A DNA stretch of 64,000 nucleotides, taken from contig CAJNYD010000551.1 of the NCBI GenBank assembly GCA_905331295.1, positions 62,001 to 126,000 on the forward strand, read 5' to 3'. A program made the translations under genes and the position numbers. The notes under the pieces were generated by a model, which saw only the letters and a program-made list of their open reading frames with translations, ran no database searches and had not been told where the DNA came from. Each line of letters begins with the position of its first letter. Positions within the stretch are counted from its first letter, which is position 1. Source of the DNA: Rotaria socialis. Taxonomy: Eukaryota. Positions 1-64,000 of the stretch are shown here, in pieces.

Positions 1-1304
1 TTCTGATCGTTATTCTGTTGTCAGTTCTGTTCTGGTCGCCAGCGGTCTGACATACGAATGGGAATACTTATATGCTACTGTTTATAATCAAAGATATATT
101 ATACATATGAAGCAGTCTACTTATCAAAGCGGATAAGGTATCGTGATAAGAAATATAATGTAGTTTTACCATTAAGCGAAACATAAGCAAAATAATAATT
201 GTTGTCAAAAAGAAAAAAAACGACAAAAAGAAATACTCGATATAAGCGTATCGATTCGAGAAAATCTCTGTTCTTTCTCCCTAGTCTGTCATTTTCTTTT
301 CGCAATGAAATATGACTACAACTGTGATAGAACATTTGCTATCAATCATACATCTATATTCGTTACTATAAATCAAAATTGAGATACATAACCGCCACAT
401 TTTAAAAGATCCACTCCAAAGAAATAATTCTTAACACACTAAAATACTGAAGATAAATAATGAAAAACAAATAGATAATTCAGTTTTTATTATCGAATTC
501 AATGCTACTCCAAAGCACGATAAGTGCACTCGTAATGAATAATATACATTGTTATTTTAAGATTTTCGATTCATCTTTTAAAGCAATCGTTTTCTAGTAA
601 ATGCGTTCTATTATCATATTTCTATAAATAGTAACACTAATTGGAATAGATATTATTCATGCCATAGATAATATCAGTCGTACATGAGTAAAAATTGGAT
701 CCAATATTGATTAACAGAGAAATGTAAAATCGTTTGGCTAGCCAGTTAAAATGCCACCGATATATTTTGATTATAATTCGCATCGGAAAAGTCAAATCGA
801 AATCAAATATCTTTGAAAATTGACCGAATCGAGACTCGATTGTATTCTGTATATTTTTTTCATCTCGCAAACTTCTATACAAATGACCGTGATTGAATTA
901 AAAGCAATGCGTCGGATACTAAAAGAACAATTGAAAATTACTGCGTCTTAACAGCCGAAACAAAATATAAGAATAATAAAGAAATATTAGTTCTATCGGT
1001 TTCTTCGCTCTTTCATAAACACATTGATAATCAATTGTCTATTTCAATGCAGGAATAGAACAGCAAGTTTTTTGACCAAAAAAGAAAACAAACTATGCAA
1101 AATATTCTGTCAACTTTGTAATTATTTATTTATTTCCATCATCCTTATTTAAACAATCAGATAAATATTATAATAAAAAAAGAAAAAAGAAAAAACAATT
1201 TTTCACAATTTATAGGAAAAAACAATAAATTTTCGACCAATAATAATAATAACAAATAGTCTCATATTTATTTTTGATACTATATACAAATAAAAAATAA
1301 AATA

Positions 1305-4300
1305 TTACGGCAATAAAAGAAAGACACAGGTAAGTAATGCAGTGCCGAGTAGATCGCCGATCGCTGTCAAATATGGAATACACACATTGTCTGGATCACG
1401 TTCATGGCGCCATGCAAAAGCTACCATCCATTGAGCGATATAGAGAAGTATAGCAACCTATTTAAGATAAGATATATGTTTCATTTTCATTTTTATTTTC
1501 TCGAAAACAAATCGTACTTGAATCAGTGCTGCTAGAAGATAAAGGAGTACAAAAATAAACGAAAATGCATGATGATCAGCTGCTGATCGCCAAATAATAG
1601 AAACAAACACTAAATGACCCGGTATTGCCATCAGCAATAAAACACGCGTTGTTGATGCATTATTTTCTAGAAATTATGTTCAATTAGTTAAAAATTTTCC
1701 TAGAAAATAAATATGAAAAAGCATACGGTTAGAAAGAAAAACTTTATATGGATTGGGACAGATTTTTGCAGCATAATAATGTGATGTATCTTTGAATTCT
1801 CCCGGTTTACCATGTTGATGAAGAGCAGTGGAAAGTCGACTGGCGTGAACAGCTACTAAATTACCACCAACACCTATACACAAATAGACATACAATATTA
1901 ATATTGCAGTTGGAAGAGGATGAAGATTTGAGTTCTATATGATAAATAATTCGAATTACTACAATTTACAGTTCACACGTATTTACTATATTCTCCATGG
2001 AGTTCTACTTTGTATTTTACTCATATATCAAACATGATGAGCTCACTTTCCTTACGATAGAAATAAATTTCATGAGTAAAGAAAACTATTTACCATTCAT
2101 AACAGGTTGAAATACGGCAACACCGCGAAGTGTTTGAACAGCAAAATCCAATATTAGACCACCCACACTATATATTTGAAAAGAAAATGAATTAGATTTA
2201 TATTGAATCAACAATTATTTACCTTGAAATAAACATTGCAGCTATAACTGGTGACCTGTAAAAATTGAAAGACTCGTAGAATACAAAGATTCTTGTAAAT
2301 CTGCTTAGTTACCATCCATGAATAAGTACATCTTTAACATATGCATTGCGATAAGAAATTACAATCCATACGGGCGTTAAAATTAAAAATATAACTGTTA
2401 TCATGATAGGTAACCATGTATAATTATCTAGGTCAACAAAAAATTTTGTTTCAACGAATCGTTTCAAATCTATCCTAGTCTTACCAATGATTTTAAATAA
2501 AAAACCGCCAATGCCAGCTAAAACAGCAAGCGTTGTTAAATCTCCTAGTGATGCTGCAATTGGTGTCGCAATATTATCTGGATTAATTTTACATTTATGT
2601 GAACCGACAATCACACCAATCATGATGCCACCTTAAGATAAATAAAAACAATTCATAGGACACATCATGTGGACGGAACCTAAACTCTACGATTGGTCAC
2701 CACATGTATATTGTTAAATAAAAATTGAACGCAAGGTACAAGTGACTAGAAATTCTTTTCGATATAACAGCGAATTCATGAATCCCTCAAAATGGACAAT
2801 ATATCTATTACAAACCTAATACTAGCGAAGCAATGGATGCTGTTGAAACACTACTACTACACAGAACAAGTGCATGTCGTATATTAAAATTTCCTTGTGG
2901 TACCCAGCCCATCGCAAGTGAGACAAGAGCAGCCAAAAACCCAACAATAATAGCTTGTAATTGTGTTAAAACTATATTTCCAACAATCATACTTTTAAGT
3001 TCAGATTTTTTATCCATATTTCCAATATTAGCCTAAATAACGAAAATCGTGTGTTTTTTTTCTAGTGAAAAATGTCGTTTGTGAAACTCAAATATTTCAC
3101 TAAGGATATATGTGAATAGAATTTTACAAGTACGAACGAAAATCAATTTAGTTCCGCAATAGTGGTGGGAACCTTCATAATCTATCGTTGTTTTTTGAAC
3201 AACAACGGAATGACTCTAACATAAAATTTAAGCAATATTTCGAAACATTTCTTAAAATTTTAGAGAAAAGAACACAATTTTTGATCATAATCTAATAGAT
3301 AAACATCGATACTTGTTGTCGATGTGAAAGAAAGGTTTTTACAAGTGAATTCCGACAAGAACAAAGTATTTTCCATTGAACATTAAAAGCATTATTCTTT
3401 TGAAGCAACACATGTGAGTTCCACATTAAATTTTTTTTAAATCAATTTTCGGAAACATACTTGTGTAGATAGACGTGATGCTAATGTCATTTCCAAATTT
3501 CCTTTTAAACCAAGTAGAGCTGGCACAAGTATGTAAATTTCAGTTATTTCTTTAAATACGCTCAATTCCTAGAAATGAAAAAAAAAAAATAAATGCTTTT
3601 TTCAGCCCAGAGAATCTTCGAATTACTCTTTAGAGATGAATTTATATTACCTAAAGCTTTTTTTAGCATATCGAAAACACGCTAGTTTTTAGTTGAATTG
3701 TTCAATAGGTTGATGAGTTTAGATTATTTTCATCTTCGCATTCCATTGATAAGCAGTTTTAGGAAATTCTTGATACGATAAGTAGTTTGTCCTCATCTCT
3801 TATCTGTGTCTTTTTTAAAGAATGTTGATTATTTACTTAAGGCAACTGGCGAAATGTCATGAAAAGCTTTACTTCCTATTCAAACAGTTCCCATTGATGC
3901 AAAGTTTAACAGATTTCACTATTTTTCTTACATCATTCAATTCGAAAATAATCCGTAAGAGTAATTCTTGCTTGTAGACTCAAATTTGTTTTCGTCAAAC
4001 TGTGGTTTTTTTTTCGTAATCAGAGACAATTCGAAACACTTCTTTCTTAAAGCAAATATATTTAGCTTAGGTAAGCATAGCTATGCGTGCTTGGATATTT
4101 ACTCAAATAACAGCTTGATTAAACCAATCCTGAAGCATTTTATCGACAAAAAAATTAATTCTTTTTCATGCATTTTGAAATACTCTAGATTCTATAGAGA
4201 AGAAATCACTCAATGTTTTACATTTTCGATGATGAAAACAAAGTTGATGTGTACATAGTAGAAGGCCAATAACAGTAGACTAGTTAAAGTTGATCGAAAG

Positions 4301-5181
4301 ATATTTTCAATAGTGCATTCCTCCCACGCGTTGATCCGAGTCTGCTACAGTGTCGACAATACGAGTATTTCTTTTAGTTTAAATTACAACTATTAGCATT
4401 GATTACATTCATCAATAAGTTACATTTCAAAAACATCGAAAGTACTTCTCATATTTATACGACAGTCATACTCTTGCAAAACAAACGGTAAAAGTTCACT
4501 AAAATCTCGTGATTCATTGTCGACGAATAGGAGGTTCGTACTAATTCAATTGCTAGGATCTATTTTTTTAAACACAGATACTGCATTCAAATAATAGATA
4601 AAGTCTTATCAACAAAAGAAATAATACGAATGAATATCTTTCATTTATAAAGTAGTTTTGATATCTACTATGTACGATGATAATAAATACCCACCCCCCA
4701 CACCCTATCAGCTAATCAATACCTTAACACGTTCAAGAACAAGCCCAGCAGCGACCATCCCACAACCAGCAATCATAAATGGAAGAAAAACTTGACTGCC
4801 GACAATATACCATTTTTCAGCATCATCATCAAATACGGATGATAATTTTGTTTTCCGAGAGCGTACAACAGTTCCTGTAAACAACAGAAAACGTATTATT
4901 TTTAAAAATTTCGTCTCTTCCCTTATGAAACCTACCATTAGATATTAGTGCTTCAACTTCACTATCATTAGGGCTTATCCCGGAATCCGAATTATTATCA
5001 TTTTCATCATTTGTATTTGGCAATTCGATTGTTTCTGTTGTTAAAAAAATAAAAACAGAAGACTAGATCGACTAAGACATAGCAAGATATATTATCTACC
5101 ATTTCCTTCTAATGAACTGACAACCGTTTGACCATTTACTAAAAATACCTGACCATTGGAATTGTCAGTTTCATCCATCAT
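1305..5181 (-). CDS. SLC41A: SLC41 family (MgtE-like) magnesium transporter, multi-exon
   Basis: Exon translations contain [73 protein letters not shown] and [19 protein letters not shown], the two MgtE repeats typical of SLC41. Start ATG ([11 protein letters not shown]) at 5181, stop TAA at 1305-1307, GT-AG introns. Confidence 0.93.
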
Positions 5182-5458
5182 ATTACTATAAAGCGAAACA
5201 GCTCATGTATTCCGTATGACTATTGATCACAGCATTATGACAACAAGCGCCACAAACGATGTATTTCAATAAAATTTTAATTTAAGAAAAAGAATTCAAA
5301 AATGATTAATTTTTTCAATAAAAATTATTTTTTTCGAAATAAATATTATGCTATTAACGATTCATTTTTGATTGGTTCATTGTTTTTAGCCAATAAAAGT
5401 AGTTCGTGTATGCGCGTATGATGACGTTTACTCAAACCTATTTATTTTACACCGAAAT
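5182..5458. promoter_or_regulatory. Putative bidirectional promoter between SLC41 and myosin VI
   Basis: Only 277 bp separate the two divergent start codons. Opposed CCAAT boxes (ATTGG 5371-5375, CCAAT 5390-5394) and a TGACGT CRE-like site (5422-5427) are present. Confidence 0.55.
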
Positions 5459-7169
5459 ATGATAACACTAAATGGTAACAAACCAGTGTGGATCCGAGAT
5501 AGCGAACACGGATTCATAATTGGAAAAATTAGCGATATTGCTTCCGATAATGTGACCGTTCAACCCAGCGACAATGGAAAAGTTTGCCAAAACAAATTCA
5601 ATTTATAACTTTTGTTTATTTTATTTCCATTTCTTAGAAGCTTGTTGTCCCATACGATTCAGTGTTTCAAGCAGAAGAATATGACAAAGATGCGGATGAT
5701 AATTGTAAATATGCGATTCTTAAATTGATTTAAATTTTTACAATTGATTTGTTTTTGAAGGTGCGCTTATGTATCTTAATGAAGCTACGCTATTGAATAA
5801 TCTTCGCCGTCGTTATAAAAAAGATATGATTTATGTAATTGAAATATAAATTTTTGTGTAAATTTATATTTATTTTATATTTTCTTTCGTTAATAGACTT
5901 ATGTAGCTAACATTTTAATCGCCATCAATCCGTATAAAGAACTACGTGGTGTTTACAATGTCGATAACATGACACGATTTAATGGCAAATCACTTGGAGT
6001 CATGCCGCCCCATGTATTTGCTATCGGTATGGTATATTTTTTATCATTAAGTCAATTGAGCAATAAAATTCTTCTGAAAGATTTGAAGAAAAGAAAACAA
6101 TATTCATAACTGAACTACTTTCATCGAAAGCTAGTCATTTCTTACATCTAACAGTGTCGTAAAATATAGATGATGGCTAATAAAAGTATCGAAAGGTAGT
6201 CACTATTGAAATCACAAAATGTTTACCTTTCGACAAACGTAGAATGAATCACAAAGTGTCACTTCGAAATAACATGGTGAACATTTATTTTCTTAATCAT
6301 AAAATGTGATTTACACTGAAGTTTCCAGCAATGTAGTTAATCTTTGTAGAACAATAATCGGTTTGATTATCCTGCTAATAGCTAACAGAAAACGTTTTTT
6401 TTTATTCTAATTAACCCATTCGATTTTAAAAATAAATGTATTTCACGAATAGGTCACTTATGATATGTGAACTATTTTGAATAGGAAAAACAAAATAGTA
6501 AATTTAATTTTCAATATAAGTATGCCTTTCGCATTTGTAAAGTGTTATCTGATTGAAATCGAAATTAGATACATAGTCTTCAAAGGTATTATGGATCGAA
6601 TATGACAGTGAAATTTTTAATAGACCGAAGTGTTTCTCAAAACTCATGCTAAGAAAATCAAAAGGATTTGTTCAACAGTTCGCGCTCAGCCAGAGGGTGT
6701 TAATTACTTTTTACGGTCATGCTGATGTAAGACTTCCTGCTCGAGGACGTCACATTTTAGTGGATGATTATAGAAAGTATGGTGCATCTTCATTGCATTC
6801 AAATTATTAGATTTTTATAAATCATATATCTGATAGAAGGTACTCTATTGGTCACAATCCGATTTAGAATTGAATCAGGGCCTCAGCTAATGCAAAAAGA
6901 AGACTAAATTCTATAAGGTTCAGCAGTATCATAGTATTACATCATAATAAAGGCGGCAGGTGCATACAGAATATTAATGAGAAAAAAAAAATGTTAGTTT
7001 CGTAATATGAAAAATGCATAATATTTATGGAAGAAATATTTTATGCAAAACAGTAAAAAAGCTGTTTACAAAAGATAAACTTATCGAAATACATGCAACA
7101 CCTAAAAGTAATCAATACCGCCGAACTCAAATATAGATATACCATTAAATATAGTATTTAAAAGTGATA

Positions 7170-7200
<31 letters not shown>

Positions 7201-10200
7201 AATTTTTCTAGCCAATAGGTAATGTGTATGTCTCTACAGTAAACAATGAATGATAAATCAAATAGTATCAGGAAACGATTATTGATGAATTTTTCAATGA
7301 GGCATCGACTGTTTATTAAATGACACGGTTCTTTATCATAATTACAATATCAAGCTTTACTTTTTCTGTGTGCAATCTGTACTAACCACATGTAGAATAA
7401 CTCACAAATTAGAATTTTTATGGGAGCTGATTGCTTCTTATTCTCCAAGACATTTTCTCATAATCTGAATTAGATATTACTAAAAACTTCATCATTTCAC
7501 AATCAAAAAAAGATTTGTTTTTTATAGTACCACAAACATTCTTCGGATAACGATTTCTTTGCAATACTTGCTTCAGAAAAAAATTCTTCACTTTTCTTTC
7601 TTTCGACGATCACTTTTCTAACATTAGTTTACTTTTGAAAATATTTGCCGTAGTATTAATCCATGTGATTCTCATTTTGCTTATTTCTAAGAACAACACT
7701 TAAAAAACGTTATAACATATTTAAGGTGATAAATCTTATCGTGACATGCGTACAACTCGACAAAGTCAATCAATCATTATTTCTGGTGAATCAGGAGCTG
7801 GTTCGTAGATAAATTTATTGAGTAATTGATTTTCTTCAATTTTCTTTTTGTTTAGGTAAAACCGAATCTGCGAAATATGTGTTACAATATTTAACCGAAT
7901 CATATGGTTCTCATAGTGGTCAAATTGAAGATCGTATAAATAAATGTAAAAACAAAGAAGAAATTTCATTTAGTTTAATATTATTTCTCGTCTTGTATAT
8001 TTGTCTAGCTAATCCATTATTAGAAGCATTTGGCAATGGTAATTAAATAGTTTTTGTTTTATCATTTCTTACGAAAACTTAAATTTTCTAGCAAAGACAA
8101 CTCGTAATAATAATTCAAGCCGTTTTGGTAAATTTATTGAAGTTCATTTTAATGAAAAAGTGATTAACTCGTTTTCTTGTTGTTGTTGTTGAAAGCCAAT
8201 GAAATTTCTTTATTTTATTTAGTATCGTGTTGTCGGCGGATATATATCTCATTATCTACTTGAAAAATCTCGTATATGTGTTCAATCAAAAGACGAACGA
8301 AATTATCATATTTTCTATCGATTGTGTGCTGGTGCACCTGAAAATATTCGAAGTGCGCTACGACTGGCTCCACCAGATAATTTTCATGTTTGTATTTAAA
8401 TGAACCTATTCAATTATTGCAATTATCTTTTTCTTTTTATATAGTATCTTAGACGAGGTTGCACACAATTTTTTTGCAATAGCCAAACGGAAAACAAATT
8501 GTCAAAAAATCGTCTAAGTCAAGAAGTAAGTTAAAAAATATAAAAGATTCAATTATGCAGAATGTAACTAAAGGTCGGTTTGCTCACTGTATTAATAGAA
8601 TGAGGCGAGTTCTCCAGGATAATATCATTTCGGCACACATGAACTTTTTAACTTTCTATATTTTTGTTCTTTCAATTTGTTAAATCATATTCTATGATGG
8701 TTGTAAGGAGGTATTTTGAGTGAGTGCCTTATTACTGAAGATCTGCTCCTCCGAAACAAATACTGAATCGAACACAATTTCGTCAATACTAATCCAATGT
8801 TGAGTACTATTTTTCATAGCAAGCTAGATTTCATGCCCTACATATATCGGTCTAAATTAAAGACGCTCACTCGATTTCTCTTAAACTTCATCAATCGTAC
8901 TTTGTTTAGTTCCTTTCAAAAGGACCATTACGTGATCCGCAATTAGATGATGTCAATGATTTTATTGAATGTGATCAATCAATGGATCATATGGGTTTAT
9001 CAACTCAAGATAAATTAAATATTTATAGTACAGTTGCAGCCGTTCTTCATCTTGGAAATATTAATTTTGAAGACGATCCGGAAAGTACAAAAGGTGGCTC
9101 TAAAATAACACACTCAACTGAACAATCATTGAGCATAACATCTGAAATGTTGGGTCTTGATGTACGTGAACTTCGTCATGCATTAATAACACGAGTTTTA
9201 ATGACTAGAGCAGGAGGCAATAATAAAGATAATATGATTCCGTAAGCAATTTCAGTTCGCTTGTTTAAAATAAAGAAAAATTATGTTTTGTTTTTAAGTG
9301 TTCCATTAAAAGATCATGAAGCACAAAATGCTCGTGACGCATTGGCTAAAGCATTATATGTTCGATTATTTGATCAAATAGTTAGTTTTGTGAATAAATC
9401 AATACCGTATAGTTCATCGAATTCATACATTGGTATTCTCGACATAGCTGGTTTTGAATATTTTCCTATAAATTCATTTGAACAATTTTGTATTAAGTAT
9501 GATTTAATCGCCAATAGAATTTACTTTAAAAACATAATACTTTCTCTTTGCTTAGCTATTGCAATGAGAAATTACAACATTTTTTTAACGAACGAATTCT
9601 TAAAGAAGAGCAAGTATTGTATGAAAAGGAAGGCCTTGGCTTAAAGAAAATAAAATTCATTGATAATCAAGATTGTATTGGTATGTTTTATCCTGTATTA
9701 TTTTAGTATATTTCTTTTTCTTTCTTCTTTTATTTGAATTTAACTAGAAGTCTGGTAGGCACGAATTTTTATCACATTTGAGTGTATGTTCTGCATGAAA
9801 GTGCTTTTTTGAAAAGGATATTGATTTAAAGAAACATTTTTTACACTCAACATAGACTTGTCATAGTTTGAGATGTAATAAAATATCGATACATTATACG
9901 TAGAAAGAAAAAAAACAACACACCCTCTGATCTCACCTATAATTCAAGCTTTATTGTTTCGATGATCATGTTACAATTTTGTAAATATCTTTTTTTTTGT
10001 ATAAAAACAAAATCCTGGTGAAGGAAGTTTCGTAACTGATTGATAGCTTTTAAGCCGAGACTATTTGAATTTTAGAGACCCTAATGACCTATGGGGATGT
10101 CTTCAACCTTTGATTTGAAACTCACTACAGGATAGTATTGTAGCGATACATTTCATTCGAAATAATAGGTTAATGACTGAACAGGTAATTCTACATTTCC

Positions 10201-13200
10201 TATCGGTTGTTTACATGCGCAAGATATGCACACAATAACTGGATAAAAATAAATGCGAGCGATGAGTCTGGTTTCGATTTTGCTTTACTAATGAGTCACT
10301 CGATGATTGAATTAGATTTCATCAAGGTCATGCTGAAACTCGACGAAGAATATGCAAAGGCACAGTACAAGATGTACTGTAATGAATCTTAAAATAAAAC
10401 AGCGCATAATTCTAATCGATCGATTACAAAAAACTTCATATTGATAATATTGTAAGATAATATATCTACTATAATAGATAGTTTATCGTACTACAAAACC
10501 CTTGAAAGACTCTGTAGGACCTTATGTTTTGGCTTGATGAGCGTTTATCAGCTGCAAGGTTCTCTCTAAAAGCGTATATTCGAGATTATAACAAGTCTAT
10601 TGAAATGTTTTCTTTTTGTGAAGGCAGCATGATTTAGCGTCTTATTTGCATGACATATAAATATATTCCGATATTCTATTTTCTATTTGAAAAACAAACA
10701 TCGTTTCTTGTTTTAGAGTTGATCGAAGCGAAAACAATTGGTTGCTTTGATTTACTAGATGAAGAAAGTAAATTACCGACACCAAAACCTGAACATTTTA
10801 CAAGTGAAGTTCACAATCGTAATAGAGGTCATCCGAGACTTGATGTATGAAAGCTAAGAAACAAGTCTAATCAACTGTTGTCAAATAATTCATTTGAATC
10901 TAGATTCCACGAAAGTCAAAATTACGAGCTTCACGTGAAATACGTGATGATGAAGGTTTTCTTATTCAACATTTTGCAGGTGGTGTGGTCTATTCAACCG
11001 TAAGTTTTTTCCTAATGAATTAAAATTCATTATTTATTTTATTAACCTATTTCAGGCGCAATTTATTGAAAAAAATAACGATGCTCTGCATACATCTCTT
11101 CTAATGCTTGTTCAAGGATGTAAAAATAGTTTCATCAAGAGTCTTTTTCAAAACCAAGGCGAACTGGAACAATCAGCAGGAAAATTAAATTTTATTTCTG
11201 TTGGATCGAAATTTCGTTCGCAATTAGCTGAACTTATGAATAAATTACGAAGCACAGTAGGTTTTTTATGTTATGATAACCGGTAGAACTTACCTGAAAA
11301 TCATACGTCTGAAAATTATGAATGAGTTCAAGTCTTATCCGGTAACTTTGCTCACCGTACGAGGCTATGGGTTTGATCGTCGTAGAGTTTCAGGCTCTTA
11401 TGCGAATGTTTGTGCCAGTGTAATTCTTCTCTTCATCATACACCTATAGCTACATTGAAATAGCCATACTTTATATTTTTTCAACAATGTCAATTTCGAA
11501 TCTTTATCGATTCAACGCAGTAGCTGCCTTCATCTCATTCTGCCAGGACTAAAGATCGGCATTAATTGACACCTATCAACAAAACATCGATAACACTAGT
11601 CATAGAATCGATCTAGAAAAGTCAACAACATCTATCTGTCTCGGACTACTTACTGTTTTCGCAGCTCAATAATACTGTACCACACTATAATTTTAATTCG
11701 AGTTAGAACTGTTATCATCCACCGGGAAGCCCTTTAGACTATTGAATGTGTCATTAGTTCGTTAGAATACAAAAATCTATCTGCTTCTTTCTCATATTAA
11801 AACATTTTATCTAGAAATCATCTTTTTTTTGTTAAATTATAGGGCATTAGTTTCATTCGTTGTATTAAACCAAATCTGAAAATGGTAGCAAATCTATTTG
11901 AAGGTGGTCAAATTTTAAGTCAATTGCAGTGCAGTGGTAAGCAACAAAAAGCAGAAGTCATTTGAGTAAGATTGATTCTTTTTTCTCTAAATAGGCATGG
12001 TATCAGTATTAGCTTTAATGCAACAAGGTTTTCCATCGCGTACACAATTCTCTGAATTATATTCAATGTATAAAAAATATCTACCAGCTGAATTAGCTCG
12101 ACTTGAGCCACGTCTTTTCTGTAAAGCTTTATTTAAAGCATTGAATCTTCGTGATGCAGATTTTAAATTTGGCTTAACAAAAGTTTTTTTTCGTCCTGGA
12201 AAATTTGCTGAATTCGATGAACTAATGAAATCAGATCCGCAAAATCTAGCTGTGCTCATATCCAAGGTTAAAAAATGGCTTCTATGGACACGTTGGAAAA
12301 CAGCTCAATGGTGTGCTTTATCTGTCATTAAACGTAAGTTTCTTATTGTGTAATAAAAAATTATTCGCATTGATTAATTTTAGTCAAAAATAAAATTCTT
12401 TATCGACGAAAATGTTTAATTGACATTCAACGACATACTCGCATGCATTTAGTTTATAAACGTTATGCACCAAGGTAATGCTATATTTAGTATTTCAAAA
12501 AAAAACAAACATGATTATTAAGTTTTTTCTCTTCGTAGAATTCGAGGTTTGGTTAAAGCTAAAGCATTACATGAACAAGTAGCAGCAATGGAAAAGATTG
12601 CTAGTCAAATGAAAACGAATAAAGAACAAGTTTATCAACAAATACATCAATTGAAACAGTCTATCGATCAATTAATTCATGAAATTGCAGTAAGTTTTAT
12701 ACAGAAAAAAAGCTTGCTTTCGAAAGAGTAGCGAGTTTCTCAAAAGTTTTTGGCACGTAGATTTCGTAGGATTTGTTTCTAAGCAATAATATTTTCGAAA
12801 ATTGTTTACATGCTATATTCTATCTAGAACACTCACATGACCGCAACACAAATTGATAATGCATATAATGATCTTGTGGCTTCCATTGATCGAGAATTTC
12901 GCCGATTAAAACAAGTAGCTGCTGAACAAGAAATGAAAGATGAACAAGAACGTTTGAAAAAGATTCAGGTAGTATACTTAATAGTTCTCAGTTTCATAAT
13001 AACGAATATTGGTGGATTTTGTTTTAGGGTGCATTAGAAAATGAAAAACTTATAAAATCTGATGAAGATAAACGTTTCGAACAAGAAAAAGACGAATTTC
13101 GACAGTAAGATTCTGATATTGCTTCCAGTGTTCTTTTTATTTTCATGTACTTATAATTAAAAGGCGTTCAGCTATAGAACAACGGCGAGCGGAACAAGAA

Positions 13201-14497
13201 AGACTGATGGGTAAAGTAAATGCTGAAGAATCTCGCCGCCGAGTAAGAATGAAATATTTTCAATATAACAAATTCAAATGATGACTGACTTTATTTTCAG
13301 AAAGAACTTCAAGAGCAGGAACTGGCGGAAGAAGCTTTTCTATCAGAAATGAACGAACGTGAACGGCGTGATTATGACTTAGCACGACGTATTGCTTTAG
13401 AAACAGGTAGTGAAGCTGATTTACCACATTTGCAACGCAAATCTCGTTCGACTATCAATCCAAAATATGATTTACGGGGACATACTTATGCACAACTACG
13501 TGATCTAATTAATACATCGTGTGGTAAAATGTCTACAGAAAAGAAAGAAGAATAAACGTAATTTTATTTATTGATGTTTTAGATCTCGACTTACTTGATG
13601 CATGCCGTGAAGAATTTCATCGACGCTTGAAGGTTTATCATGCGTGGAAATTAAAAAATCGAAAAGGAAAAAATCTATCGGCGGTCGATGATAAAGATGA
13701 TGAGTTGGATGAAGATCGAGCACCGCAGGCTATTTTAAATAATGGTAAATTAAAATCTATATCGAAATAGATGCCAGTAAGACTTGACTGACGCATTTGG
13801 ATAGAATTGATATGTATAAGAGAGATTGGAGATCAAATGTTTCGCTATCGAAAGCAAAAGATTATGAATGATTTTTAAAAAATAAAAACTTACAATACTA
13901 TTATTATTATGATTCTAGCTGTGTCTGTGTCATCGGCAAGCAGTGCGTCGAAAAAAGGTGGGCAAGGAGCGACAGCATCTTCTAATTCTAAAGGCGGCGG
14001 TAGTGGTAAAGCTAGCGAACAGCGTTTTTTTCGCATTCCATTTCTTCGCCCCAATGAACGAAGTAGTGATGCCAGTGATCAAAAAAAGACTGGCTGGTGG
14101 TATGCTCATTTCGATGGTAAAAACAATGATATAACAATTTGTTTTTGTCTGTTAAAATAAAATTTAAAAACATTCTCTAGATAAATGGATTGCTCGTCAA
14201 ATGGAAATTCATCCGAACAAAAAGCCCGTTTTACTCGTTTCAGGTTAATTTTCTTTTTTTTTTTTTATTAAAATTAGTTCAAGCTGTTTTTTTCTTGTGT
14301 CAATAGGTATCGATGATATGAATATGTGTGAATTAAGTTTAGATGAAACAGGCTTACCTGCGAAAAAGGGTGCTGAAATACTAGAAAATGATTTTGAACA
14401 AGAATGGCTTAAGAATGGAGGTCGAGAATATTTGAAAAAGCATCACAAAAAAATTAGTTCAAAATATGTTCTTCAATCGCTTGAAAAACATCGTTAA
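5459..14497 (+). CDS. MYO6: Unconventional myosin VI, multi-exon
   Basis: N-terminus [20 protein letters not shown]-loop GESGAG|KT is split by an intron near 7800; [22 protein letters not shown] and switch [10 protein letters not shown] are present, plus the myosin VI insert-2 region ([23 protein letters not shown]). The cargo-binding tail has RRL ([14 protein letters not shown]) and WWY (GWWYAHFD) motifs. Stop TAA at 14495-14497. Confidence 0.97.
7168..7200. repeat. (TA)n(TG)n compound microsatellite in a myosin VI intron
   Basis: tatatatata...tgtgtgtgtg run seen directly. Confidence 0.85.
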
Positions 14498-14754
14498 AAA
14501 ACAAAATTTTCAATTCAAAATACAGTAGAACCCATCGATTTTTATTTCGTGCTAATTTTTCGCTTTGAATTCCGCGTCCAATACTCAATGTGATGATCTT
14601 TCCTTTTTTTCTCTTTTCTCATTTTTTTAATTTTTATTTCTAAGAATGGGAGGATGATCTCTTTCTTCTCATAATTTTCTTTTTAGTTCTATTTAATATA
14701 AATAAATTTATTTATTTTATTTCAGATGAATTAATTAATAAAAATTGAATAGTT

Positions 14755-17700
14755 ATGGCTGGAATGAAATTTGAAGTCAGTGAAATCATACCTTTCCTAG
14801 ATTTGGTTTTTGTAAAAGATTTCTATTGAATTTCTAGTACGATGAAAGTGGTGGAAAGTTTTATTATTTTGTTCTCGCTGTCTACGCATTAATTCTCATA
14901 CCAGCAACCTATTGGTTATGGCCTAAGACAGAAAAAAGAAGTACATTTTACAGGAAACAACAAGAGTAACGAAGATTTCATTTCTTTTATTATGTATAGA
15001 AAGTGCACCACATCCTGAAGATACATCTAATTTTCCTACTTGTCGACAAAAGCATCAATTGTTTCATGCAAATGAACCCAATCGAAGACGACGCGCCATA
15101 ATAACGTAAGATATTCATTTGTATGTTTCAAATCTTTGTACGTACTAGACGAATGAGAAAGGTATGTCATATCTCAATGATGACCTAGACCTAATTTTCT
15201 TCCGTTTGTTTTAGACTTTTGTTGTACTGTATATGACACTATTTTTTCTCTCTTTATTGTAGTAAAATTGGCTTAGTGTTAGCATGGGTTATTTTATTAA
15301 CTCTTGCTTATCGAGTATCATTAATTGAAACCGAACATAAGGAGTACGATCCATTTTCAATGTTGGGTATCGATCCAGTACGTGCTTATTGTTGTTGAAT
15401 ATTCCTAGAAAAATAAAATCGTTGTCTTTTATTAGGAAGCTACTCTTCCTGAAATAAAACGCGCTTATCGTGATCTGAGTAAAAAACATCATCCAGATCG
15501 TGGTGGAGATGCAGAAATGTTTGTAAGTGAAATAACCGAAACAAACAATTCTCGAGAAAAATAATAATTTTCATTTTTTAGAAAGAAATAGCTAAAGCAT
15601 ATAAAACGTTAACTGATGAAGAAGCAAAAGAAAATTGGCGAAAATATGGAAATCCTGATGGACCAGGAGGTTTGTTTTATGATTTGAACAAAAAATAAAA
15701 TAGAAATTTCTCTCTGAAAATCATTAGTGACTCATTTTGGCATTGCTCTACCAAAATGGTTAGTTGATCATCAAAATTCTATATTCGTTCTTTTGGTTTA
15801 TGCTGGTATCTTTATGATCGTTCTTCCTGTTATTATTGTAAGCTAATAATGATAGTAGATTTTTCTTTTTTATAAATATTTTCATTGAAAGTGCGTTTGG
15901 TGGCAAAAATCTGCTCGTTATTCGGGTGATCAAATTTTAATTGATACGACTCAACTTTATTGGATATTTTTAAGCAAAACAGCGTCGATAATTGTGAAAC
16001 GTAAGTTAACCGAGTGGAAATAGTTGTATGAGATTTGAATGTACCCATGTTCTAACCTACCTGACGGTATACAATGATGATTTAGTTTCTATATCTGTCA
16101 ATCCTCTGATATTTCTTTTGATGCAAAAGAAACTCTGAGTATACCGACGTACCAGTGTAAAATTCTTTTTCCGTTCATTCCGCTGATCTTTTTCTAGGCG
16201 CAATAATGATTCTTAGTGCATCAAGAGAGTTCGATCGAAATCGTAATCCTCTTATTGTCGATCGATTAAGTGATAATGTTGAATTGCCAAAGGTTTGTTT
16301 TTCAAATAGAAATGATTGGTGTGTGTATATAGAAGTGATTTCATATTTAGCTATTTCGAGAATTACCCGATGTTCAAGAAAAAACAAAAGAAAGACCATT
16401 TCAATTACCTTATTGCTTAAAATCACGTACACTTCTTCATGCTCATCTTGCACGACTTACGACGTTAAGTGATGATCTTGATAAAGGTAAAGAAAAAATT
16501 TCTTTTCCAAGATTTATTTATTATAATTTTCTTCTTAGATAAGCGATATATTGTGAAGAAATCTCCATATTTAATCAATGAAATGATTAATATTGAAGCT
16601 CAACTTGTTGCTTTGGGACATGTTGGAAGATGTAAGAAGTTTCGATTTCAAAGAAGAAGAAAAAAAATGTCTGTCTTTTTTTTTCTTAGTGAAAAATCCG
16701 CCACGTCTTGATACAATTGAAAATACAATGAAACTGTCGCCAATGATCATACAAGCATTAGGGAATTTGAAAAGTCCTCTACTTCAATTACCACACATAA
16801 CTGAGAGTCAGCTAAGATTTTTTGAAACAAAAAAGGTACGAAATTTAATCTCTCTCATTCTGTACGAACCTATGCAGAATTTTGTCTAATCGATCATAAG
16901 TTTCAGCATGTTGAGAATTATCGTATTTTTTCTTCTCTTCTGAATAAACGTAAATTTAACTTTCGAAGATAAAATCTAGAATAGAAAGTATATTTCGTCA
17001 TGTTCTATTTTTGTTTGAGTAATATATATGAATATGATTTATACAAAACTTCTATAGACACGTCTCAATATTTGAAATCGAATTTCCAGTTAGAGTGATG
17101 CTTTTGATTGTTCGATCACTTCATATCTATTCACTTTATTTATCGATGGTAAGCTTTCGACTACAATTGTTTGGAATCTATCAACTCATCTTCTAATTGT
17201 TTGCATTAAGTCCTTAAATAATTCTTCACTAATCCAATGTGATCCACAAATTGCCCTAAACTACTAGTAAATAATTATTTCTGCCTTTTACTAAATTCTT
17301 ATTTAACCATTTTACACTTCTTTTTGTCACTGCATAAAAATTAGCAACACTCTATCTACGACGCGGCCGCACTACTGAAGATGGACTGGTTACCGCGCCC
17401 ACTTCAAGTTAATGTTTATCACACGAGTGCCATAGTTCAATCGTTATGTTGTTCGATAGAAGCCCATAGAAACACTCTGTTCCAACTTCGCTATCACATG
17501 TTCGATAACGCTCAGTGTCAAACTATTGAAATCTTAACTGACCCATCTTCTTCATATTGCATAGCATACTGTGTAACAAATGTATCCACAAATCAGTATT
17601 CACCCCCTCCTATTGCTTACTCCTATGAAGCGAAAATGTTGACAATCACTCTCATATTCATATTTTGTTGCTGAAAAATTAGCTCTTCTATTTTTATTTT

Positions 17701-19334
17701 AGCGAACCATTAAATCAATACGACAATTCGCAGCCATGAACGATGAAGAACGTCGTTCCATGTTACGTAGTATTACAGATGAACAGTATGATGATATCAT
17801 GAATGTTCTTTCGATTTATCCACATATAACAATGACTGTATCATGTGGAGGTATTTTAATCTTAGCTGAAAACGAAAAATCCATAATCATATTTAACTAT
17901 TATCCAACTTTTTTTCCATTTAGTATTTGATGACGAAGATGAACATATAATAACAACAGGTGCCGTTGTTACATTAACAATACATTTACAACGTGAAAAT
18001 ATGTCAACCGTATTTAACAAAGAGCTTGGATCAAATACATTGGCTGCGATGAATACTATTGATTATGAAGTAAATGAAGAGCAAGCAGACGATAAAGAAA
18101 ATCGAGAGAAGGTTGCACACAAAAAAAAATCTTTTATATACAATTAAAACGATTATTTTTCTTCGATTAGACTAATGAAACTTCTAAAGCAGCTGCAACC
18201 GCATCGAACGCAACAAAAGGTTGGAACAATAAATCAGATAAAAAGAAAAAGACAAAAAAGAAAGGACACGCACCCGCAACAAAAACGAGTCATAATCCAT
18301 CGAATAAACAAGTAACAACAACGGCATCTACTACTACTACGACCACTACTGGCAATAAAAATCAATCGAAACCAGTAGATAAAGATTCAAGTGGTACGTA
18401 TTGAATCGATTTTGTTTACTATTCAAATTTTTATTTATAAGTTATCCTTCTAATAGCAAAATTCTTATGTCCATAGATTTTAAACTCCGCCTTGACAGAG
18501 TTCTTTCTTAGATAATAGAAGAGTAGTTCAATTTTTAAATTAATTTCTTTTTATTTCACTTATTTAGATGATGATTCATCGAAACATTCTGATGGTAAGT
18601 TGAAAGAAGACTCAATAAATTCGTTGCATTTTTGTCTTTAGACTCTCCATCAACTTTACGTCAACGTCATGAACCATCCAAAGACGAAACGAATAATAGT
18701 GAAAATGATAATAATGAAGAAGAAATTCCTTCGACAAATTTAAAGAAATCACGAAAAAACTCCGACAATGACGAAGATACGTTTCTCGAGCGATTTCAAC
18801 AACAACAACGTAAACGTGAAACATTGGAAACAAAAGCTAAAATTAGTCATCGAGTCTTTTGTCCATTCTATCCTGAAGTATGTTCAATGATGAACATAGT
18901 AGATAATCTATTTTCATTTTCATATTTAGATTAAACAAGAATGTTGGTGGTTATACGTCGCCGATAAGAAACATTTTTCATTAATTAGTGCACCTGTCTA
19001 TCTATGCACATTAAAAGATAAAGAAGAAATCGAAATAAAATTTTCTGCACCAAAAATACCTGGTCATTATGTTTATTCAGTTATATTAAGATCCGATTCA
19101 TATTTCGATGTTGATGTTATGGAAAATCTTGCAGTAAGTTTACGAAAAATAAAAAAATGACTCGTAATCCCTTACTTTTTCTTTCTTTTAATAATATTTT
19201 AGTTCGATGTTCAAGCGGCAAAAGAAATGACCGACAATCATCCTCAATGGGATTTTAGCGATGAAGAAGGAGCAACAAATAATAAAGCAGAAGATGAAGA
19301 ATTCGCCACCGAAAGTGAAAGTGACGAGGAATAG
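14755..19334 (+). CDS. SEC63: Translocation protein SEC63, multi-exon
   Basis: N-terminus MAGMKFE|YDESGGKFYYF. J-domain with KKHHPDRGGD and AYKTLTDEEAKENWRKYGNPDGPG; Sec63/Brl domain (SPLLQLPHI, KQECWWLYVAD, LRSDSYFDVD); acidic C-terminus ending ESESDEE, stop TAG at 19332-19334. Confidence 0.96.
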
Positions 19335-20404
19335 ATTTTTTTATCGTTGTTGTTGTTGTTGTTATTCACATTCTCATTTATTATTTATATTATCGATTTT
19401 TTCCATTGAATAAGTTTTTTTTCAAAGTGAAAAACAAATAAATATCTAACATTGTCGTGCAAATCATTATGGCTTTTAGTCTAAGGGCATATGATAATTA
19501 TTTGGACATTTGAAGTACATCGATTGTGCGATACATCTCTACAAGCTTGAGAAGAAGAATAAAATAAAAGGTGAAAAACATAAAGATTCTTTTTTTTGTT
19601 TGCATCGATGCGTGCATAGATTACGCATGAAAATGGGCGTTATATGGTTCTTAATAAACGGAAAGAAAATTTGTTCACCTCAATGAATGTCTTACACCAT
19701 TGCAGCTTATGATTTTCTTCACTAGATGATCTTTTTTCTGTTTAATTTCCGTACTTCTACTTTCCAAGTGTTATCATTGATATAGCTGCACGTGCTCAAA
19801 TTTTTGTTGCGCAAACAAAACGAGAAAAAGATCAAATAAATTTTTTGTTTTGTACTTGTTCATGTACAAGTGAAGCCTTTCGAGAAATAACGCCAGCAAT
19901 ATGTAAATTGTATGGTTTGAATATCAATTGTTTGCTTGGAATATGATTCTTGTATTGAATTCATCTATGCACATGTTGTGTTTCTGAAAACTAAGAAGAA
20001 AATACATGCTACTGATGTGTATCCATATCTATTTGATTTTATGATTCTGTTGATGAAGAAAAGAAAAGGGCAAAATAAAAATCTACTATTGCCATTATCA
20101 TTATATCGTGTCTCGTTCTAAAAGGGTATCATTTCTATGTATACCTGTGTAGAAGGAAAGTCATTTATGATCTTTATCACCAACATTTTCTCTTTTGTTG
20201 TATTTTTCATTTCGAGATTTCGTTGTTAGTGTATGATGGATTGTGTAACATAGAAAGTTCTGCTTAGCAAACGGCAACAATTCTCCATTTAACACTCGTA
20301 TTTCTTTATTCTGATTTTTAGGCTTGATTTTGAAATCAATCAAAAAGCGTTGTTCAATATATTAGAACTCTTCTTCATGTTCAGTTCAATATTGTATTAA
20401 AATA

Positions 20405-23400
20405 ATGTATCAGGATAATAAACACATTATTCTTATAGTCATACTTGGTTTACTTATTCACAAATATTGTTGTATAGAACAAACATATCAACATAAAGAG
20501 GCTAAACAAGCGCGTTTTCATGTTGCCGAATTTAATTTTGATCATGTAGCTGATGTCTACTCTATTACGTTATGGATTTTACTTGGTTCATTAGCTAAAG
20601 TTGGTAAGTATCGATAGTTTATTTTCAAGCGAACGTCATTATGATTACTCGTAGGTTTTCATTTATCACATCGTTTAACTGAGAAGTTTCCTGAAAGTTG
20701 TCTTCTAATTATTCTTGGTCTTATTGTTGGCGGCCTACTTTATGGCACTCATTTAGCAGAACAAAAAGCTTATGTACTCGATAGTAATACATTCTTTTTG
20801 TTTCTTCTACCAGTAAGAAAAAAATTAATATTTTTGTTTTGTTTTATATAGTATAGGCATAACCGTGTGTTTTCGAAATTATGTCTTGAGAAAAAGAAGA
20901 ACTCCTCGGGTTGAATCATAAATCCATATCGATAAGATAAGATTGAGTAAGAATCTACTTTAGAGAAGAGAACTTGAAAACGTCAATTTGTCAATCATTG
21001 CAACAGAATGATACCATGAGTGGAAAGAATATTCTCTTGTATTTATAAGCACGTGGGTTTTTAGTAGATGCAGAACTGATGCAACAAAAATAATTGAATT
21101 TATGTTTGTCTAGTTCGAGATCTTTAGAATATATATGTGTACGAGCCTTTAACTAGACTTGAAACTTAGAAAAAATTGAAAATATCAACGGTGTATCAAA
21201 ATATTAGAGAGACCTCTATCGATCGGCTGCAGTTAATTTTAATGTATGATTCTCATAATGATATCTCGGGTTTTTTCTTGAAGTAGTTAATTCAACAAAT
21301 ATAGAAAGAAATTAGAATCTTCGTCATGAATAATCATATTAACAACAGACGCTCTTTTTAACCATCTGCGCGTCAAAGCATGTTATGAGTATTCTACAGT
21401 CAAACGATAGTATGAATCGAGCAAGAATCAATATTTAGATGATCTATCTAACGACGGGAATTTCTCGTGTATCTTTCTGGGATTTTAATGGCAGTTATAT
21501 GAACCTATCAAGTCCATTGTAGTGATCTTAAATAGGCAGAAATTGACGACTAAGACTGTTTCGATTGAAATTAAAAAAACTGGCAAAATTGATACGCCGA
21601 CTCAGATGTCAGTACTGGTTTCAAATTTGTTACTAGTCTCAACTCATATAGTATTTTTCCTGTGGAAATTCAAATGGGTATTTTCTAATAGATCCCGATT
21701 ATTTTTTGAAAATATACACTTCGTTTCAAGCACTTTTTTTGTTATAGATCATCACACTTGTTCGAACGAAACATCGAGTCGCGAATTTTAAATAGCATTT
21801 CTAGAACAGAAATTTCCACTAATATTTAATCTATTTCCCGGAGAAAAATACGATACGAAACGAGACTGATAATATGGTTGAAGTCACCATCGAAAACCGA
21901 ATCAATTTGTCAATATTCTGACTCTATCTTATAAAAATTTTCGTTGTAGAAAGTTATTTCCTTGATCATAATTTTTATATCTGATTTGATCTTATTCTCT
22001 CATATAGCCCATTATTTTTGAAGCTGGCTATTTTATGCCTAACCGTCCATTTTTTGACAATCTTGGTACAATATTATTATTAGCTATAGTCAATACTTTA
22101 TTTAATACAATATGTATTGGTCTTACATTGTGGGGTTTTCAATTTACACCAATCTACGGTGGTACTAAATTTGAAATGCTACCTTGTCTTGTTTTTGCGG
22201 CACTCATATCAGCTGTTGATCCTGTAGCTGTACTAGCAACATTTACTGAAATACACGTTAATGATATGTTGTATATTGTTGTCTTTGGTGAATCGTTACT
22301 CAATGATGCTGTTTCAGTTGTTCTATATCGTATGTTTGATTCATTTGCTAAAATCGGCCAAGACAATCTAATTGTAATGGATATTGTTTTGGGTTTTCTA
22401 TCGTTTTTTGTCGTTGCTCTTGGTGGTGTTCTACTTGGAATTGTATTTGGAGTGATTGGATGTTTTACAACGAAATTCACTGAACACACACCTGTATTGG
22501 AGCCATTGATTATTCTTGTCTATGCATATTTATCTTATCTTACATCAGAAATGCTTTCAGTATCTGGTATTTTAGCGTAAGTCGATCATATTCTATTTAG
22601 GAAATAAAATTCTTCTATAAAATTTTTAGTTTAACTTTTTGCGGTATGGTAATGAAACAATATATACCATTTAATATTTCAAAGAAATCCGATGCAACCA
22701 CAGAATATGTTATTAAAATGTTATCTTCTATCATGGAAACTATTATATTTATGTTTATGGGTTTATCAACAGTTAGTGATAATCATTCGTGGAATACGGG
22801 CTTTGTTCTAATGACATTATTTCTCTGTCTTCTCTATCGAGTTATTGGTATGAATATAAAATATGATAGATTGACTTTTCTATTTCGTTTCTGTTTTCTA
22901 GGCGTTATAATCTTTGCTAATATAGCTAATTGTTGGCGTTTACTTGAATTAACACGTATTGATATGTTGATTATGTCATATGGTGGCTTACGTGGCGCTA
23001 TTGCATTTGCGCTTGCACTTGTTCTGGATGAAACAAAGATTGAACGAAAAAAAGAATTTGTTACAGCAACAATAGCCGTAGTGTTTTTTACTGTTTTTCT
23101 ACAAGTAAAATTTAAAACAAAAACTACAGCTTACTTTTTTTTATAAAGATTTTCTCATATTTTCTACGTAGGGTATTACTATTGGTCCACTTGTGAAACT
23201 TCTTAATGTAAGACGAAAACAAGTCGAAGAACCAACGATGTCAGCTAAATTAACAAGTCGTGTAAATTAGATATACTTGATTGATTTCTTTCGTCTACTT
23301 TGTTGTTTTTTAAAGATGATGGATCATGTTATGACTTGTTTAGAGGAAATTTCTGGCAGCGGTGGAAATAATTCACTACGTGATAAGTAAATCACATGAA

Positions 23401-24714
23401 AATATAACTCGAAAAACGATGTGTTTAATATGATATTTTTTTTTCAGATGTCGAAATCTTGACCGAAATTATTTTAAACGCTTTTTATTACGTGAAAAGC
23501 CAGAACAAACAGTGGATATTAAATTACTAAAAGAATTTAAAAGTATTAATGTACGGTCAGCTATGCGAGTTCACGATACATCGAAAGGTCTTATACCAAA
23601 TTCATCTTCAACAGCTATGCAGCAGTTACCATCGGAAAACGCTTTTAGGCCAGAACGAAGAGCCAGACATTTTTCAGACATTGCCACTCCAAAGTTTGCT
23701 CAATGGTTTATTTCATTTTTCAATGGTTCATTTCATTTTCATTTGCAGTTCACCTCAACGAACAGTGCCCGATTTAATGTTATTTGAAAGCCAGGGAACT
23801 GACCATCAACGTGACGATGCAAAAATGCATCGTTTTCTTGATTCAAATCTTCCTCATGCAAGACGAAGAGTAAGTGAATTTATATGAGTGCTCGACTAAA
23901 TAAACGCTTTTGACTAGTCACCGTGCAGTAAAGTATATTGCTGTTTACTGTTGATATTCTTTGCTAGATATTCTATCATATGCTATATCTATATACCAAA
24001 AACGTTTAAGATTATTTATAAAAGAATGTAGAAAAAGAAAGCTGAACGGTCTAATCACTTGAATATCGATCTACTATTCAGTGTCTAGAGTACGTCTCTT
24101 GTTTGTTCTATGATGCGTGTAGGTAAAAATGATTGCCTCTATTCCATGGCATTATTGTTTTCTATCCATATTGAATACCTATTTTGAAGTTGCATTTAGA
24201 AATGAAGATGCAAATCGCCAATACTATCGATGGTAGTGCAAAGAAACGTTGTGATTTAAGATAAATATTTGTTTAAGTACAAATAATACTCAGAAATACA
24301 TGCTTGAATATATAAGATAATAATCATGAAACAGTTAAAAAACGTAGATGAAGTTCGAGTCTTTAGTTCTATTCATATAGTATATCACAAGAAATATTTT
24401 AATTTTTCACAATATTTCATAATTCTTTGAATAATATCAGTGTAATCAAAACGAAAACCATAATAATACTGACAGCTTCAGAAAAAAATACTATAGAAAC
24501 AAGTTTGTCAAGTGTTTATTCCATTAAGTACTTCAACAGTCCGTCAGGTTGTTTGAAGGCGGGAGGATATAACAACGAACAAACATTACTAATACTCATA
24601 TGTGAACTCTCATATACTAAATAGGCATAGTATAAGGGTATTTTTTTTTTGCGGGGGGGGGGAGCATAAAAAACTACTTAAAACGGTTAATATTAACGTT
24701 AAAATTGAAAAATT

Positions 24715-24757
<43 letters not shown>

Positions 24758-25716
24758 ATCTACTTCTATCGGGTAATATTAACGTTAAACTTGGAATATG
24801 ACGATATCACGAGAGAAATAATCGAATATTGTATTAGTAGCGAACACTATTTAGACTATTAGCATGCAGAGAAAAATGATTTCTTTATACTATTGGCTCG
24901 ATTGATTTTATGAGTTGGCAGTTTTATTCAAATTTCGTATAAACACTCTGAATAGGAGGAATATTTCTATCGAGAAAAAAAATGAATATTTATAGGCAAC
25001 TATGCATCTTCGAAATCAAGACGAACTAGCTGGTGTAGAGGATGAACTCAATAGTCGTTTCGAAAAATTATCTCATCATCGGGATCTTCGATATGTACCC
25101 ATACGGCTTACCCGAGAACAAATGCATGCAATTAGCACAATTAGTAAACCGTCTGCTAATTCTAATCAATCACCAACGTTAACAGCTACGCCATCAATTC
25201 ATGATTATTCAGAAACAGAATTAACACCTAATCAAAATTCGAGAACAAAATCAAATGATTCTGATATTGTGTTAACTCCTAATAATTTGCGTGGTAAGAA
25301 TAAAAATGACGATAATTATTATTGTTATTTAATAGAGTTCATTTTGAAAACAATGTTTTCTTTCTGTTTTCTATTCATCAGATAAATCATCAACCGCTGC
25401 TGAACGTGTCCGTCCATGGCGTCGTTCAGCAAGTAGTGATGATATTGAACTAACATCTCAAGCATTGCCTAAATCAACGTCAAAGAATCGAAATGATCCT
25501 AATCTTCATCCAAGAGATTTAACAACAGCAGATGTTAGTAATTCCTATAGAAAATCAAGTGAACATATGAGTGAAGATGCAGCAGCAACAAACCCCAAGG
25601 AAAATTCTTCTCGACTAAAAGCCTCCGACTTATTAGATAAACAATCTAAAAACTCGTCGAACCAGCCAAAGAATCAGGCAAATACTGTTGCTGATCTTAG
25701 TGCTACTCGCTTGTGA
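20405..25716 (+). CDS. Na+/H+ exchanger (SLC9A, plasma-membrane NHE1-5/NHE3-like), multi-exon
   Basis: Signal-like N-terminus. Motifs FPESCLLIILGL, FLFLLP|PIIFEAGY, ISAVDPVAVLA, VFGESLLNDAV, YGGLRGAIAFAL and VFFTVFLQ|GITIGPLVKLL, followed by a long hydrophilic tail ending at TGA 25716. Confidence 0.93.
24716..24752. repeat. C37 homopolymer in an NHE intron
   Basis: 37 consecutive C residues, preceded by a G10 run at 24653-24662. Confidence 0.85.
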
Positions 25717-26819
25717 CCTTGAAAAATACATTATCATTTCTTTTCTTTTTTCTCCTTTTTTAATATTTTGTTTTATTCATCGATTTCTTTACTAGTACGT
25801 CGGAAATTAAATAATAAAAAAAATATTCTATAGAGAATAATTTCAATCTTGCGTCTTTTCAATGAATATTGACATGGAAAACATAATTAAAATAACGACT
25901 TTTAAACAAATAGTCAAGTAAACTGCATTCATCAACACAGACAATGCCAACAAAGTGTTGCTGTAGATCGAAATGAATTCAAAACGTTCAGTACGGTCTC
26001 ATTAGATTAGCTAAAAGAATAATATTTTCTTCATCTAAATCATATTACTTCGCATCGTCTATTTGTTATTACTAATATATTTACACAATGATTTTATCAT
26101 TTTAATGAATTGTTAGTTAGCATTTGAAGATATTGAAACATTTTCATAATGAATTATACGAAACACATCGCCAAGAAAATCCTATTGTTTTCACTCATGT
26201 CCGAGCACGATTATTAATATTCGCGCACGTGTTTTTTCTAAAAACAATGAGCTGTAAACCTTATCGAGATGATCTAAATGATGATAAAGACAAAGTTGCC
26301 ATGGCTATTGTTTTCCTCAAACAATGAATTCTATCCGAAATCGGTAAGAAGAGTGGTTTTGTTGTTTGCTCGCTCTACTATGGCTTTTCTTTTCTTTTTG
26401 TTTTGATGAGGAGAAATAAAATAAAAAAAACTTTTTATTTTGATCTTTGAGAATAGTTCGATTCAGAAATATTTGCTTTTTATTATCTGAAATTTTTCTA
26501 GAAATTGAATGTCATATCGAAAAATAAAAATATTTATCGAAACGAACGAGTTCAAATCAATCTTCAAAGTTTACCCTTATTACTATCTCACCGATATTTC
26601 TATAAACAAATCTCTTTTTTTTCAGTTGAATTTATTTATTAAAATTTTCATACTGTATTTTTCACTAAAAAACAGGCAAAAGTTCATCTAATATCAATAC
26701 AGCCGCGATTTTTTATTCAGCCCAATCAATATTTAAAATGAGGAAAAAAAAAGAACGGGAGATAAAATTCACGAGCATCGTAAATGTATGTTTTTTTCTG
26801 TTAATGGTGAAAATAGTAT

Positions 26820-27299
26820 TTAACGAGGTTGAGAAGAAACTGGTATGCGTGAACCTGGTGTACTCCTAATATTAACAGAAATAAAAATAAGAAAATATTA
26901 TTTAAAAAAATGATTCGCGGCTAACCTCGTTGTTTCAATTCAATTGCTTCTTGGCAAACGGCACAACCGCTACAACAGCAAGTAGCCAAGAAGTCACTTG
27001 GGTTTTCTTCGAGATTGTAGGCAGCACGAAGAGCTTCTCGTCGAGGTTTATGAAGGAGACAACAGAGATAGCAACCTGATAAACATGCGTAACCACAACA
27101 CATGGTAAATTTGTTTGATCCATCGATTTGCTCAGCATTTTGACCAAATAAATAACAACCACAACACCAACCAAGTAAACATATTGGTATATCCTCAAAG
27201 CAACCAAATAAACCGGCTGAAAAAAGAGAGAAACATTGAAATAGAATATCATTCACTTATCGAAATAGATAATCCATCACCTTTCCATGGTTGAGACAT
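26820..27299 (-). CDS. PLAC8 / cornifelin / plant-cadmium-resistance family Cys-rich protein
   Basis: Exon 1 (27281-27299) splices in frame to exon 2 (starting 27216), giving MSQPWKAGLFGCFEDIPICLLGWCCGCYLFGQNAEQI...DFLATCCCSGCAVCQEAIELKQR, the PLAC8 signature. The 3' end is uncertain: either stop at 26921 or a short last exon (GSRIPVSSQPR) ending at 26820. Confidence 0.88.
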
Positions 27300-28163
27300 T
27301 GTAGATTTTGTTTTAAATTGACAAGTTTTTATACAGTTGCTATGTACGTTCGGGTGACACTAAAATAATCGAATGCAACTCGTTTCTACTGATCGGCTTC
27401 CTTATATATGGTTCCTTCATTTTTCTGTTCTCTTTCTCTTCTCTTTATAATCTAGAAGTCCAAAAAAAGCAGTGGTAAGAGAGGAAGAAAAAGTATACAA
27501 ACATAAGCTACGTAGGCAGAGGTTTGTTTTAAAAGTAATATAAAAAAATCTATATAAACAAAAGATACTGTCATAGACACGGTCTCGAATGAATATTACA
27601 AAAAAGAAATGCTCTTACATATCAACAAATGGGGGAGGGGGAGTGGGTTCGTTCTGTATACAATGATTTTAACGGTTTCAGTAAAAACAAACCAGTCATT
27701 TTCGGGTGATGCTTTTCGTTACTTTCTATTCTTAAACTTTTTTTCTCTCACGCTTGAGTCATATTTTCATTTAATAGAATTCACCATGTTACGCTATGTT
27801 CTTTAGTTGGTATTTTGTTTCCCTAGCAACAGCAAAAAAAGAACTTAAAATTTAAGAATATTTTGCTTCGATTCATAATCATACAAATACGCTTCTGCGG
27901 TGTTATCGCTGTAAAAAGTAAACAAAGTTTCTTTTCCAAGTGATTTCTTATGAAAATTTAATGATTGAAAATTTTCATTGATGTGTGAAAATCTTTTCGT
28001 ATTCAATATGAATTTTATGCTTCTATTTGGTATGTTCATTTAAAAAAAGATTATGATCTTGAATTCATATTAGTACAATAAAGGTTAGAAGAATACTGTT
28101 CGTTCAATGGTAATGTCGTTAAAAAATGCAAAGAAAAATCCTATTGTAAAAGAAGTGTAGAAT

Positions 28164-28291
28164 TATTCTTATTTTCATAGGCCATAGAATGGAATTCAAA
28201 GCGTATATTCTTATTTTCATAGGCCATAGAATGGAATTCAAAGCGTATATTCTTATTTTCATAGGCCATAGAATGGAATTCAAAGCGTATA
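28164..28291. repeat. Perfect 42-bp tandem repeat, three copies
   Basis: Unit tattcttattttcataggccatagaatggaattcaaagcgta starts at 28164, 28206 and 28248. Confidence 0.95.
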
Positions 28292-30201
28292 GGCAAACTT
28301 TTTCAATAATATAGTTCAAATATTAAAATAAATATTATTTTTCCAATTCCAATTTGAATTTATTATGTCCGTATAAAACATAACAAGATTCGGAGACCAT
28401 AGTTTAAAGTTCAATCTGACAAACTATCCACATAGGTTGTCAAGCCAACAAAAGTTTCTCTCTGGTTTCAATTTGCTTTTGTTTACTATGGGTCGAAATT
28501 CTACCATTTTCTGACTGTTCTTTATTGTAGAAATTTCCTAATTAAATTAATTAGTGAGTGGGAGTCATCTCATAAATGTTCAGATTTTTTGAATACTTCA
28601 AATGAGCTACTTTGGTTAATTTAAACAAAAACATGAATTCTATCAAACTAAGACAATGAACATGAGGAGTTTATAAATAGTATAATTTTTTTTGTAGTCG
28701 TGAAATGAATGCTTGAATTGCATTAGTATTTTGACAAACTATCAATGGCTTGTTTTTTTACATCCATTCAATCGATCAATATACAGGACACCATTACTTT
28801 TCGATTCTAATGAAAGAAAAATAAAACTTCTGACATCATAGATTTTTGAAGGCTTCCATTATGTACATAAATAGACATAAAAAGGAATATGATTTGAAAG
28901 ACGTATTGCTTGTACAGTTTATTTTGCACCCTGTGCAGGAGAATGTAAAGGCACGGCTGTTCTATTTTCACTCCAAGGTTGATTTTGTTTCGAATGCTTG
29001 CTTGACATCATCTTATATAACAAAACAATGAAAATTTTAATATAAGCACAGCATATATTAAATAAAAAGTTGATGAATTTGAATAATGAAAAAGATCCCG
29101 TCGTAGCGTTAGTCTTGTCATCTTCGGAATTTTCTGTTCTAAAGAATAATTTCTAGTGCTTTAATGAAAAGTAAGTCTTACAGCAGCCAAATAAATGTAT
29201 TTTATTTTACTAACAGCAAACTAATTTATATTTAAATGAATGTTTATTTTGATTATAAAATTTTCGCTGCTTTCTATATTATAAAGAGAAATGATCAAAT
29301 TTTTAGTAGTCTACTTTAATTACTGGTTTTCCTATTTGGTAAACAACAAAAATTTCATTGTAAAAATCGTACCGAAGTGACTTAAATTGAACTAAATATA
29401 AAATAATTGTCTACTGGCTAATGACATTAAAACAACAAAATTTCATTTTTGTCTGCGTATTAGTGAAAAATTGTCTACAAGTAATGCATTAAAACATGAT
29501 GCATATGATTGGAGATTGATATCTAATTCGACATAGATATAAATGTACATGAAATAAAAGACTAGCTAAGCAAATACATTGGATGACTCAAAATATATGA
29601 TAATAATGCTTTGTTTGTTAAAGTCAATTCGTTTTGTAATGTGACCCTTGACTTTTGTATTTGAAGAGAAAAATTTCATTTTGAATGCCTCAAAAATTGG
29701 TTTATTTGAATTTGAATTTGATAATTTTATATGAATTTAGCGATCGACTATGTATTACTTGTCGTACATTTATTTATTCATTTCTAGTCTATCAAACAAT
29801 GAACATCCGTAGAAAACGACTTCCTTGAACAATTATACGCACTCATTTTGATGAAGATAAGCAGGCACATGTAAATTATATGCTAAGGCATATATTTTAC
29901 TTTTAATAACATCAACTAGTTGAAAAATTATTTACCATAGGCTTTTTGATTGCAATAGTCACAACAGTCAATACTACTTACTTCAATAAACTGTATTTAT
30001 TATTTAGCAAATATTATATTACGTGATGTTTTAGAATGTTTGTGAGAAAGCTAAAAAAGCTTCCTCTAGTATATCGCACTACGCCACTTACTTTCTTCTT
30101 CAATCAGAAGTCAGAGTAACTTCTCATTCTGTTTTAAATCTCTTCAAATATGATTCAATAAAACTACCGTATATGCTTACAAAAATAGAAAAAGTATAGT
30201 A

Positions 30202-30537
30202 CCCAGGTGAATCAATCCGATACCGAATCCCATCGGATTCTATGGGGTCCTACCATCCGACGAAATCCCGTTGAATTCCTGGTTGAGGAATCAATGTCGA
30301 ATCCGACAGTCGTATTTCCAATGATATCCGATTGTCGGAACCGAAGCGTTCCGGTTCCGATTGACGGTTACTGTCGGATTTCATTAGTTTCCGATATTAG
30401 GATCCGATATCGATTTCGGAACCAGGAATCCGACGATAATCCGATAGTTTCCTTGCGCCTTCCGAAGAGCTTCGTCGGATTGCAATAGGAACCGATCGAA
30501 ACTCGTCGGATCCTAAGCTAGGATTCATTCTCCTGGG
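30202..30537. mobile_element. MITE with TA target-site duplication (Tc1/mariner-type)
   Basis: TA|CCCAGGTGAATCAATCC ... GGATTCATTCTCCTGGG|TA: a 17-bp TIR with 2 mismatches, flanked by TA on both sides. The interior is GC-richer and dense in TCCGA/TCGGA motifs. Confidence 0.8.
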
Positions 30538-30585
30538 TATAAGACGAAACAGCACCGTTATTTAGATCGTATAAAGATTATGTAT

Positions 30586-31607
30586 CAGAGCATCAACCAG
30601 GCCGTGTTTTTGTAGGCCTGATCGGTCCGTGACAGGCCTTTGCATTTCAAGCCTGCCTGTGCCTGTCAGCTAATTTGCTTGACCTGGCCTGCCTGCCTGG
30701 CAATCTTTTTAATGCTAACACCATTACGAGGATAGAATAGAAACATGCAGTTAATGTTGAGAATGAAGAAAACCAGTTTAGTTAATTTAATATGACTGCA
30801 TTAAGCATTTACTTAGCGAAGTTTTCATACAAAAAATGAGGAAACATCGGATTTGCATCCGATTGTTGTGTACTACAAAAACTGAGTCGATTTATATATA
30901 TTTTGAATAATTCTGAGAAAAAAATTTTGTTTTTGAAAAAATCCCTGTAACACCGCCCGGGCGGGNAATGACAACTTTTTCGATAACTCAGCCATTTCTT
31001 GACAGATTGCTTTCATCGTCGAACTCGACTGAGATATTGATGAGATCATTCTGTGTACAAAATTTCATGATAATTGAATGAGGCTTTCAAAAGTTATCGT
31101 GTTAACGGCTGGACACACTGACCGACTCTAGGGTGGACTCATTTTTTTGTGTACACAAAAATAATACATCAGAGACAGCATGGTATAACATTAAGAAAAA
31201 AAGTTTTGTTTTTGTTCAAGAATGTTTTGAATGGATCTCACAAAGAGAATATCATTTAAAAATTGAGGATCCAAAGAAGAACGACGTTCTGTTACAACTA
31301 GTCCAGCAGATAAATGAAAACACAGCAAGCGAATGTAGAAAGAAAATGAACTATGCAATTTGAACTGAACACTAGTCATCATTTGGATCAATCACAAATG
31401 AACACAGAACATTATTCTATGCTTCATCTGATTATTAGCGTCACATTCAATTAAAAAAGTTTATATCAAAAATAAAATAAAATTATAAATATAAAGAATA
31501 GAGACAAGCCAGGCGGCCTGGTGTTTTTAAGCTGCCTGGCTGCCTGGACGAGGGTTCGACCTGGCCTGTCACAGGTAGGCAGGCCTAGTGACCTGGTTGA
31601 TGCTCTG
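30586..31607. mobile_element. Non-autonomous hAT-type DNA transposon
   Basis: Perfect 16-bp TIR CAGAGCATCAACCAGG (30586-30601) / CCTGGTTGATGCTCTG (31592-31607). Perfect 8-bp TSD TTATGTAT at 30578-30585 and 31608-31615. Subterminal GCCTG/CAGGC arrays at both ends. Confidence 0.92.
30826..31163. mobile_element. Candidate nested Helentron-associated (DINE-1/HINE-like) element
   Basis: Subterminal IR ACAAAAAATGAG (30829-30840) vs CTCATTTTTTTGT (31138-31150). Hairpin ATCGGAT-ttgc-ATCCGAT (30846-30863) near one end, palindrome TTTTTGTGTACACAAAAA (31144-31161) at the other, and a degenerate GAC-rich simple repeat near 31105-31125. Confidence 0.45.
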
Positions 31608-32043
31608 TTATGTATTATTTTTACACAAGAAAATTACTATTTGATACATGAGATGCCATGAGATGCTGAATTCGAATTCGAATATAAATAAAGCTTCAAC
31701 TACACGATATCACTTCGACAATAAAAAAATCGGGCACTCGTATAGTTACAGCAAAAAGCAAACGTTTAAATTTTATCCTATTTATAAATTTTATAATTCA
31801 AACATAGACATCATCTCTCAGCAACCTAAATTATTCCACAACTATCTATTTCCTGCCTTAAAGTATTGAAACTATGACAGGATTTGCTAGAAACCGAATT
31901 CAGATTCCAGAGTGGATATCTGAGGCCACAGATGCAATAGCGTAGCTGCTGAAACTGCGCCTCCGTTTTTCTGAATGTTCGAAAGCCATTTTCTCACAAA
32001 ACTAGAGCATACAGCTAACAGGCCAACGACTGTTTCTGGCGAT

Positions 32044-32200
32044 CTGAGCAATGCGCGTCGTAATCACAACTATAGTATTACGGCTTCCACAAATGCTACT
32101 AGCAGTCTCAGAAATCCGACTAACAATCTCAGAAATGCTACTATCAATCATAGGAATGCTCAAAGAAACCTGAATAATCCAATTAGTAAACTCAGACAGG
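32044..32200 (+). repeat. Degenerate 21-bp tandem repeat (about 7 units) inside short ORF 31975-32220
   Basis: Units such as ctcagaaatccgactaacaat and ctcagaaatgctactatcaat start at 32107, 32128, 32149, 32170 and 32191. Confidence 0.7.
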
Positions 32201-33369
32201 CCCGTAGCATTCTGATTTGAATTGTTGGAAACTGACGCATGGTCGTAGCGTACACATTGAGGATTGCTTACTGAGTGACTGCGATAAGTACGACTATTCT
32301 TGCTCGAACAGAGTATGGTTACATCTCGCACCTGTGGGTGCTGCGAAGGGTTTGGTTAGGGTGCGATTGGACATACATGGATGTCTCAATTTGAATTATA
32401 AAATTTAAACTTTTTGCTTTTTTGCCGCACTTATATGAATGCTTAAAGTTGAATTATAAAGGTTATATTTTGGATAAAATTTATCTTTTTCCTCTGCCCG
32501 TGCACAATAGGATTTTTGGAAAATTTCATTTATATTCGAAGTCGAATTAGGCAGCTACTCTTTTTTAGATCTAAGAACTGTCTTTTTTACATACCAACCA
32601 TTAACCCTGCTGTGCTATCTCATGATTTATGAGAGTAAAAAATATTTGAAGTTTTAACTATTAAAGTAAGCCTAAAAGATGGCGACAATCTTATTTCTGA
32701 TAGTTTTCTCTTTCAATTCTGTTTTATTAATAATTTCAATTGACTCGATATAAAATTCCTACAAAGTTGTAAAACTCGAATCAATAAATGAAAGCGAACA
32801 AAACATACCAGCTTCTCAATATGTACCACCGTTTTTAGTAGTCGGTCGTCTTGCCAAAAAAATGCTGTACTACACAAGAATGAAAAAAAAATATGGCACG
32901 ATCGTTTTAAGTCTCATTTATTAAACTTTTTCTATACGTGACTTGATCTTGATGTAAGAGAGAGAGAGAGAGAGTTGTGACTAGATAAAAAATATTTTTT
33001 TTTTGTTAAACTCATAATAAACAAGAAACTACAACATTGAAGTATTTTTAAAAAATGGGATGGGGAACAAAGTTGGTCACAAAATAGATAGAATAAAAAA
33101 AGCTTTCAACCCTAAGCAACAGGAGCTATAACGAGCTTCAGATCATATGGTAATGCTGCTATTGTTACAGCTCGTAGAGATTTATGTTCACAGATAAAAC
33201 TATGGTCCCTTGCTGAAGTACTAATTTATAAAATATTTAGTAAAACAAATTATAAAAAAGATCCACATAAAACTCATGAAGTTATATTTTTTTCCTCATA
33301 TGAACTCATAATTATCATAATCATAGTTCTTTTGAATCTCTACAAATTTAATGAATAACAAGCAAAACA

Positions 33370-34906
33370 TCAATCTCTAATAATTCGAGCATCGGACGGT
33401 AAACCAACAGCAGTTGCTTTCAAAGTTACAGGTAGAAAACGTTCTGTTTTATTATAAAAAGTATCTTGTTGTTGGGGAATATAAGTAGGCTTTATATATT
33501 TTGCATTGACATGTTTGGATCGAAAATGTTTACTCGCAGTAGTTGTTGTTGAGGATTTATTGTCAATAGACACTGTTTCAGGTATAGTTGCTTGTCGAAC
33601 GGAATTACATCCTGATGTCGATCTGTCACGCATTGAAAGACGTGCACTAGCTTCACTTATCGAACGACGCGTACTATTTGTTGTTGTTGTTGTTGTTGTT
33701 GTTAGTAGTGGCGAATTACATGACGATAATTTAATTATAGGAAGAGACGGTACTGAGGTGCCTATCTTAGATTGCTCTTTGAATTTTTTATCTTTATCTT
33801 GCGTTTCGACAAGACGAAAACGAAGACTATAGTTAGAAAAGTGAAATGATTTTTTTCCTGTTTCATCAATTGATCTGTCCATGGTTCCATCAATACTTTG
33901 AACTGTGTCAACAATACGTGATCTTTGCGGACGTTCAATCATAGGTAATATTGACGTTGATTGTTGTGTCATTTTATCATCACTTCTGTCGGTAATCGAT
34001 AATCCACTAGTGTCTTTTTCTTCAGTTGGCGGAAGCATCAATTGTACATTTTTCTGTTCTGCGAGACGTTTTAAATAAGTTTCTCGAATACTATCGAGAC
34101 GTGCTTGAAGCCGTTTACGTAAATGTCGTTTAATATTTGGTTTGACTTCATCGTCGGTTATATCAATTAGATCCACAAGTTCCATCATACCTTTTTCATA
34201 TGCTAAATCTCGACATGAAAACGCTCGTTGTCGAATAGGATTTGCCTTACGAACACGAAATTCATGAAGATTAGCTGCATATTTAACATTAACTGCTAAT
34301 TGATCGATAAGATATTCAGCAACTTCAACTCGTTCTCTTCTAATGGCTGCCATAAGAAGAGATTCCATAAACTAAATTATAATAAATATAATTCTATCTA
34401 GCGATAGAATGAATGAAAATTTCTTGTGAGAAGAACTATTGCAATCATCGAAGTGCATTTTTGTTCATATGATGTATTCGAAAGAAATGGTTTTACAATT
34501 CTCTTCTTACGTGTGTCATATTAGGGTCGGCACCTTTTTGCTCATCGAACAATCGTTGCAGTCGTTCGATAGAACCATCTTCAGTTGCTTTAAAAAACTC
34601 CTAAAATATTCAATTACTTTTTCTTTTATATCTATTATTCGGACATTTATATTTAACCTCAATTTGCACTGAACGGATTGGACTTGTTGCTCTATCGACA
34701 GTTTTCGATGAGAGTTTAGCTTTTTGCTTTAATTGATTATTAAAAAGTAAAACAAAACAAAAAGTCAATAAACAAATTCCTAATGGATTGCATACAATTT
34801 TTTCTAATTGATATTTTCCGCGGGTCATAGGCGTTTTTCTGGTCTCGTTAGCTAGGAAAATTTAAATATTATTTATTGATGAATTGATTACTGTCTTACC
34901 ATTCAT
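33370..34906 (-). CDS. Ankyrin-repeat-like protein with long disordered C-terminus, about 5 exons
   Basis: Spliced model MN|ANETRKTPMTRGKYQLEKI|QKAKLSS...VQIE|EFFKATEDGSIERLQRLFDEQKGADPNMTH|FMESLLMAAIRRERVEVAEYLIDQLAVNVK...CRDLAYEKGMMELVDLI. The GADPN and LLMAA...VAEYLI patterns resemble ankyrin repeats. The last exon is 332 codons. Confidence 0.7.
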
Positions 34907-36599
34907 TGGAAATGTAGAGGTACTCACTTAACGAACAATATATGCCATTTATTTGCTACACTTTCATAAACGCATTGTTTGTCACTGAGGCTACACTCGT
35001 GTCTTCTTCTGCTAGTAATCGAACAAAGTAAATAGTAGAAAGAAAAATGTAGTTCTCGTTTGTTCATTTTACATTGCTTCTCTTTTACATTTAAAACATA
35101 AATTAACAAAATAAAAAAAACAAATTCCCTTCGGGCACAAACGAAAAAGAAGAACGTCTTCGAAAAATACAATTTTTTTTGCTTGTTTAAATGAAAAATG
35201 CCATGCTCACATGTATATTTTGTAAGCTAAATTCGTTGCAGTAAGAAATTCCACAGTTTTATTAGTATTTGTTATTATCTACTAAAACGCGCTTTTTTCA
35301 TTATCTATTCAAATGAAATAGGTATAGGATAACACAAAGAAACACATGCTAAATAATCTCTTTGAACCGGTCGTCTTCATAAATAATTAGGATCGCTTAT
35401 TACACTATAGAAGCGAACTTGAAATCGAAATCGAAAACGTTAAATGTGACTAGTTTGTCCTAGTCGGGAAAACTTGTAGAGTGCGCTAGTTACTGACTAT
35501 GAAAATTGAGAAAAAAAAGAGTTTCTCATGTAATCACGACGGTTGTTTAAATAAGATTATGACAGTAGGATTCGATCGCATCTGAAAATCTTAAACCCAT
35601 CATGCTGGAATATAGATTTTTTTCTGATTCACGATCAATTGAATAAAAATCTACACGTATACTATTCATACACATGATGAAGATAGTGAATATCATGGCA
35701 ATACTGAGTGTGTGTAAATACACTTTAATTTCGTCAAGATGAAACTTTCCTCCGCAGAAGAGATATGATCAATTCTTACACACGCTCTAAAATATAAGAA
35801 AAGTTTATTAAAGAGCATTCAATTTATTATTCACAATTGATTAAGACTATTTTTAGAAATAAATAAAATTAAGTGAGCAGACTAATACTTCACGTTTTTT
35901 TTCTTTCTAAACTCTGCACTACTTCATTCATTGTTTTTTGCTCCGAGTATTCATTGTTTGCCACGAACGAACGAACGCTGCGTAAACATCTACAACGAAC
36001 TGCTCGTACTACTTTAATATGCCATCCTTTGTCACAGAATAATTCTTCTTTTCCACAGTTGAGAATCCACACCACTATGACTTCGTTTGATTTAACAAAA
36101 ATTTCAAATAACTGATAAACATGTATTTTGTCAATGCATCGATTTTAGAAACGAAATAAACCCCTAGTTAACTTGTAATTACTTTCACACAATTGCAATC
36201 AAGTCATTAGGACTTATTCATTTCCAACAGAAAGAAAATGACACATTCAAGATTATAAATTGTATAATTGATTTTTCTCGGTATGTATCGTCAACTGATT
36301 ATTTTTCATTTGTCTAATTATTTGAATTTATGATAGCGATTAGCAAAATGTGGACTCAACTCATTCGTGAGCTTCAGAGAAAAATATCTTCTGTCAAATT
36401 TGACTAAAATCGATATCTTAATAAACATCAGCAAAAATTATTTCTACGGTTAACTCAGCACCAGTTCTAGTGCACAAATGCTAGGCAGTACAGAATTAAT
36501 CAATTGGTATTTTTGATAAGTTTTTAAATAAATACGAGATTATATTAAATTAACAAAAAATAAATTAACGAAAAATAATCTACGATCAAAGAGGTTCGT

Positions 36600-40038
<3,439 letters not shown>

Positions 40039-42652
40039 TTTTGTTTGCATTTGCCTTATCCAATAAATAGAACGAATAGAAAGGACAAGTGAACGAATCA
40101 CATATACGGAGAACGAAAAATAACTTTCTCTTTGTAGTAGAAAATATCTCTCGCACTGCCGAGGGCCCATATGCACGTATATATAATAGACATGACTTGT
40201 GAGCAGCAGTACTTTCGATTATATTGGAATTTTGATTTTCGTTATTATCTCTTCTTAAATTCTACTGAACGCAAAACGCACAACGTCATTCACATATGAC
40301 TAAATCATAGTAAGCGAATGAAACGAATGTTTCTACAGAAAAACGAGATTAACAATTAAAAAAAGTAATACTGGATGTTTTCTAATTAAACTATACTTTA
40401 CTTCCATAGAATAATTTAAATGACAATCGAGAACACAAAATAGTGAAATTAAGGTCAACCTCAATCTAAGGTAGAAGAGATACTTATAGAATTGTTGACA
40501 TTCGAAAAGCTATGCAAGTATTTAGTTGACTAAAAGTTTAGAAAATTAGTTCACGAATTGATTGATTGTTATTGCTTAGGTTTTGAGTTCAAGTTATTTT
40601 TCTCATGGGGTTCTTCGTGAATCTTGTATTTTTGGTATATTCTCATCTCGTTGTCAGAGACTTCAGAAATTTTTATTGGCAAAAAAACTAAAACGCAAAC
40701 AAGAAAAGTTTCTCAATACAAAATGAATGACGTTATTGAATAAAAACTTGGATCTGTCCGGTTTGCCTAGTCTTCAATAGCGATTGTGTGCGTGAGTATT
40801 ACTGAATAGAATATCTTCACGGTTATCCTTACCATAAACGTTTTCACCATAGAGCGTCACAGTATTAAATATGACAGAACAATATCTATTGTTTCTATAC
40901 CATTAAATAGTAGTTAGTTATGGAGTTTGATTATGACATTCCTACGTAGCGCCATCATGTAATGCATCTTTTCTGAACATATCTTTGAGATAAAAATAGG
41001 CGCAGCGTTGATTTCAATCCAGACGTTTATTTACCATTCTGTTTAACCTGTATTGTTGCTAACATTAACTATTTATTTATTCTTCAAATGGGACTATTTG
41101 TAATTGTTAACATATGTTTTCATTGCTACTTCTTACAATTCACGAAAAATCTGCATAATCAATAGTACTCTTAGAAAACAAATATGACCTATATGTGTTT
41201 TTTCTCTCGTTAATGAACATCTGCTAGTTGGCACACCCTCCGTTTTATATTAAATTATTTTCTCTGCTTGTTCTCGTTTGCCTTTCGTTCGCTTACATTC
41301 AACAGGAAAGGGATAAAGGTCCTATTTATTTTTATATATATTCGCAAGGAATGAGAATTAAACTCGTATCTAACGTAAATCCTTTAAAACAATATATACA
41401 GATGAGCTTGACATGGGAACAGAATGTTTTTACATAAAAAGATAGAGACCAGAAGCACCTCAGATGTAAACAATATACTTCAATAAAAAAAAACACCGCC
41501 CCACAACTTTTACATTAAGACAACTTGCATCAGTTGTTTCAAATCAAGATAATACTTGACATTTCATTCCATCATTAGTAAATGCTGCCAGAAATATATT
41601 TAATATCATGAATTTATTTTAATTAGCATATAATAAACAATGCTAAATTATGAAATGCGGTGGTGCTGTGTGTTGAGCGTGCAACAGGACTCACACCTAC
41701 ATTGACCCACTACCGCACCCTTCTGTCAGTGTTCGATACCAGTAAAGAGAAGATCGATTTCTGCACATATACAGTATTAAAAATTGAAAGTTTCGAGTAC
41801 TATAAATTCAATCTTCTTGCGAGAGTACTATTAAAGTTTTAACACTGCTCAAAATTTGGAATTGCAGCTCTAAAGCCTCTGTATAGTTAATCATTCATGT
41901 GATTAAAAACACGAATCGATCTTATTTCAAAAACAAAATGTCGTATTTTTGTTATTTGTACTTAATCATTTTTCAAGTTTTCAATAAGTATCTTACGTTG
42001 TATTTTGTAAAGATTTACGAGCATTTTCGTTACTCAATGGCCGTTCGATACATGATCTAATCTCGGTTGCATACCTTATTTTGCAATGATTTATGATAAA
42101 GCAATAAACGATATCTATATACTCGAGAAAAACTGATAAAATATCATACTTTATAGATGCATAAAAATATTTCTTTTCCAAAATAATCGACTTTCGCGAC
42201 CAATAAAAAAAGTTGCATTTTTTCTATATAAGTGCATAATTCTTAATGAATTAAATTGCAGACTATTCATAAGCTGACCGACGAAAAAATTAGTGACGTT
42301 TAAATTGTGGAAAGTACTGAGTTTTTGAATAATATCTAAAAAATAGGCTAAATAATACTGGAAGATATATTTATATCATAGAAGCAATTGATATAGTTGT
42401 GTACTGTATGGAAGATTACAGGTCCATACTATGAGCAAGCAGTGTACGTCGAGGGTGATGCGAATGCAGGCCCCGGTTTTCATATTTTATGTCCCACAGA
42501 GTGTATTAAGATTATCTTGAATTCTATATATCTATACACCCCTTTTAGATTCTTTCAATAATTGCAATTACTATTGTTATTCTATACAATAAAACAAGTT
42601 TCTCTGTCGACCAGACTTTGTATACACAAATTTGGCAACAACAAACAATCAA

Positions 42653-44527
42653 ATGTTCATAAAGGCTTTCTTTCTATTGATCAGCTATTGTTATGCAGCT
42701 GAGGTAAGACTTCATTTAATCTAAGCATCTTTTATAAGTACTAAATCTATGAGCACCAAGATCTAAACGCTAAAATAGAAATGAAGTCTTCCTACAATAG
42801 AAATGAATTAATTGACGCTAAATTATTCTTATTATATGTCATAATAATAATAATAATAATATTGTTCTTTTTAGAAACTATCATCGTACAATGTCGATCC
42901 AAGTGAAACATCTGTCTCTGGTTTGTCATCTGGTGCATTTTTTGCCACACAAATGCACGTAGCATTTTCGGCTTCAATAAAAGGTGCGGGAATCGTAGCC
43001 GGTGGCCCATATAATTGTGCAGGGCAAACGAGTTATACAGGTTGCATGTACACGAGTAGTCCATCGATTACTCAATCTATTTCAAATACAAAATCATGGA
43101 GTGGAAACAAAATTGATGACATAAAAAATCTAGCAAAGCAGAGAATTTACATGATCTCCGGAACTGCAGACAGCACTGTGGGTCCTTCAGTCATGAATCA
43201 ATTATATAAATACTATGTAACTGACGGTAAATTCATTCCAAGTGAAAATGTTGTATTCAAAAAAGATCTGAATTCGGCACATACATTTCCCACTGATTTT
43301 GATAGTGCTGGTAATAATGGTTGTGGATCCACAAGTAGTCCTTACATAAGCAATTGCGGCTTTGATGGAGCACGAGCTATACTTGAACATATTTATGGAC
43401 CATTGAAACCAAGAAATAATGGAGCATTAACAGGAAAATTTATTGAATTTAATCAAGACGAATTCATTGCCAGCGCCAGAGCTAACGGAATGAGTACTAC
43501 GGCGTGGGTTTATGTACCTAAAAGTTGTTCTGATGGAGATACTTGTAGATTACATCTTGCTTATCATGGTTGCTTGCAAGGCTACGAAAAAATTTCTGAT
43601 AAATACGTTAAAAATACAGGATACAATCGTTGGGCTGATACCAACAATTTCATAATTTTATATCCACAAGCGGTAGCAACAAATACAGTCAACTCAGCAG
43701 GTGGAGCATCAATTCCAAACCCGAATGGTTGCTGGGATTGGGTGGGTTGGTACGGAGCTGATTTTAGCGTTAAAAGTGGTAAACAATCTGCAGCTGCGAA
43801 AAAAATGATTGATCGTATCACGAGCGGTTTTAATCCCATCGATGCACCGACAGAACTTCAGGTTCTTGCAACTACTGACAATCAAGTTACTCTTGGATGG
43901 AGAGCAGTTTCAAGTGCAACTGGTTATAATCTTTACCGAAATGGTGCTAAAGCTAATAGTGGAATAATAACTGGTACAACATTTACAAATAATAATTTAA
44001 ATTCGGGTACATCATATACATATACGGTCAAAGCTGTTTCATCGGCAGGCTCTGAAAGTGCGGCATTCAATTCAGTAACTGGTAAAACAACAGGTGCACC
44101 ACCAGCTATAAGTGCACCGGACGGATTAACAGCTTCGGATATATCTAGTAATTCGATGACTTTGAATTGGAATTCAGTTTCCGGTGTAACAACATATAAT
44201 GTTTATCGCGATGGGAATAAGTTGACCAGTGTTAGTCTCACATCATACGCTGATAAAAACTTGGTTTCTGGAACTAGTTATCGATATCAAGTTTCTTCAG
44301 TAAAAGATTCGTCTGAAAGTGAAAAATCCAATGAATTACAAGCAACAACACTTACTGAAAAGGTATGTTTCAATGATAATAACTTTAATCACGTAGCTCA
44401 ACGCAGAGCTATTAACAGCATGGGCTATGCATTAGCTGTTGGTTCAAATCAAAATATGGGACTTTACAATTTATTTGTAAAAACAAATCTATGCAAGACA
44501 AAAGAAAACTACTACGAAATCAACTAG
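42653..44527 (+). CDS. phaZ: Secreted poly(3-hydroxybutyrate) depolymerase (PhaZ-like; catalytic type II + 2x FN3 + PHB-binding domain), 2 exons, about 567 aa
   Basis: Exon 1 42653-42703 encodes signal peptide MFIKAFFLLISYCYAAE. Intron 42704-42874 (GTAAG...TTTTAG, phase 0). Exon 2 42875-44527 begins KLSSYNVDPSETSVSGLSSGAF and has the lipase box GLSSG, GTADSTV (Asp), AHTFPTD (His), YHGCLQ and NPNGCWDWVG, then two FN3 repeats and a C-terminal NNFNHVAQRRA...AVGSNQNMGLYN...YY substrate-binding motif. Confidence 0.92.
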
Positions 44528-45435
44528 TCGGAATATGAATAGAAAACAAGCCTAAGTCCAACAATTAAAATAAACATTTTCAAACAGTATACTTTCCATT
44601 CATAAAATCATTTATTGCTACAATGAATTCTATTTTAATTATTTTTTTATTTGATTGTGCCGTTATGATTCATTTTTCCAATATTCATATTTTAAATGAA
44701 TAATTCACATCTGTATATTTACTACATTTTGTCTATAACAACAAAGGGTGGGGGACGTCAACAGCCGAAATCGCCCCCCCCCCTGTCTTTTTATTTTTCA
44801 TTATGCTAGTTTTGACGCTACATCGACATTTTAAGCCACGTTTAATCATTATATAAAATCTAGACATCATCTGCATTACTTTTTCTATTGCACTAAAATC
44901 CACTGTATTTCCTTTGGGGAACCGATCATTTTAATGAAATATTTCAGTTATCATTGTTCATATTTATCTTAATTTACCCGTCGGATTGTAGCCCTTGTCA
45001 CGCTCTCTTTGATGGTATGTCAACATATGAGAAAAGCTACTGAATTTTATTATGACATCGCCGGCACATCATACAAAAGATCTAGTAAAGGTGTATACCG
45101 ATGATGGTATTTCTCGCAAAATACTTAGGTAACAATGTCGGTTCACTCTTATTTACATATTATTCGATAGAGAATTTCGAGATCTACAAAATGATGATAA
45201 AAAAAATACGAAACGTGTGCAGAAAGACAGTTTCGCTTTTCTTGATACTGAACTTTGCGTTCGGCATTTCTTTGTCGTTGGTTCGATATTTTTCACTTTT
45301 TTGTGTAGAATTTTCTTATAGTATCTAGCGTATTGAGTATTCAGTATTCATGGTGTTTATGAATTATAAAATGTCAAATGACCAAAATTGCATTCAGATA
45401 CTGGAAAAATAAAAACAGGCATTGACTGATAAAAT

Positions 45436-45541
45436 CAAGGGGGAAAAGCTGATTCTATGGCGATAGAATCATCGGAATCATATAGAATCAATAAAGTCAC
45501 ATAGAATCAGTAGAATTACGGAATCAGCTTTTTCCTCCTTG
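45436..45541. mobile_element. 106-bp hAT-type MITE
   Basis: TIR CAAGGGGGAAAAGCTGATTC (45436-45455) vs GAATCAGCTTTTTCCTCCTTG (45521-45541). Perfect 8-bp TSD GATAAAAT at 45428-45435 and 45542-45549. The interior consists of TAGAATCA-like repeats. Confidence 0.88.
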
Positions 45542-47106
45542 GATAAAATGCTCTCGCGGTTGGGAAAGGCGAATCATGAGAATATGCACATTCGCAAGTA
45601 GTTTTCTTAAGTTAAGTTGTATACTCATTTTGTTTATACTGTTCACGCCAGAAATCGAAAAGAATACAAAAAAAGTAGTCAAACTCTTTTATATTAAGTG
45701 TTAACTGCGGTGCTTTCAACGTATCAAGTACATTTACATACATGGTGATAAATTCATCCAAAATGCCATGCAACGTTGATTTAGTCAAAGAATCGTATTT
45801 TTAAAACGCTAGCATCTGATTGGATTGGATTTCCTACGAGAAACATCATTTCTAACTCGATGGGTATATTCATGTTCACAGCGGGCAAATATCGACGCTT
45901 TCATTGGTCACGGGATCCTACCTTTCTTAAAGAATTCTCTTAAAACTTAGACTCACAAAAACTATTCTTTTTGTATGCGAAGATTCAGAATTTCAAGCTG
46001 CACAAGATGCTCGATTTGATATAGATTGACTTTTGTTGTAACTGGATAACAATGCCGAAATGTTTTCACTACCGTGAAAGTGCACCAAAAAATCGATAAT
46101 TGGGTAGCTTTGTAGTCGGCTTTGAAGACAGTAGAAATTAGTATCCCCATGTGCTTTTCTGTCTAAAAGCAAATACGCTTCGGCGCTTTCTCATAGTGCC
46201 TTTAAATAGTAAATAGAATACTATGTAGCAAAGAACGATGACACCTTACTCGAGTTAAGTGGCGAACAAATAGCGTTTTTGTTGCTTTCAATACTTTCGG
46301 TGCTACAATAGAACAGTACATATCTATTCAAAACTGAATAGATCAATAAAATCTGCTTGAAATGCTCTACCTTTTAGCACCAGAACCAAATTTTTCAGTA
46401 GAGTCTAACTAGAGAAAAAAGCCTATCAAAAGCCGGAAATTTCTTCTGTCTTACCCGTTAAGAAATATATTTTGATTTCCTACTGATATTTATGAGTCAA
46501 TAGAAAACGTCTACTCTATGTATACTCCATAATGTGATTTGTAAGCAATCACTGACGAATGAATTCGAAAGCAAAACTGAAGCTTGCGTCAACTTCTATA
46601 AATTTCCAAAGAAAAATGTCTAATGAAATAGAGCAAACTACATTGAAAAATTGCTTGAACCAAAAAGAAATGAATGAGTGAACCAAATCAAAGTTGACGA
46701 GTGGAAGAAATTACATATATATTTGTATTATGTATTTATTGTTTTCAAGCTGCGTATTTACAATGGAATACGATGGTTCTGTAACACTTAAGTAGTGAAA
46801 AGAGATTTTATTTTAACGCGGTTTTGAATTTCAAACCATTTTTTTCAATGCTTATTCTTAATTTGATCAAATTTTTTTTAAGTCAAAGTCCAATTCGCAC
46901 ATCACTGCATTGACCTCATTTGAACTTTTATATGAAAGTTTTCTCGAATTATGTTTTTGTTCTGTTGCTATCTTGGATTCAATTGAGATCATTCTTTTCA
47001 AGAAAATATAATCTTCAAGCAATTATAAGATTTCATGGAAATGAAAATCTAATGCATTTCTTTTTGCTAACTATTTTATTAATTCATAATATTTTTCGAA
47101 AAAAAA

Positions 47107-47623
47107 TCACGCCATTCGTTTACGAATAAATCTCAAAGCTAGACGCTTAGTGAATTCTCGTTTACGTAGCGCACGTCGCTTGTCATCATCATCATCGTCG
47201 TCATCATCATCATCATCACTATCGTCCGAATCACTACCATTTCGTTTCTTCTTTAATACTTGACGTTTTCGTTTAATATTGATTTCTCGTTTTTTATCTT
47301 CGCATACGCTATCATTATTTTCTCGTTCCAATGCCGACGATTCATCATAATGAGCACAATAGCCACGCAAAATTGCTCGATTCTTGACTGAATCATGTTG
47401 TCGTGCAGCAATATCCATGGCTTGTTCGCAAACATCTTCTCGCCATTGATCATCATCTGAATCCGAACTTGAATCATCATCACGACGACGCAATTCTCGA
47501 TATTCTTCCGGGCATGAACGGCGACGATTCGGTGAAGAGTTCACTCGAGCATTGACGACGATGAGTAACGCCATGAAGAAAATGAACGTTGAAACCGAAC
47601 TAATTTTAAGTAAAAAAATTCAT
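47107..47623 (-). CDS. Orphan, probably secreted Asp/Arg-rich protein with 4 Cys; signal peptide apparently frameshifted
   Basis: 155-aa ORF at 47107-47574. The in-frame upstream codons LLKISSVSTFIFF join the ATG at 47623 if one A is removed from the A7 run at 47612-47618. Confidence 0.6.
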
Positions 47624-49455
47624 GTTTTTTCGAATCTTTGTCTCACTAAACTATTCAGTTGCTTACTGCATATTGTCGGTTTCTATCTGATGTGTGTCTC
47701 GTTGATCAAGAAAATGATTTCAGTACGTCGTAGTTTAATCATAAGAGAAAACGAAGAAAAAGAGAAACAAAGAAGAAAAAAAATATTAGCCTAACCACGC
47801 AAACAGAATAAAGAAAAAGATTGTTAAGTTGTGATTAAAGAGACTACATAACTAACCATGTATGCAAATTTCTTATTTGGCTTCAGTTTCCTCTTCTCAT
47901 TGTTTATTCTGTTTTCCATAATATGAACAATGCTAATCACTACTTCCTGTTTGATTAATTTTACATTCTTAAAGCTTCGATCTAGGGATGGAAAAAATGA
48001 AATAGAATATTTTATATATTGATAAGTGACGACGCACATCCCTGATGCATCCAATACAGGATTTCAAGTCTGTCTCACATATTGACATTTTTCTCTTGAA
48101 CAATATCTTTTTAAATAAACATGTCATTTTCGTTCGAGTTCATGCCTAGAAAATCGAACTCAGTATGGATTCCTGTTGGTTGCAAGACGGAACACAAATT
48201 CACAGTTCCGTTTTAATAACCACAGAACATGGACTGCGTTACCAAAAATGATGTAAACATTTCAAAACTTTTTGACAAATGGGGAGAAGTCGTCTACTTC
48301 CAGGACATGTCAACATCAACTTAAAGAAAAGAAAATCACTTAGCTGTCGACTTACTTATGTCAATTTCATATAATTATAGATTCTGTCGATGAACGAGAA
48401 AGTTAAGTAACTTGTGTGGATATATAATGAGGAAAAACGAAGAAAGCAAAAATCACCATATAATAGTGTCATGCTTAAGCTACACTTACAGAGAATTCGC
48501 CTGACCATAAAATCAATCATGAAAGCGGTTTTTGCTCAGAACAAGTAATTTATCGAATTTCATTGCTCAATTCAATGATAAATGATCATTCACGAAGAAT
48601 TGGTTGCGACAGAATTGAATCCGGCCGATGTGATTTTTTTTATCTGTGTCGGTAATATTAGAAACGATCGGATCGAACCATTTGTATTGACGACATGCCA
48701 ATATTAGTCATTTTTCATTGTCCTGATTCTATTGTTCATCAAATTATCCCTATGATTAATCATGTCTACAGTCCAATCCCAAGAATAATGAGATAAACGC
48801 CTTTGTTTCGGCTCTTTCTATAATCATTACAAGTTTATAAGAAACGGACATCGCATATAAATATTCAATCTGCTTTTTACATATTGTCTTTGCATGATTG
48901 CAAAAATGAACGAGTGAAAATTGAATTCATCTTCATAGACAAGTACATCGTCTCACGCACAAGTTTTTAAGTGGCTCATCTACGATTATTATCTGGCGCG
49001 TTTCCTTATTCTCACTTAACATCGATTAGATCAGTGATAAAACGCTACAGAAAAATCCGAGGTTCGAGGGAATTAAACTGGTTAAATTGTTTTTTTTAAT
49101 TAAATGATAGCTCGATTATCGTCTTTTGTATTCATTCAATTAGGATCGTATTTTCTCTGACATTCTTATTTGAACAAGATAATATTCAATATAAATTACA
49201 TTGCTGATTACATTTATTTTCATTTGAAAAACAAAACTCTACTGAATAGCACCGTTAACAAAAAAATGAGAAAACCAAAAAAAGGTGTAAAAGCATAGGC
49301 TCAAAAACAAAAAAAGAAACATGCCAAATGAGATTTTGCGTCAGACTTTCATTGCAAAAAAAAAGAATCTTTATACAGAAAACAAACAAACGATGCATTC
49401 AGTGTAAAGAACATTAAAATCAGAGGATAGATGTGTAAGATACTGCATGAATATG

Positions 49456-50756
49456 TTATTTGTCACGTTGATCTCCTGTTGTCGTATTAAATTGAGCTAA
49501 ACTTGATGGCCAATAACGATTTATATTCGATATTTGTCGATTAGGAGTATGATGATGATGATGATGTTGATCATCTGATTCGGTTTCATACCGTTTCTTC
49601 TTTTTATTAGCTGCTAGGTCAGGATTCGATGCTTCAAGCATTGGTTGTAAAATTCGTCGACGTGCATTTATAAACCAATTATTTACTTGAAGTAAAGATA
49701 AATTCGTTTTCTGTGATATTGCTCGTTTTTCATCTTCCGTTGGATAAGGATGAACCTATGAAGAGAAGGAAAAAATATAGAATTTTAGAAATAAACGGAT
49801 GATCAGTTAGTTACAATATGTTGAAACAGCCAACTGCGCATTATTGATGTTGCACTTTTAGGAAGAACACCACGTTTCGACGGTGATGATGACGATGAAA
49901 CCATTATTGATGATTTTCGTCTCTTTGTACAAAATGAATCAAATAGCAGCGAGGAAGAATCAATGTCATGCGATGGACCACTAGACATTATTTGTGAAAA
50001 AGGTGTTTGACCATTGAATTGTGTTGTATATGGATTGGACATAGGATTTAGACCATTGTGCACTACTGACTGTTTACTAGAAACAAGAAGAAAAATGATA
50101 AAGATATTTCAGTTCAATAACTAGAGAAAGGATTAAATGATAAATGAAACATGTTCTGCTATTTTCGAGACAAAAACAAAAGGGAAATCTTACCCATAAT
50201 ATTGTTCTTTTAAAATACTTTTATCATTAATTGTAAATTCATCATCATCATTTTCTTCACTCGATTCAAAATTATCATCAATATTCGATTGAAAATCTTC
50301 GTCATCGTCATCTTCATCATCGGTAAAAATGTTATTTGCATTTAATTTAACTTTAAGACAAGCTATGTAACGTTGACAAAAATCCCGACATAAATCATTG
50401 ACTTTATCGAGTTCCAATAGATGTATACGAAGAACTTGCATTGCATCAATATAAAAATTATCAATTACTGACGATGCTTCATCCTTATGTTTCGGTGTTG
50501 TTAATAGGTCAGGATTTTTCGATAAGAATATTTTTAAATTATGTTCAAATGATGATGATGGCGTAAACGACTCGTTATTATTTAATAATAATGGTGGATT
50601 TGATGTAGCTTGTTCGCATCGTTCAAGTACATAGACAAGTACAGAAAATAATGGATGTTTATAAATTAAGTTTTTTTGAGCAGCTAGTAATTGAATATTA
50701 TTTGAATCAAGACGATTTTCATCATTATCATCATCAGATGATGAAGTCGACGACAT
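49456..50756 (-). CDS. PKNOX: TALE-class homeobox protein PKNOX/PREP, 3 exons
   Basis: MEINOX domain ([49 protein letters not shown]) and homeodomain [31 protein letters not shown]...[20 protein letters not shown]. These residues match PKNOX rather than MEIS. Confidence 0.92.
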
Positions 50757-53700
50757 TATGTATTTTTTATCGCCTACTAAAAAATTCGTACTATTGCATG
50801 TATGTACGATGAGAATTGTACAGGCAGAAAAAGAAAAGAACAATCTGTGATTGGTCGGAAACGAACTATTTTTTATTCAACAAAGAAAAGAGAAATGATT
50901 TTTGGCGTTCGATTAATTTCATTTGCGTTTTTCAGTCTTAAATTTTGGTAAATTTCCGCATAGAGGACAAGTGATTAATTCTGATTGGTCGATTACAAAA
51001 TAATACTGCGTCTTGCGACTGTTACTGTACGTTTCTTGTTTGTTCTGTTATTTATCACGAAAAGCGTAGCTACTATTCACTAGCGTCCTGCTCGGTAAAA
51101 TTGAGGTTAAACAAGATATGAAATTCAAAAGGGTAGAAGAGCAAAAGCAACAAACCACTATTTTTATCTCTTCTTTTCTTCTATCCATTTAGGATACTTA
51201 TCTTTCAGCTGCAAAGCTTTCTTCATTATCACCGGGCTAATGTAGTACATTTGATATGCTAACTATGTACCACACTTGCTAGCGGTAGATAATGAATAGA
51301 GATTTATTGATACATGTGTGCTTTTTGTGGTTTGCTATATTTTCATATTATGTCATGTTTATCCTAATAATAGCTATTGAATATGAAAGACAATTTTCAT
51401 TGAATATTTTGATTTCATATAGAGTTTTAAGAATCGATCTAAAGGATTAGTGATTGTTTTCCTGTTAGCACTTCGTATGAACAGTTTAACAGTAACATGC
51501 TCCTTTCTAATTGCCCGCATTACATATATATGATCATTTGAAAATCGACTCTCACAATTGTCTATCAATGCAAATCCATTCAGATGGGCAAAACGTATTG
51601 CCAATAATGCCCGAATTCATGCATAACAGTTTTATATATAAATCTAAGCTAACATTCGTGTTTTTTTTTCTCACACACAAATTGAAACACACTACAGTAG
51701 CAGCTGATGATAATGCATGCTAGTAATTCTCTACAGACGAGAAGATGTATAGACTGCTGTTCTCTTCTTTTAGACATCTGTCTCACAGGCACGCGTACTT
51801 TTCAGCCGTCTATCATTATCATCGGTTATTTTAAGAATATTAACATTAATGGATGGTTCCAACAAAGATTGCACAGTGATAAGCCTATTGATTAATTTAG
51901 TTTATATTTCTGTCATATAATAAACGGTATGACTAATAAATATCGAATAGATTTTCTTATTCGATTAAACTTCTAATAGAAACATGTTTCAATCATTCTT
52001 TTTCTCTACCGTAATAAGAAACCATTTTGTTACGTTTATCACATCTTTATTGCCAAGTAAATTGATAGGCCTTCATGTCGAATCGATATGAGAATTCAAG
52101 GGAAATTGTGTAGATTAACTATCATTTATATTTACTTTATCGATTCAGGAATGTTTTTCCTCTTCATACAATTATTCATATAGGAAATATGCTAACATGA
52201 ATGTACCAGATGAATTCTATATCATGTTTTTTGAAAACTAGATTTTAATATACAATTCATCGAATAATAATTGTAAATTTTGGAGAAAACTATGTTTTTT
52301 GGTAAACATTTCTCAAATGAGTGCTAGTTTAGACTAATTAAATTGAGCTAATTTGTATCGATTATCAGTGCGAAATATGAGTACTCTTAAATAACGGGTA
52401 TTCGTTTAATAGATATATTAATTATTGTAAAATTTTGAAGAGTTAGTCGACTCGATGAATTAATCAGTTGCCGAACTTGTTTAAGATCAGTTTAATATTT
52501 TCAAATGGAAGTTAGATTGCGTGTGCAAAACGTTTTCGTTTAGTTAAATCCATGCGACGGAGTTTTATTTTCCGAGAATTTATCTAATCTAACGTATACT
52601 AATTGTGTCTGCATGAATGAATCTGGAAAATATTTGGACTAGGCATTTATAGAGAAAGTAGAATATCTTTGTATTTGTAATCTTAGCGTGAAAAAATGCA
52701 GGAACAGCAAATTAATTTAGGATATACTTTTCTTGTATGATTCAAAAAGGCTTTTTGAAAAAGCTGCTCACTAGAAGCCTTGAACGTTCCTTTTTTGGTA
52801 AAAAACAATTATATACTGCCTCTCAAATAGCAGGAGTGTCATAGTTTACGTGCAAATATGTGTCTACAGTGGCCGATAGTTATTAGTTAGATCCATGCTT
52901 GAATCGGATGCAAGAAATCTTCATCCGATCTCGGATACATTGATGAGCATTATGATAAACCACAGCACCGAAAACTTGTTATCAGTAAAGGAGGCGTACA
53001 CATTTTTTTTGCAATCTGCTTCAAACAACCCAGTCTATATATATATATATATCGAAAACAATAATAATCCTGGCATCGGGTAAAATGTCGTAAAGCCTTT
53101 AAACAAATTTCCGTAATTAAAAGTCAGTTAGTCACGTTCGGATTATGTCAGGATTTTAGCGAACAAAACAAAATAATTGCGATCTTACCTTCTATCGCTA
53201 AATCACATTGCAAAGAAACAGCTTCATTGAGTGTTTTCCAACGGAAAACAACGAACGTTCCATTGGTGGAGAATGATTCTACCAATTACCGTAATTCAGA
53301 AACACTTGCTTTTTGACAGTTTCGGACTTGGTGCAACAGGTAGGACTTTTCAAAATCAGAAAGACGAATTTAATTGATCGACAAGATGCTGTCTACACTA
53401 TCGTTTTAGTAGTCCATGCTATGATATGCTTTATTGAAGATAATGAGTAAGAATATTTCTGACATGCGACGTCATGGCATTCTAAACTTTCTCAAGCCAG
53501 CAGTATCCGTCTTGATTTTCTTTATAAACTGTATAATAAATACGGTCAGAAATCAAAAACAGTTGCCTAACGAAAAATATTTCAGCTGTATGGATCATAG
53601 AAAAATCTGTCGGTCATTATTTTTCTATGCGCCTGAAACAATTCAACAAACTAATACTTTTAACATTATCCATCGAAAAAAATATTTTCTATTAATGCTA

Positions 53701-54298
53701 GATTATTCATAATCCCTTAACAATTTGCTTTGTGCAATAAACAATATTATTTAATTTGCTCATCTAAAAGATAAGCAGCGACCGCGCATGACTTCCTCTT
53801 CACAGTCTAACACATGAATTCTTGCATGATTCATCCGATGAACTTTTCAATACAGCACACACGAGGATGCTTAGAATGATCAATTATAATAACAACAAAA
53901 TAATAATAACAGCTGCTCTACTCAGAACAAAATACTGTTTCTTGCTATGCAGGACGTCTCAATCTAATTACTCTCATTTTGATTCCCAATTGGACTGTCT
54001 GCTACACTCATTGACAACGTATAACTAGAAATTTTTCTCCTAAAATCAAATCATATTGAATGTAGAACTGAAAAATGCGTAGATAATTCAAAATATATCA
54101 AAAATTTTGAATTAGACTTATAAACACTCTAAGATCATTGTCAATATGTATTCATGAAAAATCTAGAGACTAAAATCAATTGAAATATTCATGCAATAGT
54201 TTTTAAAAAAAGTTTGATTCCAACAATTTATTAGAAAACTAACTTTTTATTTATTCATGGTTAAGAAATTTTGTTCAACAAGAAATAATTTACATTGA

Positions 54299-56851
54299 CT
54301 AATCTTTAAGCATAATCGAATCCTCTTCTTCATTTTTTTTATCAGCCATTGTCGTAGCTTTCGGACCAGAGGTACGAATACCATCGTTGAATGATAAAAC
54401 GCAACCATCCTAAATATTTATTCATTGAGACAACTTAATCTTAAAGATGACAAACCTTCAACAATTCGAGAGTTATTCGTGCAATATTAATTGAATCATC
54501 TATACCAGAATGAGGACGACCATCAAAAGTTAAACCAAGTCTATGCAGCATCTTTTCTATACCTAAAAAGTCCAACATTATACAGATAGGAACAATTAAT
54601 CTTTCATAATTTTTTACCGCCTCGTCTTACGGAATAGAATCGAGAGAATTCTTTTCGAATATCGATCCATTCTTCAGCCCATTGTGGATAAACTATTGAA
54701 CTCAGACGACATTGCACTTGAAGGAATTTTGTAAAATCCCATGGACTAGCATACAGACAAGACAATATGAAGAAGAACAAAACGAACCTAAAGTTTCAAT
54801 TGATTTACCCATCAGTAGAAAATGCTAATTTGTGTCCGTTCGATGTTGATAGAAGATTTCGTTCATTTAACCATTTTTCAACATTATGAAGAACTTCAAC
54901 GAATGTCGGAGCATTGTCTACTTGATGCTAAAGAAAAAGTTTTCAAACAAGTAAAAAATAAAACGCTACATCTATCTAACTGTTTAATCGAACAACTAGG
55001 AATATTTTCGCATAATTTTATTTTGTAAACATTAAACGACCAATGAGCAGCGCGAGCAATTTCACTCTTTAAACTCGAAACAAAAATTCTACGAAGCTTT
55101 TGATTCTCACTTGTCGATAATACTGTCTTATCTCAATGTTAGCTATTATTTAAATAGTTTGTAATCGAATAGAGTAGCTACGTGTCTACACATCGCATGC
55201 TCTTTTGCTAATATCTTATTTAATTACATCTGTAATAATCAATTCAAAATTTCGGTCATCATACATCCTGAAAAAAAATCTGGTATAGCTAATTTCAACG
55301 GCATGACTAAAAAGATCGTGTTCCCATGGAAAATGTTTCTCTCAAATACTTATATTTTTTGTATTCTGAAATGATTGATCCGTGATGATTCTGTGCGAAG
55401 AACGATTCACAACTCATAGACGAGAAATTCTGACATTATTTTAATTAATACTTGTTTAATGCCTGTTAATTGTGTGCAAAATGTGGATAAAACTGGTTTC
55501 AATGTTGGTCGACAATATGATTGAAATTTATCGATCTAATAAAAAACAGGCAAATATAATTATTAAATAAACTTAAGTTTTTCAGTGTAGTTTACAATAA
55601 TTTGTTGTTTTACATCAATTAATACAATGGGAAATTCAATTATTTCATTTTTATAATTATCGTCGTGATTTTCTTCGCATGTTGCTTCAAAATCCAGAAC
55701 AGCAATATATTGAAACGGCTGTTCAATCATTGTTGATGGATTTTCGCATCCGAACGTTAATTCCAATTTATAATGATGTTTCAAACGACATCGTAGAATA
55801 TCAAGCTCGCCACTATTTATCATAAAATATAATTAACAAATTAAATTCAAATCCCACCAAGTCAACTCAACTGCTACATGCAAATTTGCCCGAGAGAAGT
55901 TCAGTATCTGACCTTGCATAACTCCTATTAGAATGAATAATAGGCAACATTTTTTTTGCACATTTAAACGGAAACTTCATTCTAAATAGAAATGAATTGA
56001 ACAATACTTGATTTCATTCTTTAACTAACAGTAGCACTCCTTCTCAAAGAAGCTAGTTCGTGAATTCCCGAAAGTCCTTTTTTTGCTGATTCTAGATCTG
56101 ACCTATTTATTGCTTTGAGAATATGCGTCTATATATGCACGTTATGTTAGAACTCGAAGCGATTCAATTCTATGAACATGGCAATCAAAGAGAAGAAAAT
56201 ATAACTCGAGGAATTAAATGGAAATTATATTGGTATGAAGTCATAGACGCGAGTAGATCACTAAGCTCATCGTAGAATGAATTTTTCTATCGAACAAAAA
56301 TGCATGAACACGTGTGAGATAATAGACTAAGCATTCATTATGAAATACTAAGCGGTGAAATAGAATTCAACGTTAAAAATAGAACTGCAATTACGATAAA
56401 AACACTTCTAGATGAAAAAAAGTCTAATACAATTATAAAATAATTTCCTAGAAAGCTTCTTTCAATTCAACGTAATACATGCGAGTTGAGCTGCCAGGCT
56501 CGAATTAAATTTCAATGTTTTTTTTCTTCTTCTTTACTACCTTGTGGATAATTTTCGTCGTTTTAGTTGTTCATCAAGCTCTTCCGGGGTCATTTGATGA
56601 ACTCGGTTACAGAATTTGTTCAAACTCTTCTGAGAGACTTGATTTTTAGCAGATGTTTTCGATGCGTGTGACTTAGAATTAAGAAGCCGTTGTTCTTCCG
56701 CAAAGCGTAAACTAGTTTTCGTAACCCTAATCCGATCAGGATCAGAAGTCTATTTTAAATGATAATCAAACAATTTATAAATCATGTCAACAGATATTCT
56801 TACATGATTTTTCAGTAAATTTGAATCTGTTTTTGTTAATGATGATGCCAT
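54299..56851 (-). CDS. ERI1: 3'-5' exoribonuclease ERI1-like (SAP + DEDDh), multi-exon
   Basis: SAP-like segment VHQMTPEELDEQLKRRKLST|SGELDILRCRLKHHYK, then YIAVLDFEATC, EIIEFP, FQSYCRPTLKPVLSTFCTQLTGIKQ, STDG|PWDF and FDGRPHSGIDDS. Stop TAG at 54299. Confidence 0.9.
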
Positions 56852-56852
56852 T

Positions 56853-57075
56853 TTGATTGGCTGCAGTCAAGGATTTCAATGCACACGGAAATTCGGTATT
56901 TATATCGAGGGAATTTCGTAATAATTATAGTCATGCTCACTAATCATGACGTACATATTTCATAACAGCATCAGCATGATTGGCTGCTGGTTTCGTCAGG
57001 TATCCAAGACTATCTAGATGCCGCTTGACTCGAACTCTGAAAACACTTAGTAAAGCCAATCTTTCAAAACCAATG
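56853..57075 (-). promoter_or_regulatory. Cluster of CCAAT boxes upstream of ERI1
   Basis: TGATTGGCTGC occurs twice (about 56854 and 56977), plus AGCCAAT (about 57054) and AACCAAT (about 57068), all within about 220 bp of the start codon. Confidence 0.45.
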
Positions 57076-60000
57076 GTAATAGAAAATTTTCAGTTTATAA
57101 TAGACTTCTTGTTGTCATTAATGAATTTCTAATTTAAAAATGACATGAAATATGTAAGTGTCGAGCTTATTTTCATAATGTAATATTATTCAGAAACTAA
57201 TGAAATTTCATCCTATCGTTTAATAATTAACTATAGTGATGCATTCCGTTAGTAGTTGATCTATATATTTATGTAAATGCGATGTGCAATCTAGATAGAT
57301 AAGAATGCGATTACTCATAGACTCAACAATGATCGTTATCTTTAAATACATTCTGGCTGAATCTTTTAAGAGATTCATAATCTGGAAGAATGAATTCTCG
57401 CTCTCGCCAATGCTGTAAACAAAAGCATACGGAAAAACTTACTATTCAAAATAGTACTCCGCCTTTAATATTCATTTAGAAATTCTTATCCACAAATTAT
57501 CACTTATACTACGGAAGCACTCCTTTCAAAGTGGATAAGAATGCGTACGGCATCTAATAAATAAATAAATCTTCAAATCCTTGAACATAATCGACTATTG
57601 ACAAGTGTTATGATAATAATTTATATACGAATATTTAGTTATCTATCACATTAGATTTGACACTTAACATAGATGTCATTCATATGAACTATTCTATCTT
57701 AAGTTACATCTAAGTAACCGCATAATAAATGTCACAAAGACATAAATATATGTGTGCGTTCATGAAAATAATTATCTTATGTGATAAGACATGTAATTTT
57801 ATCATAGAAACTATTTTTCAAAATCAACAATATGTAGGATACCGAATATCAAAATGTCAATCGATTGATTTTTATTATAAGAAAAACAAAACACAGAAGC
57901 CGAATAATTAATGATCGATGCAAAATATTCATTAGTCATGTACAATTGTTTATCCTGTTGATCATACATTCTAATAGGCTCAATCACAGATTTTGTTGTC
58001 TCATATTTAGTTTTGTAATCAATCTCGTATATTTTGTCGTATTCAAGGTTAATTGTATGTGTGTATTATAGAAAATGCTTGTGACTATTGTATTGACTGT
58101 TTATATGTTGTATTCTTGCGTTTCATCTAATCGTTGCATAGTTGCCAGTGAAGCAAAAAAGTCGTTATTTAGATCAGTTGATTTATGGTTTGGTCAATTA
58201 ATCCTATCATTAACCTTTTCTTTGCTCTGATGTTTTTAATGTCATTGATGAGAATGGTATTTATATATTGTGTTATTCTTTTTTTTGAGAAGAAAAATAA
58301 AATTGAATTAAGGTTTCATGGGAAAATTGTTGTTATCTCCCATGATAGATACAAAGTGCAGACAAAAGTCAAAGGTTTATTTAAGTTGACCTTAATATCG
58401 ATAGCTTATTTCTCTAAGGAAATCGAAGAATGCACCTGTTAATAGTTTCCGTTTGGTATATCAACGAAGGCGGAAGAACTAAATGATAGGTGTGTTAAAC
58501 ATATGAAAATACTTCATTTAATGTCCTCGAATAAATTGGAGCTGACAATGTTTAATCGAGCAATTCAGCGTTTTCAGACCAGTAAATTATTTTCTTTTCT
58601 CTTTTCATGATTATAATGTAGAAAATGTCATTGAGTTTAACCTCTTCTCGATTGGATGTTTGCAGACATTCTTTTTTTTTTTATTAACAAGAATTTAGCA
58701 TCTCTTCTGTTTACTTAAGTTGGTGGGTCTTCTTTAACACAGAGGATCAAACTGACGCCCCACCATAATAATAATAAAAAATAAAGAGAAAATGTTATTC
58801 CGCTTTAGTATAATGTATAAATCAAAGATGAAGATCGGCGAGAAAGGAGAATAGACGAAGAAGAAAATCATTGAACGATCTATAAAAGAAAAGAAAAAAG
58901 AAAAGTCTTTAATACCACTCAAAAGGTGACTCACACACCGTGTAATACATTTGAAGAAAGGAGAGAAGCAACAAACACTTTTTAGTTATAAAATAGAAAG
59001 AAAACATCGGTCGAGAGTGTTACATACAGTGCTGTGTTGTCGAAAATAGCTCATTAAAATGAGTTAATCGACTGTTATTAATCGTGACCGGTTTTATTTT
59101 CGGGCGGTTAAATTCTGTAGGTTGATACGAACATGGTCAAAAGTCGTCGTATGTATGCTACTACCACTATTACTATCCCCATTACTCTCTAACTTCTTTC
59201 TTTTATTAAACACATATGACAGATTAGATTATGTGAGATACAGAGCACGTAGAACAAATATAATCTCGATATTTCTATACAAGTTACTATGTAGTATATG
59301 TATATCTAGCAAATGTTGAGTACGATGAGGGAGTATAAACATGATTCCATCAAGATAAATATATGTAGATGTAGATATTTGTTGGGAGCGAAGACGGATA
59401 TAGTAAATTGATCATTACAATTATTTTATTCGGCGGATTGAGTTTTTTTCTCTTCTTTTATCGCTTTTGAGAATTGAATTTTATTTGGTCGGAATAGAAA
59501 TTCTTTTTTTTTTTGTTCTCATTCGGGTTGTTTTTGTTGCAGGTTGATGTGCATTATTAGAAAAAAAAGAATAAAAAAAGAAACACCTTATTTAAATCAA
59601 CGAGAATATCTTTTACGACTACATCACGTTTGTGTCGCATCGGACTAAGAATAAGTTGAAAACAAGGTACAGATGTTTCTTTTCTGTCAACTATTTCATC
59701 TGTTTGCTTAGCTATAAACAAGCATCATGTTCTTGTCTCTTATTTTCTTTAGTTATTTTCCTATTTTCGACAAGCCTACTCTATAGATTCTATCTGCCTT
59801 CAGCTCTTGCTTGGCCTATTTTTTCAATTAAGAAAATATGTTTTTCCATTTCTCTCTCTCTCTTTCTCTCTCCCTCCCTTCTTCCTTTTCTCCTAACATT
59901 GTCGTCTTCAGCGGTTCACGCCAAGGACATCCTCATCATCCTTCTATATGGAGCAAGAGAAAGCTACTTCCGGATCGTAAAAGAAACTTTTTTCCTTATT

Positions 60001-60522
60001 ACTTCAATTGTTCTTTCATTACTTCTCGAGATCCGATAGAATAGAAAGACTAGAAAGAGATAGATATGGTTTTGTAAAATGTTCATCGACCCATCGATCA
60101 TATATTTGTCAATGAAACATTCTGTTAATGTATAAAATTTTTATGAAACAAAAAAAGAGCTTCATTTACAATCCAATAAAGTAAGTCTTATAATTCAAGA
60201 CATGTTCGTTTTCTATTCATTTTTTTTTTGAGGAAATTACCTATAATTTATATTTTTGATACCATGAACCTATAGTAATCTTGATCCTACGCGTTTATTA
60301 ATGTTACTCTTATCGTTAATAAGCTATATATATATATAGCTGATAAAAGATAGTGTCCGAATTCTAAGGTATCTAGAGGAAACATTAGTCATCTTATTTC
60401 ATTTATCAATCTATGTATGCATACGTAACTTGAATATATTAGAATTATTATATAAATTAAGAGAGAACCTTGTACTTTTCTAGCAATAATGAATATTGAT
60501 TCATAGAATAATAGTTTAGCGC

Positions 60523-60553
<31 letters not shown>
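60523..60553. repeat. (CT)n microsatellite
   Basis: ctctct run seen directly. Confidence 0.85.
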
Positions 60554-60554
<1 letters not shown>

Positions 60555-60760
60555 AGTGGTTAATCAAAGTTGAGTCTTAGTTCAAGAACATTATCCAGCT
60601 GTCGCTGTTCGTAGAAGTGCGAGCAATCTGCATGTGCATACTGTGTTTATTCAAGCACCAGGAGAAGAGGTGATGCAAAAAAACTGAAAATGGTTATACT
60701 CTTTTTTGTGTTGTCTTCTAGATTTATTTTAGTTCTTTTCTTTTTCAAACAAAACTATCA

Positions 60761-62275
60761 ATGAAATTAAAAGAATACTTTAGTTCTCTTGTCTCAAGAC
60801 GAAAAAGTAATGCATCGTCAAAATATCATAAACCAAAGGCGCATCATCAATCAATATCATCAACCGATTGTCATTATGAAATATGTGGATACGAAGAAAC
60901 TAATAATGATCCCCTTGATAATCGTTATACTCGTACGGAAATGCTTCTCACACGTCATGCTCAATTAGTCAATACAATTATTGGCATACGTTCACAAGAG
61001 AATCTGTGTAGTACATCATGTTCTAATTGTCGATTATTTCATCCAATACAAGAACCAAATGTATATTTAAGTCGTCACTATTCAAGTACTCTAGCAACAC
61101 GTAAGCCAAGTCGAGAAAGCCAAAATCAAGCTATTATATCATCGAGTAATACTTCTATATCGACAAAAACAAGACAGCGTTCAAGAATTCGAACAAATCC
61201 ATGGATTCAAACTAGTCGAATATCAAAACCCGAAGATTCAATCTATGAGCCGCCATCATCATTATCGACACTTATACATTCGGAATCATTTCCACAAACA
61301 ATATCAAATGGAAATATTCATGCGATAAATCAGTCGAATGTAAAATTTCATCAAAGTGACAGTGGCCATGGATTTTCATTATCAAGTTCGAGAGCTATCG
61401 ATTCATCGTCATCACCTGATAATACAAGTATTGATGGGATTTTGTTTGATGAAAAACAAAATGTTTTATATACAAATCAAACCGAACAATATTTTCATTC
61501 GAAGACAACAACGTCTTCGGATAATAGAAGAAAAATAAAGAGATCTGCTCAAGCTCGTTTTCAACGTTCATCAAATACACGAATATCTACTAGTCCGAAA
61601 CGGTCAGTCGATCAGAACCATCATTCACATAGTTCATCGCCTCGATTGTCAAATGATCATTTTTCAATTGAATTCGAAGAAATCGTTGAAAATGCATATC
61701 CGCATAAACTACAATCTCCAACACGAAAAAGTCCATTTATATTACCATTGGACGAAACCAATGTTAAATTAGCATCTTCATTGTCAATATTACATCCGCC
61801 ACCGGTAACAAATTTAATAAAAACAAATTCACGTACGATATTAAGGCACATTGAAGAAATTGAAAATGAAATTCGAATGATTAAAAATTTAAATTTTGAT
61901 GACGATAAATCGATCGATTTGTCCATTGTCGATTCAAAAGAAGGTCAACGACAAACAATGTATGAAGAAGTTGATCAATGGGTTGAAAATTTTTTAACAA
62001 CTGCAGAGAATGATTCACTGAATTTTCTTCATACGGAATGTAATCATTTATCGAATACGATGAAGGATTACGTTGCATGTGTATGCTCGAATGATACTTA
62101 TTCAACATCATCCGTACCGAAATCTCAAAGTAAAACCGAAATAATGACAGCATTCTATATAAGTACAGTACCGGCAATCAAACAAGTATTTTCATGCAGT
62201 GATCAGTCATTGGATCGATCAAAATCTCAAACAATAAGAAATGATTTGAAATTTATGTATGAATGTCCGTTTTGA
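60761..62275 (+). CDS. Uncharacterised 504-aa Ser-rich, largely disordered protein (single coding exon)
   Basis: 1.5-kb uninterrupted ORF in AT-rich DNA. A splice acceptor (tcttctag, ending 60721) lies just upstream of the ATG. No domain recognised. Confidence 0.8.
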   Translation: MKLKEYFSSLVSRRKSNASSKYHKPKAHHQSISSTDCHYEICGYEETNNDPLDNRYTRTEMLLTRHAQLVNTIIGIRSQENLCSTSCSNCRLFHPIQEPNVYLSRHYSSTLATRKPSRESQNQAIISSSNTSISTKTRQRSRIRTNPWIQTSRISKPEDSIYEPPSSLSTLIHSESFPQTISNGNIHAINQSNVKFHQSDSGHGFSLSSSRAIDSSSSPDNTSIDGILFDEKQNVLYTNQTEQYFHSKTTTSSDNRRKIKRSAQARFQRSSNTRISTSPKRSVDQNHHSHSSSPRLSNDHFSIEFEEIVENAYPHKLQSPTRKSPFILPLDETNVKLASSLSILHPPPVTNLIKTNSRTILRHIEEIENEIRMIKNLNFDDDKSIDLSIVDSKEGQRQTMYEEVDQWVENFLTTAENDSLNFLHTECNHLSNTMKDYVACVCSNDTYSTSSVPKSQSKTEIMTAFYISTVPAIKQVFSCSDQSLDRSKSQTIRNDLKFMYECPF

Positions 62276-62366
62276 CAGTCTAACAAGAACAGTAGTTGTC
62301 TTTTTTTTTATTTGTATATGTGCGAAGTATGATTAGTCTATTATTCATAATTAATACAGCATGTCG

Positions 62367-62392
<26 letters not shown>
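62367..62392. repeat. (AC)n microsatellite in the probable 3' UTR
   Basis: acacac run seen directly. Confidence 0.85.
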
Positions 62393-62397
<5 letters not shown>

Positions 62398-64000
62398 AAC
62401 ATGTCGATCTATTCTTTTTCTTTATAATTAACAAAACTATCAAAAAAAAAACAAAGAATGAATATTTGATCAATTGGTAAATAGATTTTACTTTTGACTA
62501 GCAGATAAAATATTTCGGGATTTTCCGAGAATAAAAAACTCTCTATGAAAAATCCTAAAATTAATCATCGTTGCTTTTTTTTGGGTAATTTTATGGCATG
62601 TCACATCTTTTGAAAGCCGAACTCAACAATCGTAGTGACATTCTCTATGACAGTAAGCACCATTATTCATCAAAGGAAAGTAATAATAATGAGAGCTTCT
62701 TACTCTACTGAATACTCTATTCGCATTTTCCTAATCGTTATTCTACATGTGACAGGTGTTTTGACAAATCCATTATCATGTATTCGTGGCCACAGTTAGA
62801 AATCAATATTCATACAGGCGAATAATTTATAGCAGTAATTTTGTCGAAGCATGTTAGCTTAAGCCTATGACTCATAACGACATCGTCGACAACGTATTTG
62901 GGTAATTAATCGACACTTGCTCGCATGCTATCAGGAGTTATGTTGACATAATTGCGGCTTTTTGCTTCAGTAGAAGCCATTGTAATGAATACAGTAGCAA
63001 GAACAGATTGAATCCATCGGATCAAGGTTAACCAATCAGTGTAGCAAATTTATCTAAACAATCGAGTATTTCGTTATATGTCGTGTACTCTAACTGCGAT
63101 AGATTTATATTTATACCAGTCACACTCCGCTGGTGATCTATGATATAAATTAATTTGACGGTCATACTCGCTGAATGAGTTTCATTCGATTGCCTCTTTT
63201 TGTTCAGTAGATATGAAATCGAAAACGTTTTCTATGAAAACTGTATTGCTTATTTGCTGAAAATATAGATACATATTTTTAAAAGTATCTTATCATTAAT
63301 TTATTCAACAGCTGTATCCAGTGACGTCGTTTGGTTTTTTGTTCAATATGATTGATCGTTTCTAATGCCATTCTCTGTAAATATTCTCGACGTTTCTTTT
63401 TATTGGATTGTCACGATAGAATAGATGAAAACTTCTAAGCTTCTCTCATGGGCTTTTCTTGTTGTCATCGAGTTATTCCGCTAGCGTCGATTTCTCTTAT
63501 TTATTTTGTTAGAAAAGAAGCGATGGAATTATAAAGATCCATTCTGCCTTTTTATTAGAGTTTTTTTTTATTTAAGAATATAAATCATCAAGAACATATT
63601 GATGTTTAGTGTTTGCAACATCTAACAGTATTATTGTTGTAGGATGTAACTTATAATTATTAGAAACTAGGGTTCGATTCGACTGGCATGCGTATGGAGT
63701 CGAGCCTTGAATTGATTTACTGATTGTGAAAATTATTTTCTTCAAAAGTAAAGTGCGGTTGACAAAAAAAAACGACGATGATGAGTTTCTTATTATTGCT
63801 TCAAGGATTCAATCGAATATCACGAACGAAACTAATGAATTAGAACCGTATTATTAAAAATTCAATGAAATATTTCACTCAAAAGTGACGATATTTTTTT
63901 AAGCGATCAGTAAAACGCTTTAAAACTATTCTATTGAGCGATTCTATCAACAGTGGATTGCTGGTATATATGATATTTTCTATTTACAGCATAGAGGTCA

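What the first reader, a model, noticed from the sequence alone, without database searches (positions are those of the whole stretch)
42653..44527. Complete bacterial-type extracellular PHB depolymerase encoded in an animal genome
Seen in sequence: signal peptide, GLSSG lipase box near the N-terminus, Asp (GTADSTV), His (AHTFPT), oxyanion HGC motif, two FN3 repeats and a C-terminal HV..RA...GSNQNMGLYN domain. Established knowledge: this is the modular architecture of secreted short-chain-length PHA depolymerases with catalytic domain type II (Comamonas/Delftia/Streptomyces PhaZ); the Penicillium enzyme has the catalytic domain only. Inference: a horizontally acquired, intact enzyme that lets a bacterivorous animal digest bacterial PHB storage granules, and possibly bioplastic. 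HGT is known to be common in bdelloid rotifers, so how novel this particular gene is needs checking.
Basis: partly seen in the sequence, partly recalled or inferred. Interest (0 to 1): 0.9.

Follow-up and report, generated by a model that had tools for sequence, protein, structure and literature searches.

The report
Rotifer's borrowed bacterial bioplastic-digesting enzyme
A tiny freshwater animal (a bdelloid rotifer) carries and splices a gene, likely taken long ago from bacteria, for an enzyme predicted to break down the natural plastic that bacteria store as food; other animals already have a simpler, separately inherited version, so this is a real but moderate twist on a known ability.

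Summary
The gene is real. It has two exons (42653-42703, 42875-44527), and the 567-aa product is identical to a protein annotated in Rotaria socialis. It passes NCBIfam's type-2 extracellular PHA depolymerase cut-off (370 vs 280 bits), keeps Ser35/Asp116/His153, and carries two FN3 linkers and a bacterial-type substrate-binding domain.

It is not contamination. Contigs of two runs from two studies skip the intron exactly, one begins with a match to the rotifer spliced leader, and an Adineta vaga relative lies on an 18-Mb contig. Eight named bdelloid species hold the family.

In trees the bdelloid copies form one clade among bacterial and unnamed sequences. Grouping with the inherited animal enzymes (p-AU 6e-5) or the fungal ones is rejected, so an old horizontal transfer is likely; the donor is unidentified.

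Novelty is lower than claimed. Zeidler et al. 2026 showed active depolymerases in nine animal phyla and flagged bacterial-like bdelloid homologues as 'recent transfer or contamination'. This locus argues for an old, domesticated transfer of the full modular enzyme. Activity and gut expression are untested, and this copy's binding motif is degenerate.

The parts
42547..42548 (+). AG after a T-rich tract: inferred trans-splice acceptor for the rotifer spliced leader
   Evidence: Contigs of runs X9 and X13 both begin to fit at 42547. X13 carries 23 loose letters before it which, with the AG, match the published 23-nt rotifer leader but for two single-base insertions in homopolymer runs. A 19-nt core of the leader has 0 matches in the window at up to 3 mismatches. 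One contig only, from a related organism (95-99% alike).
42549..42652 (+). 5' UTR
   Evidence: Covered by X9 record 13 and X13 record 6.
42653..42703 (+). Exon 1: 17 codons, likely signal peptide (about 15 aa) plus AE
   Evidence: Hydrophobic stretch by inspection; pLDDT under 50 for residues 1-13.
42704..42874 (+). 171-nt phase-0 GT-AG intron
   Evidence: Skipped exactly by X9 record 13 (record positions 160 to 161) and X13 record 6 (179 to 180) (table 8; the joints table 5 listed none). A 49-nt GT-AG intron lies at the same place in loci L055 and L057.
42875..43831 (+). Catalytic domain, type-2 extracellular short-chain PHA depolymerase (aa 18-336). Ser35 at 42926-42928, Asp116 at 43169-43171, His153 at 43280-43282, oxyanion His248-Gly-Cys250 at 43565-43573
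   Evidence: NF050059 369.9 bits. Aligned to 2D80/2D81, where the S39A change falls on the residue matching Ser35. Model vs 2D81: TM 0.94 by target, rmsd 2.1.
43832..44092 (+). FN3 linker 1 (about aa 337-423)
   Evidence: Pfam fn3. 47-58% identical to the FN3 of three Chitinimonas enzymes.
44105..44353 (+). FN3 linker 2 (about aa 428-510)
   Evidence: Pfam fn3 best stretch.
44354..44527 (+). C-terminal bacterial-type PHA substrate-binding domain (aa 511-567) and stop; HxxAGRa motif altered to HVAQRRA; bdelloid-specific cysteine shift
   Evidence: A profile from 16 bacterial genome loci scores it 60.6 bits and hits 0 of 14 named animal PHADs. Cysteine pattern 36 of 36 vs 0 of 118.
44528..44704 (+). 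3' UTR, end approximate
   Evidence: Contigs reach 44690 (X9), 44704 (X13) and 44746 (X14); contigs cannot show a true end.
37276..40066 (-). Context: multi-exon RecQ-family helicase gene, divergent from the depolymerase (5' limit approximate)
49456..50756 (-). Context: multi-exon MEIS/PKNOX (TALE) homeobox gene (limits approximate)
   Evidence: Pfam Meis_PKNOX_N E 3.3e-28; homeodomain-like exon by inspection.

Best explanation
This is a two-exon, spliced bdelloid rotifer gene encoding a complete type-2 extracellular PHA depolymerase (catalytic domain, two FN3 linkers, substrate-binding domain), likely acquired once from a bacterial lineage before Rotaria and Adineta split, and predicted to be secreted and to hydrolyse the PHB granules of eaten bacteria. 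Mechanism: the signal peptide would route the enzyme to the gut lumen or digestive vacuoles (inferred). The C-terminal domain would adsorb to the surface of PHB released and denatured when prey cells lyse, with the FN3 pair as spacer (from established knowledge of the bacterial family). Ser35, activated by His153 and Asp116 with an oxyanion hole at His248-Gly-Cys250, would cut ester bonds to give 3-hydroxybutyrate monomers and oligomers, used as carbon (residues shown; activity inferred from homology). After transfer the gene was domesticated: one intron, leader trans-splicing, AT-rich codons, purifying selection and duplication. My odds: real host gene 0.98; horizontal origin separate from the animal clade 0.93; active on PHB 0.85; main role in digesting prey PHB 0.65.
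For: Family: NF050059 above cut-off; 2D80/2D81 sequence and fold match. Host gene: model identical to P0002, seen on 6 contigs of up to 254 kb; intron skipped in 2 of 4 runs laid, from 2 studies, while the other 2 do not reach it; leader match in 1 contig; A. vaga P0560, 72% identical without gaps, on an 18.1-Mb contig; Rotaria relatives on 1.27- and 1.45-Mb contigs; 8 named species in two genera; same intron position in L055 and L057. GC3 is 0.25, against 0.15-0.19 in 6 of 6 neighbouring ORFs and 0.82-0.87 in two Chitinimonas genes. dN/dS is 0.16 vs L055 and 0.20 vs L057 (0.11 for the catalytic domain). Origin: bdelloid group one clade, 99/84, inside a 100/99 branch of bacterial, fungal and unnamed rows and apart from the animal+protist branch, 95/94; same layout under a mixture model, quick search; AU rejects bdelloid+animal and bdelloid+fungi. 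The catalytic domain is 58-61% identical to four Chitinimonas enzymes and 35-39% to two monogonont rotifer (Brachionus) PHADs. FN3 and binding domains are also bacterial-like. Related animal and fungal enzymes are proven active (PMC13642032).
Against: No assay and no tissue expression; the runs are only guessed to be RNA, although splicing implies it. The sxxxHxxAGRa binding motif (PMC7199957) is degenerate in this copy (s to N, A to Q, G to R); only 20 of 42 bdelloid-group domains keep HxxAGR, against 112 of 134 others. The donor is not identified: the nearest rows, P0104 (100/97) and P0046, are unnamed environmental proteins, P0383 looks eukaryotic, and the C-terminal tree weakly joins the bdelloids to an amoeba protein, P0378 (80/91). 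AU tests used LG+G4 without a mixture model, on 79 rows that I chose from 329; the careful mixture search did not finish. dN/dS rests on two unnamed loci that may be paralogues, with dS 0.75-1.7; a third comparison (L056) was saturated. Linkage to the flanking genes rests on the window assembly and on contig lengths, not on independent reads.
Confidence: 0.75

Rival explanations
1. The gene is a real transferred depolymerase homologue, but in rotifers its job has drifted: it acts as a general secreted esterase or on other polyesters or biofilm, and the binding domain of this copy no longer grips PHB.
For: Degenerate binding motif in R. socialis and R. magnacalcarata. The hairpin loop at the active-site mouth (the Pro281-Gly319 region of the fungal enzyme, PMC9601781) is less hydrophobic than in 2D80 and varies among bdelloid copies. 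C-terminal dN/dS is 0.38 against 0.11 for the catalytic domain. Several paralogues are diverged or truncated.
Against: The triad, the hydrophobic x1 residue (Leu) of the lipase box, HGC and the CWDW segment are kept. His and RA of the motif are kept in 41 of 42 bdelloid-group domains, and A. vaga, A. steineri and three Rotaria copies keep HxxAGRA whole. Much more distant animal homologues are active on PHB.
Confidence: 0.12
2. The gene reached bdelloids from another microbial eukaryote (a protist) that had itself taken it from bacteria.
For: The nearest rows are unnamed (P0104, P0046, P0383). The Luapelamoeba hula protein P0378 has the same four-part architecture and joins the bdelloids at 80/91 in the C-terminal tree.
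Against: P0378 lies outside the bdelloid-containing branch in both catalytic-domain trees. The C-terminal join is unstarred, and four bdelloid rows have an odd letter make-up. P0378 may be a bacterial sequence from the culture. A fungal donor is rejected.
Confidence: 0.1
3. It descends vertically from the ancestral animal PHA depolymerase and later gained FN3 and binding domains.
For: Animals, including monogonont rotifers, have type-2 PHADs; FN3 domains are common in animals.
Against: AU test: log-likelihood 173 lower, p 5.7e-5. Identity is higher to bacteria than to Brachionus. The FN3 domains are 47-58% identical to bacterial depolymerase FN3 and 14-28% to the animal FN3 structures listed.
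Confidence: 0.02
4. It is a bacterial contaminant or a mis-assembly.
For: Zeidler et al. left this open for their bdelloid sequences. No independent read-through to the flanking genes was obtained here.
Against: Spliced intron, leader match, host-like base composition, eight named species, Mb-scale contigs, animal neighbours.
Confidence: 0.01

Closest known systems
Bacterial extracellular dPHA-scl depolymerases, catalytic domain type 2 (NCBIfam NF050059; validated members in Acidovorax, Caldimonas, Comamonas, Delftia, Schlegelella, Streptomyces per PMC2666664); best named full-length relatives Chitinimonas spp., 52-55% identical
   Same: Signal peptide, N-terminal lipase box, Ser-Asp-His order, C-terminal oxyanion motif, FN3 linker, C-terminal binding domain. 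The two-FN3 layout also occurs in Chitinimonas and Oxalobacteraceae proteins.
   Different: Intron, trans-spliced leader, short eukaryote-style signal peptide, AT-rich codons, loss of the C-terminal cysteine with gain of an internal one, degenerate binding motif in this copy.
Penicillium funiculosum PHB depolymerase (PDB 2D80, 2D81)
   Same: Fold (TM 0.94 by target, 50% identity) and catalytic residues.
   Different: The fungal enzyme is catalytic domain only; bdelloid+fungi monophyly is rejected.
Vertically inherited animal and protist PHADs (Zeidler et al. 2026, PMC13642032)
   Same: Type-2 catalytic domain, signal peptide, proposed digestive role in microbe feeders.
   Different: Separate clade (AU p 5.7e-5). 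About 35-46% identity. 0 of 14 named animal proteins tested carry the bacterial binding domain; longer animal PHADs listed in that paper were not examined.
The 'bdelloid PHAD homologues' of Zeidler et al. (five A. vaga proteins of 369-395 aa in Supplementary Table 2)
   Same: [quoted passage not shown]
   Different: Too short to hold two FN3 plus the binding domain, whereas this family is 567 aa. No Rotaria protein is among that table's 198 rows. Whether they belong to the same clade could not be checked: their sequences, Supplementary Fig. 15 and Table 7 were not readable.

Membership tests
Extracellular dPHA-scl depolymerase, catalytic domain type 2 | Score above the curated family cut-off (NF050059) | tested here: met
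   369.9 bits vs 280; the type-1 model scores 88.6 vs 150, not met.
Extracellular dPHA-scl depolymerase, catalytic domain type 2 | Gx1Sx2G lipase box near the N-terminus with hydrophobic x1 | tested here: met
   GLSSG at 33-37, x1 = Leu.
Extracellular dPHA-scl depolymerase, catalytic domain type 2 | Ser-Asp-His triad with the oxyanion hole C-terminal to it | tested here: met
   Ser35, Asp116, His153 and His248-Gly-Cys250 align with 2D80/2D81; fold match. The roles of the fungal Asp, His and Cys are recalled, consistent with the Fig. 2 legend.
Extracellular dPHA-scl depolymerase, catalytic domain type 2 | Linker domain (FN3, Thr-rich or cadherin-like) | tested here: met
   Two FN3.
Extracellular dPHA-scl depolymerase, catalytic domain type 2 | C-terminal substrate-binding domain homologous to the bacterial one | tested here: met
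   60.6 bits on a profile of 16 bacterial loci; 47-56% identity to six of seven named bacterial domains shown, 48% to the seventh at a lower score.
Extracellular dPHA-scl depolymerase, catalytic domain type 2 | Exact sxxxHxxAGRa motif in the binding domain | tested here: inconclusive
   This copy keeps H, R and a but not s, A or G. The exact HxxAGR is also missing from 22 of 134 non-bdelloid domains, and is intact in the A. vaga and A. steineri copies.
Extracellular dPHA-scl depolymerase, catalytic domain type 2 | Cleaved signal peptide and secretion | tested here: inconclusive
   Inspection only: hydrophobic 15-residue N-terminus in its own exon; no predictor available.
Extracellular dPHA-scl depolymerase, catalytic domain type 2 | Hydrolysis of denatured PHB | not testable with these tools
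   Needs an assay.
Vertically inherited animal PHAD clade (Zeidler 2026) | Groups with animal and protist PHADs | tested here: not met
Domesticated horizontally acquired bdelloid gene | Physically and transcriptionally a host gene (intron, leader, animal neighbours, long contigs) | tested here: met
Domesticated horizontally acquired bdelloid gene | Nested among non-metazoan sequences, metazoan grouping rejected | tested here: met
Domesticated horizontally acquired bdelloid gene | Identified donor lineage | tested here: inconclusive
   The nearest rows are unnamed.

The most novel reading that the evidence does not exclude
Bdelloid rotifers lost the inherited, catalytic-only animal PHA depolymerase and replaced it with a complete bacterial modular enzyme whose binding domain lets them erode solid, crystalline PHB. 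That would make them animals equipped like bacterial bioplastic degraders and real consumers of PHA in ponds, moss and wastewater. The hints are weak: no named bdelloid protein is among the best 120 of 2146 hits to a frog PHAD, while two Brachionus proteins are, and Zeidler et al. report their bdelloid homologues outside the animal clade.
Probability: 0.3. Interest if true: 0.68.

Novelty: new variant of a known kind. Interest (0 to 1): 0.45.

Why it matters
A 2026 paper argues that animals inherited PHA depolymerases from protist ancestors and leaves the bdelloid exception open as 'recent transfer or contamination'. This locus shows that at least one bdelloid family is neither contamination nor recent: it is intron-bearing, spliced, likely trans-spliced, under purifying selection and shared by Rotaria and Adineta. 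It points to a second, independent route by which animals gained access to bacterial carbon stores, and it supplies a direct test of what the bacterial binding domain adds over the catalytic-only animal enzymes. The surprise is limited, because horizontal transfer of catabolic enzymes is routine in bdelloids and animal PHB digestion is already published.

Tried and rejected
- No whole genome is held for this window, so paralogues, and the presence or absence of an animal-type PHAD in this species, could not be tested.
- Independent read support across RecQ, the depolymerase and PKNOX was not obtained; that link rests on the window assembly.
- The ESM Atlas gave no answer for the binding domain.
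- The careful mixture-model tree did not finish in two runs; only the quick tree is used.
- Synteny: ORF pieces of L057-L060 matched the window only at the depolymerase. L057/L058 flanks carry other gene pieces (5 of 13 pieces hit Pfam), so no shared neighbourhood was seen.
- No mobile-element signature: repeats in 38000-52000 were short or low-complexity, and Rfam gave 0 matches in the window.
- A fungal donor was considered because of the strong 2D80 match and rejected.
- Chitinimonas as direct donor was considered because of the shared architecture. It is not supported, since Chitinimonas forms its own branch.
- dN/dS against L056 was saturated and is not used.
- The 8 runs with word shares of 0.25 or less were not used as habitat evidence; 2 of them (X13, X14) were laid.
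- Earlier findings of this scan: none by sequence or by words.
- No complex prediction was run, as no binding between proteins is claimed.

Full report
1. The observation. The span 42653-44527 holds a two-exon gene. Exon 1 (42653-42703) encodes 17 residues with a hydrophobic N-terminus, a 171-nt GT-AG intron follows in phase 0, and exon 2 (42875-44527) encodes 550 residues. The spliced 567-aa product is identical to P0002, labelled Rotaria socialis by NCBI; three allelic proteins differ at 1-3 positions. NCBIfam's type-2 extracellular PHA depolymerase model scores 369.9 bits against a cut-off of 280, and the type-1 model stays below its cut-off. The catalytic domain matches the Penicillium funiculosum enzyme by sequence (E 1.5e-99) and by fold (model pLDDT 86.4 from a 43-row alignment; TM 0.94 by target, rmsd 2.1). 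The S39A change of 2D81 falls on the residue aligned to Ser35.

2. It is a host gene, not contamination. Four of the 20 runs listed were laid on the gene. All are Logan contigs and only guessed to be RNA. In 2 of the 4 (X9, study P3, at least 99% alike; X13, study P5, 95-99% alike) a single contig runs from 42703 straight to 42875. The other two (X11, X14) do not reach the intron, and the tool's joints table listed nothing, so the evidence is the record positions in table 8. Both spliced contigs begin to fit at the AG at 42547. X13 has 23 loose letters before it, which with that AG match the 23-nt rotifer spliced leader printed in PMC3795323 Table 1, apart from two extra bases in homopolymer runs. 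The leader's core is absent from the window (0 matches). PMC1925144 states that bdelloids trans-splice such a leader onto more than half of their transcripts. This rests on one contig from a related organism.

The neighbours are animal genes in exon pieces: RecQ helicase, MEIS/PKNOX, Na/H exchanger and myosin VI. GC3 is 0.25, near the 0.15-0.19 of 6 of 6 neighbouring ORFs and far from 0.82-0.87 in two Chitinimonas genes. Named family members occur in R. socialis, R. magnacalcarata, R. sordida, R. sp. Silwood1 and Silwood2, Adineta steineri, A. ricciae (partial) and A. vaga. The A. vaga protein is 567 aa, 72% identical without gaps, and lies on an 18.1-Mb contig. A 49-nt intron sits at the same position in two unnamed metagenome loci with 81% and 64% protein identity (L055, L057). 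Approximate dN/dS (Nei-Gojobori) is 0.16 against L055 (217 codons) and 0.20 against L057 (0.11 catalytic, 0.38 C-terminal); L056 was saturated, and these loci may be paralogues. Independent reads across the flanking genes were not obtained.

3. Origin. Of 385 proteins examined, 329 covered the catalytic domain; I chose 79 for the main tree (LG+G4). The 16 bdelloid-group rows (10 named, 6 assigned by similarity) form one clade (99/84). It lies inside a 100/99 branch of Chitinimonas, Burkholderiales, fungi and unnamed environmental proteins, away from the animal+protist branch (95/94) that holds the monogonont rotifer Brachionus. Forcing bdelloids with animals costs 173 log units (p-AU 5.7e-5) and with fungi 115 (p-AU 1e-61); both tests lack a mixture model. 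A 49-row mixture-model tree gives the same layout, but only the quick search finished. Catalytic-domain identity is 58-61% to Chitinimonas and 35-39% to Brachionus.

The FN3 and C-terminal domains are bacterial-like as well, so the modular gene likely came over whole. All 36 of 36 bdelloid-group binding domains that the pattern could score have an internal cysteine and no C-terminal one; all 118 of 118 others show the reverse (near-identical rows included). That supports a single origin and suggests a re-routed disulfide (inferred). The donor is not identified. A protist intermediate is therefore not excluded. Presence in both Rotaria and Adineta dates the gain before their split (inferred).

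4. How it likely works. Shown: the residues, domain order, splicing and conservation. From established knowledge (passages of PMC2666664 and PMC11893044): such enzymes adsorb to denatured PHA by the C-terminal domain and cut ester bonds with the Ser-Asp-His triad. Inferred: secretion into the gut or digestive vacuoles, where granules freed from lysed prey become denatured, the argument made for worms in PMC13642032, and use of the released 3-hydroxybutyrate. That bdelloids feed on bacteria is recalled, not from a call. Against a fully canonical role: the binding motif sxxxHxxAGRa (PMC7199957) reads HVAQRRA here; 20 of 42 bdelloid-group domains keep HxxAGR against 112 of 134 others, although 41 of 42 keep His and RA; and the loop at the active-site mouth is variable among copies.

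5. What is known. Zeidler et al. 2026 (PMC13642032) report 195 PHADs in 66 animal species from nine phyla, with activity shown for enzymes from a gutless oligochaete, a sponge, an earthworm and a springtail. [quoted passage not shown] I read the abstract, sections 9, 10, 15, the first part of section 6, found passages, and Supplementary Tables 1 and 2 whole. Table 2 lists five A. vaga proteins of 369-395 aa and no Rotaria protein. Supplementary Fig. 15, Table 7 and the FASTA files could not be read and may include this family. In the held library, the search for bdelloid + horizontal gene transfer + depolymerase returned only that paper; searches showed no other on this gene in their listings. 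Most subscription papers are not searched. PMC4632278 (passages) gives 575 (adjusted 763) foreign genes in R. socialis, about half or fewer shared with Adineta (51%, adjusted 42%), mostly enzymes. All other papers cited were seen as passages only.

6. Verdict. It works like, and on every sequence feature testable here but the exact binding motif qualifies as, a bacterial type-2 extracellular PHA depolymerase; it is not a member of the inherited animal clade. It is a new variant of a known kind: an old, domesticated transfer of the full modular enzyme into bdelloids, which bears on a question left open in print. The bolder reading, replacement of the native animal enzyme and digestion of solid PHA, has only weak support (0 named bdelloid and 2 Brachionus proteins among the best 120 of 2146 hits to a frog PHAD) and could not be tested without a genome. 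Interest 0.45.

Noticed in passing
protein P0378 (Luapelamoeba hula, EukProt): An amoeba transcript encodes the same catalytic + 2xFN3 + binding-domain architecture. It could be an independent transfer, a shared eukaryotic source, or a bacterial sequence from the culture.
   Followed up: partly
window 43294-43636: Run X11, labelled with the same organism code as the best DNA holders, has a second contig with 49 differences in 343 letters, and X9 a short one with 10 in 108: likely an expressed paralogue. Rotaria species show three or more diverged copies.
   Followed up: no
window 44354-44524: All scored bdelloid-group binding domains lost the C-terminal cysteine and gained one at position 557 (36 of 36 vs 0 of 118), suggesting a re-routed disulfide with Cys515.
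   Followed up: partly
L055:502-1153; protein P0124: The reading frame of some relatives stops near residues 228-234, which may mark a second intron or a frameshift in those copies.
   Followed up: no
proteins P0029, P0030, P0031, P0032 and cluster members: Bdelloid-group copies in metagenomes are labelled 'chitodextrinase' or 'hypothetical' by prokaryotic gene callers, which start them inside exon 2, so rotifer genes can pass as bacterial depolymerases in metagenome surveys.
   Followed up: no
protein P0021 (Rotaria sordida): The annotated protein ends in a homeodomain (PF00046) in place of the last part of the binding domain; probably a gene-model fusion with a neighbour.
   Followed up: no
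one search hit list: Amphibians carry several animal-type PHAD paralogues each, and lampreys also have them.
   Followed up: no
window 47107-47619 (-): An Asp/Arg-rich low-complexity ORF of 155-170 aa lies between the depolymerase and PKNOX, with only a weak compositional Pfam hit.
   Followed up: no
window 44745-44900: A short G-run/C-run element lies after the gene; an X11 contig matches 44787-44900 and continues into unrelated sequence, so it is probably a dispersed repeat.
   Followed up: no
L057:7009-10850: The neighbours of a distant bdelloid-group copy include a STIG1-like piece, a caspase-like domain with LRRs and a GT10 fucosyltransferase piece.
   Followed up: no
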